Shown in pieces: positions 1 to 64,000 of a DNA stretch of 64,000 bases. The first letter of the stretch is position 1. Every line of letters starts with the position of its first letter. The position numbers and the translations under genes are program-made. Below the pieces are notes generated by a model that did not search any database, was not told the DNA's origin, and saw only the letters and a program-made list of their open reading frames with translations. The DNA comes from Octopus vulgaris (Eukaryota), in assembly GCA_951406725.2 (NCBI GenBank), contig OX597815.1, forward strand, positions 99,820,001 to 99,884,000. Reading direction: 5' to 3'.

Positions 1-3000
1 TTTGGATTTTAGTCATGAGTCCAGATTTACTCTTCCCTTAATTAAATATTCTTCCCTTAATGAAGACCACTCTTGTCTCATATCGATTTAAAAGCTCTGT
101 TCTTACCTGATTATCATCTCTTCTGATGTATGAATATGGGGATCGCTGTCGACGGAAAAGTTTATGATAAAACTATGTTTTTTTCACAAATTACCATCTG
201 TACATCGGAGAGCCTCAATAAAAGTCTATTGCGTAATTGTAAATTCTCAAGTCAAATAAATAGGAAAATGAAACACGGAAACTAAGATTGGTGAGTAGGA
301 TAAGAACATATTCATGAATGATCGATTGTCGTTCGCGCTAAAGCACTGGACTCTGCTTAATGAAATTGTCCCGGGTTTTGGCGTTCTGAATTCAAATCCC
401 GCCGAGATCAATTTGCTTCAAATCTTCTCAGATTGACAATTAACAAAATAAGATATCAATGAAGTAAGGGGCCGACCTTACTTTTTGTTCCTCTCTCTTC
501 CCTTTTCTATCTAAACATACGCGTTACTATAAGAAGCAGCGAGCGTGCAAGTCAAAGTTTTCCTTTCCACCAAGACATTTATTTTCATTCTGAAAAAAGT
601 TTGCCATAAAGATTGTTGCAGAACATAACATGTAGTGATTATGATGGTGAACGTAATACAACTTGTGCCAAAAATTCGTCATACTTTGGATGAAAATATC
701 GCCACATTATATTCACTTTCAAAAAAAAAATAGCAATATTATCTTTTACTCTTTCACGTCATTAGTCGACGTAAACGCTTTGGTATATATATATATATTA
801 AATTTACACTTTGTTGCAGCCTCCTCAATGCCAGGAAAGGGAAATGAGTTGCTTGTCAATCATCATCTTCATCATCATCATTATCTCCACCAGCACCAGC
901 ACCAGCATCACCAACACTAAAAACAACACCATAAACGCCACCAACATCAACACTGTACTACTCTACTTTCAACTGTTTCATATGAGTCTCTACAGCAGCA
1001 ACGGGTGGCCCTCTTACCTCTGATGTCTATGCAGTATCGGCTCTTAACTGTGTAGAATTTTAAAATTGTAGTTATTAAAATACTTATTTTTCACAGAGAT
1101 GAAGAGAAGGGTGATCTTACTGAGGAGTATAATGGCCCCAGTATATGACTGATATTTTATTTTCTAGAATCCACTGTCGGATAAAATATTTTTAAAAATT
1201 TATAATATAAACAACATAAATAAATTTCGCAAGACATTCTATTCACCACTTCCAGCTTCGAGCATTCACAGGGAATAATAAAAGCGACCAAATATTTTGA
1301 AAGTACTCAGTTTTGTTAATTCTATTCTTTCTATTTGGATAATAAATGTTCATTGGTTGTATCATATATTGCATTACGACAACGATACTCGTTTATTTCA
1401 TTTGCAGTGTTAATATTTAAACTTTAGTCGATTTATATTAATATTTGAAGTATTATGCTATAAATGACTCAATTGAAAAATTTAATTAAATTTGGTCAAA
1501 ATGACATTCAGTTAATTAAACCCAAATGAATTTCATTGGACCAGAATCCCTTTAATTAAACTGATATATTATATATTTGTGTTAAGCTAATTATTATACA
1601 ACAGATTATAACATTCCAGTGATATTATTGTTAAAATTAATTCGCATTTGAGAGAAATTAATTTCGTCGTCATCATCAAGATGCTTCTAAGATGTTACTC
1701 TTTCTGTCTCTCTCACTTGAATGCTCTTAAATCTAAATTGTATGTCCTCAGAGAGAATTTATACATCAATTTGGTTTCCTTCCCAATCAGAGCCCATCAA
1801 GCCTTTTTCGAAAATCCGTATATTCTCAGAGGAGTAATTATATAATTATGTGTTAAAACATGTTCATAATGTCTGTCAAAAATATGTGGAGAGATAGAAA
1901 CCATATAAGCGACTTCTTTACATAATGAGAGAATGTTTCCATGAGTTTTCTCATATTTGTTTACTAAGTTTATTCATTGGATTGTCACCTTCATGCTCGA
2001 GCGTCCACTTGCAAGGTTTTAGTTGATTATATCAACCAATGTACTTTGAACTGTATCTGTTATTTGTTTTATCGACCTTGGAATAAAGGGGGACTGTAAA
2101 AATAACCTGGATGGAATTTAAATTCACAATGCAAAGGATGATCACGAAATGTTGCAAGGTATTTGGTCGGAAGCTCTAACGAATCCGTCAATTCACCGCT
2201 CTCATGAAATTCTGTTTATTACATGATGCTTCTGCGACCTTCTGCAGATCCTTCCAAGCTATTTTACTCCATTCAATCATATGTTCAAGTTTACTCTGTT
2301 TATTGATATAACATTATCATATTCAGACATGAAATTTGTGCCCTGATCTGACATATTTTGATCCATTTTACACACTTCCTTCACTTTCAAACATCATCAA
2401 ATAAATTACTTCAAATATTACAATGCATTTAATGGATGCACAATAATTTAGTCACATTCAACGCTATAAGAATAACTTAATTTGTCAGATACCCGGGGTG
2501 CCACTACTTGACACCCTGGGTATCTGAGCACATTGGGTAACATGGGTATCTTTTGGAGTTCCAGTTTGCTGCAAGATTTCCGAATAGATCTCCAGTCCTT
2601 TTTTTACCCTTCATTTGTTTCGCCCATTGAACTGCAGCGATGCTGAGGCACCGCCTTAAAGATACCTTTTCATTCGCGCCCACTAATGTCAGAAGTCCTG
2701 TAATGAGTCATGGCCACTGCCTTTTCTCCTCACTGAAAGATAATAATAAATATCAACGAGTTGGTTTCACTTTGTTCATGGTATAAAGTTTGTAACTCAA
2801 TTTTTCTCTTCACACTGAAAATATCTCATCTGTAATCTTTTTAATCTTATGATAAAGAAAGATGTATAGCTTTTTAACATAGAAAGTTACTGGAAGTGTT
2901 TATTAGCCTATATCCAAAGAATATAGTTCGAAAGAACAATATTCTTTGGTTATAAATGGTCTTTCATATTAAATACGACAGTCATTTAAGCATCTTTTGA

Positions 3001-3631
3001 AATATTTTAGATGAAAAAGTAGTTCGGTACTTTGAAGATGTATTAATCATCTTTAGTATCGTGAGTCGGAAGCAAGTTCATGTCTTGAAGCATTGCAGAA
3101 GCTAACGGGAATCTATCAGTTGATAGTGACAACATTTATACGTTTACGTACATATTTCATGAACGCGTTCAATAACGTAATTAAAGTCGCAGTTTTGTGT
3201 TCCTTAGTTTTTACTTAACGTTCTCCAGAGATTTATCCAGCTTCGCGTTATAATTCGGCCTCATATATGGGTTTTCTATATTTAAATTCTCGATTTAGAC
3301 GAATCTTATGAAGCTTCAGTTAATGTTATGTGTTACAACAGGAAAATATAAATTTTGCTTTGCTTTCGCTCTCAAATAACAAATATCTATTTAAATCTAT
3401 TTCACAAAATTATATAAAAACTTTTCCCCGTTAATTTCATGAAAAAAATATCTGGCTAATAGTGCTTGAAATTATCTGTGAATCTATTGGAAGATCCAGT
3501 CAAAAAAAATGGTAAAATTCATTGACACTGGTGCTTTATGGCTTATACCCTAATGCATATTTTTGTTTTTAAGACACGTAAAAAGTTTTAGTAAAAACAG
3601 AAACATGTCTACTATGAGAGAGAAAAAATGT

Positions 3632-3750
<119 letters not shown>

Positions 3751-4221
3751 ACATACATAATAGAAACGGTGTTTACGTAAGAGAAAATGTTTAATAAAGT
3801 GCATTGTTATGTTTTGTTACTGCTTAAGTTTCGCTGTGATCGATGAAGCCGATGACTAAAAGAGGTACAAGTCATAACAGTAATCTCTTTGGCATCGTCG
3901 GAGAGTTCAAAATTTCACTTGGTAATCATTTGATTCCGAATTCTATCTTATTTGTGGGCAAATGTCTTCTGGTATCGCAACTTGTGAGTGAAATTTGGTA
4001 GGTGGAAGTATGAGAAAATCATACGTACCTACAGATATATGTGTGTTTGTGTGTGTGTGTGTGTGTGTGAGTGTGTTTGTGTGTGTATATGTATATATAT
4101 ATATACATGCATACATATATATGCACATATATATATATATATATATATATTTCAAGTATGTATATATTCAAGTATGCATGAATGTACGTAAGTATGCAAA
4201 TATATGTATGTGTGTATGCAT

Positions 4222-4291
<70 letters not shown>

Positions 4292-5892
4292 GTGCTATGC
4301 TTTGGGGTCTGCCAGTAAATAACAGCATACACAATGAGCCCCTGTATATGAATGTTTGCAGTCACATGTAGTAACGCAGTTCTCGGGTTGACTTAGCGTG
4401 ATGCAATATTTCATAACTGGGCCTTTTAATTAGAGGCAAAACCCGGAGAGATAGCAAGGAAGAGACAGGCATATATTCAGAGATATCAAACAATCATCAA
4501 TCTGTTGTGGAATGATATGAACGTCAACGGCCCAAGAACGATTAGCGGTCTTGAGATTTGATGGCAAAGGGTAAAGAAATGGAACGAATGAATACGACAA
4601 GGCAGTTTACTTAATCTCAAAATGGCACCCATTTACAGCCTTAGACAGGTGTATAGGTCCTAGGCGTGTATACAGGCAGTAAATTTGCGGTGTCTTTGAC
4701 TGTGGGACAAAATTTCTTGTAGTATTTGTTCTTGTTCACTACATTGTGAATTCACATCACACGGAATCTATTTCACTTTTCTTACTCCTAGTGTCGATAA
4801 ATATTGTACCAATGGAGTGCCGGAATCGTGACGAAAGGGTAGCGCTTCACGGTTTTTGCAGATTTCTCATAAAACAGTTAAGATTTTTACGATTGATTTC
4901 ATTAATGCTTCTATTGAATTTTTGCGCTGTGAGGGCATTCGGAGTCTTGACGTTCTCGGAAGTAAAAAGATTCATCGTAATGAAAATACTTATTACATCA
5001 TGGAGGTGCAATTGTTGTTGCTGTTGCTGCTGTTGATACTGCTTCTACTTGTTGGCCCTTCTCTGCGCTGATAAAGCAGATCTAAAAGGTTCAGGTGTGA
5101 TTATCCTGGAGATCCCACCCGGCCCTCATGCGTAGTGGACAGCGAAAACAGTCAATATTTGCTTTCTTTTCTGAGACACTGGTGAGTTGTGGTTTGAGGG
5201 AGATCGGATGCTATTTCTTGCAACTCCATTCGCCACCAGTGTCTCATCGGTTCACTCAATGCCAGAATTATTGATGAAGATTCTGCTATTTGTGCTGCTC
5301 AATGCTGATTGTCGAAACTTAAACCATATTTTATCCATGTAGTTTTAACTGTAGTCTGAATAAGCAAATTTCCAAGAGACGTCACGAAAATGGAGGCATT
5401 ATCTTTTTCTTTCTTTTATCTCTAACATGACATGCGTTATATATTTATGTCGGTGAAACAAATGGAGTAATAGATTGTTAGTTTTAGATAAATATCTGGG
5501 GAAGATAACTGTATTATCAATTAGGAAAACGATACAGGTTTATTTCACTGTTGTATTCATACGATGTATATAAACAGATTCCCAAGTTTACTCTGGATGT
5601 TTTAAAATTCATATGGTTATTAATCCTTTCGGAAATTTCAGTTGATTCCTCCAATTTCCGTTTAAAAGTTTTTAAGTTGAATCACCAAATGATTCTCGCC
5701 TTCAGTAAGCTTTAGCCAAATAGATAGCATGATTGGACAAAATGATTGGTAATGGATGAGAAATGGCAATTTTTCAAGAGAAGTTCGACTCATAACACGC
5801 ATAACCTGAAACAGATATCTCTATTAGAGTATAGACATGTGCATCGTGTGGGTATGAGTGTGGGTGTGTACATATATACACATTTACATCTC

Positions 5893-5980
<88 letters not shown>

Positions 5981-6152
5981 AATAGATATTCATGCAATTA
6001 TTCAAGTAACAGGGGATAACGTTTTGCGTGGCAATTAAATTAACATATAATTAATGTAGTGTATTTAATGAAATATATAAAACGGGTCCTGAAATACACT
6101 TTTATGTGTGTATATAGAAACATACTCACACACACACGTACACACACGCGTG

Positions 6153-6238
<86 letters not shown>

Positions 6239-6349
6239 TATTTATATATATGTATTCTTTCGACCTTTTTTTCCGAATCATTCGCCATGCAAGACCGCCG
6301 AACTCTACAAGTTTTTTTTTTATTCGTCCTCTGTTTATGTCCTCTTATT

Positions 6350-6387
6350 TCTTTCTGTTGAAGAGCGCAGGCTCGAAACGTAAAAGA
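6350..6387 (+). ncRNA. Degenerate minimal type-I hammerhead ribozyme motif within a ~220-bp element (about 6256-6476) between TA-rich tracts
   Basis: tcttt-CTGTTGA-A-GAGC(GCAG)GCTC-GAAA-CG-T-A-aaaga: stem I, stem II, GAAA and a GUA triplet are present; core position A6 is U. Confidence 0.6.
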
Positions 6388-6476
6388 CTTTTTCATTTTT
6401 CCTGAGCGTCAAACTAATAGACTTGCTTATTGTTCATATTCTTGTCAGCGTATTTTGTTTTTCTATAAATTTCCAA

Positions 6477-6548
<72 letters not shown>

Positions 6549-6653
6549 TATAGTTAATCCAAGCATGAAACCACAAAGAGAAAACACAACAACGCGAGGA
6601 CGTGCAACAAATATAGTATTATTGGACGCTCAGGAAAGAAGGGAAGAAGGAGG

Positions 6654-6688
6654 GTTTTACGTTTCGAGCGGAGCTCTTCGTCAGAAAC
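6654..6688 (-). ncRNA. Minimal type-I hammerhead ribozyme motif with intact core, in a Penelope-LTR-like element (about 6553-6750)
   Basis: Minus strand reads gttt-CTGACGA-A-GAGC(TCC)GCTC-GAAA-CG-T-A-aaac; canonical CUGANGA/GAAA/UH core, palindromic ACGU stem III, element 3' end runs into (TA)n. Confidence 0.75.
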
Positions 6689-7055
6689 ATAGGAGAAGGA
6701 AAGATCCAGAGAAGGGAAGACGGAGGAAGAAAAATCGCCAATGGTACACATAACCTTATACAAAATTCTATAATTATGAGCATAACTATAATTAGTTCAG
6801 CAAAAATTTGCTTTACCACATACCGAAATTTAGACATAGCAGTTAAAAACTACTATTTCGATACTATAAGAAAATCTCCCCTATATATATATGGTAAAGC
6901 AAATTTTTGCTGAAATCTAATTATAATTATGCTCATGATTATAGAATTTTTGTTTATCGATAGTGGTTCTTTACCGAACTACTTGGTGAAATTATTAATT
7001 ATTAATTAATTAATTAATTTTACCCGTTATTATTATTGATTATATATATATGTAT

Positions 7056-7149
<94 letters not shown>

Positions 7150-7429
7150 ATATATATAAACATATATATTATATGTATATATACATATACACGTATGTAT
7201 GTATGGCAACACTGTCAACGGATGCTTTGTTCTGTACATACAGAAAGTTCAAGTGATAGCAAGCTGGACGTTTTACTATAGGTATTATTTATAATTAGGA
7301 ATGACATAATGTGGGAAACTCTAAAAACTAAACTTCTGTTAAATTTGTAATATTTCAGTTTTGAAAGTTTTTTTTTTTAAATCAAATATTTTCAGGTTGA
7401 CAATGTTATTCATAGGATGTGAGTAGTAC

Positions 7430-7640
7430 CCATGAGAACAACCTTTGTAGTTTTGATACGTTTGGGTTTTCTGCTATTTGGCCATAGAGCACCACTTGTT
7501 ATTGGCCCCAAGGCTTAAATGATCAAGGGTATAATTGTTGGTCTCAGGTACCACATTTTTGAGACCCCTATGTCAAGGTCCTTGTATTTACTTAAGTTTT
7601 CAAATGTTTTTACAGAGGTGTTTCAACCTGCTGGGATTCA
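7430..7640 (-). mobile_element. Decayed 3' fragment of an RLE-type non-LTR retrotransposon (R4/Dong-like)
   Basis: Minus translation NTSVKTFENLSKYKDLDIGVSKMWYLRPTIIPLII*ALGPI matches the K..KY..L......W.....IP..IGALG end of the RLE domain. Confidence 0.6.
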
Positions 7641-7929
7641 CGTGTATATATCCAAACGTGTTTTGATCTGCTAGGATTAACATATCTCTAAACAAACATG
7701 TTTTCTCAAAGTGAGGTTTTAACCCAATAGCTGTTCTATTGGCCTGGATAGCAAAATCAGTTTGGATACTAAAGTCCCGAAGAACGGTGATATCTTCATA
7801 TATTACGACTTGAGCAGGCCTATGTTCCCATTAGTTTTTTTTATTTTTTGTATGGGAGTCTGGACTTACAGCATATGACCCACTACAAATGCTAACCATG
7901 TCTATTATGGTGTTTAATTTATTCATTCT

Positions 7930-8275
7930 TCCGGCTTTATGTTCTGAGTTCAAATTCAGCCGGGGTTGACTCTGCATTTCATCCTTTCGGGGTCGATGAA
8001 GTGAGCACCAGTTGAGCACTGAGGTCGATGTAATCGACTTAACTCTTCCTCGCTAATTTTCAGACCTTGTGCCTAGCGCCGGACAAAATGCTTAGCGGCA
8101 TTTCGTCCGTCCTTATGTTCTGCGTTCAAACTCTGCCTAGTTCGACTTTGCCTTTCAATCTTTCGAGGCCGATAAAATAAGAACCAGTTGAATACAGGGG
8201 ACGTTGAAATTGACTTACTTACTCCCTTCCATGAAATTGCTGGCCTAGTGCCAAAATTTGAAACCACTATTATTA
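7930..8275 (+). mobile_element. Two tandem copies of tRNA-derived SINE family A followed by (TAT)n/(AGT)n tail
   Basis: Repeated core gttcaaa...gactttgcctttcatcctttcggggtcgataaaataagtaccagttgagcactg...gaaattgctggcctagtgccaaaatttgaaacc, seen many times in the window; B-box-like GTTCAAA. Confidence 0.8.
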
Positions 8276-8278
8276 TCA

Positions 8279-8309
<31 letters not shown>

Positions 8310-8381
8310 TATTATTATCATCATTTTTATTATTATTATTATCATTACCATTTTTATTATTATTATTAGTAGTAGTAGTAA

Positions 8382-8423
<42 letters not shown>

Positions 8424-8463
8424 CAGCAGCAGAAGAAGAAGCAGTAGTAGTAGTAGTAGTAGT

Positions 8464-8511
<48 letters not shown>

Positions 8512-8552
8512 TAGTAGTTAGTAGTAGTAGTAGTAGTGGTAGTAGTAGTAGT
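8268..8552. repeat. (TAT)n followed by (AGT)n/(AGC)n trinucleotide microsatellites
   Basis: Directly visible repeat units. Confidence 0.95.
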
Positions 8553-9661
8553 TTATACTTTTTATTGTTCAAGGTATCTTTTTCCAGGTCATTTTGTTAA
8601 GGAGTTGTGCCTGTTTATGAAATGCTAGTCCCGTTGTACTTGATAGCATTACTAAAGTCTTATTTACACTCCGTAGAGATGATCTTGTCTTTGTTACAGC
8701 CGTCTTTTTTTATTATTGTTGTTTCTGTTGCTGATTCTGATTTGTTATTGTAGTTGTTATTTTTGATGTTGTTGTAATCTTCAATCTGTGGTCTTGTACA
8801 TGACAACACTTGATTATTTCTCGCAGCAAACACCACTCTTTAGTAAGTCAACTGGCTGACCTTTAGTCTGGAGACAATGGACAATGACCAGATGCATATC
8901 ACAAATTCAATGTCGAATGTCGGTTCGTTTATCCCCCTTGATTTCTTCTTTGTTACATTCGTATTATGGAAATCATAATTGTTTGTCATTCCACGTTTTG
9001 CCATTATCCTTCTTATCCACATCCTTCAAAATTCACACAAATTACACTTATATACAAGCAATTATCACTGCATTTCTAAACCTTAATCTTCTTCTTCACA
9101 TTCGTTCTTCCTTTTTTCATTCCTTCTTTGTCTCTCTCTCTTCCTGGTTCTCTTTTTCTCTCTCTTTCTCTCTCTCCCTTTCTCTCTCTCTCTCTCTCTC
9201 TTCTAGTTTTTCTTTTTCTCCTCACTGTCTTTCTCCATTTTGCTATGTATCGTTCTTCGTTAATTGATTTGTAATTCATTCTTACTGATCTTTAATTTTT
9301 CTTTCTCCACCCATTTTACTCCTTCTCTCTTCCTCCCTTCCTCCATCCCTATCTCTCCCCACTCAGTCATAAACAGTATCTGTCTCTCCAGCCATCTATT
9401 TTTCTCATCTCCTTTTGTCTTTCCTCTCATTCTTTCTTTCTCTCCCGCTCTCTCTTCAATCTCTTCTGCATTTGTTATAGTTACTCTGTTGCTTCTCCCA
9501 AATTCTCTACCTTTATTCTCTTGATGAGCATCCTACCATCAACTACTCTCTCTCTCTCTCTCCCCTCACTTTCTCTCTTTCATTTTCTCTCTCTCCCTAT
9601 CTATCTATCTTTCTCTGTCTTGCCTTCTTTCTCTAAACGTTTCCTTTCTTTTTGTTCATCT

Positions 9662-9871
9662 CTATTTCTCGCGCCACGAATCTTTCAGTTTGTTCCATGC
9701 CGGCTGACCTGACAACGGAGAGTCTGTGGTCAACAGGAAACTGCTGTAGGTGTATCTGACAGTATTGAGTATCGGTGTGTGAGTGGCTGAAACACTGATA
9801 CTGGACACTAAGTGACAGTACTGATGAGAGGTCACTTGGATCTCGTCTCTATTCTGACCTTCATCTCCAGT
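9662..9871 (-). CDS. Candidate terminal coding exon of an unidentified gene (TGDEGQNRDEIQ...WNKLKDSWREK*)
   Basis: Unique, GC-richer island; pyrimidine tract plus ttcttccag acceptor at 9880-9872; open frame of about 69 codons to TAG. No homology recognised, and a plus-strand alternative exists. Confidence 0.3.
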   Translation of the reverse strand, partial: TGDEGQNRDEIQVTSHQYCHLVSSISVSATHTPILNTVRYTYSSFLLTTDSPLSGQPAWNKLKDSWREK

Positions 9872-10202
9872 CTGGAAGAAAGAACTCGAAAAGATACATT
9901 CATCATCAAACAGCAACAGCATAAAGAAAATAAAGAGAAAGAAAAAAGAAAGGAAGAAAGAAAGAAAGAAAAAGTAAAACAAAACAACTTTGAAGGAAAG
10001 AGAGAATGAATAAATGAAACTGAAAAAAGAAATTGAAGGACAAAATCGACATCCTGTCGTCGTCATCATCATCATCGTCGTCATTGTCATCATCTTCATC
10101 ACCCTCACCAGCATCATCATCATCATCACTATCATCACCATCATCATCATAATCATCAACATCATCACCACTACCACCATCATCAACATCATCACCACCA
10201 CC

Positions 10203-10235
<33 letters not shown>

Positions 10236-10466
10236 GTGTTCCACTTTCAGTAGACTACGGTAGGCAATACAGAAAATAATAAAAGACTTTGTGGGGGGAA
10301 AAACAAATTTAGAGAAACGGTACAAAAAAAAAAAGAAGCAATAGGAATCGGAGTAAAATAGGGAAAAAAAGACAAAACATAAACACTATATATATGTGTG
10401 TGTGTGTGTTATGATGTGCGTATATATATATATATATGTATGTATATATACGCATATATATATACA

Positions 10467-10535
<69 letters not shown>

Positions 10536-10904
10536 GTATGTATATATATATATGTATATATATGCATACATACATACATACATACATGCATACATACATG
10601 CATACATACATACATACATGCATGCATACATACATACATACATGCATACATACATACATACATACATACATACATACATACATACATACATACACACACG
10701 CACACACACACACACACACATAAAGAATAGATAAAAGACTCAATATGCTGAATCAGTTTTCGCTATCATTCAAGATTTTTGTTATTAAGAAAATAACGGT
10801 AAATGTTAGACACCAACAGTTCTGTTAGACATTGAATGTCGGCAGAAATTCAATTTAGTTCCGATAATTACATCTTATCTTCTGCTAGTTTACGTCAAAA
10901 AAAA

Positions 10905-10971
<67 letters not shown>

Positions 10972-11625
10972 GAGAAAAAATCAAGATGTTGGTGTATGTT
11001 ATTCAAAATTGTATACGTTTGTGTATGAGCATGTCTGCGAGGTAGTGTGGAAGTTTTGTTAGTATGATGATAGTGTGTGTATGTGTGTGTGTTTGTGTGT
11101 GTATGTGTGTGTGTGTGTGTCTGTGTGTGTGTGTTTGTGGAGACGTGTCAGTTGGTGTGAGAGTTGATGTAGTGACTATGAAAGATGGCGTTGTGACTGC
11201 GATGTTTAGAGACTGGTGTCACTGGAGCCCATTAGAGTCAGCTGTGTGGATATGAAGGGTTGTTGGAAGAGAGAGTGAGGGAAGCAACGAGAGGTCAATA
11301 ATTCAGTCAGTCAGCGAGTGGGGTAAGGTGGAGTATGAATGGTTGCGTCAATGAGGGAAAGCGTGAGGGAGGGAGGTAGAGAGATAATGGGTGGGTGAGT
11401 GGGTAAAAGAGTGAGTGTAAGTATGGGTGAATGAGTTTGTGTGTGAGTGAATGAGTGAGTGACTGAGTGGTGAGTGAGAAAGGTTTATGCAGTGCGATAT
11501 GTAGAAAGTGGGTAAGTGAAAGAGAATTGGTAGATGAGTGAGTGGATGAGTTAGTCTGTCAGTCATAGAGTGGGAGAGAGTCTAAGAAAGTTCGGAAATG
11601 AGAGAGCGAACGAATATGTGAAAGA

Positions 11626-11765
11626 GTGAGTGAGTGTGTGAGTGAGTGAGTGAGTGAGTGAGTGAGTGAATGAGTGAGTGAGTGAGTGAGTGAGTGAGTG
11701 AGTGAGTGAGTGAGTGAGTGAATGAGTGAGTGAGTCAGCCAGTTAGTCAGTCAGTCAGTCAGTCA
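11626..11765. repeat. (GAGT)n and (CAGT)n tetranucleotide microsatellites
   Basis: Directly visible. Confidence 0.95.
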
Positions 11766-12057
11766 GGGAATGAGAAGGGAACTCAGAACCGAGTTAAAAG
11801 TGACTTTCTGAAACGGAGACAGAAAAAGGTATTTTTCAATATATGATAGGAAATCTGAAAGAAATTTAGGGTCACGACTCTATGAAGACGCTACTTAAAG
11901 AGAAAATTAAGGAACAGTGATAACTAATAGAAAGGCAAAATGTCAAGAAAATATCCCAAACATCAGAAAGAGTTAAAGAATAAAATATCAAGTCGGGGAA
12001 GGAAAAGGAAGCTGAAAGCAACAAAAGGCAGTAGAAGGAAAAACGAGAGCAGATATC

Positions 12058-12135
<78 letters not shown>

Positions 12136-12321
12136 ATTTATATATTATATATGTATATATTAATATATATATATATGTATGTATATATATATATATATAC
12201 GTATATATTTGTATATGTATATATTTATACATATTCATATATATTTATATATATGCATGTATATATTTATAAATATATATTTATATATATATATATATGC
12301 ATGTATATATTTATAAATATA

Positions 12322-12412
<91 letters not shown>

Positions 12413-12517
12413 CAGATAGATAGATATGTAGATGGAGAATATAAAGAGTCGAACAGGATGTGATGAAGAGAAATACTGAGAATAAAAAGATACGTGAATA
12501 AAAGATTCCTAGCCAAG

Positions 12518-12604
<87 letters not shown>

Positions 12605-12641
12605 GTAGGTAGGTAGGTAAGTAGGTAGGTAGGTAGGTAGG
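12058..12641. repeat. Compound (TG)n/(TA)n/(TAGA)n/(TAGG)n microsatellite block
   Basis: Directly visible. Confidence 0.95.
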
Positions 12642-13469
12642 AAACTAGGTAGTGAGAGAGAGAGATTGTGATGTCATCTGTGAAGATGTAATATTTTAGT
12701 GTTATGGAAGTTTTAGTCTATCAGTGTAATATGACAATTTTTTTTTGGCGGGGGGTGTTATCATGTTGGTTTTGATGTTTACTCATGAGTATAAAGATTT
12801 AGGATTGCTTGAATATATTTTTCGCAGATTTGTGGAAAGGTGAAGGTATATAATTGTGGTATGTTACGTTTCTTTTCGTAAATTGTCTTGCTAATGTTAT
12901 TATTTGATTGTTCTTAAGGTATTTTGAAGTTTAGTAAATGATTATACACGGAAACAGTGGATTGTTGAATTGTATTTCTGTAAATATCACAGTTTAAACA
13001 CTTTTAAGAGATTTTAAAGTGTGATTCGCACAAAATCGTCGCCTTCGGATTTCCCACATACATAGTCTTCAGCTGCATGTTTTTTGTTTCCTTTTGCTTT
13101 TAGTTCTGTTTTCAGTATAACACACTGTGAACTACATTGTTGGTTGCGTAATTCTGTTTTTCAAGTTACGTTGTGAATTGAGGAAAACGTGAATGTTCTA
13201 TCTCTGTTTTGAGGTTGTTATTGTTAATGTTTAGCTTTAAGTTAGGCCAGAAAAATATATCTATAACCAAAAGCTTTTTAGCAGCAAACATTCTGCCTTT
13301 TATTTACTTAGAATGCAACAAAAATGTAGACAAATTATGACCAAAGTGTTAAGAGGCTTGCTTCACATTGACGAGCTCCGGATTTCTTAACACGGCAACC
13401 AAATATTTTTCCTCAAAGAAAGGAGATTTTGGATATCGAGTACTAAGATAGATGAGATAGCTAGAGATT

Positions 13470-14574
13470 AACCTACATCCGCAGTGGACAGTAGTAGTCC
13501 TGAACGGCTAGGTCATATTACTATTCACCCTTAATGCCACTCCTGTCCCTTCTCACTTGCCAAAAGAATAAAAATAGCAAATAAAAAATATATAAATAAA
13601 TATCCAAATTAATATATATTTAAATACTACTTATTTATTTGAGAGAATGTCAATTTTTATTACAGTTTTTTATTCATTTAGTTTTATTAGTCTTATCTGC
13701 TGATAGTTTTGGTTATTATATATATTTAGTTAAACTAATGTTTATGTAATTTAACGGGGGTACGATTTACTATGTATCACCACATTGCAAGAAAAAGGTG
13801 TGACTTGCGTGGAGAAAATTTTCCACATCATGACATTCAAGCGCAAATGAGAGGGAAGGAAGATTTTGTTACCCACACACGATTAAATATACGTTTAATG
13901 AATTCAAATAAATTAAATTAAATAGGCACTATAGTGAATAAATATACGTCTAGTAAATCCAAATAAATATAATTGAATAGGAATTTGTGAATAAATCAAT
14001 AACTAGAACTAATGATATTAATCAAATAGAGGAAGATACATTGAACCCTTACAATCAGCTGATGTATCTAAATAAATGCATTAACAGTTATATTAAATAA
14101 ATGAGGGATAGAGAGCTTGTTATATTCATAAGGAAAATAAATAAATAAATAAATAAATAAATATATATATTTAATAAATTTTAAATAATAAATTATATTT
14201 CAATAAACCCTCCTTGTATAATAAAACTAAAGTAAACATAGAAACAAGTCTTAAAATGAAATTTACTCTCACCATTAACTAAGTATATATAATAACCCAA
14301 ACTATCAACAGATCAGACTAATGCACCTAATTTTTTTTAAAACTGTAATAAAAATTGAAATTATCTCGAATAAGTAGTAGTTAAATATATTGATTTGGAT
14401 ATTTAATAATATGTATTAATTATTTGTTAGTTTTGGTTCTTTTGGCAACTGAAAAGGGATAGGAGTGGTAGCCAGCTTCTTAAAAAAAGAAACCTAAATT
14501 CCATTAAGGGTGAATAGCAATATGATTTAGTCCTTCGGGACTACTACTAGCTATTGTCCACTGTGGTTGTAGTG
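13470..14574. mobile_element. Non-autonomous DNA transposon with long (~270 bp) diverged terminal inverted repeats
   Basis: 13473 ctacatccgcagtggaca...ctattcacccttaatg...ggttattatatatatttagtta is the reverse complement, with indels, of 14277-14574 taactaagtatatataataacc...cattaagggtgaatag...tgtccactgtggttgtagtg; AT-rich non-coding interior. Confidence 0.75.
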
Positions 14575-14622
14575 TAACTTCTTGCTATTTTTAAAAGGAA
14601 ATCCAAAGACACACATGCTCAC

Positions 14623-14662
<40 letters not shown>

Positions 14663-15533
14663 ACACACAAGCTGCAATTTCAGTGTGTAAGGAACTCTCC
14701 ATCCTGTAGGATGTAAAAGAATTCATGTCAATTTTGCCCGAAAGAGATTTTTACCTTTTCAATTCATAATGCAATTTAATTGTAAAATATGTATGACGGT
14801 AGGAATTGAGGGCTTTCATAAAAGCAATGCAAAAGTTGGATTATCATTTTATTCACTAACCTATATCGTTGAAACTGCACATGTTAAAATAATTCTTACT
14901 CTAATATTCAACATGTTTTTAATCATAAGCGATGCATTTGAACCATCGTTGAACCCAACTCTTTGAGAAAATGCAGAAGTTCTCTGCATTTGTTGTACTC
15001 ACTTCTTCATAGACCCTTTAAACTCGTTGGTTTTATAAGACCTTCTCATGAATCTCTTCATCATTGGACTGAACCAGTGAAACACGAAGGGAGCCAGATT
15101 CGTGGTTTACAGTAGATAGAGGGGAGATTCAGTGACTAGTTCAATTTGCCGAATGCCTGATTATCACAATTTTTCATTGTTGTATGAAGTAAAACGTCGT
15201 GAGAAATTCATTCACCATCCTCACATCTTGCCCGGAGTTCTAAAGACAGGTTCAACTGTTAAGTACACACTTTTAACTCTACTATACAACCTATGCAATT
15301 GGTGTGGAATACATAACGTTCATATAACTTTACAACAACAACGATGAATGCGCGTGGATATCTATGCATTAGCTGTTAAAAAAGAAAGATCTCAATACAT
15401 GAAATGCGGAGTAGTTTGTTTATTTCTGGTTACATTGTCGTACATAGATATTGATGTTTCGAATTTAGTGAATTCTTATATACGTTTATGGAAGTGTGTG
15501 TGCGTGGGCGCATGCGTTCGTGTATGTGTATGT

Positions 15534-15591
<58 letters not shown>

Positions 15592-16698
15592 ACATAATAG
15601 AGCTATTCGGAGAATAGTAGACTTGAGATAAAAAGAAATGAAGTGGAGAATTGAAATACTTACCATATAAATACGTTTGCGTTGTTTTATAAAGTATTAC
15701 ACAGTTTTCGATTAATGACATTCTGATAATGTCATCCATATCCGACCTTTACCTCATATCGCATAAAGGGGGAAAGAATGAATGGATAAATTTGTTAAAT
15801 GAAGAAGACTGTAGTAAAAAAAAAATTTAAATAAATAAAATAGAGGAATAAAAATCGAACGAAACAAACCAAGAAAGACAAATAGGAGGACAGAAAGACA
15901 GACCAAAAGACAGAAAGAAAGAAAAAAACGAAACAAAGAAACGAAAAACGACAGGAAGAGAAGGAAGGAAGATAGAAAGATTAAATGAAAGAAAGAAGGA
16001 AAGACGAAAAGAAAGAATTAATAGCAATTTCCGGTCAGATCTATCACGGCTTTCTCGAAGAAATCAATGTCAAACACTAAAAGACTACATTTTCACACAT
16101 TGGCACTTAAAACGAAGTTGTGTTTTTTTTTATGTATTTATGCTTTTTGCTTTGTTTTGTTTTGTTACGAGGATCAATGAAATTCTGATGACAAGCAGGT
16201 AATTATGGATAGAGCGGCCACTAATTGGTGGAGTCGCTTAATTAATCAGGTTTTAATTACAAAGAGGTTGCCAGCAATTGCAATCTTGCCAAGCTGAAGT
16301 CACTGCAACAAACTATACGTGGTGATACCATGAAAGACAAAGAGATGTGTGAGTTAAATGCTAACTATGTCTTTCGAGAACAGTTTCGCAATAACTAACA
16401 TTGCTTCCTAATGAATCTTACTGTGGTCTTCTGTGAAGGAAAGGGGGAAAGGGGGAAAAAAGGAAAGGCGGAATAAAGGAAGGAAGAACAGAGGGAACGA
16501 TGAATGAGAGAGGGGAAACGAAACTATTTTTTCAAAAAGAGAAAAAGAGGTATATAAGTAATGGAAACATAAAGTATGATACAAACAAATGATATATACA
16601 ACGTTTGAAGTGGAATTCCAGATACCAAAAACACTCACACATGCATACATAATACACACACAAACATACATACATACATACATACATACATACATACA

Positions 16699-16760
<62 letters not shown>

Positions 16761-17915
16761 TTTATATATATGCGTGGTTGTTTGTGGTGGTGTGTATTTG
16801 AGTATATAGCTTGTTTTTCTAGTTGTGTTAAGGCCGTTTGTGTGCGTTCATTCATAGGCATATATATCGATATGCGATACATATGCATATATATCTGTGC
16901 ATATCTAGATCTGTATCATTCCCTCTGTTTCTCTGTTTCATTCTCTATATATGTGTATGTTCTCAAGCGCGCACACGTGTATGTATGTATTTATGTAGGA
17001 ATGTATATAAACATTAAACGATATGTATACAAACTACAAATCTTTGCTAAATATGTTTATATTGCGACTGTTTCCAATGATTGCCTGTGATTATTGTAGC
17101 GTTTCATGTTGTTGTTATTGCTGTTAATTATGTTGATAATATTGACTGTGGTATGAAATGCGGTTAGTGCTAATAATGTATATAAAAAAAAACCCACTTT
17201 GCTTTTGATGATGTGGTTTGAGAAATGAAAGGGAAGTAGTAGGAGGAAAGGAGGACACTGATAAAATTAACGATGATGACGTTGATAAGGATGATGATAA
17301 TGATATTGTACTGGTTGTTGATGATGATGATGATGATGATGATGAACATTTTCATCATCACCATCATCGATATTAGATTGATGATACCAACTATTAGCGG
17401 CGTTATTAATCACAGTATCTCTAACTATGATGCTTCAACAATATGTCCTTATAAATCTTACTTTCAGTTTGACTACACTACTTACAAACAGTAAATATGA
17501 AATATGCTGTGCCGCTCTGAAATGCGGCGTGCTCCTATGACTCTGGTTAGAGAACGCATGGAACTGATTTGATGCGTTTACACTTGTTTGTCTACAACAT
17601 GAAATTTTCTTCGTGACAAAATACAATGATTCGCCTTCATACGGCTTATATTTGAACTGGTTACAAGTTTTTTTTATTTATACACATCACTGTTTAGTGC
17701 TTCTATACCGTGCAGATATGTGTGTGTTTGCGTGTGTGTGTGTGTTTGTGTTAGTATGTATCCTGAACTAACGTACAGATATACTAATATATATCCATGG
17801 CTTTTTACAGCTTAATCAATAACATTAAAATCCAAGACGTTACTGCAATGCAATAAATATTGGTGAAATAAACTTGATTGTATTGGGTTGGCAAACCTCA
17901 ATCCTTGCTCCTTAG

Positions 17916-18011
<96 letters not shown>

Positions 18012-18013
18012 TA

Positions 18014-19099
18014 TTGGGTTGGCAACTAAGTTCCCGGCGTTTTTTTTAATTTTTGGAATGTATTGCGTTTTTAAATTTTGGAATCTATTTTTTTAGAGAC
18101 TTTTATTTTTTAATCATTTTGGAACCAATTTTGTTTTGTTTTTTTTCTAGGTAATTTTAGTTCATTTTTGTTTATTTTCAAATCAATAAAATGGAATGTC
18201 AAGTTAAGAAAAACGAGCATTTTCGATACCTCCTTTTTGCTTTCAATCAAGGCTCTAAGGCCGCAAAAGCTGCTCGCGACATCTGTGCTGTGTATGGAGA
18301 GGGTGCCATAGCTGAAAGAACCGCTCGTGATTAGTATGCCAAGATCAAAAATGGAAATTTTGACCTCAAAAACGCATATCGTTCTGGCCGTCCAGTTGAG
18401 TTCGATGAAGAGCGATTAAACCAAGTTTTGCACGAAAATTCTCGTCAAACGAAACGGAAACTGGCAGAGAAAATGGAATGCTCACACTCTGCTATAGAGA
18501 AGCATCTTTACTCGATGGGAAAGTTTCAGAAGTATGGAGCATGGGTTCTGCATGCATTAAGTGACAACAACAAAAATCAACGAGCCACAAACCCCGCTGG
18601 TTTGCTTGCTCGTCAACGTTCATATCATGGACACAAGCAACGATTTCTTTACCGAATTGTTACTGGCGACGAAAATGGTGCCTGTACATCAATACGAAGC
18701 AGCTTAAGTCATGGCTTAGCCCCGGTAAACAAGCGAAACCGCGCGTGAAACAAGATCTTCATCCGCATAACACGATGTTGTGCGTATGGTGGGACTAGGA
18801 AGGGATTATCCATTACGAATTGCTTGAACGAAACCAAACAGTCAACGCGGAACTCTATGTTCATCAGATGAAATGACTCAACACGACTCAACAGAATTGA
18901 GCGCTTGGTTGGATCAATTTTTCGAGACGAAATCGGGTGATTTCTACCAACGAGGTATTGAATATCATGTTGAACGTTGGAAAAAAGTTGTAAACAACAA
19001 GGGCGAATACATTATAGATTAATTAGTTGTTATTTTTTATTAAACCTTTCAAAATATTTTAATTAAAAAAAAACGGTGGGAACTTAGTTGCCAACCCAA
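18014..19099 (+). mobile_element. Mariner transposon (mellifera-subfamily-like), defective, internally deleted
   Basis: TA-flanked TIRs ttgggttggcaactaagttccc / gggaacttagttgccaacccaa; transposase from ATG 18191 (MECQVKKNEHFR...RSGRP...WVLHAL...RIVTGDE) with stops and frameshifts; second D and YSPDLAP region missing. Confidence 0.95.
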
Positions 19100-20410
19100 T
19101 ATATGCAGAGTTGGTTATTTAAGCAACATAGCCAGAGCATAGAAAAGCAGAAGGATACACTTCACACTCTGATTCCTATTTCAGTTTTTCTGTACAGCTG
19201 CTTCAATAGAGTAAAATCAATCATTTCTTTCATTATCTAATTAATATACATAATTCATTAAACGTGATGAGTTTCTCATTTCTGATCATTTAAAAAGTAT
19301 GTTAACTATGGAATAGCTGTAAAGAAGAATTAAATTGTGATCCATATGTGCTTCTCTGATTTTCCTGTTCTAATTACACACACACACAAACTCACGCATT
19401 CGAACACATACATGTGTGTGTGTGTGTGTGTGTGTGTTGTGTGTGTGTGTGTGTGTTCGTGTGTGTGTGTGTGTGTGTGTGTGTATTCTCAAATACATAG
19501 GAGTGATATATGTGAGGAAATAATCCCTACAAGATTTCAACTTGTTTTCTTGAAGTATTATTGTGTGAGAGTACTCACCAAATAATTATAACTACTTACA
19601 AATTTCTCAGGTTTTCCAAATACACACACACATACATATGCAGTGTTCAAAACAGATACTAAGTGCTCAATAAAATAAATGTAGATCTTATCCATTCGTA
19701 AGACGCCCCCGTTCCATTCGTTCGCCATTCAACGACGCTCACTACATAGGAACGCTGGGAAGACAAAATGAATATTAACATTTTCTTCCCTACCTCCATC
19801 GTCACTGCCACCACCATCATTATCGCTTCTAAAATCTCAAGCAAAATCCTTTAAATCTATATCTTTCTTGACCATATTACATCTCGTCTTTCAGTCTCTC
19901 TCCCTCTCCCCCCTCTCTCTCTCTCTTGTATATATTGCCAACATTACTGTACTTTTGTTGATATGAGCGGAAAGGAACGAGCGAATGTGTGTCTGAATAA
20001 AAGCTTTCGCAACAGTATTCCCATACAACTTGAAATGGTGGCCCTATTGCTCATTTATTTCCTTCCAGCACTTTTATTTTTTATGTTATTATACATATAT
20101 ATATTGTAAGCAGATCGTCGTAAATTTACCGCCTATTCTCTTTTTAAAAGACTCCTTTATCAGTCTGTTCTTTCTTTAGTTAGTGGAACGCGATAGCCGC
20201 GATCGCTGCGATTAACCAGTGACTTGCTATTATAGATTCTAAATAGAAGCTGTCCAAATAACTGTAGCTCTAAGCCATTTCCATAGAAAACGTTTGTCAT
20301 AGCTTGCCAACCACGGCCAGGAAGTAGCAACTAGCACTCCCTTTCTGTTTGCGTATTTTTCATAGCATTTTCTCAGCATCATCTTATAAACCGAACAGTC
20401 TATCTGTCTG

Positions 20411-20483
<73 letters not shown>

Positions 20484-21483
20484 TTAGATAGATAGATAGA
20501 TACATACATACATACATACATACATACATACATACATACATACATACATACATACATACATACACTTATATTATATATGATTATATGTATAAATATGTGT
20601 GTGCATATATATATACATATATATATATGCATATGTGTGTGTTTATGTACGTATGTATGTATGTATGTATTGTATGTATGTATGTATGTATGTATGTATG
20701 TATGTATGTATGTATGTATGTATGTATGTATGCATGCACGTGTGTGTATTACTTTCATTGAAACTGCCTTCTCTTCCACATTCTGTATTTTGCAGTCCTG
20801 ACCTCTCTCACTCTTCCCTCTCTACCCCTCTCTCTCTCCTCTCTCTCCCCTCTCTCTCTCTCTCCTCTCTATCTCCTCTTTCTCCCCTTCTCTCTCTGCC
20901 CTCCCTCTCTCTCTCATTCTCTCCCTTTATATATATCTTTGTCCCTCTCATTTCTCGGTATTTCTTTACCTTATACAGTATTTTAGTTTCACTCTTCATT
21001 TCTGTCTTGCTCCCCTCCTCTGTATCGCTGTCCTTTTTGTTTTATACACTTCCCTCAGCTCTCGCTATTTCTATCTATCTTCTCTTTCTGTTTTGTTTTT
21101 CATTTCTTTCTTTCTTTTGCCTTTGTTTCTATCTAGATCTTTCCAGGAAACCACTGCACATGCACCCATGCACACATCACAAGCTTTCTCAAACTTGCAT
21201 AAATACAAACATTAACACATACATAATCAGAAGCATACGAACACAGACACTAGTCTTGATTACTCACATACGGAGACATAAATGTATCCTGTACATCACA
21301 CGATAAACAGTCATGCACACTACATCAAAACATATACATATGCTTATGTTAGTAACTACATACAAACCCAAGTACATGCATGCGTACAAAAATATACACA
21401 AACACGTATTGTATCGTTTACACATACAGATTAGACAGAGAAAGAGAGAGAGAGAGAAAGAGAGAGAGAGCGAGAGAGGGACT

Positions 21484-21540
<57 letters not shown>

Positions 21541-22141
21541 GAAGCGAGGGGGAGGGGGAGGGAAGTAGATAGATAGATAGAGAGACAGACAGACAGACAG
21601 ACATACAGAGACAAGGAGAAAGAGAGATTGATTGATTTATTGATCGATACATGCATACATACGTATGTATACATAGATGCATACATATATATTTATACAT
21701 ACATACATATAATACACACACGCATAATCATACGTGTGTGCGTGTGTGTGTGCATGTGTGTACAGACTTACAGGCAATTACATGCGCCTTGGTATTTATT
21801 CTCATAAGAACATGCACACACACACAAGTAGATACACACCTAAACTAACACTTACATACACACACACACACGGAAGCATACACAAACATATACATAGACG
21901 CACCCACGCTCACAGACACACACACACTCAAGCATACGCCAACGCACACATGCGCATGCATACAAACACACCTATGCGCATACGCACACCCACGCACTTC
22001 TCCATTCCATATGTACCCTTACACAATGACAAGACCCTAAGGGCAATCCTACTCTTTATCAACATTTGAAAGTTGCTCATAATGGCGCTGCTTTCGACAT
22101 CTACTCCAATAACCCCTGTATAATGTCATCCAGCTATTTTT

Positions 22142-22186
<45 letters not shown>

Positions 22187-22369
22187 ATATTCGCCATTAT
22201 TACTCTTCTAATATAATATAATACAATAAAAATGTTTCTTTCACAGAGATCCTCCTTTAAATTACAATGTTTGTGGTTGAGAATGGTTGATTGCGTCGGA
22301 GCGTAAGAGTTTGCTCATATGGAAATAGAAGGAAATTGTATGTGTTGTTGCTAGATATGTTGTTAATGG

Positions 22370-24150
22370 TTGCTCTTGTTTTTAGTTTTAGTTCGAGATC
22401 AGCGCTGATAGAACAGACCTATGATAGGAGGCAAATCAGCGGTGACCATCCCGGCTTTTTCTTATGAGCAATGAACCTTAAATCACATTATCCAATTCCC
22501 ATCATTAAGACTATAGGGTGTAATTAGTAAGTGATGTATGATTTCGAATTGCTAGAGTCGTAGCAGAGCTGGATAAAGTGCTATGTATTTCCACGCTTGA
22601 TTCTTTGAGTTCGAATAGTGCCGAAGTCAACTTTTCTCTTCATCTTTCCGGGTACCAAAAAATAATTAGGTGCTAGTCAAATACTTGTGGTCAATACGAT
22701 TGACTCACCCTCCCCAAAATGTGAACCATTTTACACATCTAAGGTCTCAATTTCAAGGATATTTGACTACTATTTCTAGCAGAATGGCCGACTACTTTGA
22801 GACACCCTTGTTGCATACTAGTTTCTTGTTAGTAGAGTTGGAGTTGTTTAGCCTCATGTCAGATAATGTCAATTAGATATATGATTCCAGCGGTGACCAC
22901 ACCATGTTTTTCTTAAGTACAAAAATCAAATCTCCGTAATACAGCGTGACTAATTTTCCAGAGAATATGGTGAAATTTGATGGAGAATTGATTGTAATTT
23001 TTAATAGAGTTTACGACCACGTAGCGGATGCCTCGTTGAGCGCTCATTTATTGTTAGCAGCGGAAGCTTAGAGGTCTTGATACAACCCCAGGTCACTTCA
23101 AATCAAACACAATTTAACACCAAAGACATGTCAAAAGTGAGCCTCCTGTCTTTTATCTATTGCCACATTAATCAATATGTTCTTTTTTTAAGATGATAAG
23201 GGAATATTTAGCTGCTATTTCTAGCAGAGCTAGCGACCAGATGGGGGAGTCCGTTGTGCTTTGCTACTGTTGTTGGTAGCGATGGGTTGTTATTGTTGTT
23301 ATTTCTGGTGCACTTGTATTCAACAAGACAACTGTCAACGGACTTGACCACTTCGTTGTTTAGGAGGGATGTAAAATTAAACCCTATAATGACCGATGAC
23401 GCGTGATTAGGCGGATTCGGCTCAAGATCGTAAGGTAGTAAGTTCGCCAGTCCATTCAGCTTGCAAAAATGTGCTGTAACTGTATTGCAATGGCCCAGCC
23501 AGCCTTGTCATTTTCTGTCTCACGCTGGATCTCCCTGAAAACTACGTTAAAGGTACGCATGTATGGGAAGTACTCAGCCACTTGCGCATTAATCTCATGA
23601 GCAGGCTGTTCCGTTGGTCGGAACAACTGGAAACCTCATCGTCGCAACCGATGTAGTGCCAGAAAGAGTCTTTTCATTACAGTTGACAGTTGACTGTAAT
23701 ATGTGGGTGACTTAGTTGCTATTTCTAGCGAGGCGAGCGAACGCGTAGTGACTTTTATCTTTCGTTACGTTGGAGTAGAACGATTAAATCATACAGAGAT
23801 TCAGTGGTATTGTCGTTGCTATTGTTGTTGTTTCTGAACCTAGATGAACCCAGATTGAAGCTTATGTTCAAAAGTTTCCCAGCCGTGACCATCTCGTCAT
23901 ACTTTCAAATAGTACGTCAAGGACTACATTATATAATGTGTTCTTCCTTGTTTAAAGTGGTAAGGTATAATTTAAGAAGGATTTAACTTCTATTTCTTGC
24001 ATATCGAGAATCTGTCATTGAATCATGAGATATGTGATTGGGTGTTTGTTGTTGATGTTAGTGGTAGTGTTGTTTAGTAACGGATTAACCTTGATACAGG
24101 AAACCTATAAGTAAGGTAGCACTAGCTGGGAACGTTCTATTTTTACTTTC
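22370..24150 (+). repeat. Cluster of about five decayed copies of interspersed repeat family B (gtttagccccaggtc...cagccgtgaccatc...gctgctatttctagca), interleaved with SINEs
   Basis: Recurrent motifs ccagc(c/g)gtgaccatc at about 22438, 22887 and 23880, and gctatttctagc at about 22770, 23214 and 23718. Confidence 0.65.
23398..23662 (+). mobile_element. tRNA-derived SINE family C, internally deleted copy
   Basis: Aligns with the minus-strand copy at 48632-48921 (ccagtcca.tcagct...caactg...gtcg.aaccga.g..gtgcca). Confidence 0.7.
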
Positions 24151-24535
24151 ATATCTTGACAAGGTTGTCTCCTTTTATATACACGCACACATACACACAC
24201 AGACAAATACATAAATGTCATTTGTACTTAGTTAATTTTATGTTCATGTGTGCGTGTGGATGTGTGTATGTGTATCTGTGTATGTATCTGTGCGCTAGCA
24301 CGCGTATGTTTGAGAGAGAGAGAGAAAGGGAGAGACAAACAGACAGAGATAGAGGAAGAGACAGACAGAGGCGTGACACAAACTTACAGACAGAGACAGA
24401 TACAGGGAGAGACGGAAAAAGGGTGCAAAACTTTTGTCCAGGAATATCCCCATTAGCGACAATTAATATGAAAGCAATATCTTAACCCCACTCCCCCATT
24501 TTTGATAAATCCGATTCGTTTGCAAGCTCTGTGTT

Positions 24536-24684
24536 TGACGCCACTAACAGTTAATCTACCTTCATTCGTTGGAGAAAGACATGCACTCTATGTGACGTCA
24601 CTACCAGCTGACGGCCTATGGCAGAGATATGGAGGAAACGGTCGAATTTGTCTTTTTGACGTCAATACTGTAGTGCACTACAGT
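24536..24684. promoter_or_regulatory. Cluster of CRE/ATF sites plus an 18-bp palindrome (candidate enhancer)
   Basis: Full TGACGTCA at 24593-24600 and 24657-24664, half sites TGACG at 24536 and 24609, palindrome actgtagtgcactacagt at 24667-24684. Confidence 0.4.
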
Positions 24685-26168
24685 CAGCAAATCATATTAT
24701 TCCACAGATAATCTACTTCCCAACATTTTCTTCATTACTGTGTATAATAATTACACGTAGTCTTTCCTGATGAATAGAATATGTTCCGCTGGAGAGATGT
24801 AATAAGACTGAAACGTACACATTGCCTTCATTACTGGGCTGGAGACGATATCTACTTACAAATTGTATTTTCTATATTTCCTAAACACTTAAAATACTTT
24901 TGAGGGAGGTGTTTCTACTAATTGCATGGATAATCAAAGTCAAAATATTTCAAACTTATTAGATAACTCATGTGAGACCCTACAGTATGAAATACAGTTT
25001 TGTATTTAATATAAAGACACACCCTTAAGATATTTTCCGCTCGGCCATATTGTTGATATTCATAGCGTGTGTGTGTTGCAAACAGAATAGAACATTTCAC
25101 CGAGGCCTAATAAGGCCATAATATTTTCGCTGCGTTCACCAAACATCAGACTCAAATACTAGATTCTTTCAAATTACTGCATCTTTCTATTTTGACCAAA
25201 CATTTGAATGATGTCCTTTTATCAATGCTAACTCTCTCGCTTGCTGTTGTTAGATTCAAAGCTCCCCACCCTACCGAGGATTTCTATATATTAATTACAT
25301 ATATAATCTCAGTTAATCGAAGTTGTTCAATTTCTTAGGTTACATTATGTAGGAACATACCGTCTTATAACTCGTATCTAGAAAAAGGTAATTTAGCAAA
25401 ACCCGATTAGCCTGCTGCGCCATTTCAATATAATTCTGAGTTCAATGTACCAATTACATTCCTGTTGAACTAATAAAAGAAGCAACCTAATATAGTGACA
25501 AGATTCTATTCACTATTAGAAATGGTTATATTTTTCTTGATTCTTGACATACATTATTTAATTTTTGATATGTCCACAGTCCAAGCGACAGCATCAGGTT
25601 TTCTTTAATTTCTCATTTGCATGCGAAGGCCAAAACTTGAAATAGGTTGTTTTCTCCTCAATCCAATGGAAGGATAGAGCTCTCCTATGAGATTTCAAAC
25701 CAGCACATCCAGTCAGTGGCATCCTTGGGTTTCGGATTTTACACAACAATTGTGAACAGCTAGAGTTAGATGTGAAAAGCAATCAACTCGCTAAAAGTGG
25801 GACCCAAGTATATCTGATTCACAGACACAAACATACACATGCACGCGCACACGTAGGCATGAACACTCATACACGCACATCCACATAAATACATTAGATT
25901 CACTACGAATTTCTCAGCGTTGCTTCCTAAATCCCAGATGTCGAAGAAATGGTTATCTTTCAAGAACCAGGTGGTAGATCAATAATAGTGTTAGACAAGA
26001 AAATGAGTCATTTTGATTATGTGGTAAGTTTGGTAACTCCTCTGTTCCGATAAATTTTGTATGGTCAGACAGATTCAGGCGACATTCCTACAGACTTTCT
26101 GTTCACTAATTTTAATACGGGACTTACATGGTATTTTATGCACACAAAGACCTTTGGTGAGTATAAAG

Positions 26169-26241
26169 CAGTGGTTCTCAACCTGGGATCTGTGGACCCC
26201 AGCGTTTCTGCAAAGTTAGTACTGGAGGTCCGTGAACTAAC

Positions 26242-26294
<53 letters not shown>

Positions 26295-26592
26295 TTATAT
26301 ATAAAAATAATTGAGATTCAGTTGAATTAGGTACTTAAGTTAAAGCACCAAGTCAATCCGGTATTATGTGCAGAGTTCGAAGTAAGGCGAATAAAATCAA
26401 AATAAGCAACAGGATATCAAGGGGTGATGCAGAACGACCGTTTCAAACGGCACCATTTAACTGAACAATGCAATCAATTTAAATGCAGAGCTGTCAAAGC
26501 TGCAGAATTAAATAGAATTGTAATGAGTTGGATCGCTTGAAACGGTCGTACTGCATCACTTCTTGATATCTTGTTGCTTATTTTGATTAGAT

Positions 26593-26656
<64 letters not shown>

Positions 26657-26959
26657 CATGATAGATCGTTAGCCACTACACACATTTTTTCTCTCCTTGT
26701 TTTTTCTGTGTCCCTTTCTGTAGAAGAGCGTAGGCTCGAAACGTAAAAGACTTTTTCTATTCCTGAGCGTTATACTAATACATCTGTTTGTTTTGTACAC
26801 CACCTGTCTTCGTATTTTGTTTTTTTCGTAAACTCTCCCTATATATATATATATATATATAAGGATAAATATATTAAAAGGGGTCCGTGGAAAACTCATT
26901 TACATAAAAGAGTTGAGAATTACTGTTGGGAACCAATGTGAAAAGTTTGGAGACCGCTG
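26169..26959. mobile_element. hAT (Charlie-like) MITE carrying nested insertions
   Basis: TIRs cagtggttctcaac / gtttggagaccgctg; 8-bp target duplication gtataaag (26161-26168) / gtatagag (26960-26967). Confidence 0.8.
26714..26749 (+). ncRNA. Degenerate minimal hammerhead motif in a ~185-bp (TA)n-flanked element (26655-26840), same family as the 6350 copy
   Basis: cttt-CTGTAGA-A-GAGC(GTAG)GCTC-GAAA-CG-T-A-aaag followed by the shared ttcctgagcgt motif. Confidence 0.6.
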
Positions 26960-27767
26960 GTATAGAGGATAGGAATATTTAGTGTAAAAGTCTGTTATAC
27001 TTCTTAGATTATGAAAGTATATGATTATATTTTTCCCACCAAAAACTAATGCAGCATTGGCAAATTCCTTCCTGCACATGCGCGAAAATTCACAGAAATT
27101 GGGTTCTTAAACCCGCAATTTTTTATAAAACGTAAATATGTAATTCGCTTCTGTCCATTCGTGTATACTGCAAAAATACAACTCGCTGTGTGCATCGAAA
27201 ATTGGTAGGATGGTACCTACGCAGAACAATTTTCGCGCCTGAGTATTTCTTTTTGTATACTGATTCCAAAGTAACTGAAAATATTCTGACGACGATGGTA
27301 ATGATGATCGAGTAGGAGGATGAAGAGGAGGATTAATATGATGATGATGATGATGATGACGACGACGACAACGAAAATAAAGATGGTAGTGTTAGTGATA
27401 GTTCTGCTACTTATACAACTACCAGCATCATTATTAATGGCTGTAAATTACAAATAAAATGGCGGCCATTCTAGCGATGTTGTTGATAATGAAGACATTA
27501 GAAAAGTTGATAATAACACTCTCTGTGTGAGCGTGTGTGTGTGTGTGTGTGCGTGTGTCTGCATGTGTATGTGCATGTGTGTGTGTGTGTGTGTGCACGC
27601 GTGTGCGTGTGCGCGCGACAGCAAATAACTAATGAGTATCTTTGATTTTGGCGGTGTTTTTGCACAATGTAGGCTATTTATTAGATTATACATAGCGTAT
27701 ATGACATTAGAAAAATGCAATACAAGATATGCCTGGAACATTTGTCATCGGGAAAGTATAATTTAAA

Positions 27768-28122
27768 AGAAGAAGAAGAGGAAGTAGATGTAGAAGAAGT
27801 AGAAGAAGAAGAAGAAGAAGAAGAAGAAGAAGAAGAAGAAGAAGAAGAAGAAGAAGAAGAAGAAGAAGAAGAAGAAGAAGAAGATTGATGATGATGATGA
27901 TGATGATGATAATAATAAGTTATAAGGCTAAAGCTAGATAGGATAAATTGATTGGAACTATGAAAATATCTGATAAGAGAAATTTGCTTATGAAAACTCT
28001 CTGTAAAGCTGTTGGATTCCGAAATAAAATTACATTAAAAAAATTCGGAAATATAAAAGAAGCAAAACATTTCAAAAAAGTTGAAAACGTTTTTAATAAT
28101 AATAATGATAATATGATAAACG

Positions 28123-28213
<91 letters not shown>

Positions 28214-28224
28214 TGATGATGATG

Positions 28225-28306
<82 letters not shown>

Positions 28307-28317
28307 TAATAATGATG

Positions 28318-28401
<84 letters not shown>

Positions 28402-28672
28402 TTTTATATAAGGATTGATGAATGGATGATAGTTAGAATGAGGGATAGTTGGGTGGATGGATGGATGGATAGATGGATGGATGGAAGGATGGAAGGAGGG
28501 ATGGGTGCATGGATATGTGGCAAAGCAGGGAAAAGGGTGAATTGATGGATATGTGAATGAATGAATGAACGAAAGAATGAATTATTGAATGAATGAATGA
28601 ATGAAAAAAGTATAGAAAGTAAGAGAAACAATATGGCTGACATGCAAAACGAAAGACTGAAGCACAAAAGAA

Positions 28673-28704
<32 letters not shown>

Positions 28705-28856
28705 AGGAAGGAAAATAAGAAGTAAAGAAAGAAAGAGGAGAGTGAAAGAAGTGAATCTGTGTGGAAGAAGAAGAAGAAGAAGAAGAAGAAGAAGAAGAAG
28801 AAGAAGAAGAAGAAGAAGAAGAAGAAGAAGAAGAAGAAGAAGAAGAAGAAGAAGAA
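27768..28856. repeat. (GAA)n, (GAT)n, ~300-bp (AAT)n, (GGAT)n, (GAAA)n and second (GAA)n microsatellites
   Basis: Directly visible; explains the poly-N, poly-I and poly-L pseudo-ORFs. Confidence 0.95.
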
Positions 28857-29914
28857 CTATGTGCAAATGGTAGATCTAAATATTGAATAATAAAGCAATA
28901 ATACGTTGGACCAAGTACAAGTCAACAAGAACAGCTAAGAGAAAGAGAGTCACGCTTACAGTTGTTGAGCATAGAATTAGCCTGGAGATATTTCTCTAAG
29001 TGTGATTGAGAATTATATAAAGTAACCTCGGATCGAAAAAATTAAGATATTCTGACAAAAGAATTAAATTGAACACACATCAAATATATAAATGTGCGCT
29101 TTTATATATATATATGTGTGTGTGTGTGTGTCTGTGTCTGTGTGTGTATGTGTGTGTGTCTGTGTGTCAGTGTGTCTGTGTGTGTACCTATATGTATGTA
29201 TATATATATATATATGATTTAGAAAAATGTATAAAATACTTAGAGACTCCTACACACGGACCCACCGTCATCACCACCACCACTAACAACACCGAAAGAA
29301 AACATCATCAGCATATACATACATATACATACATAAATATATGCATATGTCTGTATGTATGTGTGTGTGTATGTGTGTGTGTGTCTGTGTGTGTGTGTGG
29401 ACATATGTGCGTATGCGCGTGTATATCTATGATTAATAGGAAATATATATATGAGTATATATATATAAATACATGTATATACAAGTATACATATATATAT
29501 ATATATACATATATATATAAATTATATAACATTTAAAGAAAACAAGCGAAAAATGCAGTAAGTTGTATTTTTTCTTATTCGTTTATTTATTTATATATTT
29601 TGATATTTATTTTATATTTTTCGTTTGTTGTCTTTAGTTTATGTTCATGTTGCTTTTTTTTTCTTATTTTAGTTTTTGAAAATTTTGGTAAAAAAAGAGA
29701 TGCAAAATAACGAGAAAGAGAACAATAACAACAGCAAGGAACACAACATCGATGAAGTCTACGACAGTAACAGCAACATCCACAACAATAGCAACAACAA
29801 CACCAACCAAACTAAGATGAAGAACAACTTGAGAAGAAAAACAAGAAAGAAAAAGTTTAATAACAACTTGAAATAATATGATGATGGAATGATGGTATAT
29901 AAAATAGTACTGGC

Positions 29915-29922
29915 ATACATAT

Positions 29923-30012
<90 letters not shown>

Positions 30013-30206
30013 GTGTAAACACATATATTTACATATATCTTTCTAAATAGATATACACATGCGTGTATACATATATACACACGTGTGTGATATATATATA
30101 TATGTATGTGTATGCATATATATACACATACAAATATCTATGTATGTATATATACGTATGTATATATATATATACACACATACATATATCTATGTATGTA
30201 TATATG

Positions 30207-30251
<45 letters not shown>

Positions 30252-30268
30252 GCATACATATATATATG

Positions 30269-30361
<93 letters not shown>

Positions 30362-30847
30362 TATATATATATATATATAGACATATATATATATATATAT
30401 TATAAGTACATACGTAAAATTGATAGAACAACACAAGCATAAATATTTAAGAAAGAATGAAAGAAGGAGAGAACACTGTAGAGAGGGAATAATAATTAAG
30501 AAAGGAAGAAAGAAGGGAAGCTGATATTAAGGTGAAAATGTGAAGGTGGTGGTATAGAAAATGAATTAGAGATTGCAATGGTGAAGTGGAAGATAGAGTA
30601 AAAACAATATTATACTAGAAGAGAAGTCAGTATTTTCTGTGTTACGCCAGCAACGTTGATCTTTCCCAATGTGTGCGTTGCCTAAGGCACAGTGAAATAT
30701 TATTTTCAAAGTTAGCATTCGATTATAAAGTGAAAAGCAAAAACAGTGAAAAGAAGAAAAATTAAAAGAATGAATTACATACAAAGCAAACACAGAGATA
30801 CATACACGTGTACAACGAGTTTGTGTACGTGTACGTATGTATGTATG

Positions 30848-30925
<78 letters not shown>

Positions 30926-31206
30926 GATATATATACATACATACATATAAGTATATGTGTGTGTACATATATATTGTATATATGTGTATAAACATATATG
31001 TATAGATGCCTAGATGCATGTGTATGTAGACATTCGTGTATATATATATATACGTATATGTATATATATATATATATACATACATAAATCGATAAATATG
31101 TCTGTACGTGTATATATAGATGTGTGTGTATGTATGCGTGTCTATATACATATATACACACACATCACACACACATTAATATATATAATACAGTCATATT
31201 TATAAT

Positions 31207-31255
<49 letters not shown>

Positions 31256-31280
31256 CCAATCTGTATGTATGTATATATGT

Positions 31281-31327
<47 letters not shown>

Positions 31328-31377
31328 TAATATATATACATATATATATGTATATATATGTATATATATATGTATAT

Positions 31378-31418
<41 letters not shown>

Positions 31419-31560
31419 CCCATTCTCTATGTATGTATGTAGGTATGTATTTATGTATGTATGTATGTATGTATGTATATATATATATGTGTGTGTGTGT
31501 ATTATGTGTGTACGTACGGATGTATGTATGTATTTATGGATGTATGCATGTATTTGAGTA
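29915..31560. repeat. Large compound (TA)n/(TG)n/(TATG)n low-complexity block with a unique island at about 30420-30790
   Basis: Directly visible. Confidence 0.9.
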
Positions 31561-32295
31561 TGTCTATGCGTCTGTGTGTGTGCGTATAGTCATTCTGTTG
31601 TATTAGAAGAAAAGAAGGGATTTTTGGTTTTGTTGTTTGCATCTTTCTTTTTTCTTCATCTTTTTGTTTTAATTGAAATATTATTTAAGTCGGGAAGTTT
31701 TAAACGCTGGCCGCCAGCCACTGCTTGACTTAGGAGAATAAAAGGATATTGCTTGATTTTACAAAGATGGTATCAGTTCAAATTGAAGCAGGCCTTTTGT
31801 TAGGTGAATTGTTAGATATTTTATAGCAGAATTCTACAGTCAACACTTCCAGACATGAAAATGAATATTAGCTGAGAGTGATTAGATAACATTATAGCAT
31901 AGAAAACAGCAAAGACAACGACGATAACAACAATAACTTTGACAACAAATACCATAGTAATGACAACTACTTTTGTGACAACTTCAAGAGCTATTGAAAC
32001 GCCAAAAAAAAATTCATATAAATTTATTCATGTATGTATGAATGTGTGTATGTATGTGTATCTATTGCGATAAAATAATCTGATGAAATTTGTTATGTTT
32101 AATGATCGATCTCAAAGATATAGTTGAGCGATATTTTTAATAAGTATGAGTAAAGAGCGGGCAACTAACGTGAGCATTTAAGATTTATGATTTCAGAATT
32201 GAGCCTGTAGTTAGAATGCGGGGGAGGGTATCGGAAAAGATTGAAGGTCACGAATGCCCTGTAATATTTATCTACCATATAAATACATACATACA

Positions 32296-32343
<48 letters not shown>

Positions 32344-33754
32344 TATGTGTATGTATGTATATATATACATACATACATACGCAGATATATATGTAATGAT
32401 GTTGATAGATATAGATATGAATACAGACGTAAACACAGAAACACATGCATGCATACATGCAAACATATACCTTTGACTTTACAAACAAGACAGTTTATAT
32501 GTCTACTCAGTCTCGTGCCTCCGCTGTTCACTGTGATAGCAGCTAACGAATAATGTCAGCTTCACTTTCTTATATATACAAGTACCTATTCAGAAAGCAT
32601 TATCACTTGGTTATTAGGTACTGAGGATTCAAGGTACTAAAAGCCCAACCCTGATATTTTGCGTCTGTGGAAGAATTAATGATACACAACAGAATCCTGA
32701 TGTTGATAGAAATACTTGCCTACAAAGACGCGTATTAAGTGTTTTTCATGCCGTTACACTACACAAACATAAGCACACACTCACATATATACGTGTGTAT
32801 GCGTGCGTGTGTGTGTATGTGTGTGTGTGTGTGTGTGTGCATGTGTGTACGTATGTGAGTGTGTTGCGCGTGTGTGTACAGATTTTCGGCGCACTGGTTG
32901 TCTCACCCGGATAACTTCAATGACATTTTTACTGTCAAAAACGTTTGGACAAGACCCTGATTCCTCCTTCGCTTAAGTTTTGTTGCGAACATTGACTTAC
33001 CGATATTTAATCGCGTGAATTTCAACAGAATGGACTGCAGATATCATGGACACTCTGCGAAATAATTCAATAAATAATGGATTCATTTGCAAATATATTT
33101 CTACATATGATATGTCTAAAACGGAGACGAATTAGTAAGAGTTGTAACATATTTTCTCACTGGTTTGTTGAATTAGATTGACACGAGGCTAATCAAAACA
33201 AAAACAATGTGTAAAGATTCACGTACAATAATCAGTGAACTATCTTTGCAATACACGGTCGATGGTACTACCGTACCGAGCGATTTCCACCGCATTGCGA
33301 ATTTCGTTGCTTTTCATCATTTCTAGTTATCCAGAAATGATTTTCAGGACGTTCATTACAGTCTACAACCAAGTCAGGTGGAACGTGCTAATTAATATTC
33401 GTTGCACAAGCTGTTTCTCACCACTAGCTAATTTAAACAGAGCAACTTTTAGCAACATCACTGGCTGTTTGGCCTGCATTATTTTATATCTGTTTGACTG
33501 ACTTGGCTAGCTGACACTGATGATCCACAATGCGATGATATCATGTAATAGGGTAAAGCCATTTGTCGGTGCTGATGACATTTCGACAACCGATAGAATT
33601 TTGGATGCTTTTTAGCATTTGTCATCTACACAAAATGATTTCAGGGATATTCACTGCAGTCTAAGATGTTATAAACAACACTTCCAAGTTAGGTTGGATG
33701 TGCTAATTGATATTCGTCACAAAGGCTACTTTTGTTGCAAATAGCTAATTTATA

Positions 33755-34199
33755 TCTATAAAACACTCCTTGGACGAAAATTGTACGCACATTTTGCATT
33801 GACGGTTAATGGCGGCCAAACCGAGGCTAGAATCGAGTTGAAAATTGGCAGGGATATTAAATGTGTGGTGAGGATGAGACCCGTGATGATTAAAATTCGC
33901 AAGCTATAAAGATGTGGTTGCTATGGCAAAAAGAGTGACTTTTATCGATTCAAGGGCGCCCAGAGCCCCTGTAGGTTTGGGCGATTGGATTTAAGCACTG
34001 CAGGCTGTTGTGCTTAATAAACATACATTTTGTCGCGAAATTCCGGCTACTAGGAAACGATTTTTCATTGTAAAAAAACGAGTGCTTTTTGCTCTCATTT
34101 TCTTTTTAACTTTTCATAAAATTTTCGTTTTTTTTTTAAACTCCTCATCTTTAAAATGTGGCCCGAGTAGACCCGAATGAAATCGGGTTATAATACTAG
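33755..34199 (+). mobile_element. Non-autonomous Helitron
   Basis: 5' a|TCtata, 3' subterminal hairpin acccga-atgaaa-tcgggt then CTAG|t at 34196-34200. Confidence 0.6.
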
Positions 34200-34377
34200 T
34201 CTTATATTTAAAAAGGGAAGTTGAACTCCGTTTGTCTATCCGTAACAACATTTCTGTAATGGTGGGAGGAAGAAGGTGGGGATGAAAAGGAGAGATAACC
34301 CATGTCGCAACATATTTATGAAGAGAAAAGGGGAGGAGAAAAAGTTGTTGTTGAAAGAGAAATACAGTCAGAGAGAT

Positions 34378-34447
<70 letters not shown>

Positions 34448-34769
34448 TGTGTGTGTGTGCGTTTGCGTCTGTGTGTGTGAAAGATAGATAGGTAGTGTTT
34501 TCACTGTAGTAACTGACAAATTTTGATTAATAACGCACAAGTCTGTCACACCACAACGAAACACACCATCAAGAAAAATAACTCTATGTAAATACATGAT
34601 TTTGAGGATTGTTTATTTGTGTGTCCATTTCTGCGCGCGCGAGTGTGTGCGTATGTATCTATAAGTGTGTGTTAGCGTCTGTGTGTATGGGTGTGTGTGC
34701 GCGAAAGATGTGATTAAAATGTGCTTAAAAGAAAAAAAACAGGTTGTCGCTGAGCATATCAATGTGATC

Positions 34770-35040
34770 AGTGTCGTAGACTTCTGCTGAACGATCTATT
34801 TCTTCTTAACCAGGTCTTTTTACCCGGCAGGGTGTGAGAGTCAACGATTTGATGACACAAATTAGGTGAAATTGGTTCTGAAGAAGCGCGTATAACGCTG
34901 TATATCAGAAAATTTTCAAAGAACATTCGACTTAGGTTCAATGTTGTTGTGTGTGACGGAGACTATGTTGCATGAATGAACGTAGCTACAATCTGATAGC
35001 TACTTAAAGCTGATTTAAAACGATTTCGTTGAAAATAAAA
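34770..35040 (+). mobile_element. Highly decayed mariner transposase 3' remnant
   Basis: Vestiges of SPDLAPSDYFLF (tcgtagacttctgctgaacgatctatttcttctt) and the C-terminal VV..DGDY (gttgttgtgtgtgacggagactat). Confidence 0.4.
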
Positions 35041-36684
35041 TGTCTAACGATGGATGAAATGATTCATCGAGTCGTTTTCTTCCTTTCCCTAGTGGAAATA
35101 GCAGCCACCTGGGCTTCAAATCAAACCCTACTATGTTTAAGCAAAGAAGTATAACATAGACAGACTATTTCTAGACATACATTAGACTTACAGCAAAAGA
35201 ACATAGCTCAGTGGAGGTATTTAGCTGCTTCTTTTAACAGATAGAACAACTAACCGAAGGCTCTCTTACCTATTACCTAGGGCTAAAAAACGATGATCCG
35301 TAGGAAGATACGACAGGAATACTTCAGTAGGAAAATTTAATTGCTAGAAATAGCAGTTAAATTCTTTTTAATAGCATAATTCTTTAACTCTGCGTCACAT
35401 GCTGGAGCGCTCGATATGCAAAAATAGCAGCTAAGTCCCACAACTGAATATTGTTCTTTAGTACTTGATCATATGTAAGCGATTGTTTAGGTGATCTCTA
35501 CATAAATTAAAATTAACAGTGAGCATTGTTCTTCAGCACCTCCTCTAATGTATGAGGACGTTTAGGTGGTAGCTGTATATGCTTGAAATAACAGGTAAAC
35601 TCTCCTTAGCCTTAGGTTATACTCAAGAAAACGCTTATGTAGTTGCTCTAAATGTTATAAATAGCAGCTAATTTCTCTTCTACGCATTGTCCTATTACCC
35701 TACGTCACATGGATGTGATCACTATATATCCTTAGCTAGCAGCCAATACCTCGAGAAAGATTTAGCTGCTTCTTCTAGCATATGCATCGACTAACTAAAT
35801 GATCGACTACATTTGACCTAAGGTTAAAGAGTAATTGTCTGTAGGAAGATTTAGCTCCATTTCTATGTGATTTCATACATTCAACCTAAGGCTAAAACAA
35901 AACAATGGTAAGTAAGGGTGGGGTATATGCCATTTCTAGCATCTGGAGTGATCGCCTAACCGAATTGACCTAAGGGTTAAAGAAAAATATTCTGTAAAGG
36001 GATTTGACTGCTATATCTGCCATAGAGAGCAATCAACTAAACAATTTGACCTAGGGCTAAAAACAATGATCAGTCGGGGAATACAATTAGAATACATTTG
36101 AACATAGCTTTATTTTATCAACGATGGCCTAGGGATAAACAACAATTATTAAATATTTGCATAAGTTGTTGAAGCTCTGGCTGGTTTTTGCCTGTGTACT
36201 TCTAACCAGAAAACATTCTGCAGGAGCAAAGAAACTTTTAAGGGATAGCTGGCCTGCAAGTAATAGAAGCTAAATCTCCTGGAGATAATACCATACAGTT
36301 TTAAACAATGAAAGGCATCTTCGATAATATAAACTGAAATATATCGGGTCTGAAACGAAATATATATGCATGAGACATTTGTGATGGTAAGTCGACTGGA
36401 TGCAGATGACTTGGGTTAATCTATAATAACGAAGACACGATGGAAGCATAACGAAGCACTGACACATCTTATGTTGTGGGCTGTGTTTCCAATCGACTAA
36501 GCCATCGGTTCTCAAGAAAATTGTCTTAATGCTATATTACTCAGGAACAAAGAATCCCTCCCCTAGATCTTACCCCACTGATTTTCTCTGAAAAGATGAC
36601 AAATTTATTGTGGCATTTTCAGATGTTTCTGAACAAATAACTGAACTGAAGCAATACAGATCAAGGTTTTCTACTCATAATTGT

Positions 36685-37131
36685 TTCAAATTTTGGCTCA
36701 AGGCCATCAATTTCGGAGAGGTGGATAATTCGATTACATCAACTTCAACGCTCAACTAGTCCTTATTTTATCGATCCTGAAAGGATGAATGGTAAAAATT
36801 GACCCATACAGAATTTGAACTCAGAACGTAAAGACGGGCGAATTCCCGCAAAGCATTTGCCCGGCGTGCTAGAACGATTCTGCCAGCTCGCCACCTTGAG
36901 TTTTTTACTCGTAATCCTTTCTACTATAGGCACGAGGCCTGAAACTTGAGTGGTGGGGTTTTAATCGATTACATCGACCCCAGTACACAAACAGTACTTA
37001 TTTTATCGACCTCGAAAAGATGAAAGGTAAAATCAACCTCGACAGAATTTGAACTAAGAAAGTAAAGACATGCGAAATGCCGCTAAGCATTTTGTCCGGA
37101 TCGGTAACGATTGTACCAGCTTGCCGCCTTA
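36685..37131 (-). mobile_element. Two tandem full-length SINE family A copies
   Basis: Each reads on the minus strand aaggYggc.agctgg...gttcaaattctg...tcgataaaataag; units about 36685-36898 and 36920-37131. Confidence 0.85.
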
Positions 37132-38371
37132 AGGTTTTTCACTCATAATGACAACGAAATGACAGCCGCAGTTTTGACCTCGTGAGCTATCGGCTGGTAA
37201 TTGCGAAACTGTATCCCATCGACCTTTTCCCTCCACATTGCACTACACTAAGCTAACAGTACAATTAATTTTACCAGCCTCTAAAATATTAAAATATATC
37301 ATTTTCTCTGCATCTCCTCGCTATATTCATCTGTCAACATGATTCCATACAACTATTTCCTATAAGACAAACACACCAACATGAACAATAATGTTCTTAT
37401 AATAGATAAGGTATAAGCTTAAGGATATTTAAACTCACCATGTAATCTAATAGTTCTGTGAAATCTACACGGAAGAAAATAGATTTGAAACAGCATACGT
37501 AAATAGTTGTAATGTCAGAGTGCGGAGAAGAACGTGACAAGAAAAACAATAGTGTGAAACTAAACAGCTATAGAATTCCAAAATAATTCCTTCAGTGATA
37601 CAAGCAAGCATGTGATAAATTTTAAGAATTGTAGAGCCATTTCATAAAAGGACTACTGAAAGCAACAGAATAATAAACTACAAATATTCTGTTATTTACA
37701 CCATCGATTCAGCGTCGTATCTAGCTGTCTGTTGTAAACCACGCCAATTGTGTATGTTGTTGCATTTACAGATCAGCTCTATATGAATACACATAGCTTG
37801 GAGCTATGCTATCTGAATGAAACATTCAACTGAGGGTTTCTATATTTGACTGTTCCTATTCTTTATTGTGGGGCATGCTCTCCTAAGGAGTTTGTACTTG
37901 AATTCATGTATCTTTCCTTCAGTTGAAAAATGGTAGGTAGGATGGCTTCTTAGAAAGATTCGATAACTCAGTAAAAACTATAGTAAACCATTTCATATCT
38001 AATGGTATGAAAGTGTTGAGTTCGGTTCCCTCATTGGTATTAGATGAAGGAGAGCAAAACGACAGCTAGATATATCATCCTCTTCTGTGTGATAGTGAGT
38101 AATAAGGTTACCTTATTCAAAAGCATAACAGTACAGTTCGAATAGATGACTATTCTCCTACCGAATCCGGTTAACTGTCCGTGGTCACTCAATTTGAAAG
38201 AAATAGATGGAAAACCTCCAAGAAATTAGATCCTACTGTCTTGAAATGAAATGGAACACATATTGAATAATGTAATCCTAGGAAAAGAGAATGGTTATGG
38301 CTTGAATGCCGTTGTTTATAGACCTCGGTGATCAGGCTGAACAATTACAAATTTTCATATAAATAGCCATT

Positions 38372-38900
38372 CCCTTGGCATAGATACATTGAAGCTCCGA
38401 CGTCTGGCAAACACCCACAAAATTATTAACCATCATGCCAACAATCACCTTGAGCACCATTTTGAGCTGCATGTATGGATGAAAGCATTCCCTTTCCATA
38501 CCATGAATGTTTATTCAAAGAAAAAGACAGCTTTGCATCTGTGTTGTCACAGGTATAGCTGTTGGAATGCAAAGAGCCAGAAAAGAAACTACAAGACATC
38601 CCTACAACGTCAGAAAACAGCACAGCTCCAATGACTTTCAGAAACACTTTTTCATACTCAGAGTTGCTGAAACATGGAACAAACTACCTGCATCAGTCGT
38701 TAGTTGCCGAGACATTGCATTCTTTAAAGCCTCCGTGCTTCCTGAAATTCGCCAACACTACACCTGATATTCCCCACCTCCATACGCATGTACACATCTA
38801 TATCATGACTCATACACTGTTCACTTTCCTGACTTTTGTACATAATTTTATGTACTGCACATGCACCTTTGCTGATTTATGTAACAAAGCACTATACATA
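38372..38900 (+). mobile_element. CR1/L2-group LINE 3' end fragment
   Basis: LGIDTLKLRRLA..HKII and KHFFILRVAETWNKLPASVV....FK, typical of the CR1-like ORF2 C-terminus, followed by 3' UTR. Confidence 0.75.
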
Positions 38901-39725
38901 ATAATTTCATTATATCATATGTTTTAGCTCTTTTCGCATTGAATTCAAATCATGCTAGGTCAACTTTGCTTTCATCCAGTCCGTGGACTATGTTATCCAA
39001 TATGTCATTGATTTAGATTTTAAAACCTGGCCTGAAGATACCTTACTGCTATTTGTAAGAGATCAAACCATCACGTATATACATCCTCATTGACTTATTA
39101 CTTCTTAGTGATCAATTTAGTGTGGAATCCTGCAGAAATCTTCGACCAAGAAGAATTACATTTTGGTTGAGTCGTTGGTGCTACTCATACAAAAAGATTT
39201 AGGAAGTTTGTTTTTATTGGTCCTAAACCGAGAAACAAAAGTAGTTGTTTGATGAAAGTAGTCCATTATTTATATCTCAACAAATACAAGTATTTGAATA
39301 GAGAAAACAGTTTCAGAATATCCCTCTAATCAAAGTTTATCCAAAGATTTAACCTCCGTGCGTTTGTGGAAGGAAGAACTAGTGTTCTACCAATGTTATA
39401 CGTATAGATAGAACCATTAGAAAATGTGTCAAAGTGATCATAGTCCATATGAAGGAAGTGAAGATATCTTTATCGGCACCACGTTGAATATGGCATAACT
39501 GGAGGCAGCAAAGAGAAATAGCGACTTAATGTGCAGTTATCTTTTTGGTGGAACAGTCCAAATCAGGAGTTACCTTGTTATTTTACCATTATCGAATTCC
39601 TATTGTTATCTGGGCGATTTGAAAAATAATACAAAATATTTTGCATAAAAGAGGTGGAAATTCTTGATGTTGAAAAGAATTAATACTAAAGTTACAAACA
39701 TTCGGTGGGGAAAGAATTAAAACAA

Positions 39726-40248
39726 TAGTAATTCCTCGACTATCGCTGGTGTTACGTTCCCAAACCTCCCGCGATTAGTGAAAATCCGCGAAGTAGAAAC
39801 ATTACTGAACTGTATATTTTTTTATTATTTTCATAATTTGTTTATATTTATTTTATTCTAAATGCAAAAGAATAACACACGCTCGCATCCCGAGTTTCAT
39901 TTTCCATACAGTATGTGCAATTATTTGTTTACCCATCTACGGTACACTACGAGCTTTATTTTACTGTATTTAATTAATGTGTTATACGATGCAGTACTGT
40001 AATGTAGTTTTATTTATTAGTTTATTAATCTCTAGGCATGAAAATGCTTATTTTACCCCTCAAATAATTAAAATCTAAAAAAATATAAATACCTATCGAC
40101 CGCAGGGACGCGCGATATTCTGAGGAGTCCGTGATATAAATTTACATGTATTAGCCAGAAAAGTCCACGATGTACTGAAGGCGCGATAGGTGAACCGCGT
40201 TGTAATGAGTGCGAGATAGGTGAACCGCGATATGGCGAGGGCTTACCG
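39726..40248. mobile_element. Tigger/pogo-like MITE
   Basis: Termini tagtaattcctcgactatcgc / ccgcgatatggcgagggcttaccg resemble CAGTA.TCCCTCG pogo-type TIRs; subterminal duplication gataggtgaaccgcg. Confidence 0.7.
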
Positions 40249-40783
40249 CATACGATTGAGACCGCTTGAGTAGTGGACAATACGCTGTACAACAGAAAGA
40301 TATGTGGTTTATGAACGTGATATTTACCTTCTATAATAGTTTCTAATCCAGCATGAGGATATGTTGCCACCTGCACCAATTCCTTCCATTGACCTTTGAA
40401 GATTACTTATTTCTTCCGTCCTTAATTTGAATGAAATGCACACGTGCATCCAAGCATGCATATAGGCAATTAGAACGCATATGTACACATTATTCGATGG
40501 CCACTAACTCCTCAAATTTCATCTGTTCTTTGACAAGTCTTGTTTTTCTTCCTCCAGGTATCCAAAATAACTCTTCCGCTCATCAAGCTTCTTTTAGCTG
40601 CCAATTTAGTCGCAAATGACCTGATCGTTCAACAGACTTTATGAAATCACAGCGCCTCACAAGTAACTTCACACACACACACGTACATATTTATATGCAC
40701 ATACATCCCTGCAACCATATATATATATATATATATATATAGCAATAATAAATCTCTAAACGAGATATAAACAGTAACTGCTC

Positions 40784-41250
40784 TATAACATAAGGGGCAT
40801 TAGCCATCTGAATGTGGCTAGGGACAGGGCAGGGCGGTGGGGGTGTTACTGATGCATTTAGCCCCAGGCGATCATCAACGTCACCAGGAGGGCTGACACC
40901 ATCTCGGTGTTCTCTAGCCTGCAAAGGGAGGTCATTCCCCGAAGAAGCGGATGCTACATACGCATGGTAAGCACCGCTTTCTCCGACGAATAACTCCCTC
41001 TACAAGCTATATTTAAGGGTTTTCATAGTAAACACATTTACTGCGTTGATAATAGGCAAATACCTTGAAACCTGGTCCGTATGTAGCATCCGCTTCTTCG
41101 GGGAATGACCTCCCTTTGCAGGCTAGAGAACACCGAGATGGTTGCAGCCCTCCTGGTGACGTTGATGATCGCATGGGGCTAAATGCATCAGTAACACCCC
41201 CACCGCCCTGCCCTGTCCCTAGCCACATTCAGATGGCTAATGCCCCTATG

Positions 41251-41255
<5 letters not shown>
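40784..41255. mobile_element. Hammerhead-containing element with ~178-bp near-perfect inverted arms (40784-40962 / 41078-41255)
   Basis: Arms are reverse complements with very few differences; GC-rich; right end joins (TA)n. Confidence 0.85.
41042..41081 (+). ncRNA. Type-I hammerhead ribozyme motif, U3-A8 core variant
   Basis: tgcg-TTGATAA-tagg(caaata)cctt-GAAA-cctgg-TC-cgta; GUC triplet at 41075-41077. Confidence 0.65.
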
Positions 41256-41321
<66 letters not shown>

Positions 41322-41664
41322 CACACACACACTCACAAATATATATATATATATATTGATAAAGGTCCAAGGTGTACCTTGTAGTACTCCGGCTAGTACT
41401 ACAGAATTAGCATTTGTATGAGAAACCTATATATGTTTATGCTGTTGTTGTTACTCTCATTACTGTTGTTCACATTTAGAACCGGGTCAAGGGTTGTGGA
41501 TTGGTAAAATCGTTAGGGTGTCGAACAAAGAACATTGTGATATGATTTAGCTCTTCATGCATTAAATTAAAATCATGCTCAGGTGAACTTTACGTTTCAA
41601 CCAATCCGCAGATTATATTATTCAATATACCTTTTATTTAGATTTTAAAACCTGGTCTAAGGAT

Positions 41665-41845
41665 GTTTAACTGCCATTTCTTTGCAGAAAATATTGATCA
41701 CATCTATGACGGTATCTGAGATACAATATCCCCTGAGAATAAGCAACAGTTTGACTTGGTATATTAAATCGAATGCTTTACTGAAGTCTACAATTGAGAT
41801 AGCAGTTATTCTTGATACCTTAAAGCACTCACTACTTATTGCAGC
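41665..41845 (-). mobile_element. RTE-like LINE reverse transcriptase fragment (inverted 5' part)
   Basis: AISIVDFSKAFDLI...LLLILRGYCISDTVIDVINI, the RT motif with DFSKAFD. Confidence 0.75.
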
Positions 41846-41854
41846 ATCAAATAC

Positions 41855-42610
41855 AGTAGAAATAACCACATTTCCAAAAGAAAATCGGATATCATGCTTG
41901 CTTCAACTATAATTACTTATACAAATAATGTAGATGATAGAGCTCTTACCGTTAATACTAATCAAAGAGTTTCAGTTACTACTTGAATGCGTTCAGGAAA
42001 CCTCAAAATACGTTGGACTACACGTCAATGACTATAAGACTGAACATTTGTGGTTTTCAATCGACTGAAAGAACACTTAAATCATAAACAGGTGCAAACT
42101 TGAAATATGTAACCGAAAGATCTAAGGAAAACTGTGAAATAAAAATCAATTCTTATTACACGGCAAGGTCAGAAATTAACATGTGCTCAATATTGGATCC
42201 AAATCTTTCTAATGACCTCTATAATAGTTTTGTAGCGTTGCTGTAGAAACCAAAATTGACTTATGGATCTGAGTCTTAGACACCTACGCAAGTAATAGAA
42301 AGCCGAATAAATGGAAGATATACCAAAATATTGAAGAGGGTGAAGAACGTTTCTAGGGAACAACATTTACTGAAGGGCGCATGATATGGAAATATAGCAT
42401 TACTAATGAACGCCATCAAAGAATACAGAATTGAGTTGATGGGGTACAGTTGGAGAAGAAAAATGATATTTTACGTTATCTGTTATTATGATAACCAGTT
42501 GATATAAGAAAAACAGGCAAAGCATGTCGAACAGCAGATACTGGCATACACAAAGCTTGTTGCAGAGATGAGAGAGAACCGAGAAACCTGGAGAGTACAG
42601 ATCAATGGGA
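41855..42610 (+). mobile_element. RTE-like LINE RT 3' portion, decayed
   Basis: ITYTNNVDDRAL...LLECVQETSKYVGLHVNDYKTE and later YGSES*T (LYGSESWT-like) motifs. Confidence 0.7.
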
Positions 42611-42893
42611 TCCAAGTACACACCGCTTTACACACACACACATATAGACCCAAATGCACATACACATGCGCGCACATGCGCACTTACGAATAGGCGTAGA
42701 CATGGTTATGTGGTTAATAATATATTCTCGTCCAGACAAAGGCTGACCAAGACTTTATGAAGAAATCTGTAGGCGAGAATTTGTGGAAACCTGTTTTTGT
42801 ATATAAGAACGTTAGAGTAAATACCAGATTTTAATATATATATATTATATTATATTATATTATATTATATTATATTATATTATATTATATTTA

Positions 42894-42949
42894 AATTCAT
42901 TGGGCTACTGGCTTATTGGTGCACCAATAAGCCAGTAGCCCAATGAATT
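42894..42949. repeat. Perfect 56-bp spacerless palindrome
   Basis: aattcattgggctactggcttattggtg|caccaataagccagtagcccaatgaatt. Confidence 0.95.
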
Positions 42950-42979
42950 AAGCAAGCAAAAGCATATATGCATAGGTAT

Positions 42980-43162
42980 AGTTTTCTTCTCATCCACATG
43001 GTTCCGGGTTCGGTGCTACTACGTGACACCTTGAACAAGTGTTTTCAATTGTTGTCCGGGTCACCCAAAGAATTCTAAGCGGATTTGGTTAACGGAAACT
43101 GAATTCAAGCGGTCTCATGTATCAGTTTTGTGAGTATGTATGTGAGTGTGCATACGTGTGCA

Positions 43163-43202
<40 letters not shown>

Positions 43203-43410
43203 TGTGTGTGTGAATGTGTATGTGGGTGAAGGGTTGTGTTTCTACCCGGTATTGTTTTATTTACGTCCTCGTAACTTAGCGGTTCGGCAAAATAGACTGC
43301 TAGAATAAGCATCAGGCTTTAGGAAACAAATAAGTAGCGGGGTCGATCCATTCGACTGAAACCTTTCATGGCGGTGCTCGAGCCTCATAGCAGTATATTG
43401 ACCGAAACAA
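42980..43410 (+). mobile_element. tRNA-derived SINE family D with internal (TG)n; its 3' part recurs inverted at 47194-47329, about 1970-2045 and 2610-2660
   Basis: ccacatggttccgggttc...caccttgaacaagtgt head and core; 3' part gcggttcggcaaaatagac...ggcggtgctc.agc shared with the other copies. Confidence 0.75.
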
Positions 43411-43501
43411 AAGATTGAAAAAAAAAACGATATAGATACATCATAAAAAATTGTTAAACTTTCGAGAGAACGTGAATCAAACATCTTTGAAAAATGAGTC
43501 T

Positions 43502-43832
43502 CGAAGCACATAAATATTTATATACTGTCATATAAATGACAGTATGTAAATAGTAGGTTAAAAAAAGCGCCTTTCGGATAGAAAGAGTCGAAGGCGACCC
43601 GTAGGACCCGGACCCACATCGCCTGGAGACATGACAGGGATTCCAGCAATGGACCAAAATAAAGTTTCTAAATTTGATAAATTCGAAAGATTGTTTGGTC
43701 CAATGGCAGAACACCTGTCATTACATGCGATATGCGTTCGAGTCCCATGGGCAGTCGTCGACATTTTCTATCCATTAGGGTTTTTCCACCCAACCCGATA
43801 CTTGCATGCTTAGAACATTTATGAGCTTCAAA
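43502..43832. repeat. Diverged palindromic element built from two outward-facing tRNA-like heads
   Basis: Right arm has A-box TGGTCCAATGG (43696), cctgtca anticodon-like loop and B-box GTTCGAGTC (43736); left arm 43593-43660 is its diverged reverse complement. Confidence 0.6.
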
Positions 43833-44402
43833 TTAATACACATGTATATACATATATATGAGCATTTTTTATATTCACACGCATATCAAATATATATATA
43901 TATGAAGATTAAATACATTTTGAAAACTTGGTACAGTAAAAGAACTGTCAATACAAAAACTAAATATTCTTATATTAAATAAACCTCGCTACTATATTTC
44001 TAACAAAAGCATACGTATGAAGTTATGTGAATAATCCTCGTTTAAGCTATAAGAATTTTTGGCCGGATTCTGAAGATTGCAGAAACACGGATACCATTAG
44101 TGTAATATTTTTTCAAAGGAAACTCTCTCTTTTTTTAAAAAAATTTTATTCCTTTTCTTTTAATTTTTTTTATTTCTTTATTTGCTATCACTTAGATGTC
44201 TGTGTACGTATGTATATGTAAAACAGAAAAAATATCGTATCTGTATATATGTGTGTATGAAATAGAGGAAGAAGAGGGAGAAAGAAAGAGAGAGTTAATG
44301 TTTGTATGTTTCTTTTAAATTTATAATATATAAATTTAATGCATATAAATATAGACTTCATATAATGCATCATTTCTTCAGAAGAGACGTGTGTGTTTAT
44401 GA

Positions 44403-44466
<64 letters not shown>

Positions 44467-44967
44467 CTTTTGTTATCTTAACGTTTTTACCATTATATAT
44501 ATAAATATATATATATGTATGAATGTATGTATGTATGTATGTTTGTATATGGATGTGTGTGTCTATTTTCCTAAGCTCATAATTTCTATAAGCTAGTCTC
44601 ATTTTAAAAAGAATATTGTCTCTCCATCACACTGTAAGAATGTTTTCAAGCCTAAGGTGCCTTCCTTTTTCCCCTTCATTAGGTAAAATTCACAGACATT
44701 CCAGGAGGAAAGAAGACACAGCGATGATTTTTTTTCTCTTCTTCTTCTTTGTTAATTTTTTTTTTTTTTGCTACTTGCTTTTTTTTTCTTTTATTGTTCT
44801 TTATTCGAAAATCCAACAGCATCAATAACAATAAGAACAACATTCATCTAGAAAAATAAAATAGAAATGAAATAGGAAGAACATCAAAAGCGTCAAACAA
44901 TACAACAAATATATAAACATATAGATATATACACACATATATAAGCACACACATATAAGCACAAAAA

Positions 44968-45003
<36 letters not shown>

Positions 45004-45040
45004 CATATATATATATATATTTGTATTTTCATGTTTGGAT

Positions 45041-45175
<135 letters not shown>

Positions 45176-45479
45176 TAGGTGTGTGTATGGAAGTATATTT
45201 GCAAGTTCCATTAGGGAAACTCCTGTCAAAAATAATGAAGCTAACTGATTCTAAAATATAATACCCAGATAGGAAAAATTAACAATATAAATAAATAAAT
45301 AATTAGAAAAAAAAAGCCAAAAACAACTAAACAGAAACAACAACTGAAATGAACCAAAAGGCAAAATAGTGGAATACGACGACAGTAAGAGTCAACAGAA
45401 AAAAAAAAAACTACTGATATATAAAACACAAACCAATGCAAACATACATGCACTACTTGTATATAATTACATATGTGTG

Positions 45480-45534
<55 letters not shown>

Positions 45535-46081
45535 ATATACTATACATACATAAATATATGTATGCATGTAAATGCGATATATTTATCTACACAGGGAAGG
45601 AAGCTGGTTTAGCTTGTTTGTTTGTTTTTTTGTGGGGTTTTTTCTTCCTCCTGTAGTGGTTATTAAGAAAATATAACTGTAATACTATATTTACGTCGTC
45701 CAGCTGTTTCTTCCGTATTTTACACCAAATCATAATGGTTTCCAAGATTTACTATAAAACTAAACCTAAACAGAAGCCATTGTCAGCGCTGACCTCAAAT
45801 TTGCTGAAAAGCACAATTTTCTATACACATACATTACACAGAGGGAGACAGAGTGAATCACACTTCCACACACATGCTAATACATACGCACATACATACA
45901 CACATACATGCATCCATCCATACATACATACATAAAGAAAGAAAGAAGGCTGTATGAGTAAAAGCTTTCATTTCAATATATAATCTCAATAACTACTAGT
46001 GTGTGTATTTATGTATGTATGTATATATGCCTATATACATATATATGTATATATACATATATTTGTATATCAGTATGTATG

Positions 46082-46114
<33 letters not shown>

Positions 46115-46148
46115 ATATATTATATATATATATACATACATACATACC

Positions 46149-46200
<52 letters not shown>

Positions 46201-46250
46201 AATATATATATCTAAATATATATACATACACATATGTATCTATAAATATG

Positions 46251-46284
<34 letters not shown>

Positions 46285-46761
46285 CGTGTGTGTGTGTATA
46301 ATATTTTATATTGTATGCCTGTTTGCCTTTGTACGTGTATGAGACAATGAGTGAATGAGAGACACAGACACAAAGAGGGTGGTGGAGAAGAAGGGACGAA
46401 TATATATGTGTACCTGTAAAGAGAAATATGGCTGCAAATATATTACCGTATGAATTTATCAAAAGTTGATAACTCATAGGAAGGAGCGTGTGTGTATGTG
46501 CATGTGTGTGCGTGTGTGTGTGAGTCCGCGTGCGCGATTGTACGTGTGTGAGTGAGCGAGTGTATGTATTTGAATACATGTCAATAATTATATCAACCAG
46601 TGAAGATTTTTGCCAAAAGGCACATAGAATGGTTCATACAAAATCAGTTTTTATAAACGTCATATATACACACACACACACACACGCGCGCACACACGTG
46701 TATATATCGCATTTATATATGAATAAATATATGTGTACATATATGTATATATACATATACA

Positions 46762-46873
<112 letters not shown>

Positions 46874-47329
46874 TATGTGTGTGTGTGTTTGTGGTAATTT
46901 ATTATGAAAGCAGTGTTACATTATACTGAAGGCTCACTTGATGCTTTTTGTAGAGGAAAAAAATTTATTCTTTAACAAGAATTTTTGGCCAGCGAACTCA
47001 TCATCGGCTTCTCCACTTAAGGATGTCTACAAAAAGGAAGCGGGCATTCTCCTGTCTACGGTACCTGACGAATCAACATTCCGACATGAAGAAGATATGA
47101 GGGAAGCAGTGCTCCTCTCTTTCAGATACCAAGCGGACCAACAACCGAGGGTGAAGGAAACATACAAGAGTGATGATATGGAATCTCGTATACTCTTTTA
47201 CTCTTTTACTTGTTTCAGTCATTTGACTGCGGCCATGCTGGAGCACCGCCTTTAGTCGAGCAAATCGACCCCAGAGCTTATTCTTTGTAAGCCTAGTACT
47301 TATTCTATAGGTCTATTTTGCCGAACCGC

Positions 47330-48101
47330 ATATAAGATGAGAAAGGGCAAATTTTTATCTCAAGCCATCAAGGACAAGAGGAAAGACCGCGCTACGAAGC
47401 TTTTGAACAAACTCAAGCATCCCCACCAACCGAACATGTTCTGGTTTTTCTCAGATGAGAAAAATTTCTGCCAGGGTCAGATAGTGGACACAGAACAACC
47501 GTTGGCCTGCCGTGTCCCCAAAATATGTACCGTGAGTGGTGAGAATCAAATACCCTCTCAACAACATGGTGTTTGAAGTGATCACTAGTGATGGCGATGT
47601 TATACCTCCATTCGTCTTCCCATACGTCCTCTCACTGAACACTGGAGGAGGTAGTGCTGCCTTGGGTGAAGAGGGTGGCTGCTGGAAGACGCTATGTCTG
47701 GCAGCAGGACTCTGCACCATGCCACACAACCAGGAGAACCCAGTCATGGTTGTCAGACAAATTCTGCGACCACATCACTCCTAACATCTGGTAACCTAAC
47801 TCACCAGACCGCAACCCCCTTGGTTATTATATGTGGGGCGCAGTTGAAAGAGAGACCAACAAAACTGCTTGTAATACCAAAGATGATCTGCAGGCAAGGA
47901 CTATGGCAGTATTCACCAACCTTAACAAGGAGACCCCACCACCACCAGAAGAGTTGTAGGAGATTCCGAATTCGTCTGGAGGCCCTGGTAGAAGCCAAAG
48001 TCGATTTTATTGAATAAATTTACTCTTAGTATTTCAAGATATTTTTACGTAATTTTGGTAAATATATTTTGCGTAATTCAGACAATTTATTCACCGCACC
48101 C

Positions 48102-48103
<2 letters not shown>
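47330..48103 (+). mobile_element. DD37D (maT-type) Tc1/mariner transposon, 5'-truncated pseudogene with 3' TIR
   Basis: FFSDEKNF, WQQDSAPCH and W*PNSPDRNPLGYYMWGAVE; 37 residues between the QQD aspartate and the third catalytic position (now G); terminus ttattcaccgcaccctg|ta. Confidence 0.9.
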
Positions 48104-48156
<53 letters not shown>

Positions 48157-48631
48157 GGTGCGGTGAATAATATGTGTGTATGTGTGTATGTGTGTGTAAA
48201 TTGTCACACACATTTCTATATGCATATGCATATATATATAATGAGGGTATGTATAATTGACTTTTGAGATGTCATATATGTATATATGCGTGCATATACG
48301 TGTATATATGTGCATGTATGCAAGCATGTTTGTGGGTATATACCTATGTATGTTTGTATGTAAGACTTGCTGACTTTCGGTATTTGCACTACTCTAATAA
48401 GAATTAGAACTGCATCATCCATTTAGTTGTGACTTTCGACTTTATGTTTTGTTTTGAAACTTACTCGCTTATGAAGATTCATTGTCTATGGCTGTCACAA
48501 ATCGGAAACAAAAGAGCAAAGGCTCAAATGCTCTTCCATTTTGGCTCTAAAATTTCATATAGATTTCTCTCTTTCTCTCTCTCACTCTCTCTCTCTCTAT
48601 CTTTCTCTCTATCTCTCTCCCTCTCTCGGTA

Positions 48632-48921
48632 CATGTGGCACCCCGTCGGTTACGACGTCAAGGGTCTCAGTTGATCCGATCGACGAAACAACGTGAAATT
48701 AACGTGCAAATGTCTGGGTACTCTACAGACAAGGATACCGTTAAAGTTGTTCAGAAGGAGAATCAGCGCGACACGGAAATACACTTTTGCCAGCTGAGTG
48801 GACTGGAGCAATAATACACAGAAATAAAGTGTCTTGCTCAAGGACACAACGCGTCGCCGGGAATTGAACTCACGTACCGTAAGATCGTAAGACGAATACC
48901 CTAACAACGAAGCCACGCGCC
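48632..48921 (-). mobile_element. tRNA-derived SINE family C
   Basis: Head ggcgcgtggct...gtgagttcaattcccggcgacgc followed by gtccttgagcaagacacttt core. Confidence 0.8.
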
Positions 48922-48945
48922 TTCACACACACACACATATACATG

Positions 48946-49002
<57 letters not shown>

Positions 49003-49017
49003 GTGTGTGTGTGTATA

Positions 49018-49069
<52 letters not shown>

Positions 49070-49748
49070 TAAAAAACAGAAAGGGATCAGGAAGAGGAAG
49101 TGTAGACATACACACGCACACACACACAACAATTGCATGACAAGTTAGTTGCGTTTAAGATTCTCCAGAATGACAACACTGTATCACATTTTATTAGAAA
49201 AATACAAATCAAAAATTGAACAATTTGTTTTATTTGCTTTCATTCTTTATCATTGTTAATTTGAACTATTTCCAATAAGTTCTTACAGCAACAAAATTAT
49301 CGCCATCCTTTGTCTTGCCCTATGATGAAATCACCAGTTATGTTCTTTACAATGTGGGGCTACTGGGTGCAAGAATGCTAGAGAATACGACAATGATATC
49401 AGTACTTAGCTCGCGGGAAATATTCCTGTTAACAGAATTATATTCTTCGTGTAAGGGCAAAATTATTATGAATTTATCGAGGGAATTGTTAATTTAAATG
49501 AAATACTATTATTTCTTTTAAATTATACTGAATTGAATACGTACTTTATATATTTGCCTATGTGTCTATGTGTGTGTATTTGTGCGTTCTTGCGCGTGTA
49601 CGCGTACTTGTAAAAGTATGTATGTATATACAGAGAGAGAAAAAGAAAGAGAGAGATGTACACACCGGCGTATATATGTTCATGTGTATACATATCTATT
49701 TGCATATACGTATTCAATTATTTATCTCTATCAATCTCTCTATCTCTA

Positions 49749-49963
49749 GGGCAGTGAACTAGCAGAACTGTTAGCACGCCGGGCAAAATGCTCAGCAGCA
49801 TTTCTTCCGCCTTTATGTTCTGAGTTCAAGTTCCGCCAAGGTCAACTTTACCTTTTTTCCTTTTCAAGTCGACAAAATAAGTACAAGTTGAGCACTAGGA
49901 TCAATATAACTGACTTAGCCCCTTCCCCGAAACTGCTGGCCTTGTGCTAAAATTTGAAACCAG
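49749..49963 (+). mobile_element. Full-length SINE family A copy with (CT)n tail
   Basis: ggcagtgaactagcagaa...gagttcaagttccgcc...gtgctaaaatttgaaacc. Confidence 0.85.
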
Positions 49964-49986
49964 TCTCTATCTAACTCTCTTTTTCT

Positions 49987-50052
<66 letters not shown>

Positions 50053-50489
50053 GCTCTCTCTATATGTGTGTATATATTGTATGCATACATGTAGGGATGT
50101 ATCTATGTATTGTAGAAATAAAATTAAGAAAAATATTTTCGACCGAATTTTGCTTAACATGTTCTTTGACTTTAAATGTATAGGATTACATCAAACGCAG
50201 GACTGCAACACCATATTATATAAGTCAAGTAAGCAAGCTAATTCACAAGTGATTATTAATCAAGTTAAAATACTTATATGTTTTTAATATCTTCTCTGGA
50301 TTTAAGACTCTGTTTATGGCTCACGTATATGTATAAAATATACAGGCATTTGTCGCCTTTATCAGCAGACGCAAAGAGACTTCGGATTATGTACCTCAGC
50401 TGTTTGAGCAAACATGAACTAAAATATATTGTGCCGTCGATTTTAGTGTAAAACTTTACTTGAAAGTTATTCCTGTATCTTCCTCTGCT

Positions 50490-52240
50490 TTGAAAATTAG
50501 AAATCAATCATGACTTATTATGACTGATAGCAGTGTTTCATATCCGAAAATCATGAGAAAGAGTGGGAATCTGTCATATCTAATAGTCCTGCTTTTCTTA
50601 CTTATACAAGCAATGCTTCCTTTGCATTCCTTATTTACCAAGCAATATTGCTTTCGTATGTCTGAATACAATCCTCACATCTTATCGACCTCCGCCTTCT
50701 CTTTTTTTCTCGTAAAATGTAACCTATCAACCACACTTTTTGCACCATTTAGTGTCAGTATTTTCTTTGTTTTCTCATCCAACTATTGTAGTTCCTTTGT
50801 TCGCCATTGTTGGACTCCTGCTCCATACATTATGAAAACAATTGCCCACGAATTTATTACTTGAAACTTATTCCATTCAATTTAGTTTCCAAAATCAATT
50901 TCAGCGTCCTATAATATTTTCATTTGGCCTCTCTCAATTCACTTATTTCCGATATGTCCAGATACATGTGTCATTCTTTCTTAACTCTCATCACTACTCT
51001 TCCGGAGACAACTTCACATCATCCGCTTGTTGAGCATTACTTACTTTTAGAATCAACATTCCAAATTCCATTCTAATATCCGCTCTAAATCTATGCAGTT
51101 TGATCAGTGAATTCAGCTGGTGAATTCAGTTCTCGTCTTTCCCACAGAGTTTTACAACATCCGTAAAAAGATGATTGATCTTATTTTTTCTATCCTTCAT
51201 CCCAAATCCAGCTTTCTTGTTTCTCAAAATTAAAATCAAGTACAATGCAGACAGAAATGGTGACAAGCTAGCTTCTTGGAAGATTCTACATCTAATGTAG
51301 ACAAAACTTCATTTGGGGAGCATGTATTTCCTCTGGGTTTTTTTCAATTTCTTTCCCGATGAAAAATTTTGGGGAGATTTTGAGGAGTCTGTTTTGTCTG
51401 TACTGTCGGATTGTCTGAGCATATGACTTATTGTTCCCTTCGCTTATTTTAGTTCCTCGATTATTACCGGCAATACTTTGAAATCGATACCATATGTCTG
51501 CGTACTTGCGCCGATTCTGCAATTCTTCCTTTCTTCTGTCTAATACTGAGAGATCAATGTATAATCCTTTTTTCTTTTCTTTTTTTTTTTTGACCCTTAA
51601 GGATTCTCCTCTTCCACTATATGATTCTTTATCCCTCCCTCCCTTCGATTGCTTAGTAGATATCTTACTTCAAATCACAAATTTTCTGCTACCACTATAC
51701 TTGCTGCCTTTATTAGTCTATTAACTTCACTGATATTGCTTGTATATGTATATATTTTAAGATCCTATGTAATTTTCCTGATTACTGCATAAGTCTCATA
51801 TAGTTCAAAATTCTCCAACTTTACTATAATACTCGATCTACAATTCTTTTTTTCTTCATCTGTGCTGGCTGTGTTAGTCACCATAGATATATCAAGTAGA
51901 CTAATTTTTATTTCTTCTGCTATTTCAGGAGGTTTTATTGTCTCTGTCAGCTCTTCGTTGTGATCGATATTCGGTTCTTCTTCATCGTTATCGTTTTCAT
52001 ATACTCTTCTCTGAATTATTTCGAGTCCTAAATCTGATAACCAGCCCTTCTTTCTTATAATTCTGGCCTGGTCGCACAATCATTGTTCTATTGTTTCAAA
52101 TATTCCTCGTTGCTGCCATCCTTGGTCTATCCTTTTTCTATGTCTTCTTAATGGCACTCCATTATAATCTGTGATTTGGCTCCTATAGTAGAGCTCTATG
52201 ATGATTGCATTTATTTCTTTGCTCCGCTTCAAAATCGTTA
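50490..52240 (-). mobile_element. R4/Dong-like non-LTR retrotransposon, N-terminal region plus RT, multiply deleted
   Basis: ELYYRS...RHRKRI...WQQRGIFETIEQ*LCDQARIIRKKGWLS N-terminal motif; RT vestiges INHLFTDVVKL and DIRMEFG. Confidence 0.75.
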
Positions 52241-52243
52241 TCA

Positions 52244-52453
52244 CGCCAGGAAATTGCATGATAGCATTTCGTCCATGTTTACGTGCTGAGTTCAAATTCT
52301 GTTCAAATTTCGTCCATGTTTACGTGCTGAGTTCAAATTCTGCCGAGGTCGGCTTTACAATTCATCATTTTCTGGTCGATAAAGTAAGTACCAGTTAATG
52401 TAATCGACCTAGCCCCTCCTCGAAATTGCTGTCTTTGTACCAGAATTTGAAAC

Positions 52454-52456
<3 letters not shown>
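52244..52456 (+). mobile_element. SINE family A copy with internal ~41-bp tandem duplication and (TAT)n tail
   Basis: atttcgtccatgtttacgtgctgagttcaaattctg occurs twice; ends aatttgaaacc(att)n. Confidence 0.85.
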
Positions 52457-52531
<75 letters not shown>

Positions 52532-52544
52532 CATTATTATTATT

Positions 52545-53250
52545 TTACCTCTTGGTCGTACTTACTCTGGTTGATTCTGAGAGAGAGGTGATAGCAACCA
52601 GTTGTCAAAGGTCTCACAGGGTCTCTTTCCGCAAGCTATAAGCTTTGGTATTTGGATGTCAACTTATTGTAGAAAACACACAACACCTAAGTACCAATTT
52701 CAAAATCCTATCTATACCCAATTGAGAAGCTTTTTTAGGCCTGCTCTGCCTCATGCCAATTCCATTTTTTATGACATAATTCTCGAACCTGGTAGTTAGA
52801 GCTCCGAATGCTCCTACAACTAGTGGGATAACAGTTACTCTCCCCCTTTGCCCACATTCTTGCGATTTCGTCTTTTAGCAGTCTGTATTTCTCCATCTTT
52901 TCCAACTCTTTGTGATCTATGCGTGCATCCCCAGGTATAGCAATATCTGTGATCTTGGTTTCCTTTTCTCTTATTCATTACAATAATGTTTGGTCTCCGA
53001 GCATCGATTAAGGGGATTACATTGGACTGTAACTCCCACGGGATCTTATAATCATTGTTCTTCAGAGACATCTTCTGGTTCATGTTTGCACCATTTCTGT
53101 GCTGTGCCCAGACTGCACTTTACACACAGTCTCCAGTGAATAAACTTAACCACATTATCGTACCCCCTTTTGTAGTGCTTTTGGACCAGCTTGGTACACT
53201 CACTCACAATATGTGAGACTGTTTCGTTTTTGCTGCCACATGTTTACTAC
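52545..53250 (-). mobile_element. R4/Dong-like retrotransposon 3' end (CCHC knuckle plus RLE endonuclease)
   Basis: CGSKNETVSHIVSECTKL...IHWRLC...RRPNII...DIAIPGD...EKMEKY..LKDEIARMW...VIPLVVGAFG; 3' end abuts (TAA)n. Confidence 0.9.
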
Positions 53251-53801
53251 TTTTAATTATTTTCCCTTTCTTGTCACACTCAAAATATTAAGAAATAATT
53301 TGGTAAAAACTGGCAAGATGCCAAGACAACGAACACAATATTATCGAGAAATATATTTTGAAAAACGCTAATAATAAAGTCTAATGCAAATAAAAAAAAG
53401 GAAAGGCATTTGAAATTTAAGTTTACAAATTTTTCGCTTTCTTTTTTTTTTATTTATTTTAACGAAATGACAATCAGAACCAATATTGTTTTCCGTGTAA
53501 TCTGCTAAATTGCAACAAAAATCTTTGTAAATTAATAGACAACGACGATGAAAATTAGTTGCTTGAACTCAACAATGAGCAGCTACGTTCATAAGAGGAT
53601 TATATAAACTTACTGATTAATATGCACCTGGATTTTCAAGACAAAAATCATATTCTATTCATTTTCGTGTAATATTGTATAAAACCTACTTGTTTGTTGT
53701 AATTAATTGTTTGACGTGCCTTGAACATGTTTCTTAAATAGCAGAATACTGGGGAATGCCATATATGTGTGTGTGTGTGTGCGTGTGTGTATGTATGTAT
53801 G

Positions 53802-53863
<62 letters not shown>

Positions 53864-53909
53864 AGTGCACGTGTGTATGTTTGTGTGTGTATTTATGCAT
53901 GTACGTTAG

Positions 53910-53949
<40 letters not shown>

Positions 53950-54535
53950 CGTATGTGTATATATATATGTATATAAAACTTATATATTAGTATATGTGTA
54001 TATATGTATATATATATGCATATATGTATGTATATATATGTGTGTGTGTATGTGTGTGTGTGTGTGTGTATGTATGTGTGTGTGTGTGTGTGTGCCTGCG
54101 TGTTTGTGTGTGTGTACATATATGCATATAGATACATACATACAGAAATAGATACATACGTATGTATCGCCTATATAGAGATTTTTGTAGCTATTGTAGA
54201 TATTCTGCAGTTGATTTCTTCTTGTTTGAAAAAAAAATCTATTCTTTCTGTTATCAGTCAGTATCTTTGTTTAAATAGAAATGCGACCAGCCAAGCACGT
54301 GGCACGTGAGTTATTGATACATTTACACGCTTATTAACTTTGGAACATTATTAAACTCTAACATTTCCTAGAAGAGTCGATGTTACACATCTACTCTTCT
54401 CTCCCTACATTCACTTTATGTAAGTTCCCATCTTGTGACAATTAGATTCTACTTTACCCTTTGCAATCACAGAAGTCTGACTGAACTACTTACCGAATCT
54501 TCTAAGATGTCCTTCAATGAGAAAATTAGTTATGA

Positions 54536-54578
54536 CTAGGCCGATGAAGGACAATGATCCTGAAACACGTGTCCCTAG
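54536..54578 (+). ncRNA. Type-I hammerhead ribozyme motif with palindromic loop 3
   Basis: ctagg-CCGATGA-agga(caatga)tcct-GAAA-c(acgt)g-TC-cctag; all three stems pair perfectly; one core deviation (U4C). Confidence 0.8.
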
Positions 54579-55059
54579 ATGCAGCTCCGGCGGCCGGGGG
54601 TGTTTGTCTCCCCTTCGGAAATGTATATAAGGACACAGGGGAAAATGTGTCAAAGCCATCAGGAGGCGTCGATGCTTCCTAGGGCTATACAGCGGTGGTG
54701 TACCCCACCTAGTGTCACGTTCGTGTTAGATTGACAGTATACAACCATTCTATCGCCCCACCACCGTACATGTCTCTACGAGAGATTTAGAAATTTAGTA
54801 TTTCTTAATATGACTTTTGTTATTTGAAAAGTATATTAATCTTCATGAAATGTTTCATTTCTGATTTTTCAGTTGAATGCAGGAATTACCCAACTTAACA
54901 ATTCATTCAATTCCAGATATCCAATTTTTGAGTTAGTCATCACCAACAGATGAATCCTTATAGAAATATAGGATTGTTACATTCTCGTGCGTTTCTACGG
55001 ATTTCGGAAATTGGTCCTGAAATTTACCACACATTTTACCATTTAGCATGATTTCATCA

Positions 55060-56224
55060 TCTTTATATATAAAAAACTGAGAATGTGTCTGTCTGTGTGT
55101 CTGTGTGTTTCCCTAAAACTTGAGAGCTACACTACCAATTTCATTCAAATTTTACACATGCCTTACTTAGGGTCCGGGGAGTGTCATCGGCAAAAAATTT
55201 TTTTAACTTTTTGCCTAGTGCGAGCCCACAGCAATATCATATCTTCTCCACTACGATTCCCTAAAACTTGAGAACTACACAACCAATTCCATTCAAATTT
55301 TACACGTGCCTTAATTAGGGTCCATGTAGTTTCATGGGCAAAAAAATGTTCAACTTCTTGCCTAGAGCGAGCCCATAGCAATATGATATCTTCTCCACTA
55401 TTTCAGTATTACGTGTTAAAAGTGGAACAAAAACGTTTCTCTATTTTATGTCAGATACTTTCACTTTAACAATAAAAATAATAATAACAATTGAATTATA
55501 TGTAGTAAGTAATAATTAAAATCAAACTAAAGTAACATAACAAAAGTAAAAATAGCAATTGGTATAAAATTGCATCAATGATTTGAACTTGAATAAGTGG
55601 TTTCATATGAATGGGAATAAATTACAAATAAAATTAGCGTACAGAAATGGAATAGTCCAGATGGATAATAAAAAATTAAATTAAAGAAAAGACTATTGTC
55701 TATAAAGTATACAATGTAGAGAAAAAAGAAGATTTGAACACCTGGAGGAAAGCACCTTCGAAAAGTGTCTTGGTGCGACTATGAAAGGTATCTAATCAGA
55801 AGCGGTAAATTCGCCACAATAGAAGCAAGGTTCGAGTCAACGGAGCTTGCAAGGGAGTACTCGACTCGAACTTGCAAAGTGGAAATATTTTATTTTTACC
55901 TTTATATCTGGGACGTAGGACGTCCCGGAAGAAATTTTTAATGCCCCCTTCCGAAGTAGAGGTAGGCTGGATTGTAGCCACACTTCTATACAAGCGGGAG
56001 GAAAAGATACAATTGATCGAAATTACAAGAGACGGGCTAACAATTCCAGTCTGTTATATATTTTGAGTATTGTTATCACTAGCGATATCAAGATATAACA
56101 TTGTATTTTGTATTTTATGTGTAGATGTATATATATAGATGTACATGTAATATGTACACATATATATACACATATATACATGCACTAGCACTATGACCCG
56201 GCAACGACGGGTCTTTAATGCTAG
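55060..56224 (+). mobile_element. Non-autonomous Helitron with internal ~148-bp tandem duplication (55109-55252 / 55257-55400); interior may include captured sequence
   Basis: 5' a|TCtttatatata, (GTCT)/(GT) microsatellite after the head, 3' hairpin gacccg...cgggtc and CTAG|t. Confidence 0.7.
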
Positions 56225-56599
56225 TCTAATATAATTCATAAAACACGAATAAAACCATTTGATTTGCTTCATCAGAGTTTTCTTTCAAGAATTTCACGTA
56301 AACTCTCTGAACGACTCAAAGCTATAATAGAAGAAACTTTCCATTTATACTACTGGGGGACCAAATACAAATTTGGACAATTACAAAATGTAAACCAACG
56401 ACAAAGCCATACTTGCGCTTTGTTGTTGATGACGGTTTTGTTGTTGTCTTCCTTAAGTAACTTGGTGATGTAATTACTTTTCTTGTTATTTTCAATTGTC
56501 ATCAATGTTCTTATTTAATGAAATTAAACAGACTCAACACCAGAATTGCCAGACTTCTAGTTTTTGGATGCTATGTTAATATGTTCCCCATCACACATC

Positions 56600-57700
56600 A
56601 TATATGAACTCACCATATATGAAGTGCCGCATCCATTTGGATATCCATTTCACATTATATAAGAGAGAACTGGAAAACATACTTGGATGATTGATTTATC
56701 ATTTGGAAAAAGACCATTGATACACTTGTGGAATTTAAATCAATACTGAATAATATAAGCCCTAACATTCAATTTACAACTGAATATAGCAAACACTAGC
56801 TCCCTTTCTTCGATATTATGATAAAAAGAAAGTCAACGGACTCGAAGCAATATCTACTGTTTAGCTCATGCCACCCGAAACATATCAAAAGAATATCCCC
56901 TTTAATTTAGCAAAAAGGATTTCCACAATAGTGTCTGATAGAAATACTTGGGATCTTCGTCTTCAAGACCTCAGAACAACACTAACTGAAAGACTATATC
57001 CACCATCACTTATAGACGTTTGAATTGAGCGTGCTAAGAAATTAGACATTAAAACACTTAGGGCAACAAAACGTAACCACACCTCATCTCAAAACACTAC
57101 TGTATATATCAGCCCACAACCCTAGAAACAATGAGGCATACAACACTATTGTACAAAATCTACCTATGCTCACTAGAGATCGAAAAGTGAACATTCTGCA
57201 AGCACATAAGCACGTCAAATGCAAAAAGCAACATAATTCGCTGAAAAGAGTTCTAACAAATGCGAAGCTTTACATAGCAACCACGAAACCAACGGTTAAA
57301 AATTGTGGACGCTCAAAGTGTGGAGCATGCCCCAACCTACCGGAAGGCTCGGAATTCATATTCAATTAAGAAGAGAGGTTCACAAATAAAACCAACTTCA
57401 CTTATGCTTTCCGAGAATCTAATTTATGTTATAACTTGCTCAGGTTGTGAACATAACTATATAGGACAGACATGTATAACACTGAGACAGAGTACCACAC
57501 TACGTAAGGAACAGATCCGGTTCCCGCAATACAGACAGATTCCTTTGAGTGAACACATCAGAGATGTGCAAGTAATATCCAACCAAACGTCACATTTTCT
57601 CCATCTACCAGTACAAAGAAGCAATTTCTATACAAGAACGTTTAAATAAAGAAAATTTATTCATCGAATAATAGAGAATACATCTAAATATAGGCATAAC
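56600..57700 (+). mobile_element. Penelope-like element pseudogene: RT C-terminal half, Cys-rich linker and GIY-YIG endonuclease (Neptune-like)
   Basis: WKTYLDD*FIIW...LNNISPNIQFTTE...LPFFDI...TDSKQYLLFSSCHPKH...CGRSKCGAC...NLIYVITCSGCEHNYIGQT; stops and frameshifts. Confidence 0.92.
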
Positions 57701-58087
57701 CAACTTTGATCTCAGTATATATATTAATTCATGATCACATGCCCATCAATGTACATATTTCATCTCACTACTTTAATTTTGAGTTTTTGTGTATATATGT
57801 TTATTTATCCCCTCCCCGAAAGATGATCAATTACCTCCCCTGTCACCAATAATAATGATCATCAATTACTTACCCTTAGATTTTTTTACTTGTTGAATTA
57901 TCCATTCACAAACTTTTCAACACACAACATGCACTAAAATCTTCATAAGAAAATACGAAATTACAATAATTTCAATGTTATGATTAGCGAAAGCGAAACC
58001 GGTCCACAAACACAATATAAAATATATAAAAAAATATATTAAAACTATGTAAAGTGTGTGATTTTCCTTCTTTGATATTTTTTTGCA

Positions 58088-58129
<42 letters not shown>

Positions 58130-58175
58130 AGACATATATAGATAGAGGCATACAGACATACAATAAACTTTCATA

Positions 58176-58215
<40 letters not shown>

Positions 58216-58248
58216 TATACATACATATATATTCATCCATCCATCCAT

Positions 58249-58295
<47 letters not shown>

Positions 58296-58845
58296 TTTAA
58301 ATTTGTTTACGGTAACGTTAGGGTTATGCAAATAAGCCCCTATTTCATTGTACCGGCTACCGTCTAATGATACTGAATAATAAGTCAGTTTTTCAGGGTT
58401 GCATCGTGGTTGTACCGATATAATTTCGGATTAATATAATAATAACAATAATTCTAGGATGGATACCACAACATCTTGATCGCTCCCTCGCGGGTGGGAA
58501 GCTATACAATGAATTACGGTGCATCTCACGGTGCAGACGCTCTTTTCAGGTGATGCAACACAGTTTCTCGTTACATAAGTAATGTTTCGCTCTTAATCTC
58601 AACTAGAGTATGTTGATAGCACTCGTATCTAATATACATTGAGAGACATTCCATACTCATTGTCTCTAGTATACTCAACAGGCACTGAGAAATTGCTAGC
58701 ATAGATCCTGCGACGATTGTCCAATTACTGTGGATGACGCATGTAGCCATAGGCAATGAGCGTGTTTTACCGGCATACTACTATGAACATACCCAACGAA
58801 TCAAGTATAAAAAGTTTAAATTTTAATTTTAATTTATATATATAT

Positions 58846-59170
58846 ATATTGTTGTATTTCGGGATGCTCATTTATTTTCATTTTTTGTTTTGCCAAATAA
58901 ATACACCCACTATCTATTCGTTTTTCACTTGTTTGTTAATATTCTCATTGTAACTCATGTCCATTGTCCGGTAATCTTTCGTCACACATTTGTGACCTTT
59001 TCGGCGACACACGAAGAGAAGCGTCGCTGAAAAGGTCAGATATGTGTCATGAACGATTTCCGGACAATAGACATGAGTTAGAATAAAAACATTTATAAAC
59101 GTTTGAGGAACGAGTATATGGTGCGTGTTTATTTGGCAAAAAAAATTATCATCCCGAAATTCAACAATAT
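58846..59170. repeat. ~325-bp diverged fold-back (two convergent copies of a short element)
   Basis: Ends atattgttgtatttcgggatg / catcccgaaattcaacaatat; inner 60-bp arms 58951-59010 / 59021-59080 align without gaps. Confidence 0.85.
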
Positions 59171-59201
59171 CTGTTTCAACGCACGGTTTCACATCAGGAA
59201 T
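59159..59201 (-). ncRNA. Hammerhead-like motif with a 2-nt insertion in the core
   Basis: Minus strand attc-CTGAT(GT)GA-aac(cgtgc)gtt-GAAA-ca(gatat)tg-TT-gaat. Confidence 0.5.
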
Positions 59202-59227
59202 CTTGCAAAACAAATTCACAAATGCAT

Positions 59228-59483
59228 ATATATATATATAAAGCTGAAGTTGTCTGTGTGTGGCAGGTTTGGAAGTCTTCAACTAACACTATCTCCTCCG
59301 AGACCCTGCGAGAAGATAAAATTCAAATCGGACCATGTTAACACCCCAAATTAAGGTGCTTGTTTTGCTATGAAAATCCCTATCTTTTACGATTTTTTGA
59401 CTGCTGTGTCGCCATTTCACTTTTCAAAAATTCCAATTCTAAAAGGTCGAAACAAACCCAAGCAACGCCGGGCGATACTGCTA

Positions 59484-59484
<1 letters not shown>
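59228..59484 (+). mobile_element. Short non-autonomous Helitron between (TA)n tracts
   Basis: tatatataaagctgaagttgtctgtgtgt head; 3' ccc.agcaacgccggg hairpin and CTAG|t at 59481-59485. Confidence 0.7.
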
Positions 59485-59558
<74 letters not shown>

Positions 59559-59599
59559 TATATTGCATTTGTAGTCTCTCATTCTTTAGTGGGCCACGG

Positions 59600-59900
59600 C
59601 TATGCTAGAATGGACCAGTATACACACCTTTTCAATGGCCATTCTTCAATGACTTCTGATGAAGAAGAGCATACGATAATGGTGCCCACTTTTGCGATTC
59701 TTGTAGTGATGTAGGCTCATCTGGGACCTTGGACAGCAAAATGTCAAGTTGTTTATTAAAAACATCTACCCTCACATCAGGTAGATCTCTTAAATTTTTT
59801 GACAAGATACTAAACACCTATGGACATTTGAATTTCAGGCTATTGCTGTACATGGTCCTCAGTCTACACAGGACGGCTGGGGCCTTTGAAACACTGCAGT
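59600..59900 (-). mobile_element. CR1/L2-group LINE 3' fragment (related piece at about 47020-47110, + strand)
   Basis: FSILSKNLRDL...VFNKQLDILLSKVPDEP motif; the + strand piece reads ILLSTVPDES. Confidence 0.7.
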
Positions 59901-60049
59901 GACGTCCAGTTCGGGTCTACTTTAACTCTTGATATCAAAGTAATTAACTGCATATCTCCCGTCCTCGCACCAAAGAGTAGAGTCGTAATTCTTTCAGTCT
60001 CTCCTAGTGGACCAGTTGTCCCCATTGATACAATCTTCCCACTACACAC

Positions 60050-60110
<61 letters not shown>

Positions 60111-60604
60111 TATATATATACAGATATATACGTTATATTTATATATATCTGTGTATGTATATATATATATATATATATATATAAATATATACATCTGTAT
60201 AAATACATTTATACATACATCTCTACACATATATAGATACATATACATGTATACGAATAAAAGGATATATGTCCGTATGTGTGTGTGTGTGTACACATAT
60301 ACATATATGTTGTTTACGTTGCGTACGTGTCAATATATGTTCAACTGTAGCAGTGAACATGTGTGCAAAACGTGCGTGTCTCTCAGTTCATGTGTGTGCG
60401 GGAGATTGTGTGAATACATTTGTTAGGAAGAGTGTAAACGTGTATGTATGCGCACGCGTTCTTTTTAATATTGCCTATCGTGGTTTACATTTTTCAGTGT
60501 CTGTGGAACTATATTTTGTCAACGGCGTCCCTTTATTGTTTCCGTTATATATTTCATTGGGCAATTTACAGTTTTGTTTTCGTCACTTCAGCATTACCAG
60601 TGTG

Positions 60605-60808
<204 letters not shown>

Positions 60809-60832
60809 TATATATGTATATATATAAATATA

Positions 60833-60864
<32 letters not shown>

Positions 60865-60969
60865 ATGTATGTATGTATGTATGTATATATATATATACAG
60901 ACACACTGGTAATGCTGAAGTGACGAAAACATATATATATATATATACATATATATATATGTATATATG

Positions 60970-61033
<64 letters not shown>

Positions 61034-61418
61034 GAGGAAAAGAGAGAAGAGTTGAAAGAAGATGTAGGAGGGGACAAGGAAACGATTATAGGACAGAATG
61101 AGAGTGATTGGATGTGAGAAGAGGGGAAGATGGAGGAAGAAGGAAAAATGAGGGAGAAGGAGAAGGAGGATAAAAAGAAACAGCGGAAGGTGACGAAGAT
61201 GAACTAGAAAATGAAAATGAATTAGAAAGAAAACAAGAAGGAAAATAAAAAATATTGAAACAAAAAATGATACAAATGAAGCAGGGGAAGAACAACATGA
61301 AGAAAAGGAAGAAAAGGAAAAAGATGATTGATAATGATGATGATGATGATGATGATGAAGAGGAAAAAGGATGAAAATGAAAATGAAGTGGAGTTAGAAA
61401 CGATAGGAGGAAAAGGAA

Positions 61419-61484
<66 letters not shown>

Positions 61485-61738
61485 AAAACGTTAGTAGTAG
61501 TAGTAGAAAACGTTAAGGCAGAAAGAAAGAAAGAAAGAACACGTTGCTTTCATTTGAGTGTTCAGAAATCCCCTTGAATAACAAATATACCGATATTACT
61601 AGATCAATGGATTTCAATCTGAACAACAACAACAATAAATGTGGGTGAAAAATAAATAAATGAGTCAATAACTAACCTAAATATATCATATGTGATTTTT
61701 AATACCTTGTCATTTCTTTCCTTTCTCACTTTTACTGG

Positions 61739-61773
<35 letters not shown>

Positions 61774-62104
61774 AATCAATCTCTCTCTCTCTCTTTCTCT
61801 CTCAATCAATCTCTCTCTCTCTCTTTCACTCTTTCTCGCTATGCTTGTGTCTCTCATTTCAATCTGATTCAGACGACGTTAATAAATACTTGAAGAAAAA
61901 TACGTCCTCTGTACATGCATACAAATAGGTATATAAGTCTATATATACTCCTAATGTACGCATACACATACATCAAAACACGTACAATTATACGTGTTTG
62001 TGCGTATGCACGATACATACATACATATATACACATATAAACATATATATATATACATATATATATGTATGTATATATGATATATATATGTATGTATGTA
62101 TATA

Positions 62105-62253
<149 letters not shown>

Positions 62254-63729
62254 CATATGCGTAGATAAATCACACACAAACATATATATATATATATCAT
62301 CCAGAAAAAACTTTGAACATGTACATAAATATATATTGTAATATAAATGGTACGATCAGCCTCTAAATCCACGCCTCTCACGAAACTTAGGCTTGCTTTC
62401 GTGCATATTGCTCGCCAGTTCTGCCCATGTTTAACGCCTCTTGCAATATTTGGTAGTAGATCTTACCACTTCCGGCAGTGCTGGCGTGCCGTAGACGCTA
62501 ACTGCTATTTCTCGTGTTCTTTGTAACATGCTTCCGAACGATGACATAGGTGCAGGCAGATTATTTGTCAATCACATAATCCATTGCATCGCTTTTATTT
62601 GAATCGCCTACAGTTATCGTGCGTGACGAAGGATGTTGAAGCATTTTTGTCTCCCATGACTAGCTGAAATACCGAGGCCATTCAAAGTGGGAAATAACGA
62701 CGTAGCTTATTCAAAAGCCAGGAACTCAAATTTTTTAAGAAAGTAACTACCCATGGCAGAATAAAGAAGAAAGAGAAATTAAAGCTAGGGTATGGAAAGG
62801 AGAAGAAAAATTAGAAAGAAAAAAAGAGATAAGATCAGAATGGGGAAAAAGATTTGGTTGGTGAGTAAGAGGGTGGAGAGAATATATTTCAATAACAGCT
62901 TTGGGAATATTAAACTGAATCAAGTGACCGCCCCTCCTACTCAAAATGGAAGAATTGAGATATGAATGAAAGACGAACAAAACAAATAAATCGAGAAGGC
63001 GGTGACGGCATGACTCTTTCTGTGTAAAAGTTAAAATTTCAAAATAGACAGAAGGCATTTGTCGATTTTGCCGTTGGAAGATTGAAAGCGATGTAAAGAA
63101 TGTGTCTAGAAGGAATTTCTCTTTAAACTTAGCGGCAGCTTCTCTTCTCTTCGATGTATAGAAGATTATTTGTTCAAAATGTTTGAACAGATCATTGGCT
63201 GCTAAAAACTATGATAACTTCCATGAAATACAACTTCCGTTGGCCAAACATTCTTTAACTATTATCGTATCAACGAAACGAATATGGTTGCTATCAGCGA
63301 AATAAATAGTGATATTACAAGCTCAGATGTTGTTTATTCGAGTTTTACAATTAACAACAGAAGTGAGGTGAAAGAAAGCCAGACAGAAGCAAAACAGATG
63401 ACAAGAGAGAAAGAGAGACATGGGGAGATAAAAAGAGAGAGAGATACGGAAAAAGAGAAACAGAGATAAGGAGAGTAAGAAGAAGGAGAGGGGCAAAAAA
63501 TGGGGGAGGAAAATGTAGGAAGTTTTATTATGAAACATCAAACTGATTGAAGAATTGTGTTGGATTTGTGTGCTTTTCTAAATAAAACATTTATGTAAAT
63601 ATTCTGTTTGGAATTCAAGCTATCACTCTCCTATAAATGAATGTAAGTATGAATGTATGAATTTATATATTTATATATAATACATACATTTATGCATATA
63701 CATACATATATATATACGTATATATGCAT

Positions 63730-63774
<45 letters not shown>

Positions 63775-64000
63775 CGTATGTATGTAAGTTTATGTAAACA
63801 AATAGGAATGTAGGTAAACAAATGAATGTAAAATAGCGACACCAAATATGTAGTGCATATTGAAATACCGGGAAGATGTTTGTATGCAAGTTAGTATATT
63901 TGTCAGAGTGTGCATATCTGTTAGTATACGTATGAATATTTCCGTATCTGTATACGTTTATAAGTGTGTCAGAATGTATGTTTTCACGTGTGTGTATGTG

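Follow-up and report, generated by a model that had tools for sequence, protein, structure and literature searches.

The element at positions 40741-41255 of the window, by which we mean the whole 64,000-nt stretch of Octopus vulgaris DNA analysed here, is a member of a family of tandem hammerhead repeats. The reading that we favour, with a probability of roughly 0.7, is that two partial copies of this repeat stand head-to-head in a (TA)n tract, where they were likely placed by the reverse transcriptase (RT) of a Penelope-like element (PLE), and that the point at the GUC triplet where the two arms cease to match is a deletion of the hammerhead core, likely left by a skip of the polymerase. The segments 40784-40962 and 41078-41255, on opposite strands, are 97.8% identical over 179 columns and differ by three substitutions and one indel, which confirms the 178-bp inverted repeat described in the initial annotation; a read-through transcript could fold into a 178-bp hairpin. 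GTC occupies 41075-41077, and the identity between the arms does stop right behind it, at 41078/40962, as that annotation had reported, but the left arm does not end at this point and instead runs from 41043 to 40741. Parsed against intact family monomers, numbered such that +1 is the base right after GUC, the minus strand reads from 41043 to 40963, then passes a 34-nt gap in which the core is lost, and then continues from +1 to +222 as 40962 to 40741. The apparent 'spacer' at 40963-41043 is the left arm resuming past this 34-nt core deletion; this inner part (minus strand) consists of the 81 nt that in intact monomers lie 5' of the hammerhead and take in the 5' strand of stem I, and it is identical to the family copy L003 at 77 of 81 positions. 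The outer part of the arm (40741-40962, minus strand) covers monomer positions +1 to +222, the latter being the long 3' end of the family, and matches the same copy at 220 of 222 positions, with its outermost 43 nt (40741-40783, minus strand) forming a 'tail' that is present in the left arm only and equals the long minus the short 3' end. At the deletion junction (40960-40963, minus strand), a CGT microhomology at 40960-40962 allows the 3' edge of the deletion to be placed at any position between +1 and +4, counted from the cut. The right arm (41042-41255, plus strand) starts 36 nt upstream of the predicted cut and reaches the short 3' end at +178, and (TA)n target sequence flanks the element on the left (40717-40740) and on the right (41252-41317), where its first bases overlap the TATA end of the element.

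The true strand switch is located at 41042/41043 and not at 40962/41078. This head-to-head inversion junction (41042-41043), which carries a 2-nt TG microhomology, lies 36 nt upstream of the predicted cut, and the idea that the inversion breakpoint and the cleavage site are one and the same must be given up. When 40963-41252 was used as a query, other genomic copies carried its first 81 bases on the opposite strand, directly before base 80, and a pile-up of match starts at query base 80 was rejected as an artefact of the locus's own junction. Highly improbable, in our view, is the literal form of the original proposal, namely that the left cDNA ended at the ribozyme-made 5' end of the RNA and was joined there in inverted orientation. 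Identity between the arms does halt at 41078, as this would predict; however, family sequence on the minus strand, in its native order, takes up the 81 nt that follow, so that the left cDNA continues upstream after the core skip and changes strand only at 41042/41043. Elsewhere in the window, two diverged copies (78-85%) of another dispersed repeat lie 2.6 kb apart (38917-39054 and 41540-41679), a near-perfect palindrome of about 65 nt (42889-42953) was picked up via weak miRNA-model matches, and a stop-to-stop frame on the plus strand (18335-18748) may resemble a fragment of a mariner-type transposase.

The family was characterised in the window's own Octopus vulgaris assembly (2.8 Gb, 227 contigs), where a family 28-mer has 685 exact matches genome-wide, compared with 0 for the control. 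In four contig sets that were compared, the family is present in each, tandem joints occur, and none of the joints skips the core, a product that contigs would hardly be expected to show. Thirteen distinct natural monomers, measured from cut to cut, are 353-360 bp long (357 bp for the repeat of which this locus has partial copies), and tandem arrays reach six or more units. GC content is 46-51% across the 13 monomers and 46% in the three nearest this locus, the longest ATG frame of each monomer spans 30-104 aa with none conserved, and no ORF with RT and GIY-YIG domains was found within the element. A second, related hammerhead repeat family (loci L179-L203, 220 exact matches of a 27-mer) has a canonical CUGAUGA core and a longer stem III, has its tail region in common with the first family, and contains a 119-bp tandem array at L174-L179. 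Beside one copy of the first family (L062, 1690-1890) stands a SINE-like repeat, which we take to resemble cephalopod short interspersed repeats. Metazoan non-LTR retrozymes have been described as non-coding tandem monomers of 150-450 bp with a GC content below 50% and a type I hammerhead with minimal helix III, the mussel repeats being 350-390 bp long (PMC7229834). Tandem non-coding monomers, each with a type I hammerhead that in our case is predicted, are common to both, whereas the GC content of the octopus family sits at the upper edge of their '<50%', and most of its insertions are head-to-head pairs of partial arms with two fixed 3' ends; the word 'inverted' does not occur in the main text of that study. 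Retrozyme status is assigned here from sequence, with cleavage and circular RNA as predicted features. The locus thus assigned would be a young insertion, head-to-head and of PLE-type anatomy, that belongs to the known class of non-LTR retrozymes, and the initial annotation appears to have named it correctly as a young, hammerhead-bearing retro-insertion of Penelope type with an inverted 5'-truncated copy.

The putative ribozyme at 41042-41081 (plus strand) is a predicted type I hammerhead with a U3:A8 core variant and a cut between 41077 and 41078. It combines the core TTGATAA (41046-41052), a stem II (41053-41066) with a U-U at its base, GAAA (41067-41070), a minimal two-pair stem III, the GUC triplet with CGTA downstream, and a stem I with the 5' strand TGCG that the inversion junction has cut down to about 4 bp. 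In an Rfam scan of 38000-44000, hammerhead families were absent at E<=1 and the matches were confined to miRNA models driven by microsatellites, and the assignment, which otherwise agrees with the earlier one, is therefore based on the motif and on covariation within the family. Among 77 family cores read, in which core, stem II, GAAA, short stem III, GUC and stem I are present, positions 3 and 8 are C3:G8 in 29, U3:A8 in 47 and C3:A8 in 1; the copies being related, this covariation may go back to a single joint change or a few of them, and not to 47 events. In the C3:G8 subfamilies, the core is the canonical CUGACGA, stem II is closed by G-C and helix III is mostly a palindromic ACCGGT; the U-U at the base of stem II, present in the subfamily of this locus, is found in 31 of the 77 cores. 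U3-A8 covariation is known from the PLE hammerheads of Schistosoma, and a short palindromic helix III has been predicted to work as a dimer (PMC4209133); both traits are common to PLE hammerheads and to our family, with the difference that U3-A8 in that report belongs to the Schistosoma PLE motifs, whereas here both core types occur inside one retrozyme family. An axolotl motif with a U-U at the base of helix II reached 22% cleavage as a monomer and cleaved better as a dimer (PMC7229834). Forcing the hammerhead fold on a monomer of the subfamily of this locus gives -2.6 kcal/mol, compared with -11.5 kcal/mol for the minimum-energy fold. Minimum-energy folding of the motif recovers stem I without the active core and was not counted as support. 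Self-cleavage of the family is plausible from its motif, and cleavage in cis at this locus is unlikely because there is a single core with a shortened stem I. At L134/L135 (C1:71.10 Mb), a GUC-to-GUU change is present in both arms of one head-to-head insertion, which suggests one template or source locus for both arms.

The family inserts in the manner of a PLE. Among 95 distinct untargeted insertions, 58 are head-to-head, 37 have a single orientation and 0 are tail-to-tail. Free 3' ends fall into two clusters about 45 nt apart (columns 174-184 and 220-229), and the 58 head-to-head pairs comprise 41 with one long and one short end, 2 with two short ends, 0 with two long ends and 15 with one unclassifiable end, which means that one short end is combined with one long end in 41 of 43 classifiable pairs (binomial P 1e-10). 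Our locus fits this rule, with the long 3' end on the left and the short 3' end on the right. (TA)4 lies within 3 nt of 96 of 136 short or long 3' ends, as a raw count, and microhomology of 1-7 nt is present at 76 of 116 joined junctions. Same-strand jumps within the family number 10 in 46.6 kb, and those at other loci, 12-336 nt in size, look like template switches made at insertion. In a comparison that asked whether the two arms copy the same RNA molecule, the best match of an arm is its partner arm in 17 of 44 pairs and another locus in 22, with a tie in 5. PLE insertions have been reported to show 5' truncation, partial tandems, an adjacent inverted 5'-truncated copy, a tail at one end only and a (TA)n target bias (PMC8557442). 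The inverted 5'-truncated copy, the one-sided tail and the AT-rich target are all present here, and truncation, tandems, inverted copy, one-end tail and (TA)n bias are common to both systems, whereas the octopus family has no ORF and a tail of 43-45 nt, compared with 30-40 nt in the PLEs of that study, and no autonomous partner with a matching pLTR was found for it.

Long inverted arms with TA on both flanks might also be expected of a DNA transposon of the MITE or foldback type whose terminal inverted repeats measure 178 bp and whose target duplication is TA, a TSD not being readable inside (TA)n. Such an origin is scarcely credible, however, as the inner arm ends vary from locus to locus, the outer ends of the pair are unequal, 353-360-bp monomers occur in tandem, 37 of the 95 insertions have a single orientation and the hammerhead core covaries; the initial annotation had already preferred a retro-insertion over a MITE, and its choice stands on the variable inner ends, the unequal outer ends and this covariation.

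A spike of 5' ends at GUC|, as the initial annotation had expected, was looked for in the family in three ways and was not found. Fetched loci were parsed with a two-strand profile aligner; the samples are partial and consist of first-listed and best-scoring matches. Junction rates exclude 11 targeted loci and the insertion counts given above exclude 25 (in both cases loci chosen for breaks near the cut and the window's own), and segments shorter than 30 nt, insertions touching a locus edge and duplicates were also left out. One set of anchor counts, from a sample that had been selected on a single anchor and in which overlaps may appear twice, did not enter the rates. In 102 segments from the first 100 of the 685 matches, 5' junctions occur at 0.40% per nt, and at 0.53% in the 20 columns around the cut; across 166 segments from all untargeted loci, the rate is 0.36% per nt both overall and in those 20 columns, and none of these 166 untargeted segments has a 5' end compatible with +1. 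Genome-wide, an anchor 3' of the cut has 387 matches and reveals 7 breaks in the interval -2..+5, against 5.7-6.9 expected when the partial capture by the anchor pattern is allowed for. Their leftmost placements are -2, +1, +2, +2, +4, +5 and +5, and the one that fits +1 is this locus. Of the 10 matches to a second pattern, 4 are point changes at C17 and the other 6 are junctions at +1..+3, where 3.3-3.6 are expected (P 0.11-0.16), and a small excess of junctions at +2/+3 is possible. Both anchor searches need exact anchors and miss diverged copies.

Loss of the core is a recurrent event in the family. The genome-wide core-loss pattern was found at 4 loci, each deletion starting at the end of the stem I 5' strand. 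Copying resumes at +1..+4 at this locus, at +5..+7 at two others with TG microhomology, and 8 columns upstream of the cut at L132; the two deletions resuming at +5..+7 are likely independent because they are in different subfamilies. A control interval of similar length and geometry and higher copy number had 0 such deletions (Fisher P 0.017 including this locus and 0.048 excluding it, with rough denominators of 387 and 685), an enrichment that, with a single control interval, is suggestive only. CG(T) is found twice, once where the stem I 5' strand ends and once right after the cut, and the simplest reading is that stem I juxtaposes both sides and that the polymerase crosses via a microhomology of 2-3 nt. 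With CG closing both strands, a deletion edge at the cut site is expected from the geometry of stem I alone, and the coincidence with GUC| that had drawn attention to the locus is explained by this double occurrence of CG(T). The right arm runs intact through the cut site, and at least one template was thus uncut there.

Two other accounts of the 34-nt gap deserve consideration. Later loss at the DNA level from a copy inserted intact, by replication slippage or by end-joining that used the CGT repeats at the hairpin foot of stem I, fits this locus as well as an RT skip does: there is a 3-nt direct repeat at the hairpin base, the arms are old enough to have acquired three substitutions and an indel, and long inverted repeats, as found here, are prone to recombination. 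We nevertheless hold it to be doubtful, since the other same-strand jumps of the family resemble template switches made at insertion and the control interval lacks such a deletion despite its higher copy number. Comparably unlikely is a modified version of the cleavage proposal, in which the left cDNA reached the 5' end of a self-cleaved RNA at +1, ran off and jumped to the CGU of the upstream fragment, with stem I keeping that fragment in position; the deletion would then be a record of cleavage in vivo. The 3' edge of the deletion can sit exactly at +1, three of the four core deletions resume downstream of the cut, and the 6 junctions at +1..+3 exceed expectation by the modest margin given above, all of which would agree with such a run-off; yet the L132 deletion, where copying resumes 8 columns upstream of the cut, calls for a template that was uncut, two deletions resume 4-6 nt past the cut, the 5' ends show no spike at +1, and the CG(T) at the base of stem I predicts the observed edge without cleavage. 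Moreover, uncut RNA was the dominant substrate of an anole PLE in vitro, and RNA-seq reads starting or ending at the cut were reported as none for that element (PMC11167929), and the subfamily of our locus has the U-U at the base of stem II that it has in common with the weakly cleaving axolotl monomer (PMC7229834). At this locus, run-off from a cleaved RNA and a skip across a folded, uncut ribozyme yield the same product.

For the favoured reading, a polymerase skip during PLE-type insertion, family membership, the arm coordinates, the two fixed 3' ends, the TA targets and the scattered 5' junctions come directly from the alignments, and the steps that connect them are proposed, the first of them after PLE biochemistry. 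The tail of the anole PLE lies between two internal sites, downstream of the hammerhead, at which its RT starts; on AT-rich DNA, cutting and extension affect both target strands, and hammerhead cleavage is dispensable (PMC11167929). By analogy, a GIY-YIG nuclease would nick both strands of AT-rich DNA and the RT would begin at either of two internal positions of the RNA (PMC11167929), which in our case would be about +178 and about +222. The PLE RT likely primed two cDNAs, one per target strand, and the rule of one short and one long end per pair suggests a different start site for each of them. The two cDNAs would then have been joined at 41042/41043 via the 2-nt microhomology. On the left arm, the polymerase would have passed from +1..+4 to the CGT that ends the stem I 5' strand, which the stem I fold would hold beside the polymerase, the template being a folded or a cut ribozyme, while the right cDNA would have run 36 nt past the cut on a template that was uncut, circular or multimeric at this point. 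Two internal starts that define the tail and the use of both strands are features of anole Poseidon PAc and would be so here; for PAc in vitro, however, start sites were not seen to differ by strand (PMC11167929), whereas the octopus has one site per arm in 41 of 43 pairs of the retrozyme and in 5 of 5 of the PLE. Rather more speculatively, and with a low probability in our estimate, a dimeric PLE RT might use a distinct RNA start for each strand, or even two RNAs, as in the retrozyme-PLE chimera described below, and the core losses, that at this locus included, might be jumps over a ribozyme cut in vivo.

Evidence for a PLE enzyme comes from a physical link. At L106, a retrozyme arm is joined head-to-head with a 5'-truncated ORF that has the RT motif YVDD, a weak match to GIY-YIG (E 0.005, short of the Pfam cut-off) and a CX4CxxC motif 5' of the nuclease, the latter being a feature of the Neptune and Nematis clades (PMC8557442). 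This retrozyme-PLE chimera, with TGC microhomology and (TA)n flanks, is found in three copies on two contigs (L106:1368-3101; L236:4226-7130; L240:4567-7115), and, because the copies have 2.3-2.9 kb of flank in common, it represents one event that was later duplicated. Its PLE arm has the long end and its retrozyme arm, in the unrearranged copies L236 and L240, the short end. The PLE in this chimera belongs to a young family of the genome (L206-L247), whose 40 scored copies are 99-100% identical and whose targets are (TA)n; its 3' repeat contains a minimal hammerhead-like motif with the core CUGAUGC, its 3' ends are of two kinds, about 55 nt apart, and in 5 of 5 head-to-head pairs each arm has a different one. 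It is seemingly active, and none of the 12 stretches taken contained a full-length ORF. Between its terminal repeat and the retrozyme no similarity was detected, with 243-418 of 500 shuffles reaching as high a score, and it is for this reason a candidate driver of the retrozyme rather than a demonstrated parent. The window itself harbours a decayed GIY-YIG-like PLE endonuclease remnant (57278-57649, plus strand) that has no Pfam match and 150 scored relatives, most with stops; it was tried as a route to a cognate autonomous PLE, and 0 of 30 loci were similar to the retrozyme monomer.

Li, Clavereau and Pollet (2026, 10.64898/2026.07.22.740005) concluded from co-occurrence and pLTR phylogeny that retrozymes derive from PLEs and are not autonomous. 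Our data lead to the same conclusion, that PLE enzymes move retrozymes, on evidence that differs in kind, namely insertion anatomy and a physical chimera without pLTR homology, and the main text of that report contains neither 'tail' nor 'junction'. The literature searched, supplements and subscription papers aside, held no count of one end per arm, no such chimera and no skipping of the core. These three parts, the one-start-per-arm count, the retrozyme-PLE chimera and the recurrent core loss, are in our view those worth keeping; the data do not support the proposal of a cleavage fossil at the point of inversion.

Taken as a family, the anatomy of these insertions bears on how animal retrozymes move and on the role of the hammerhead in the Penelope cycle. 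It argues against the cut RNA end as the usual 5' boundary of insertions, and the tail signature, the one start site per arm and the chimera support a mobilisation of retrozymes by PLE enzymes that is independent of homology.
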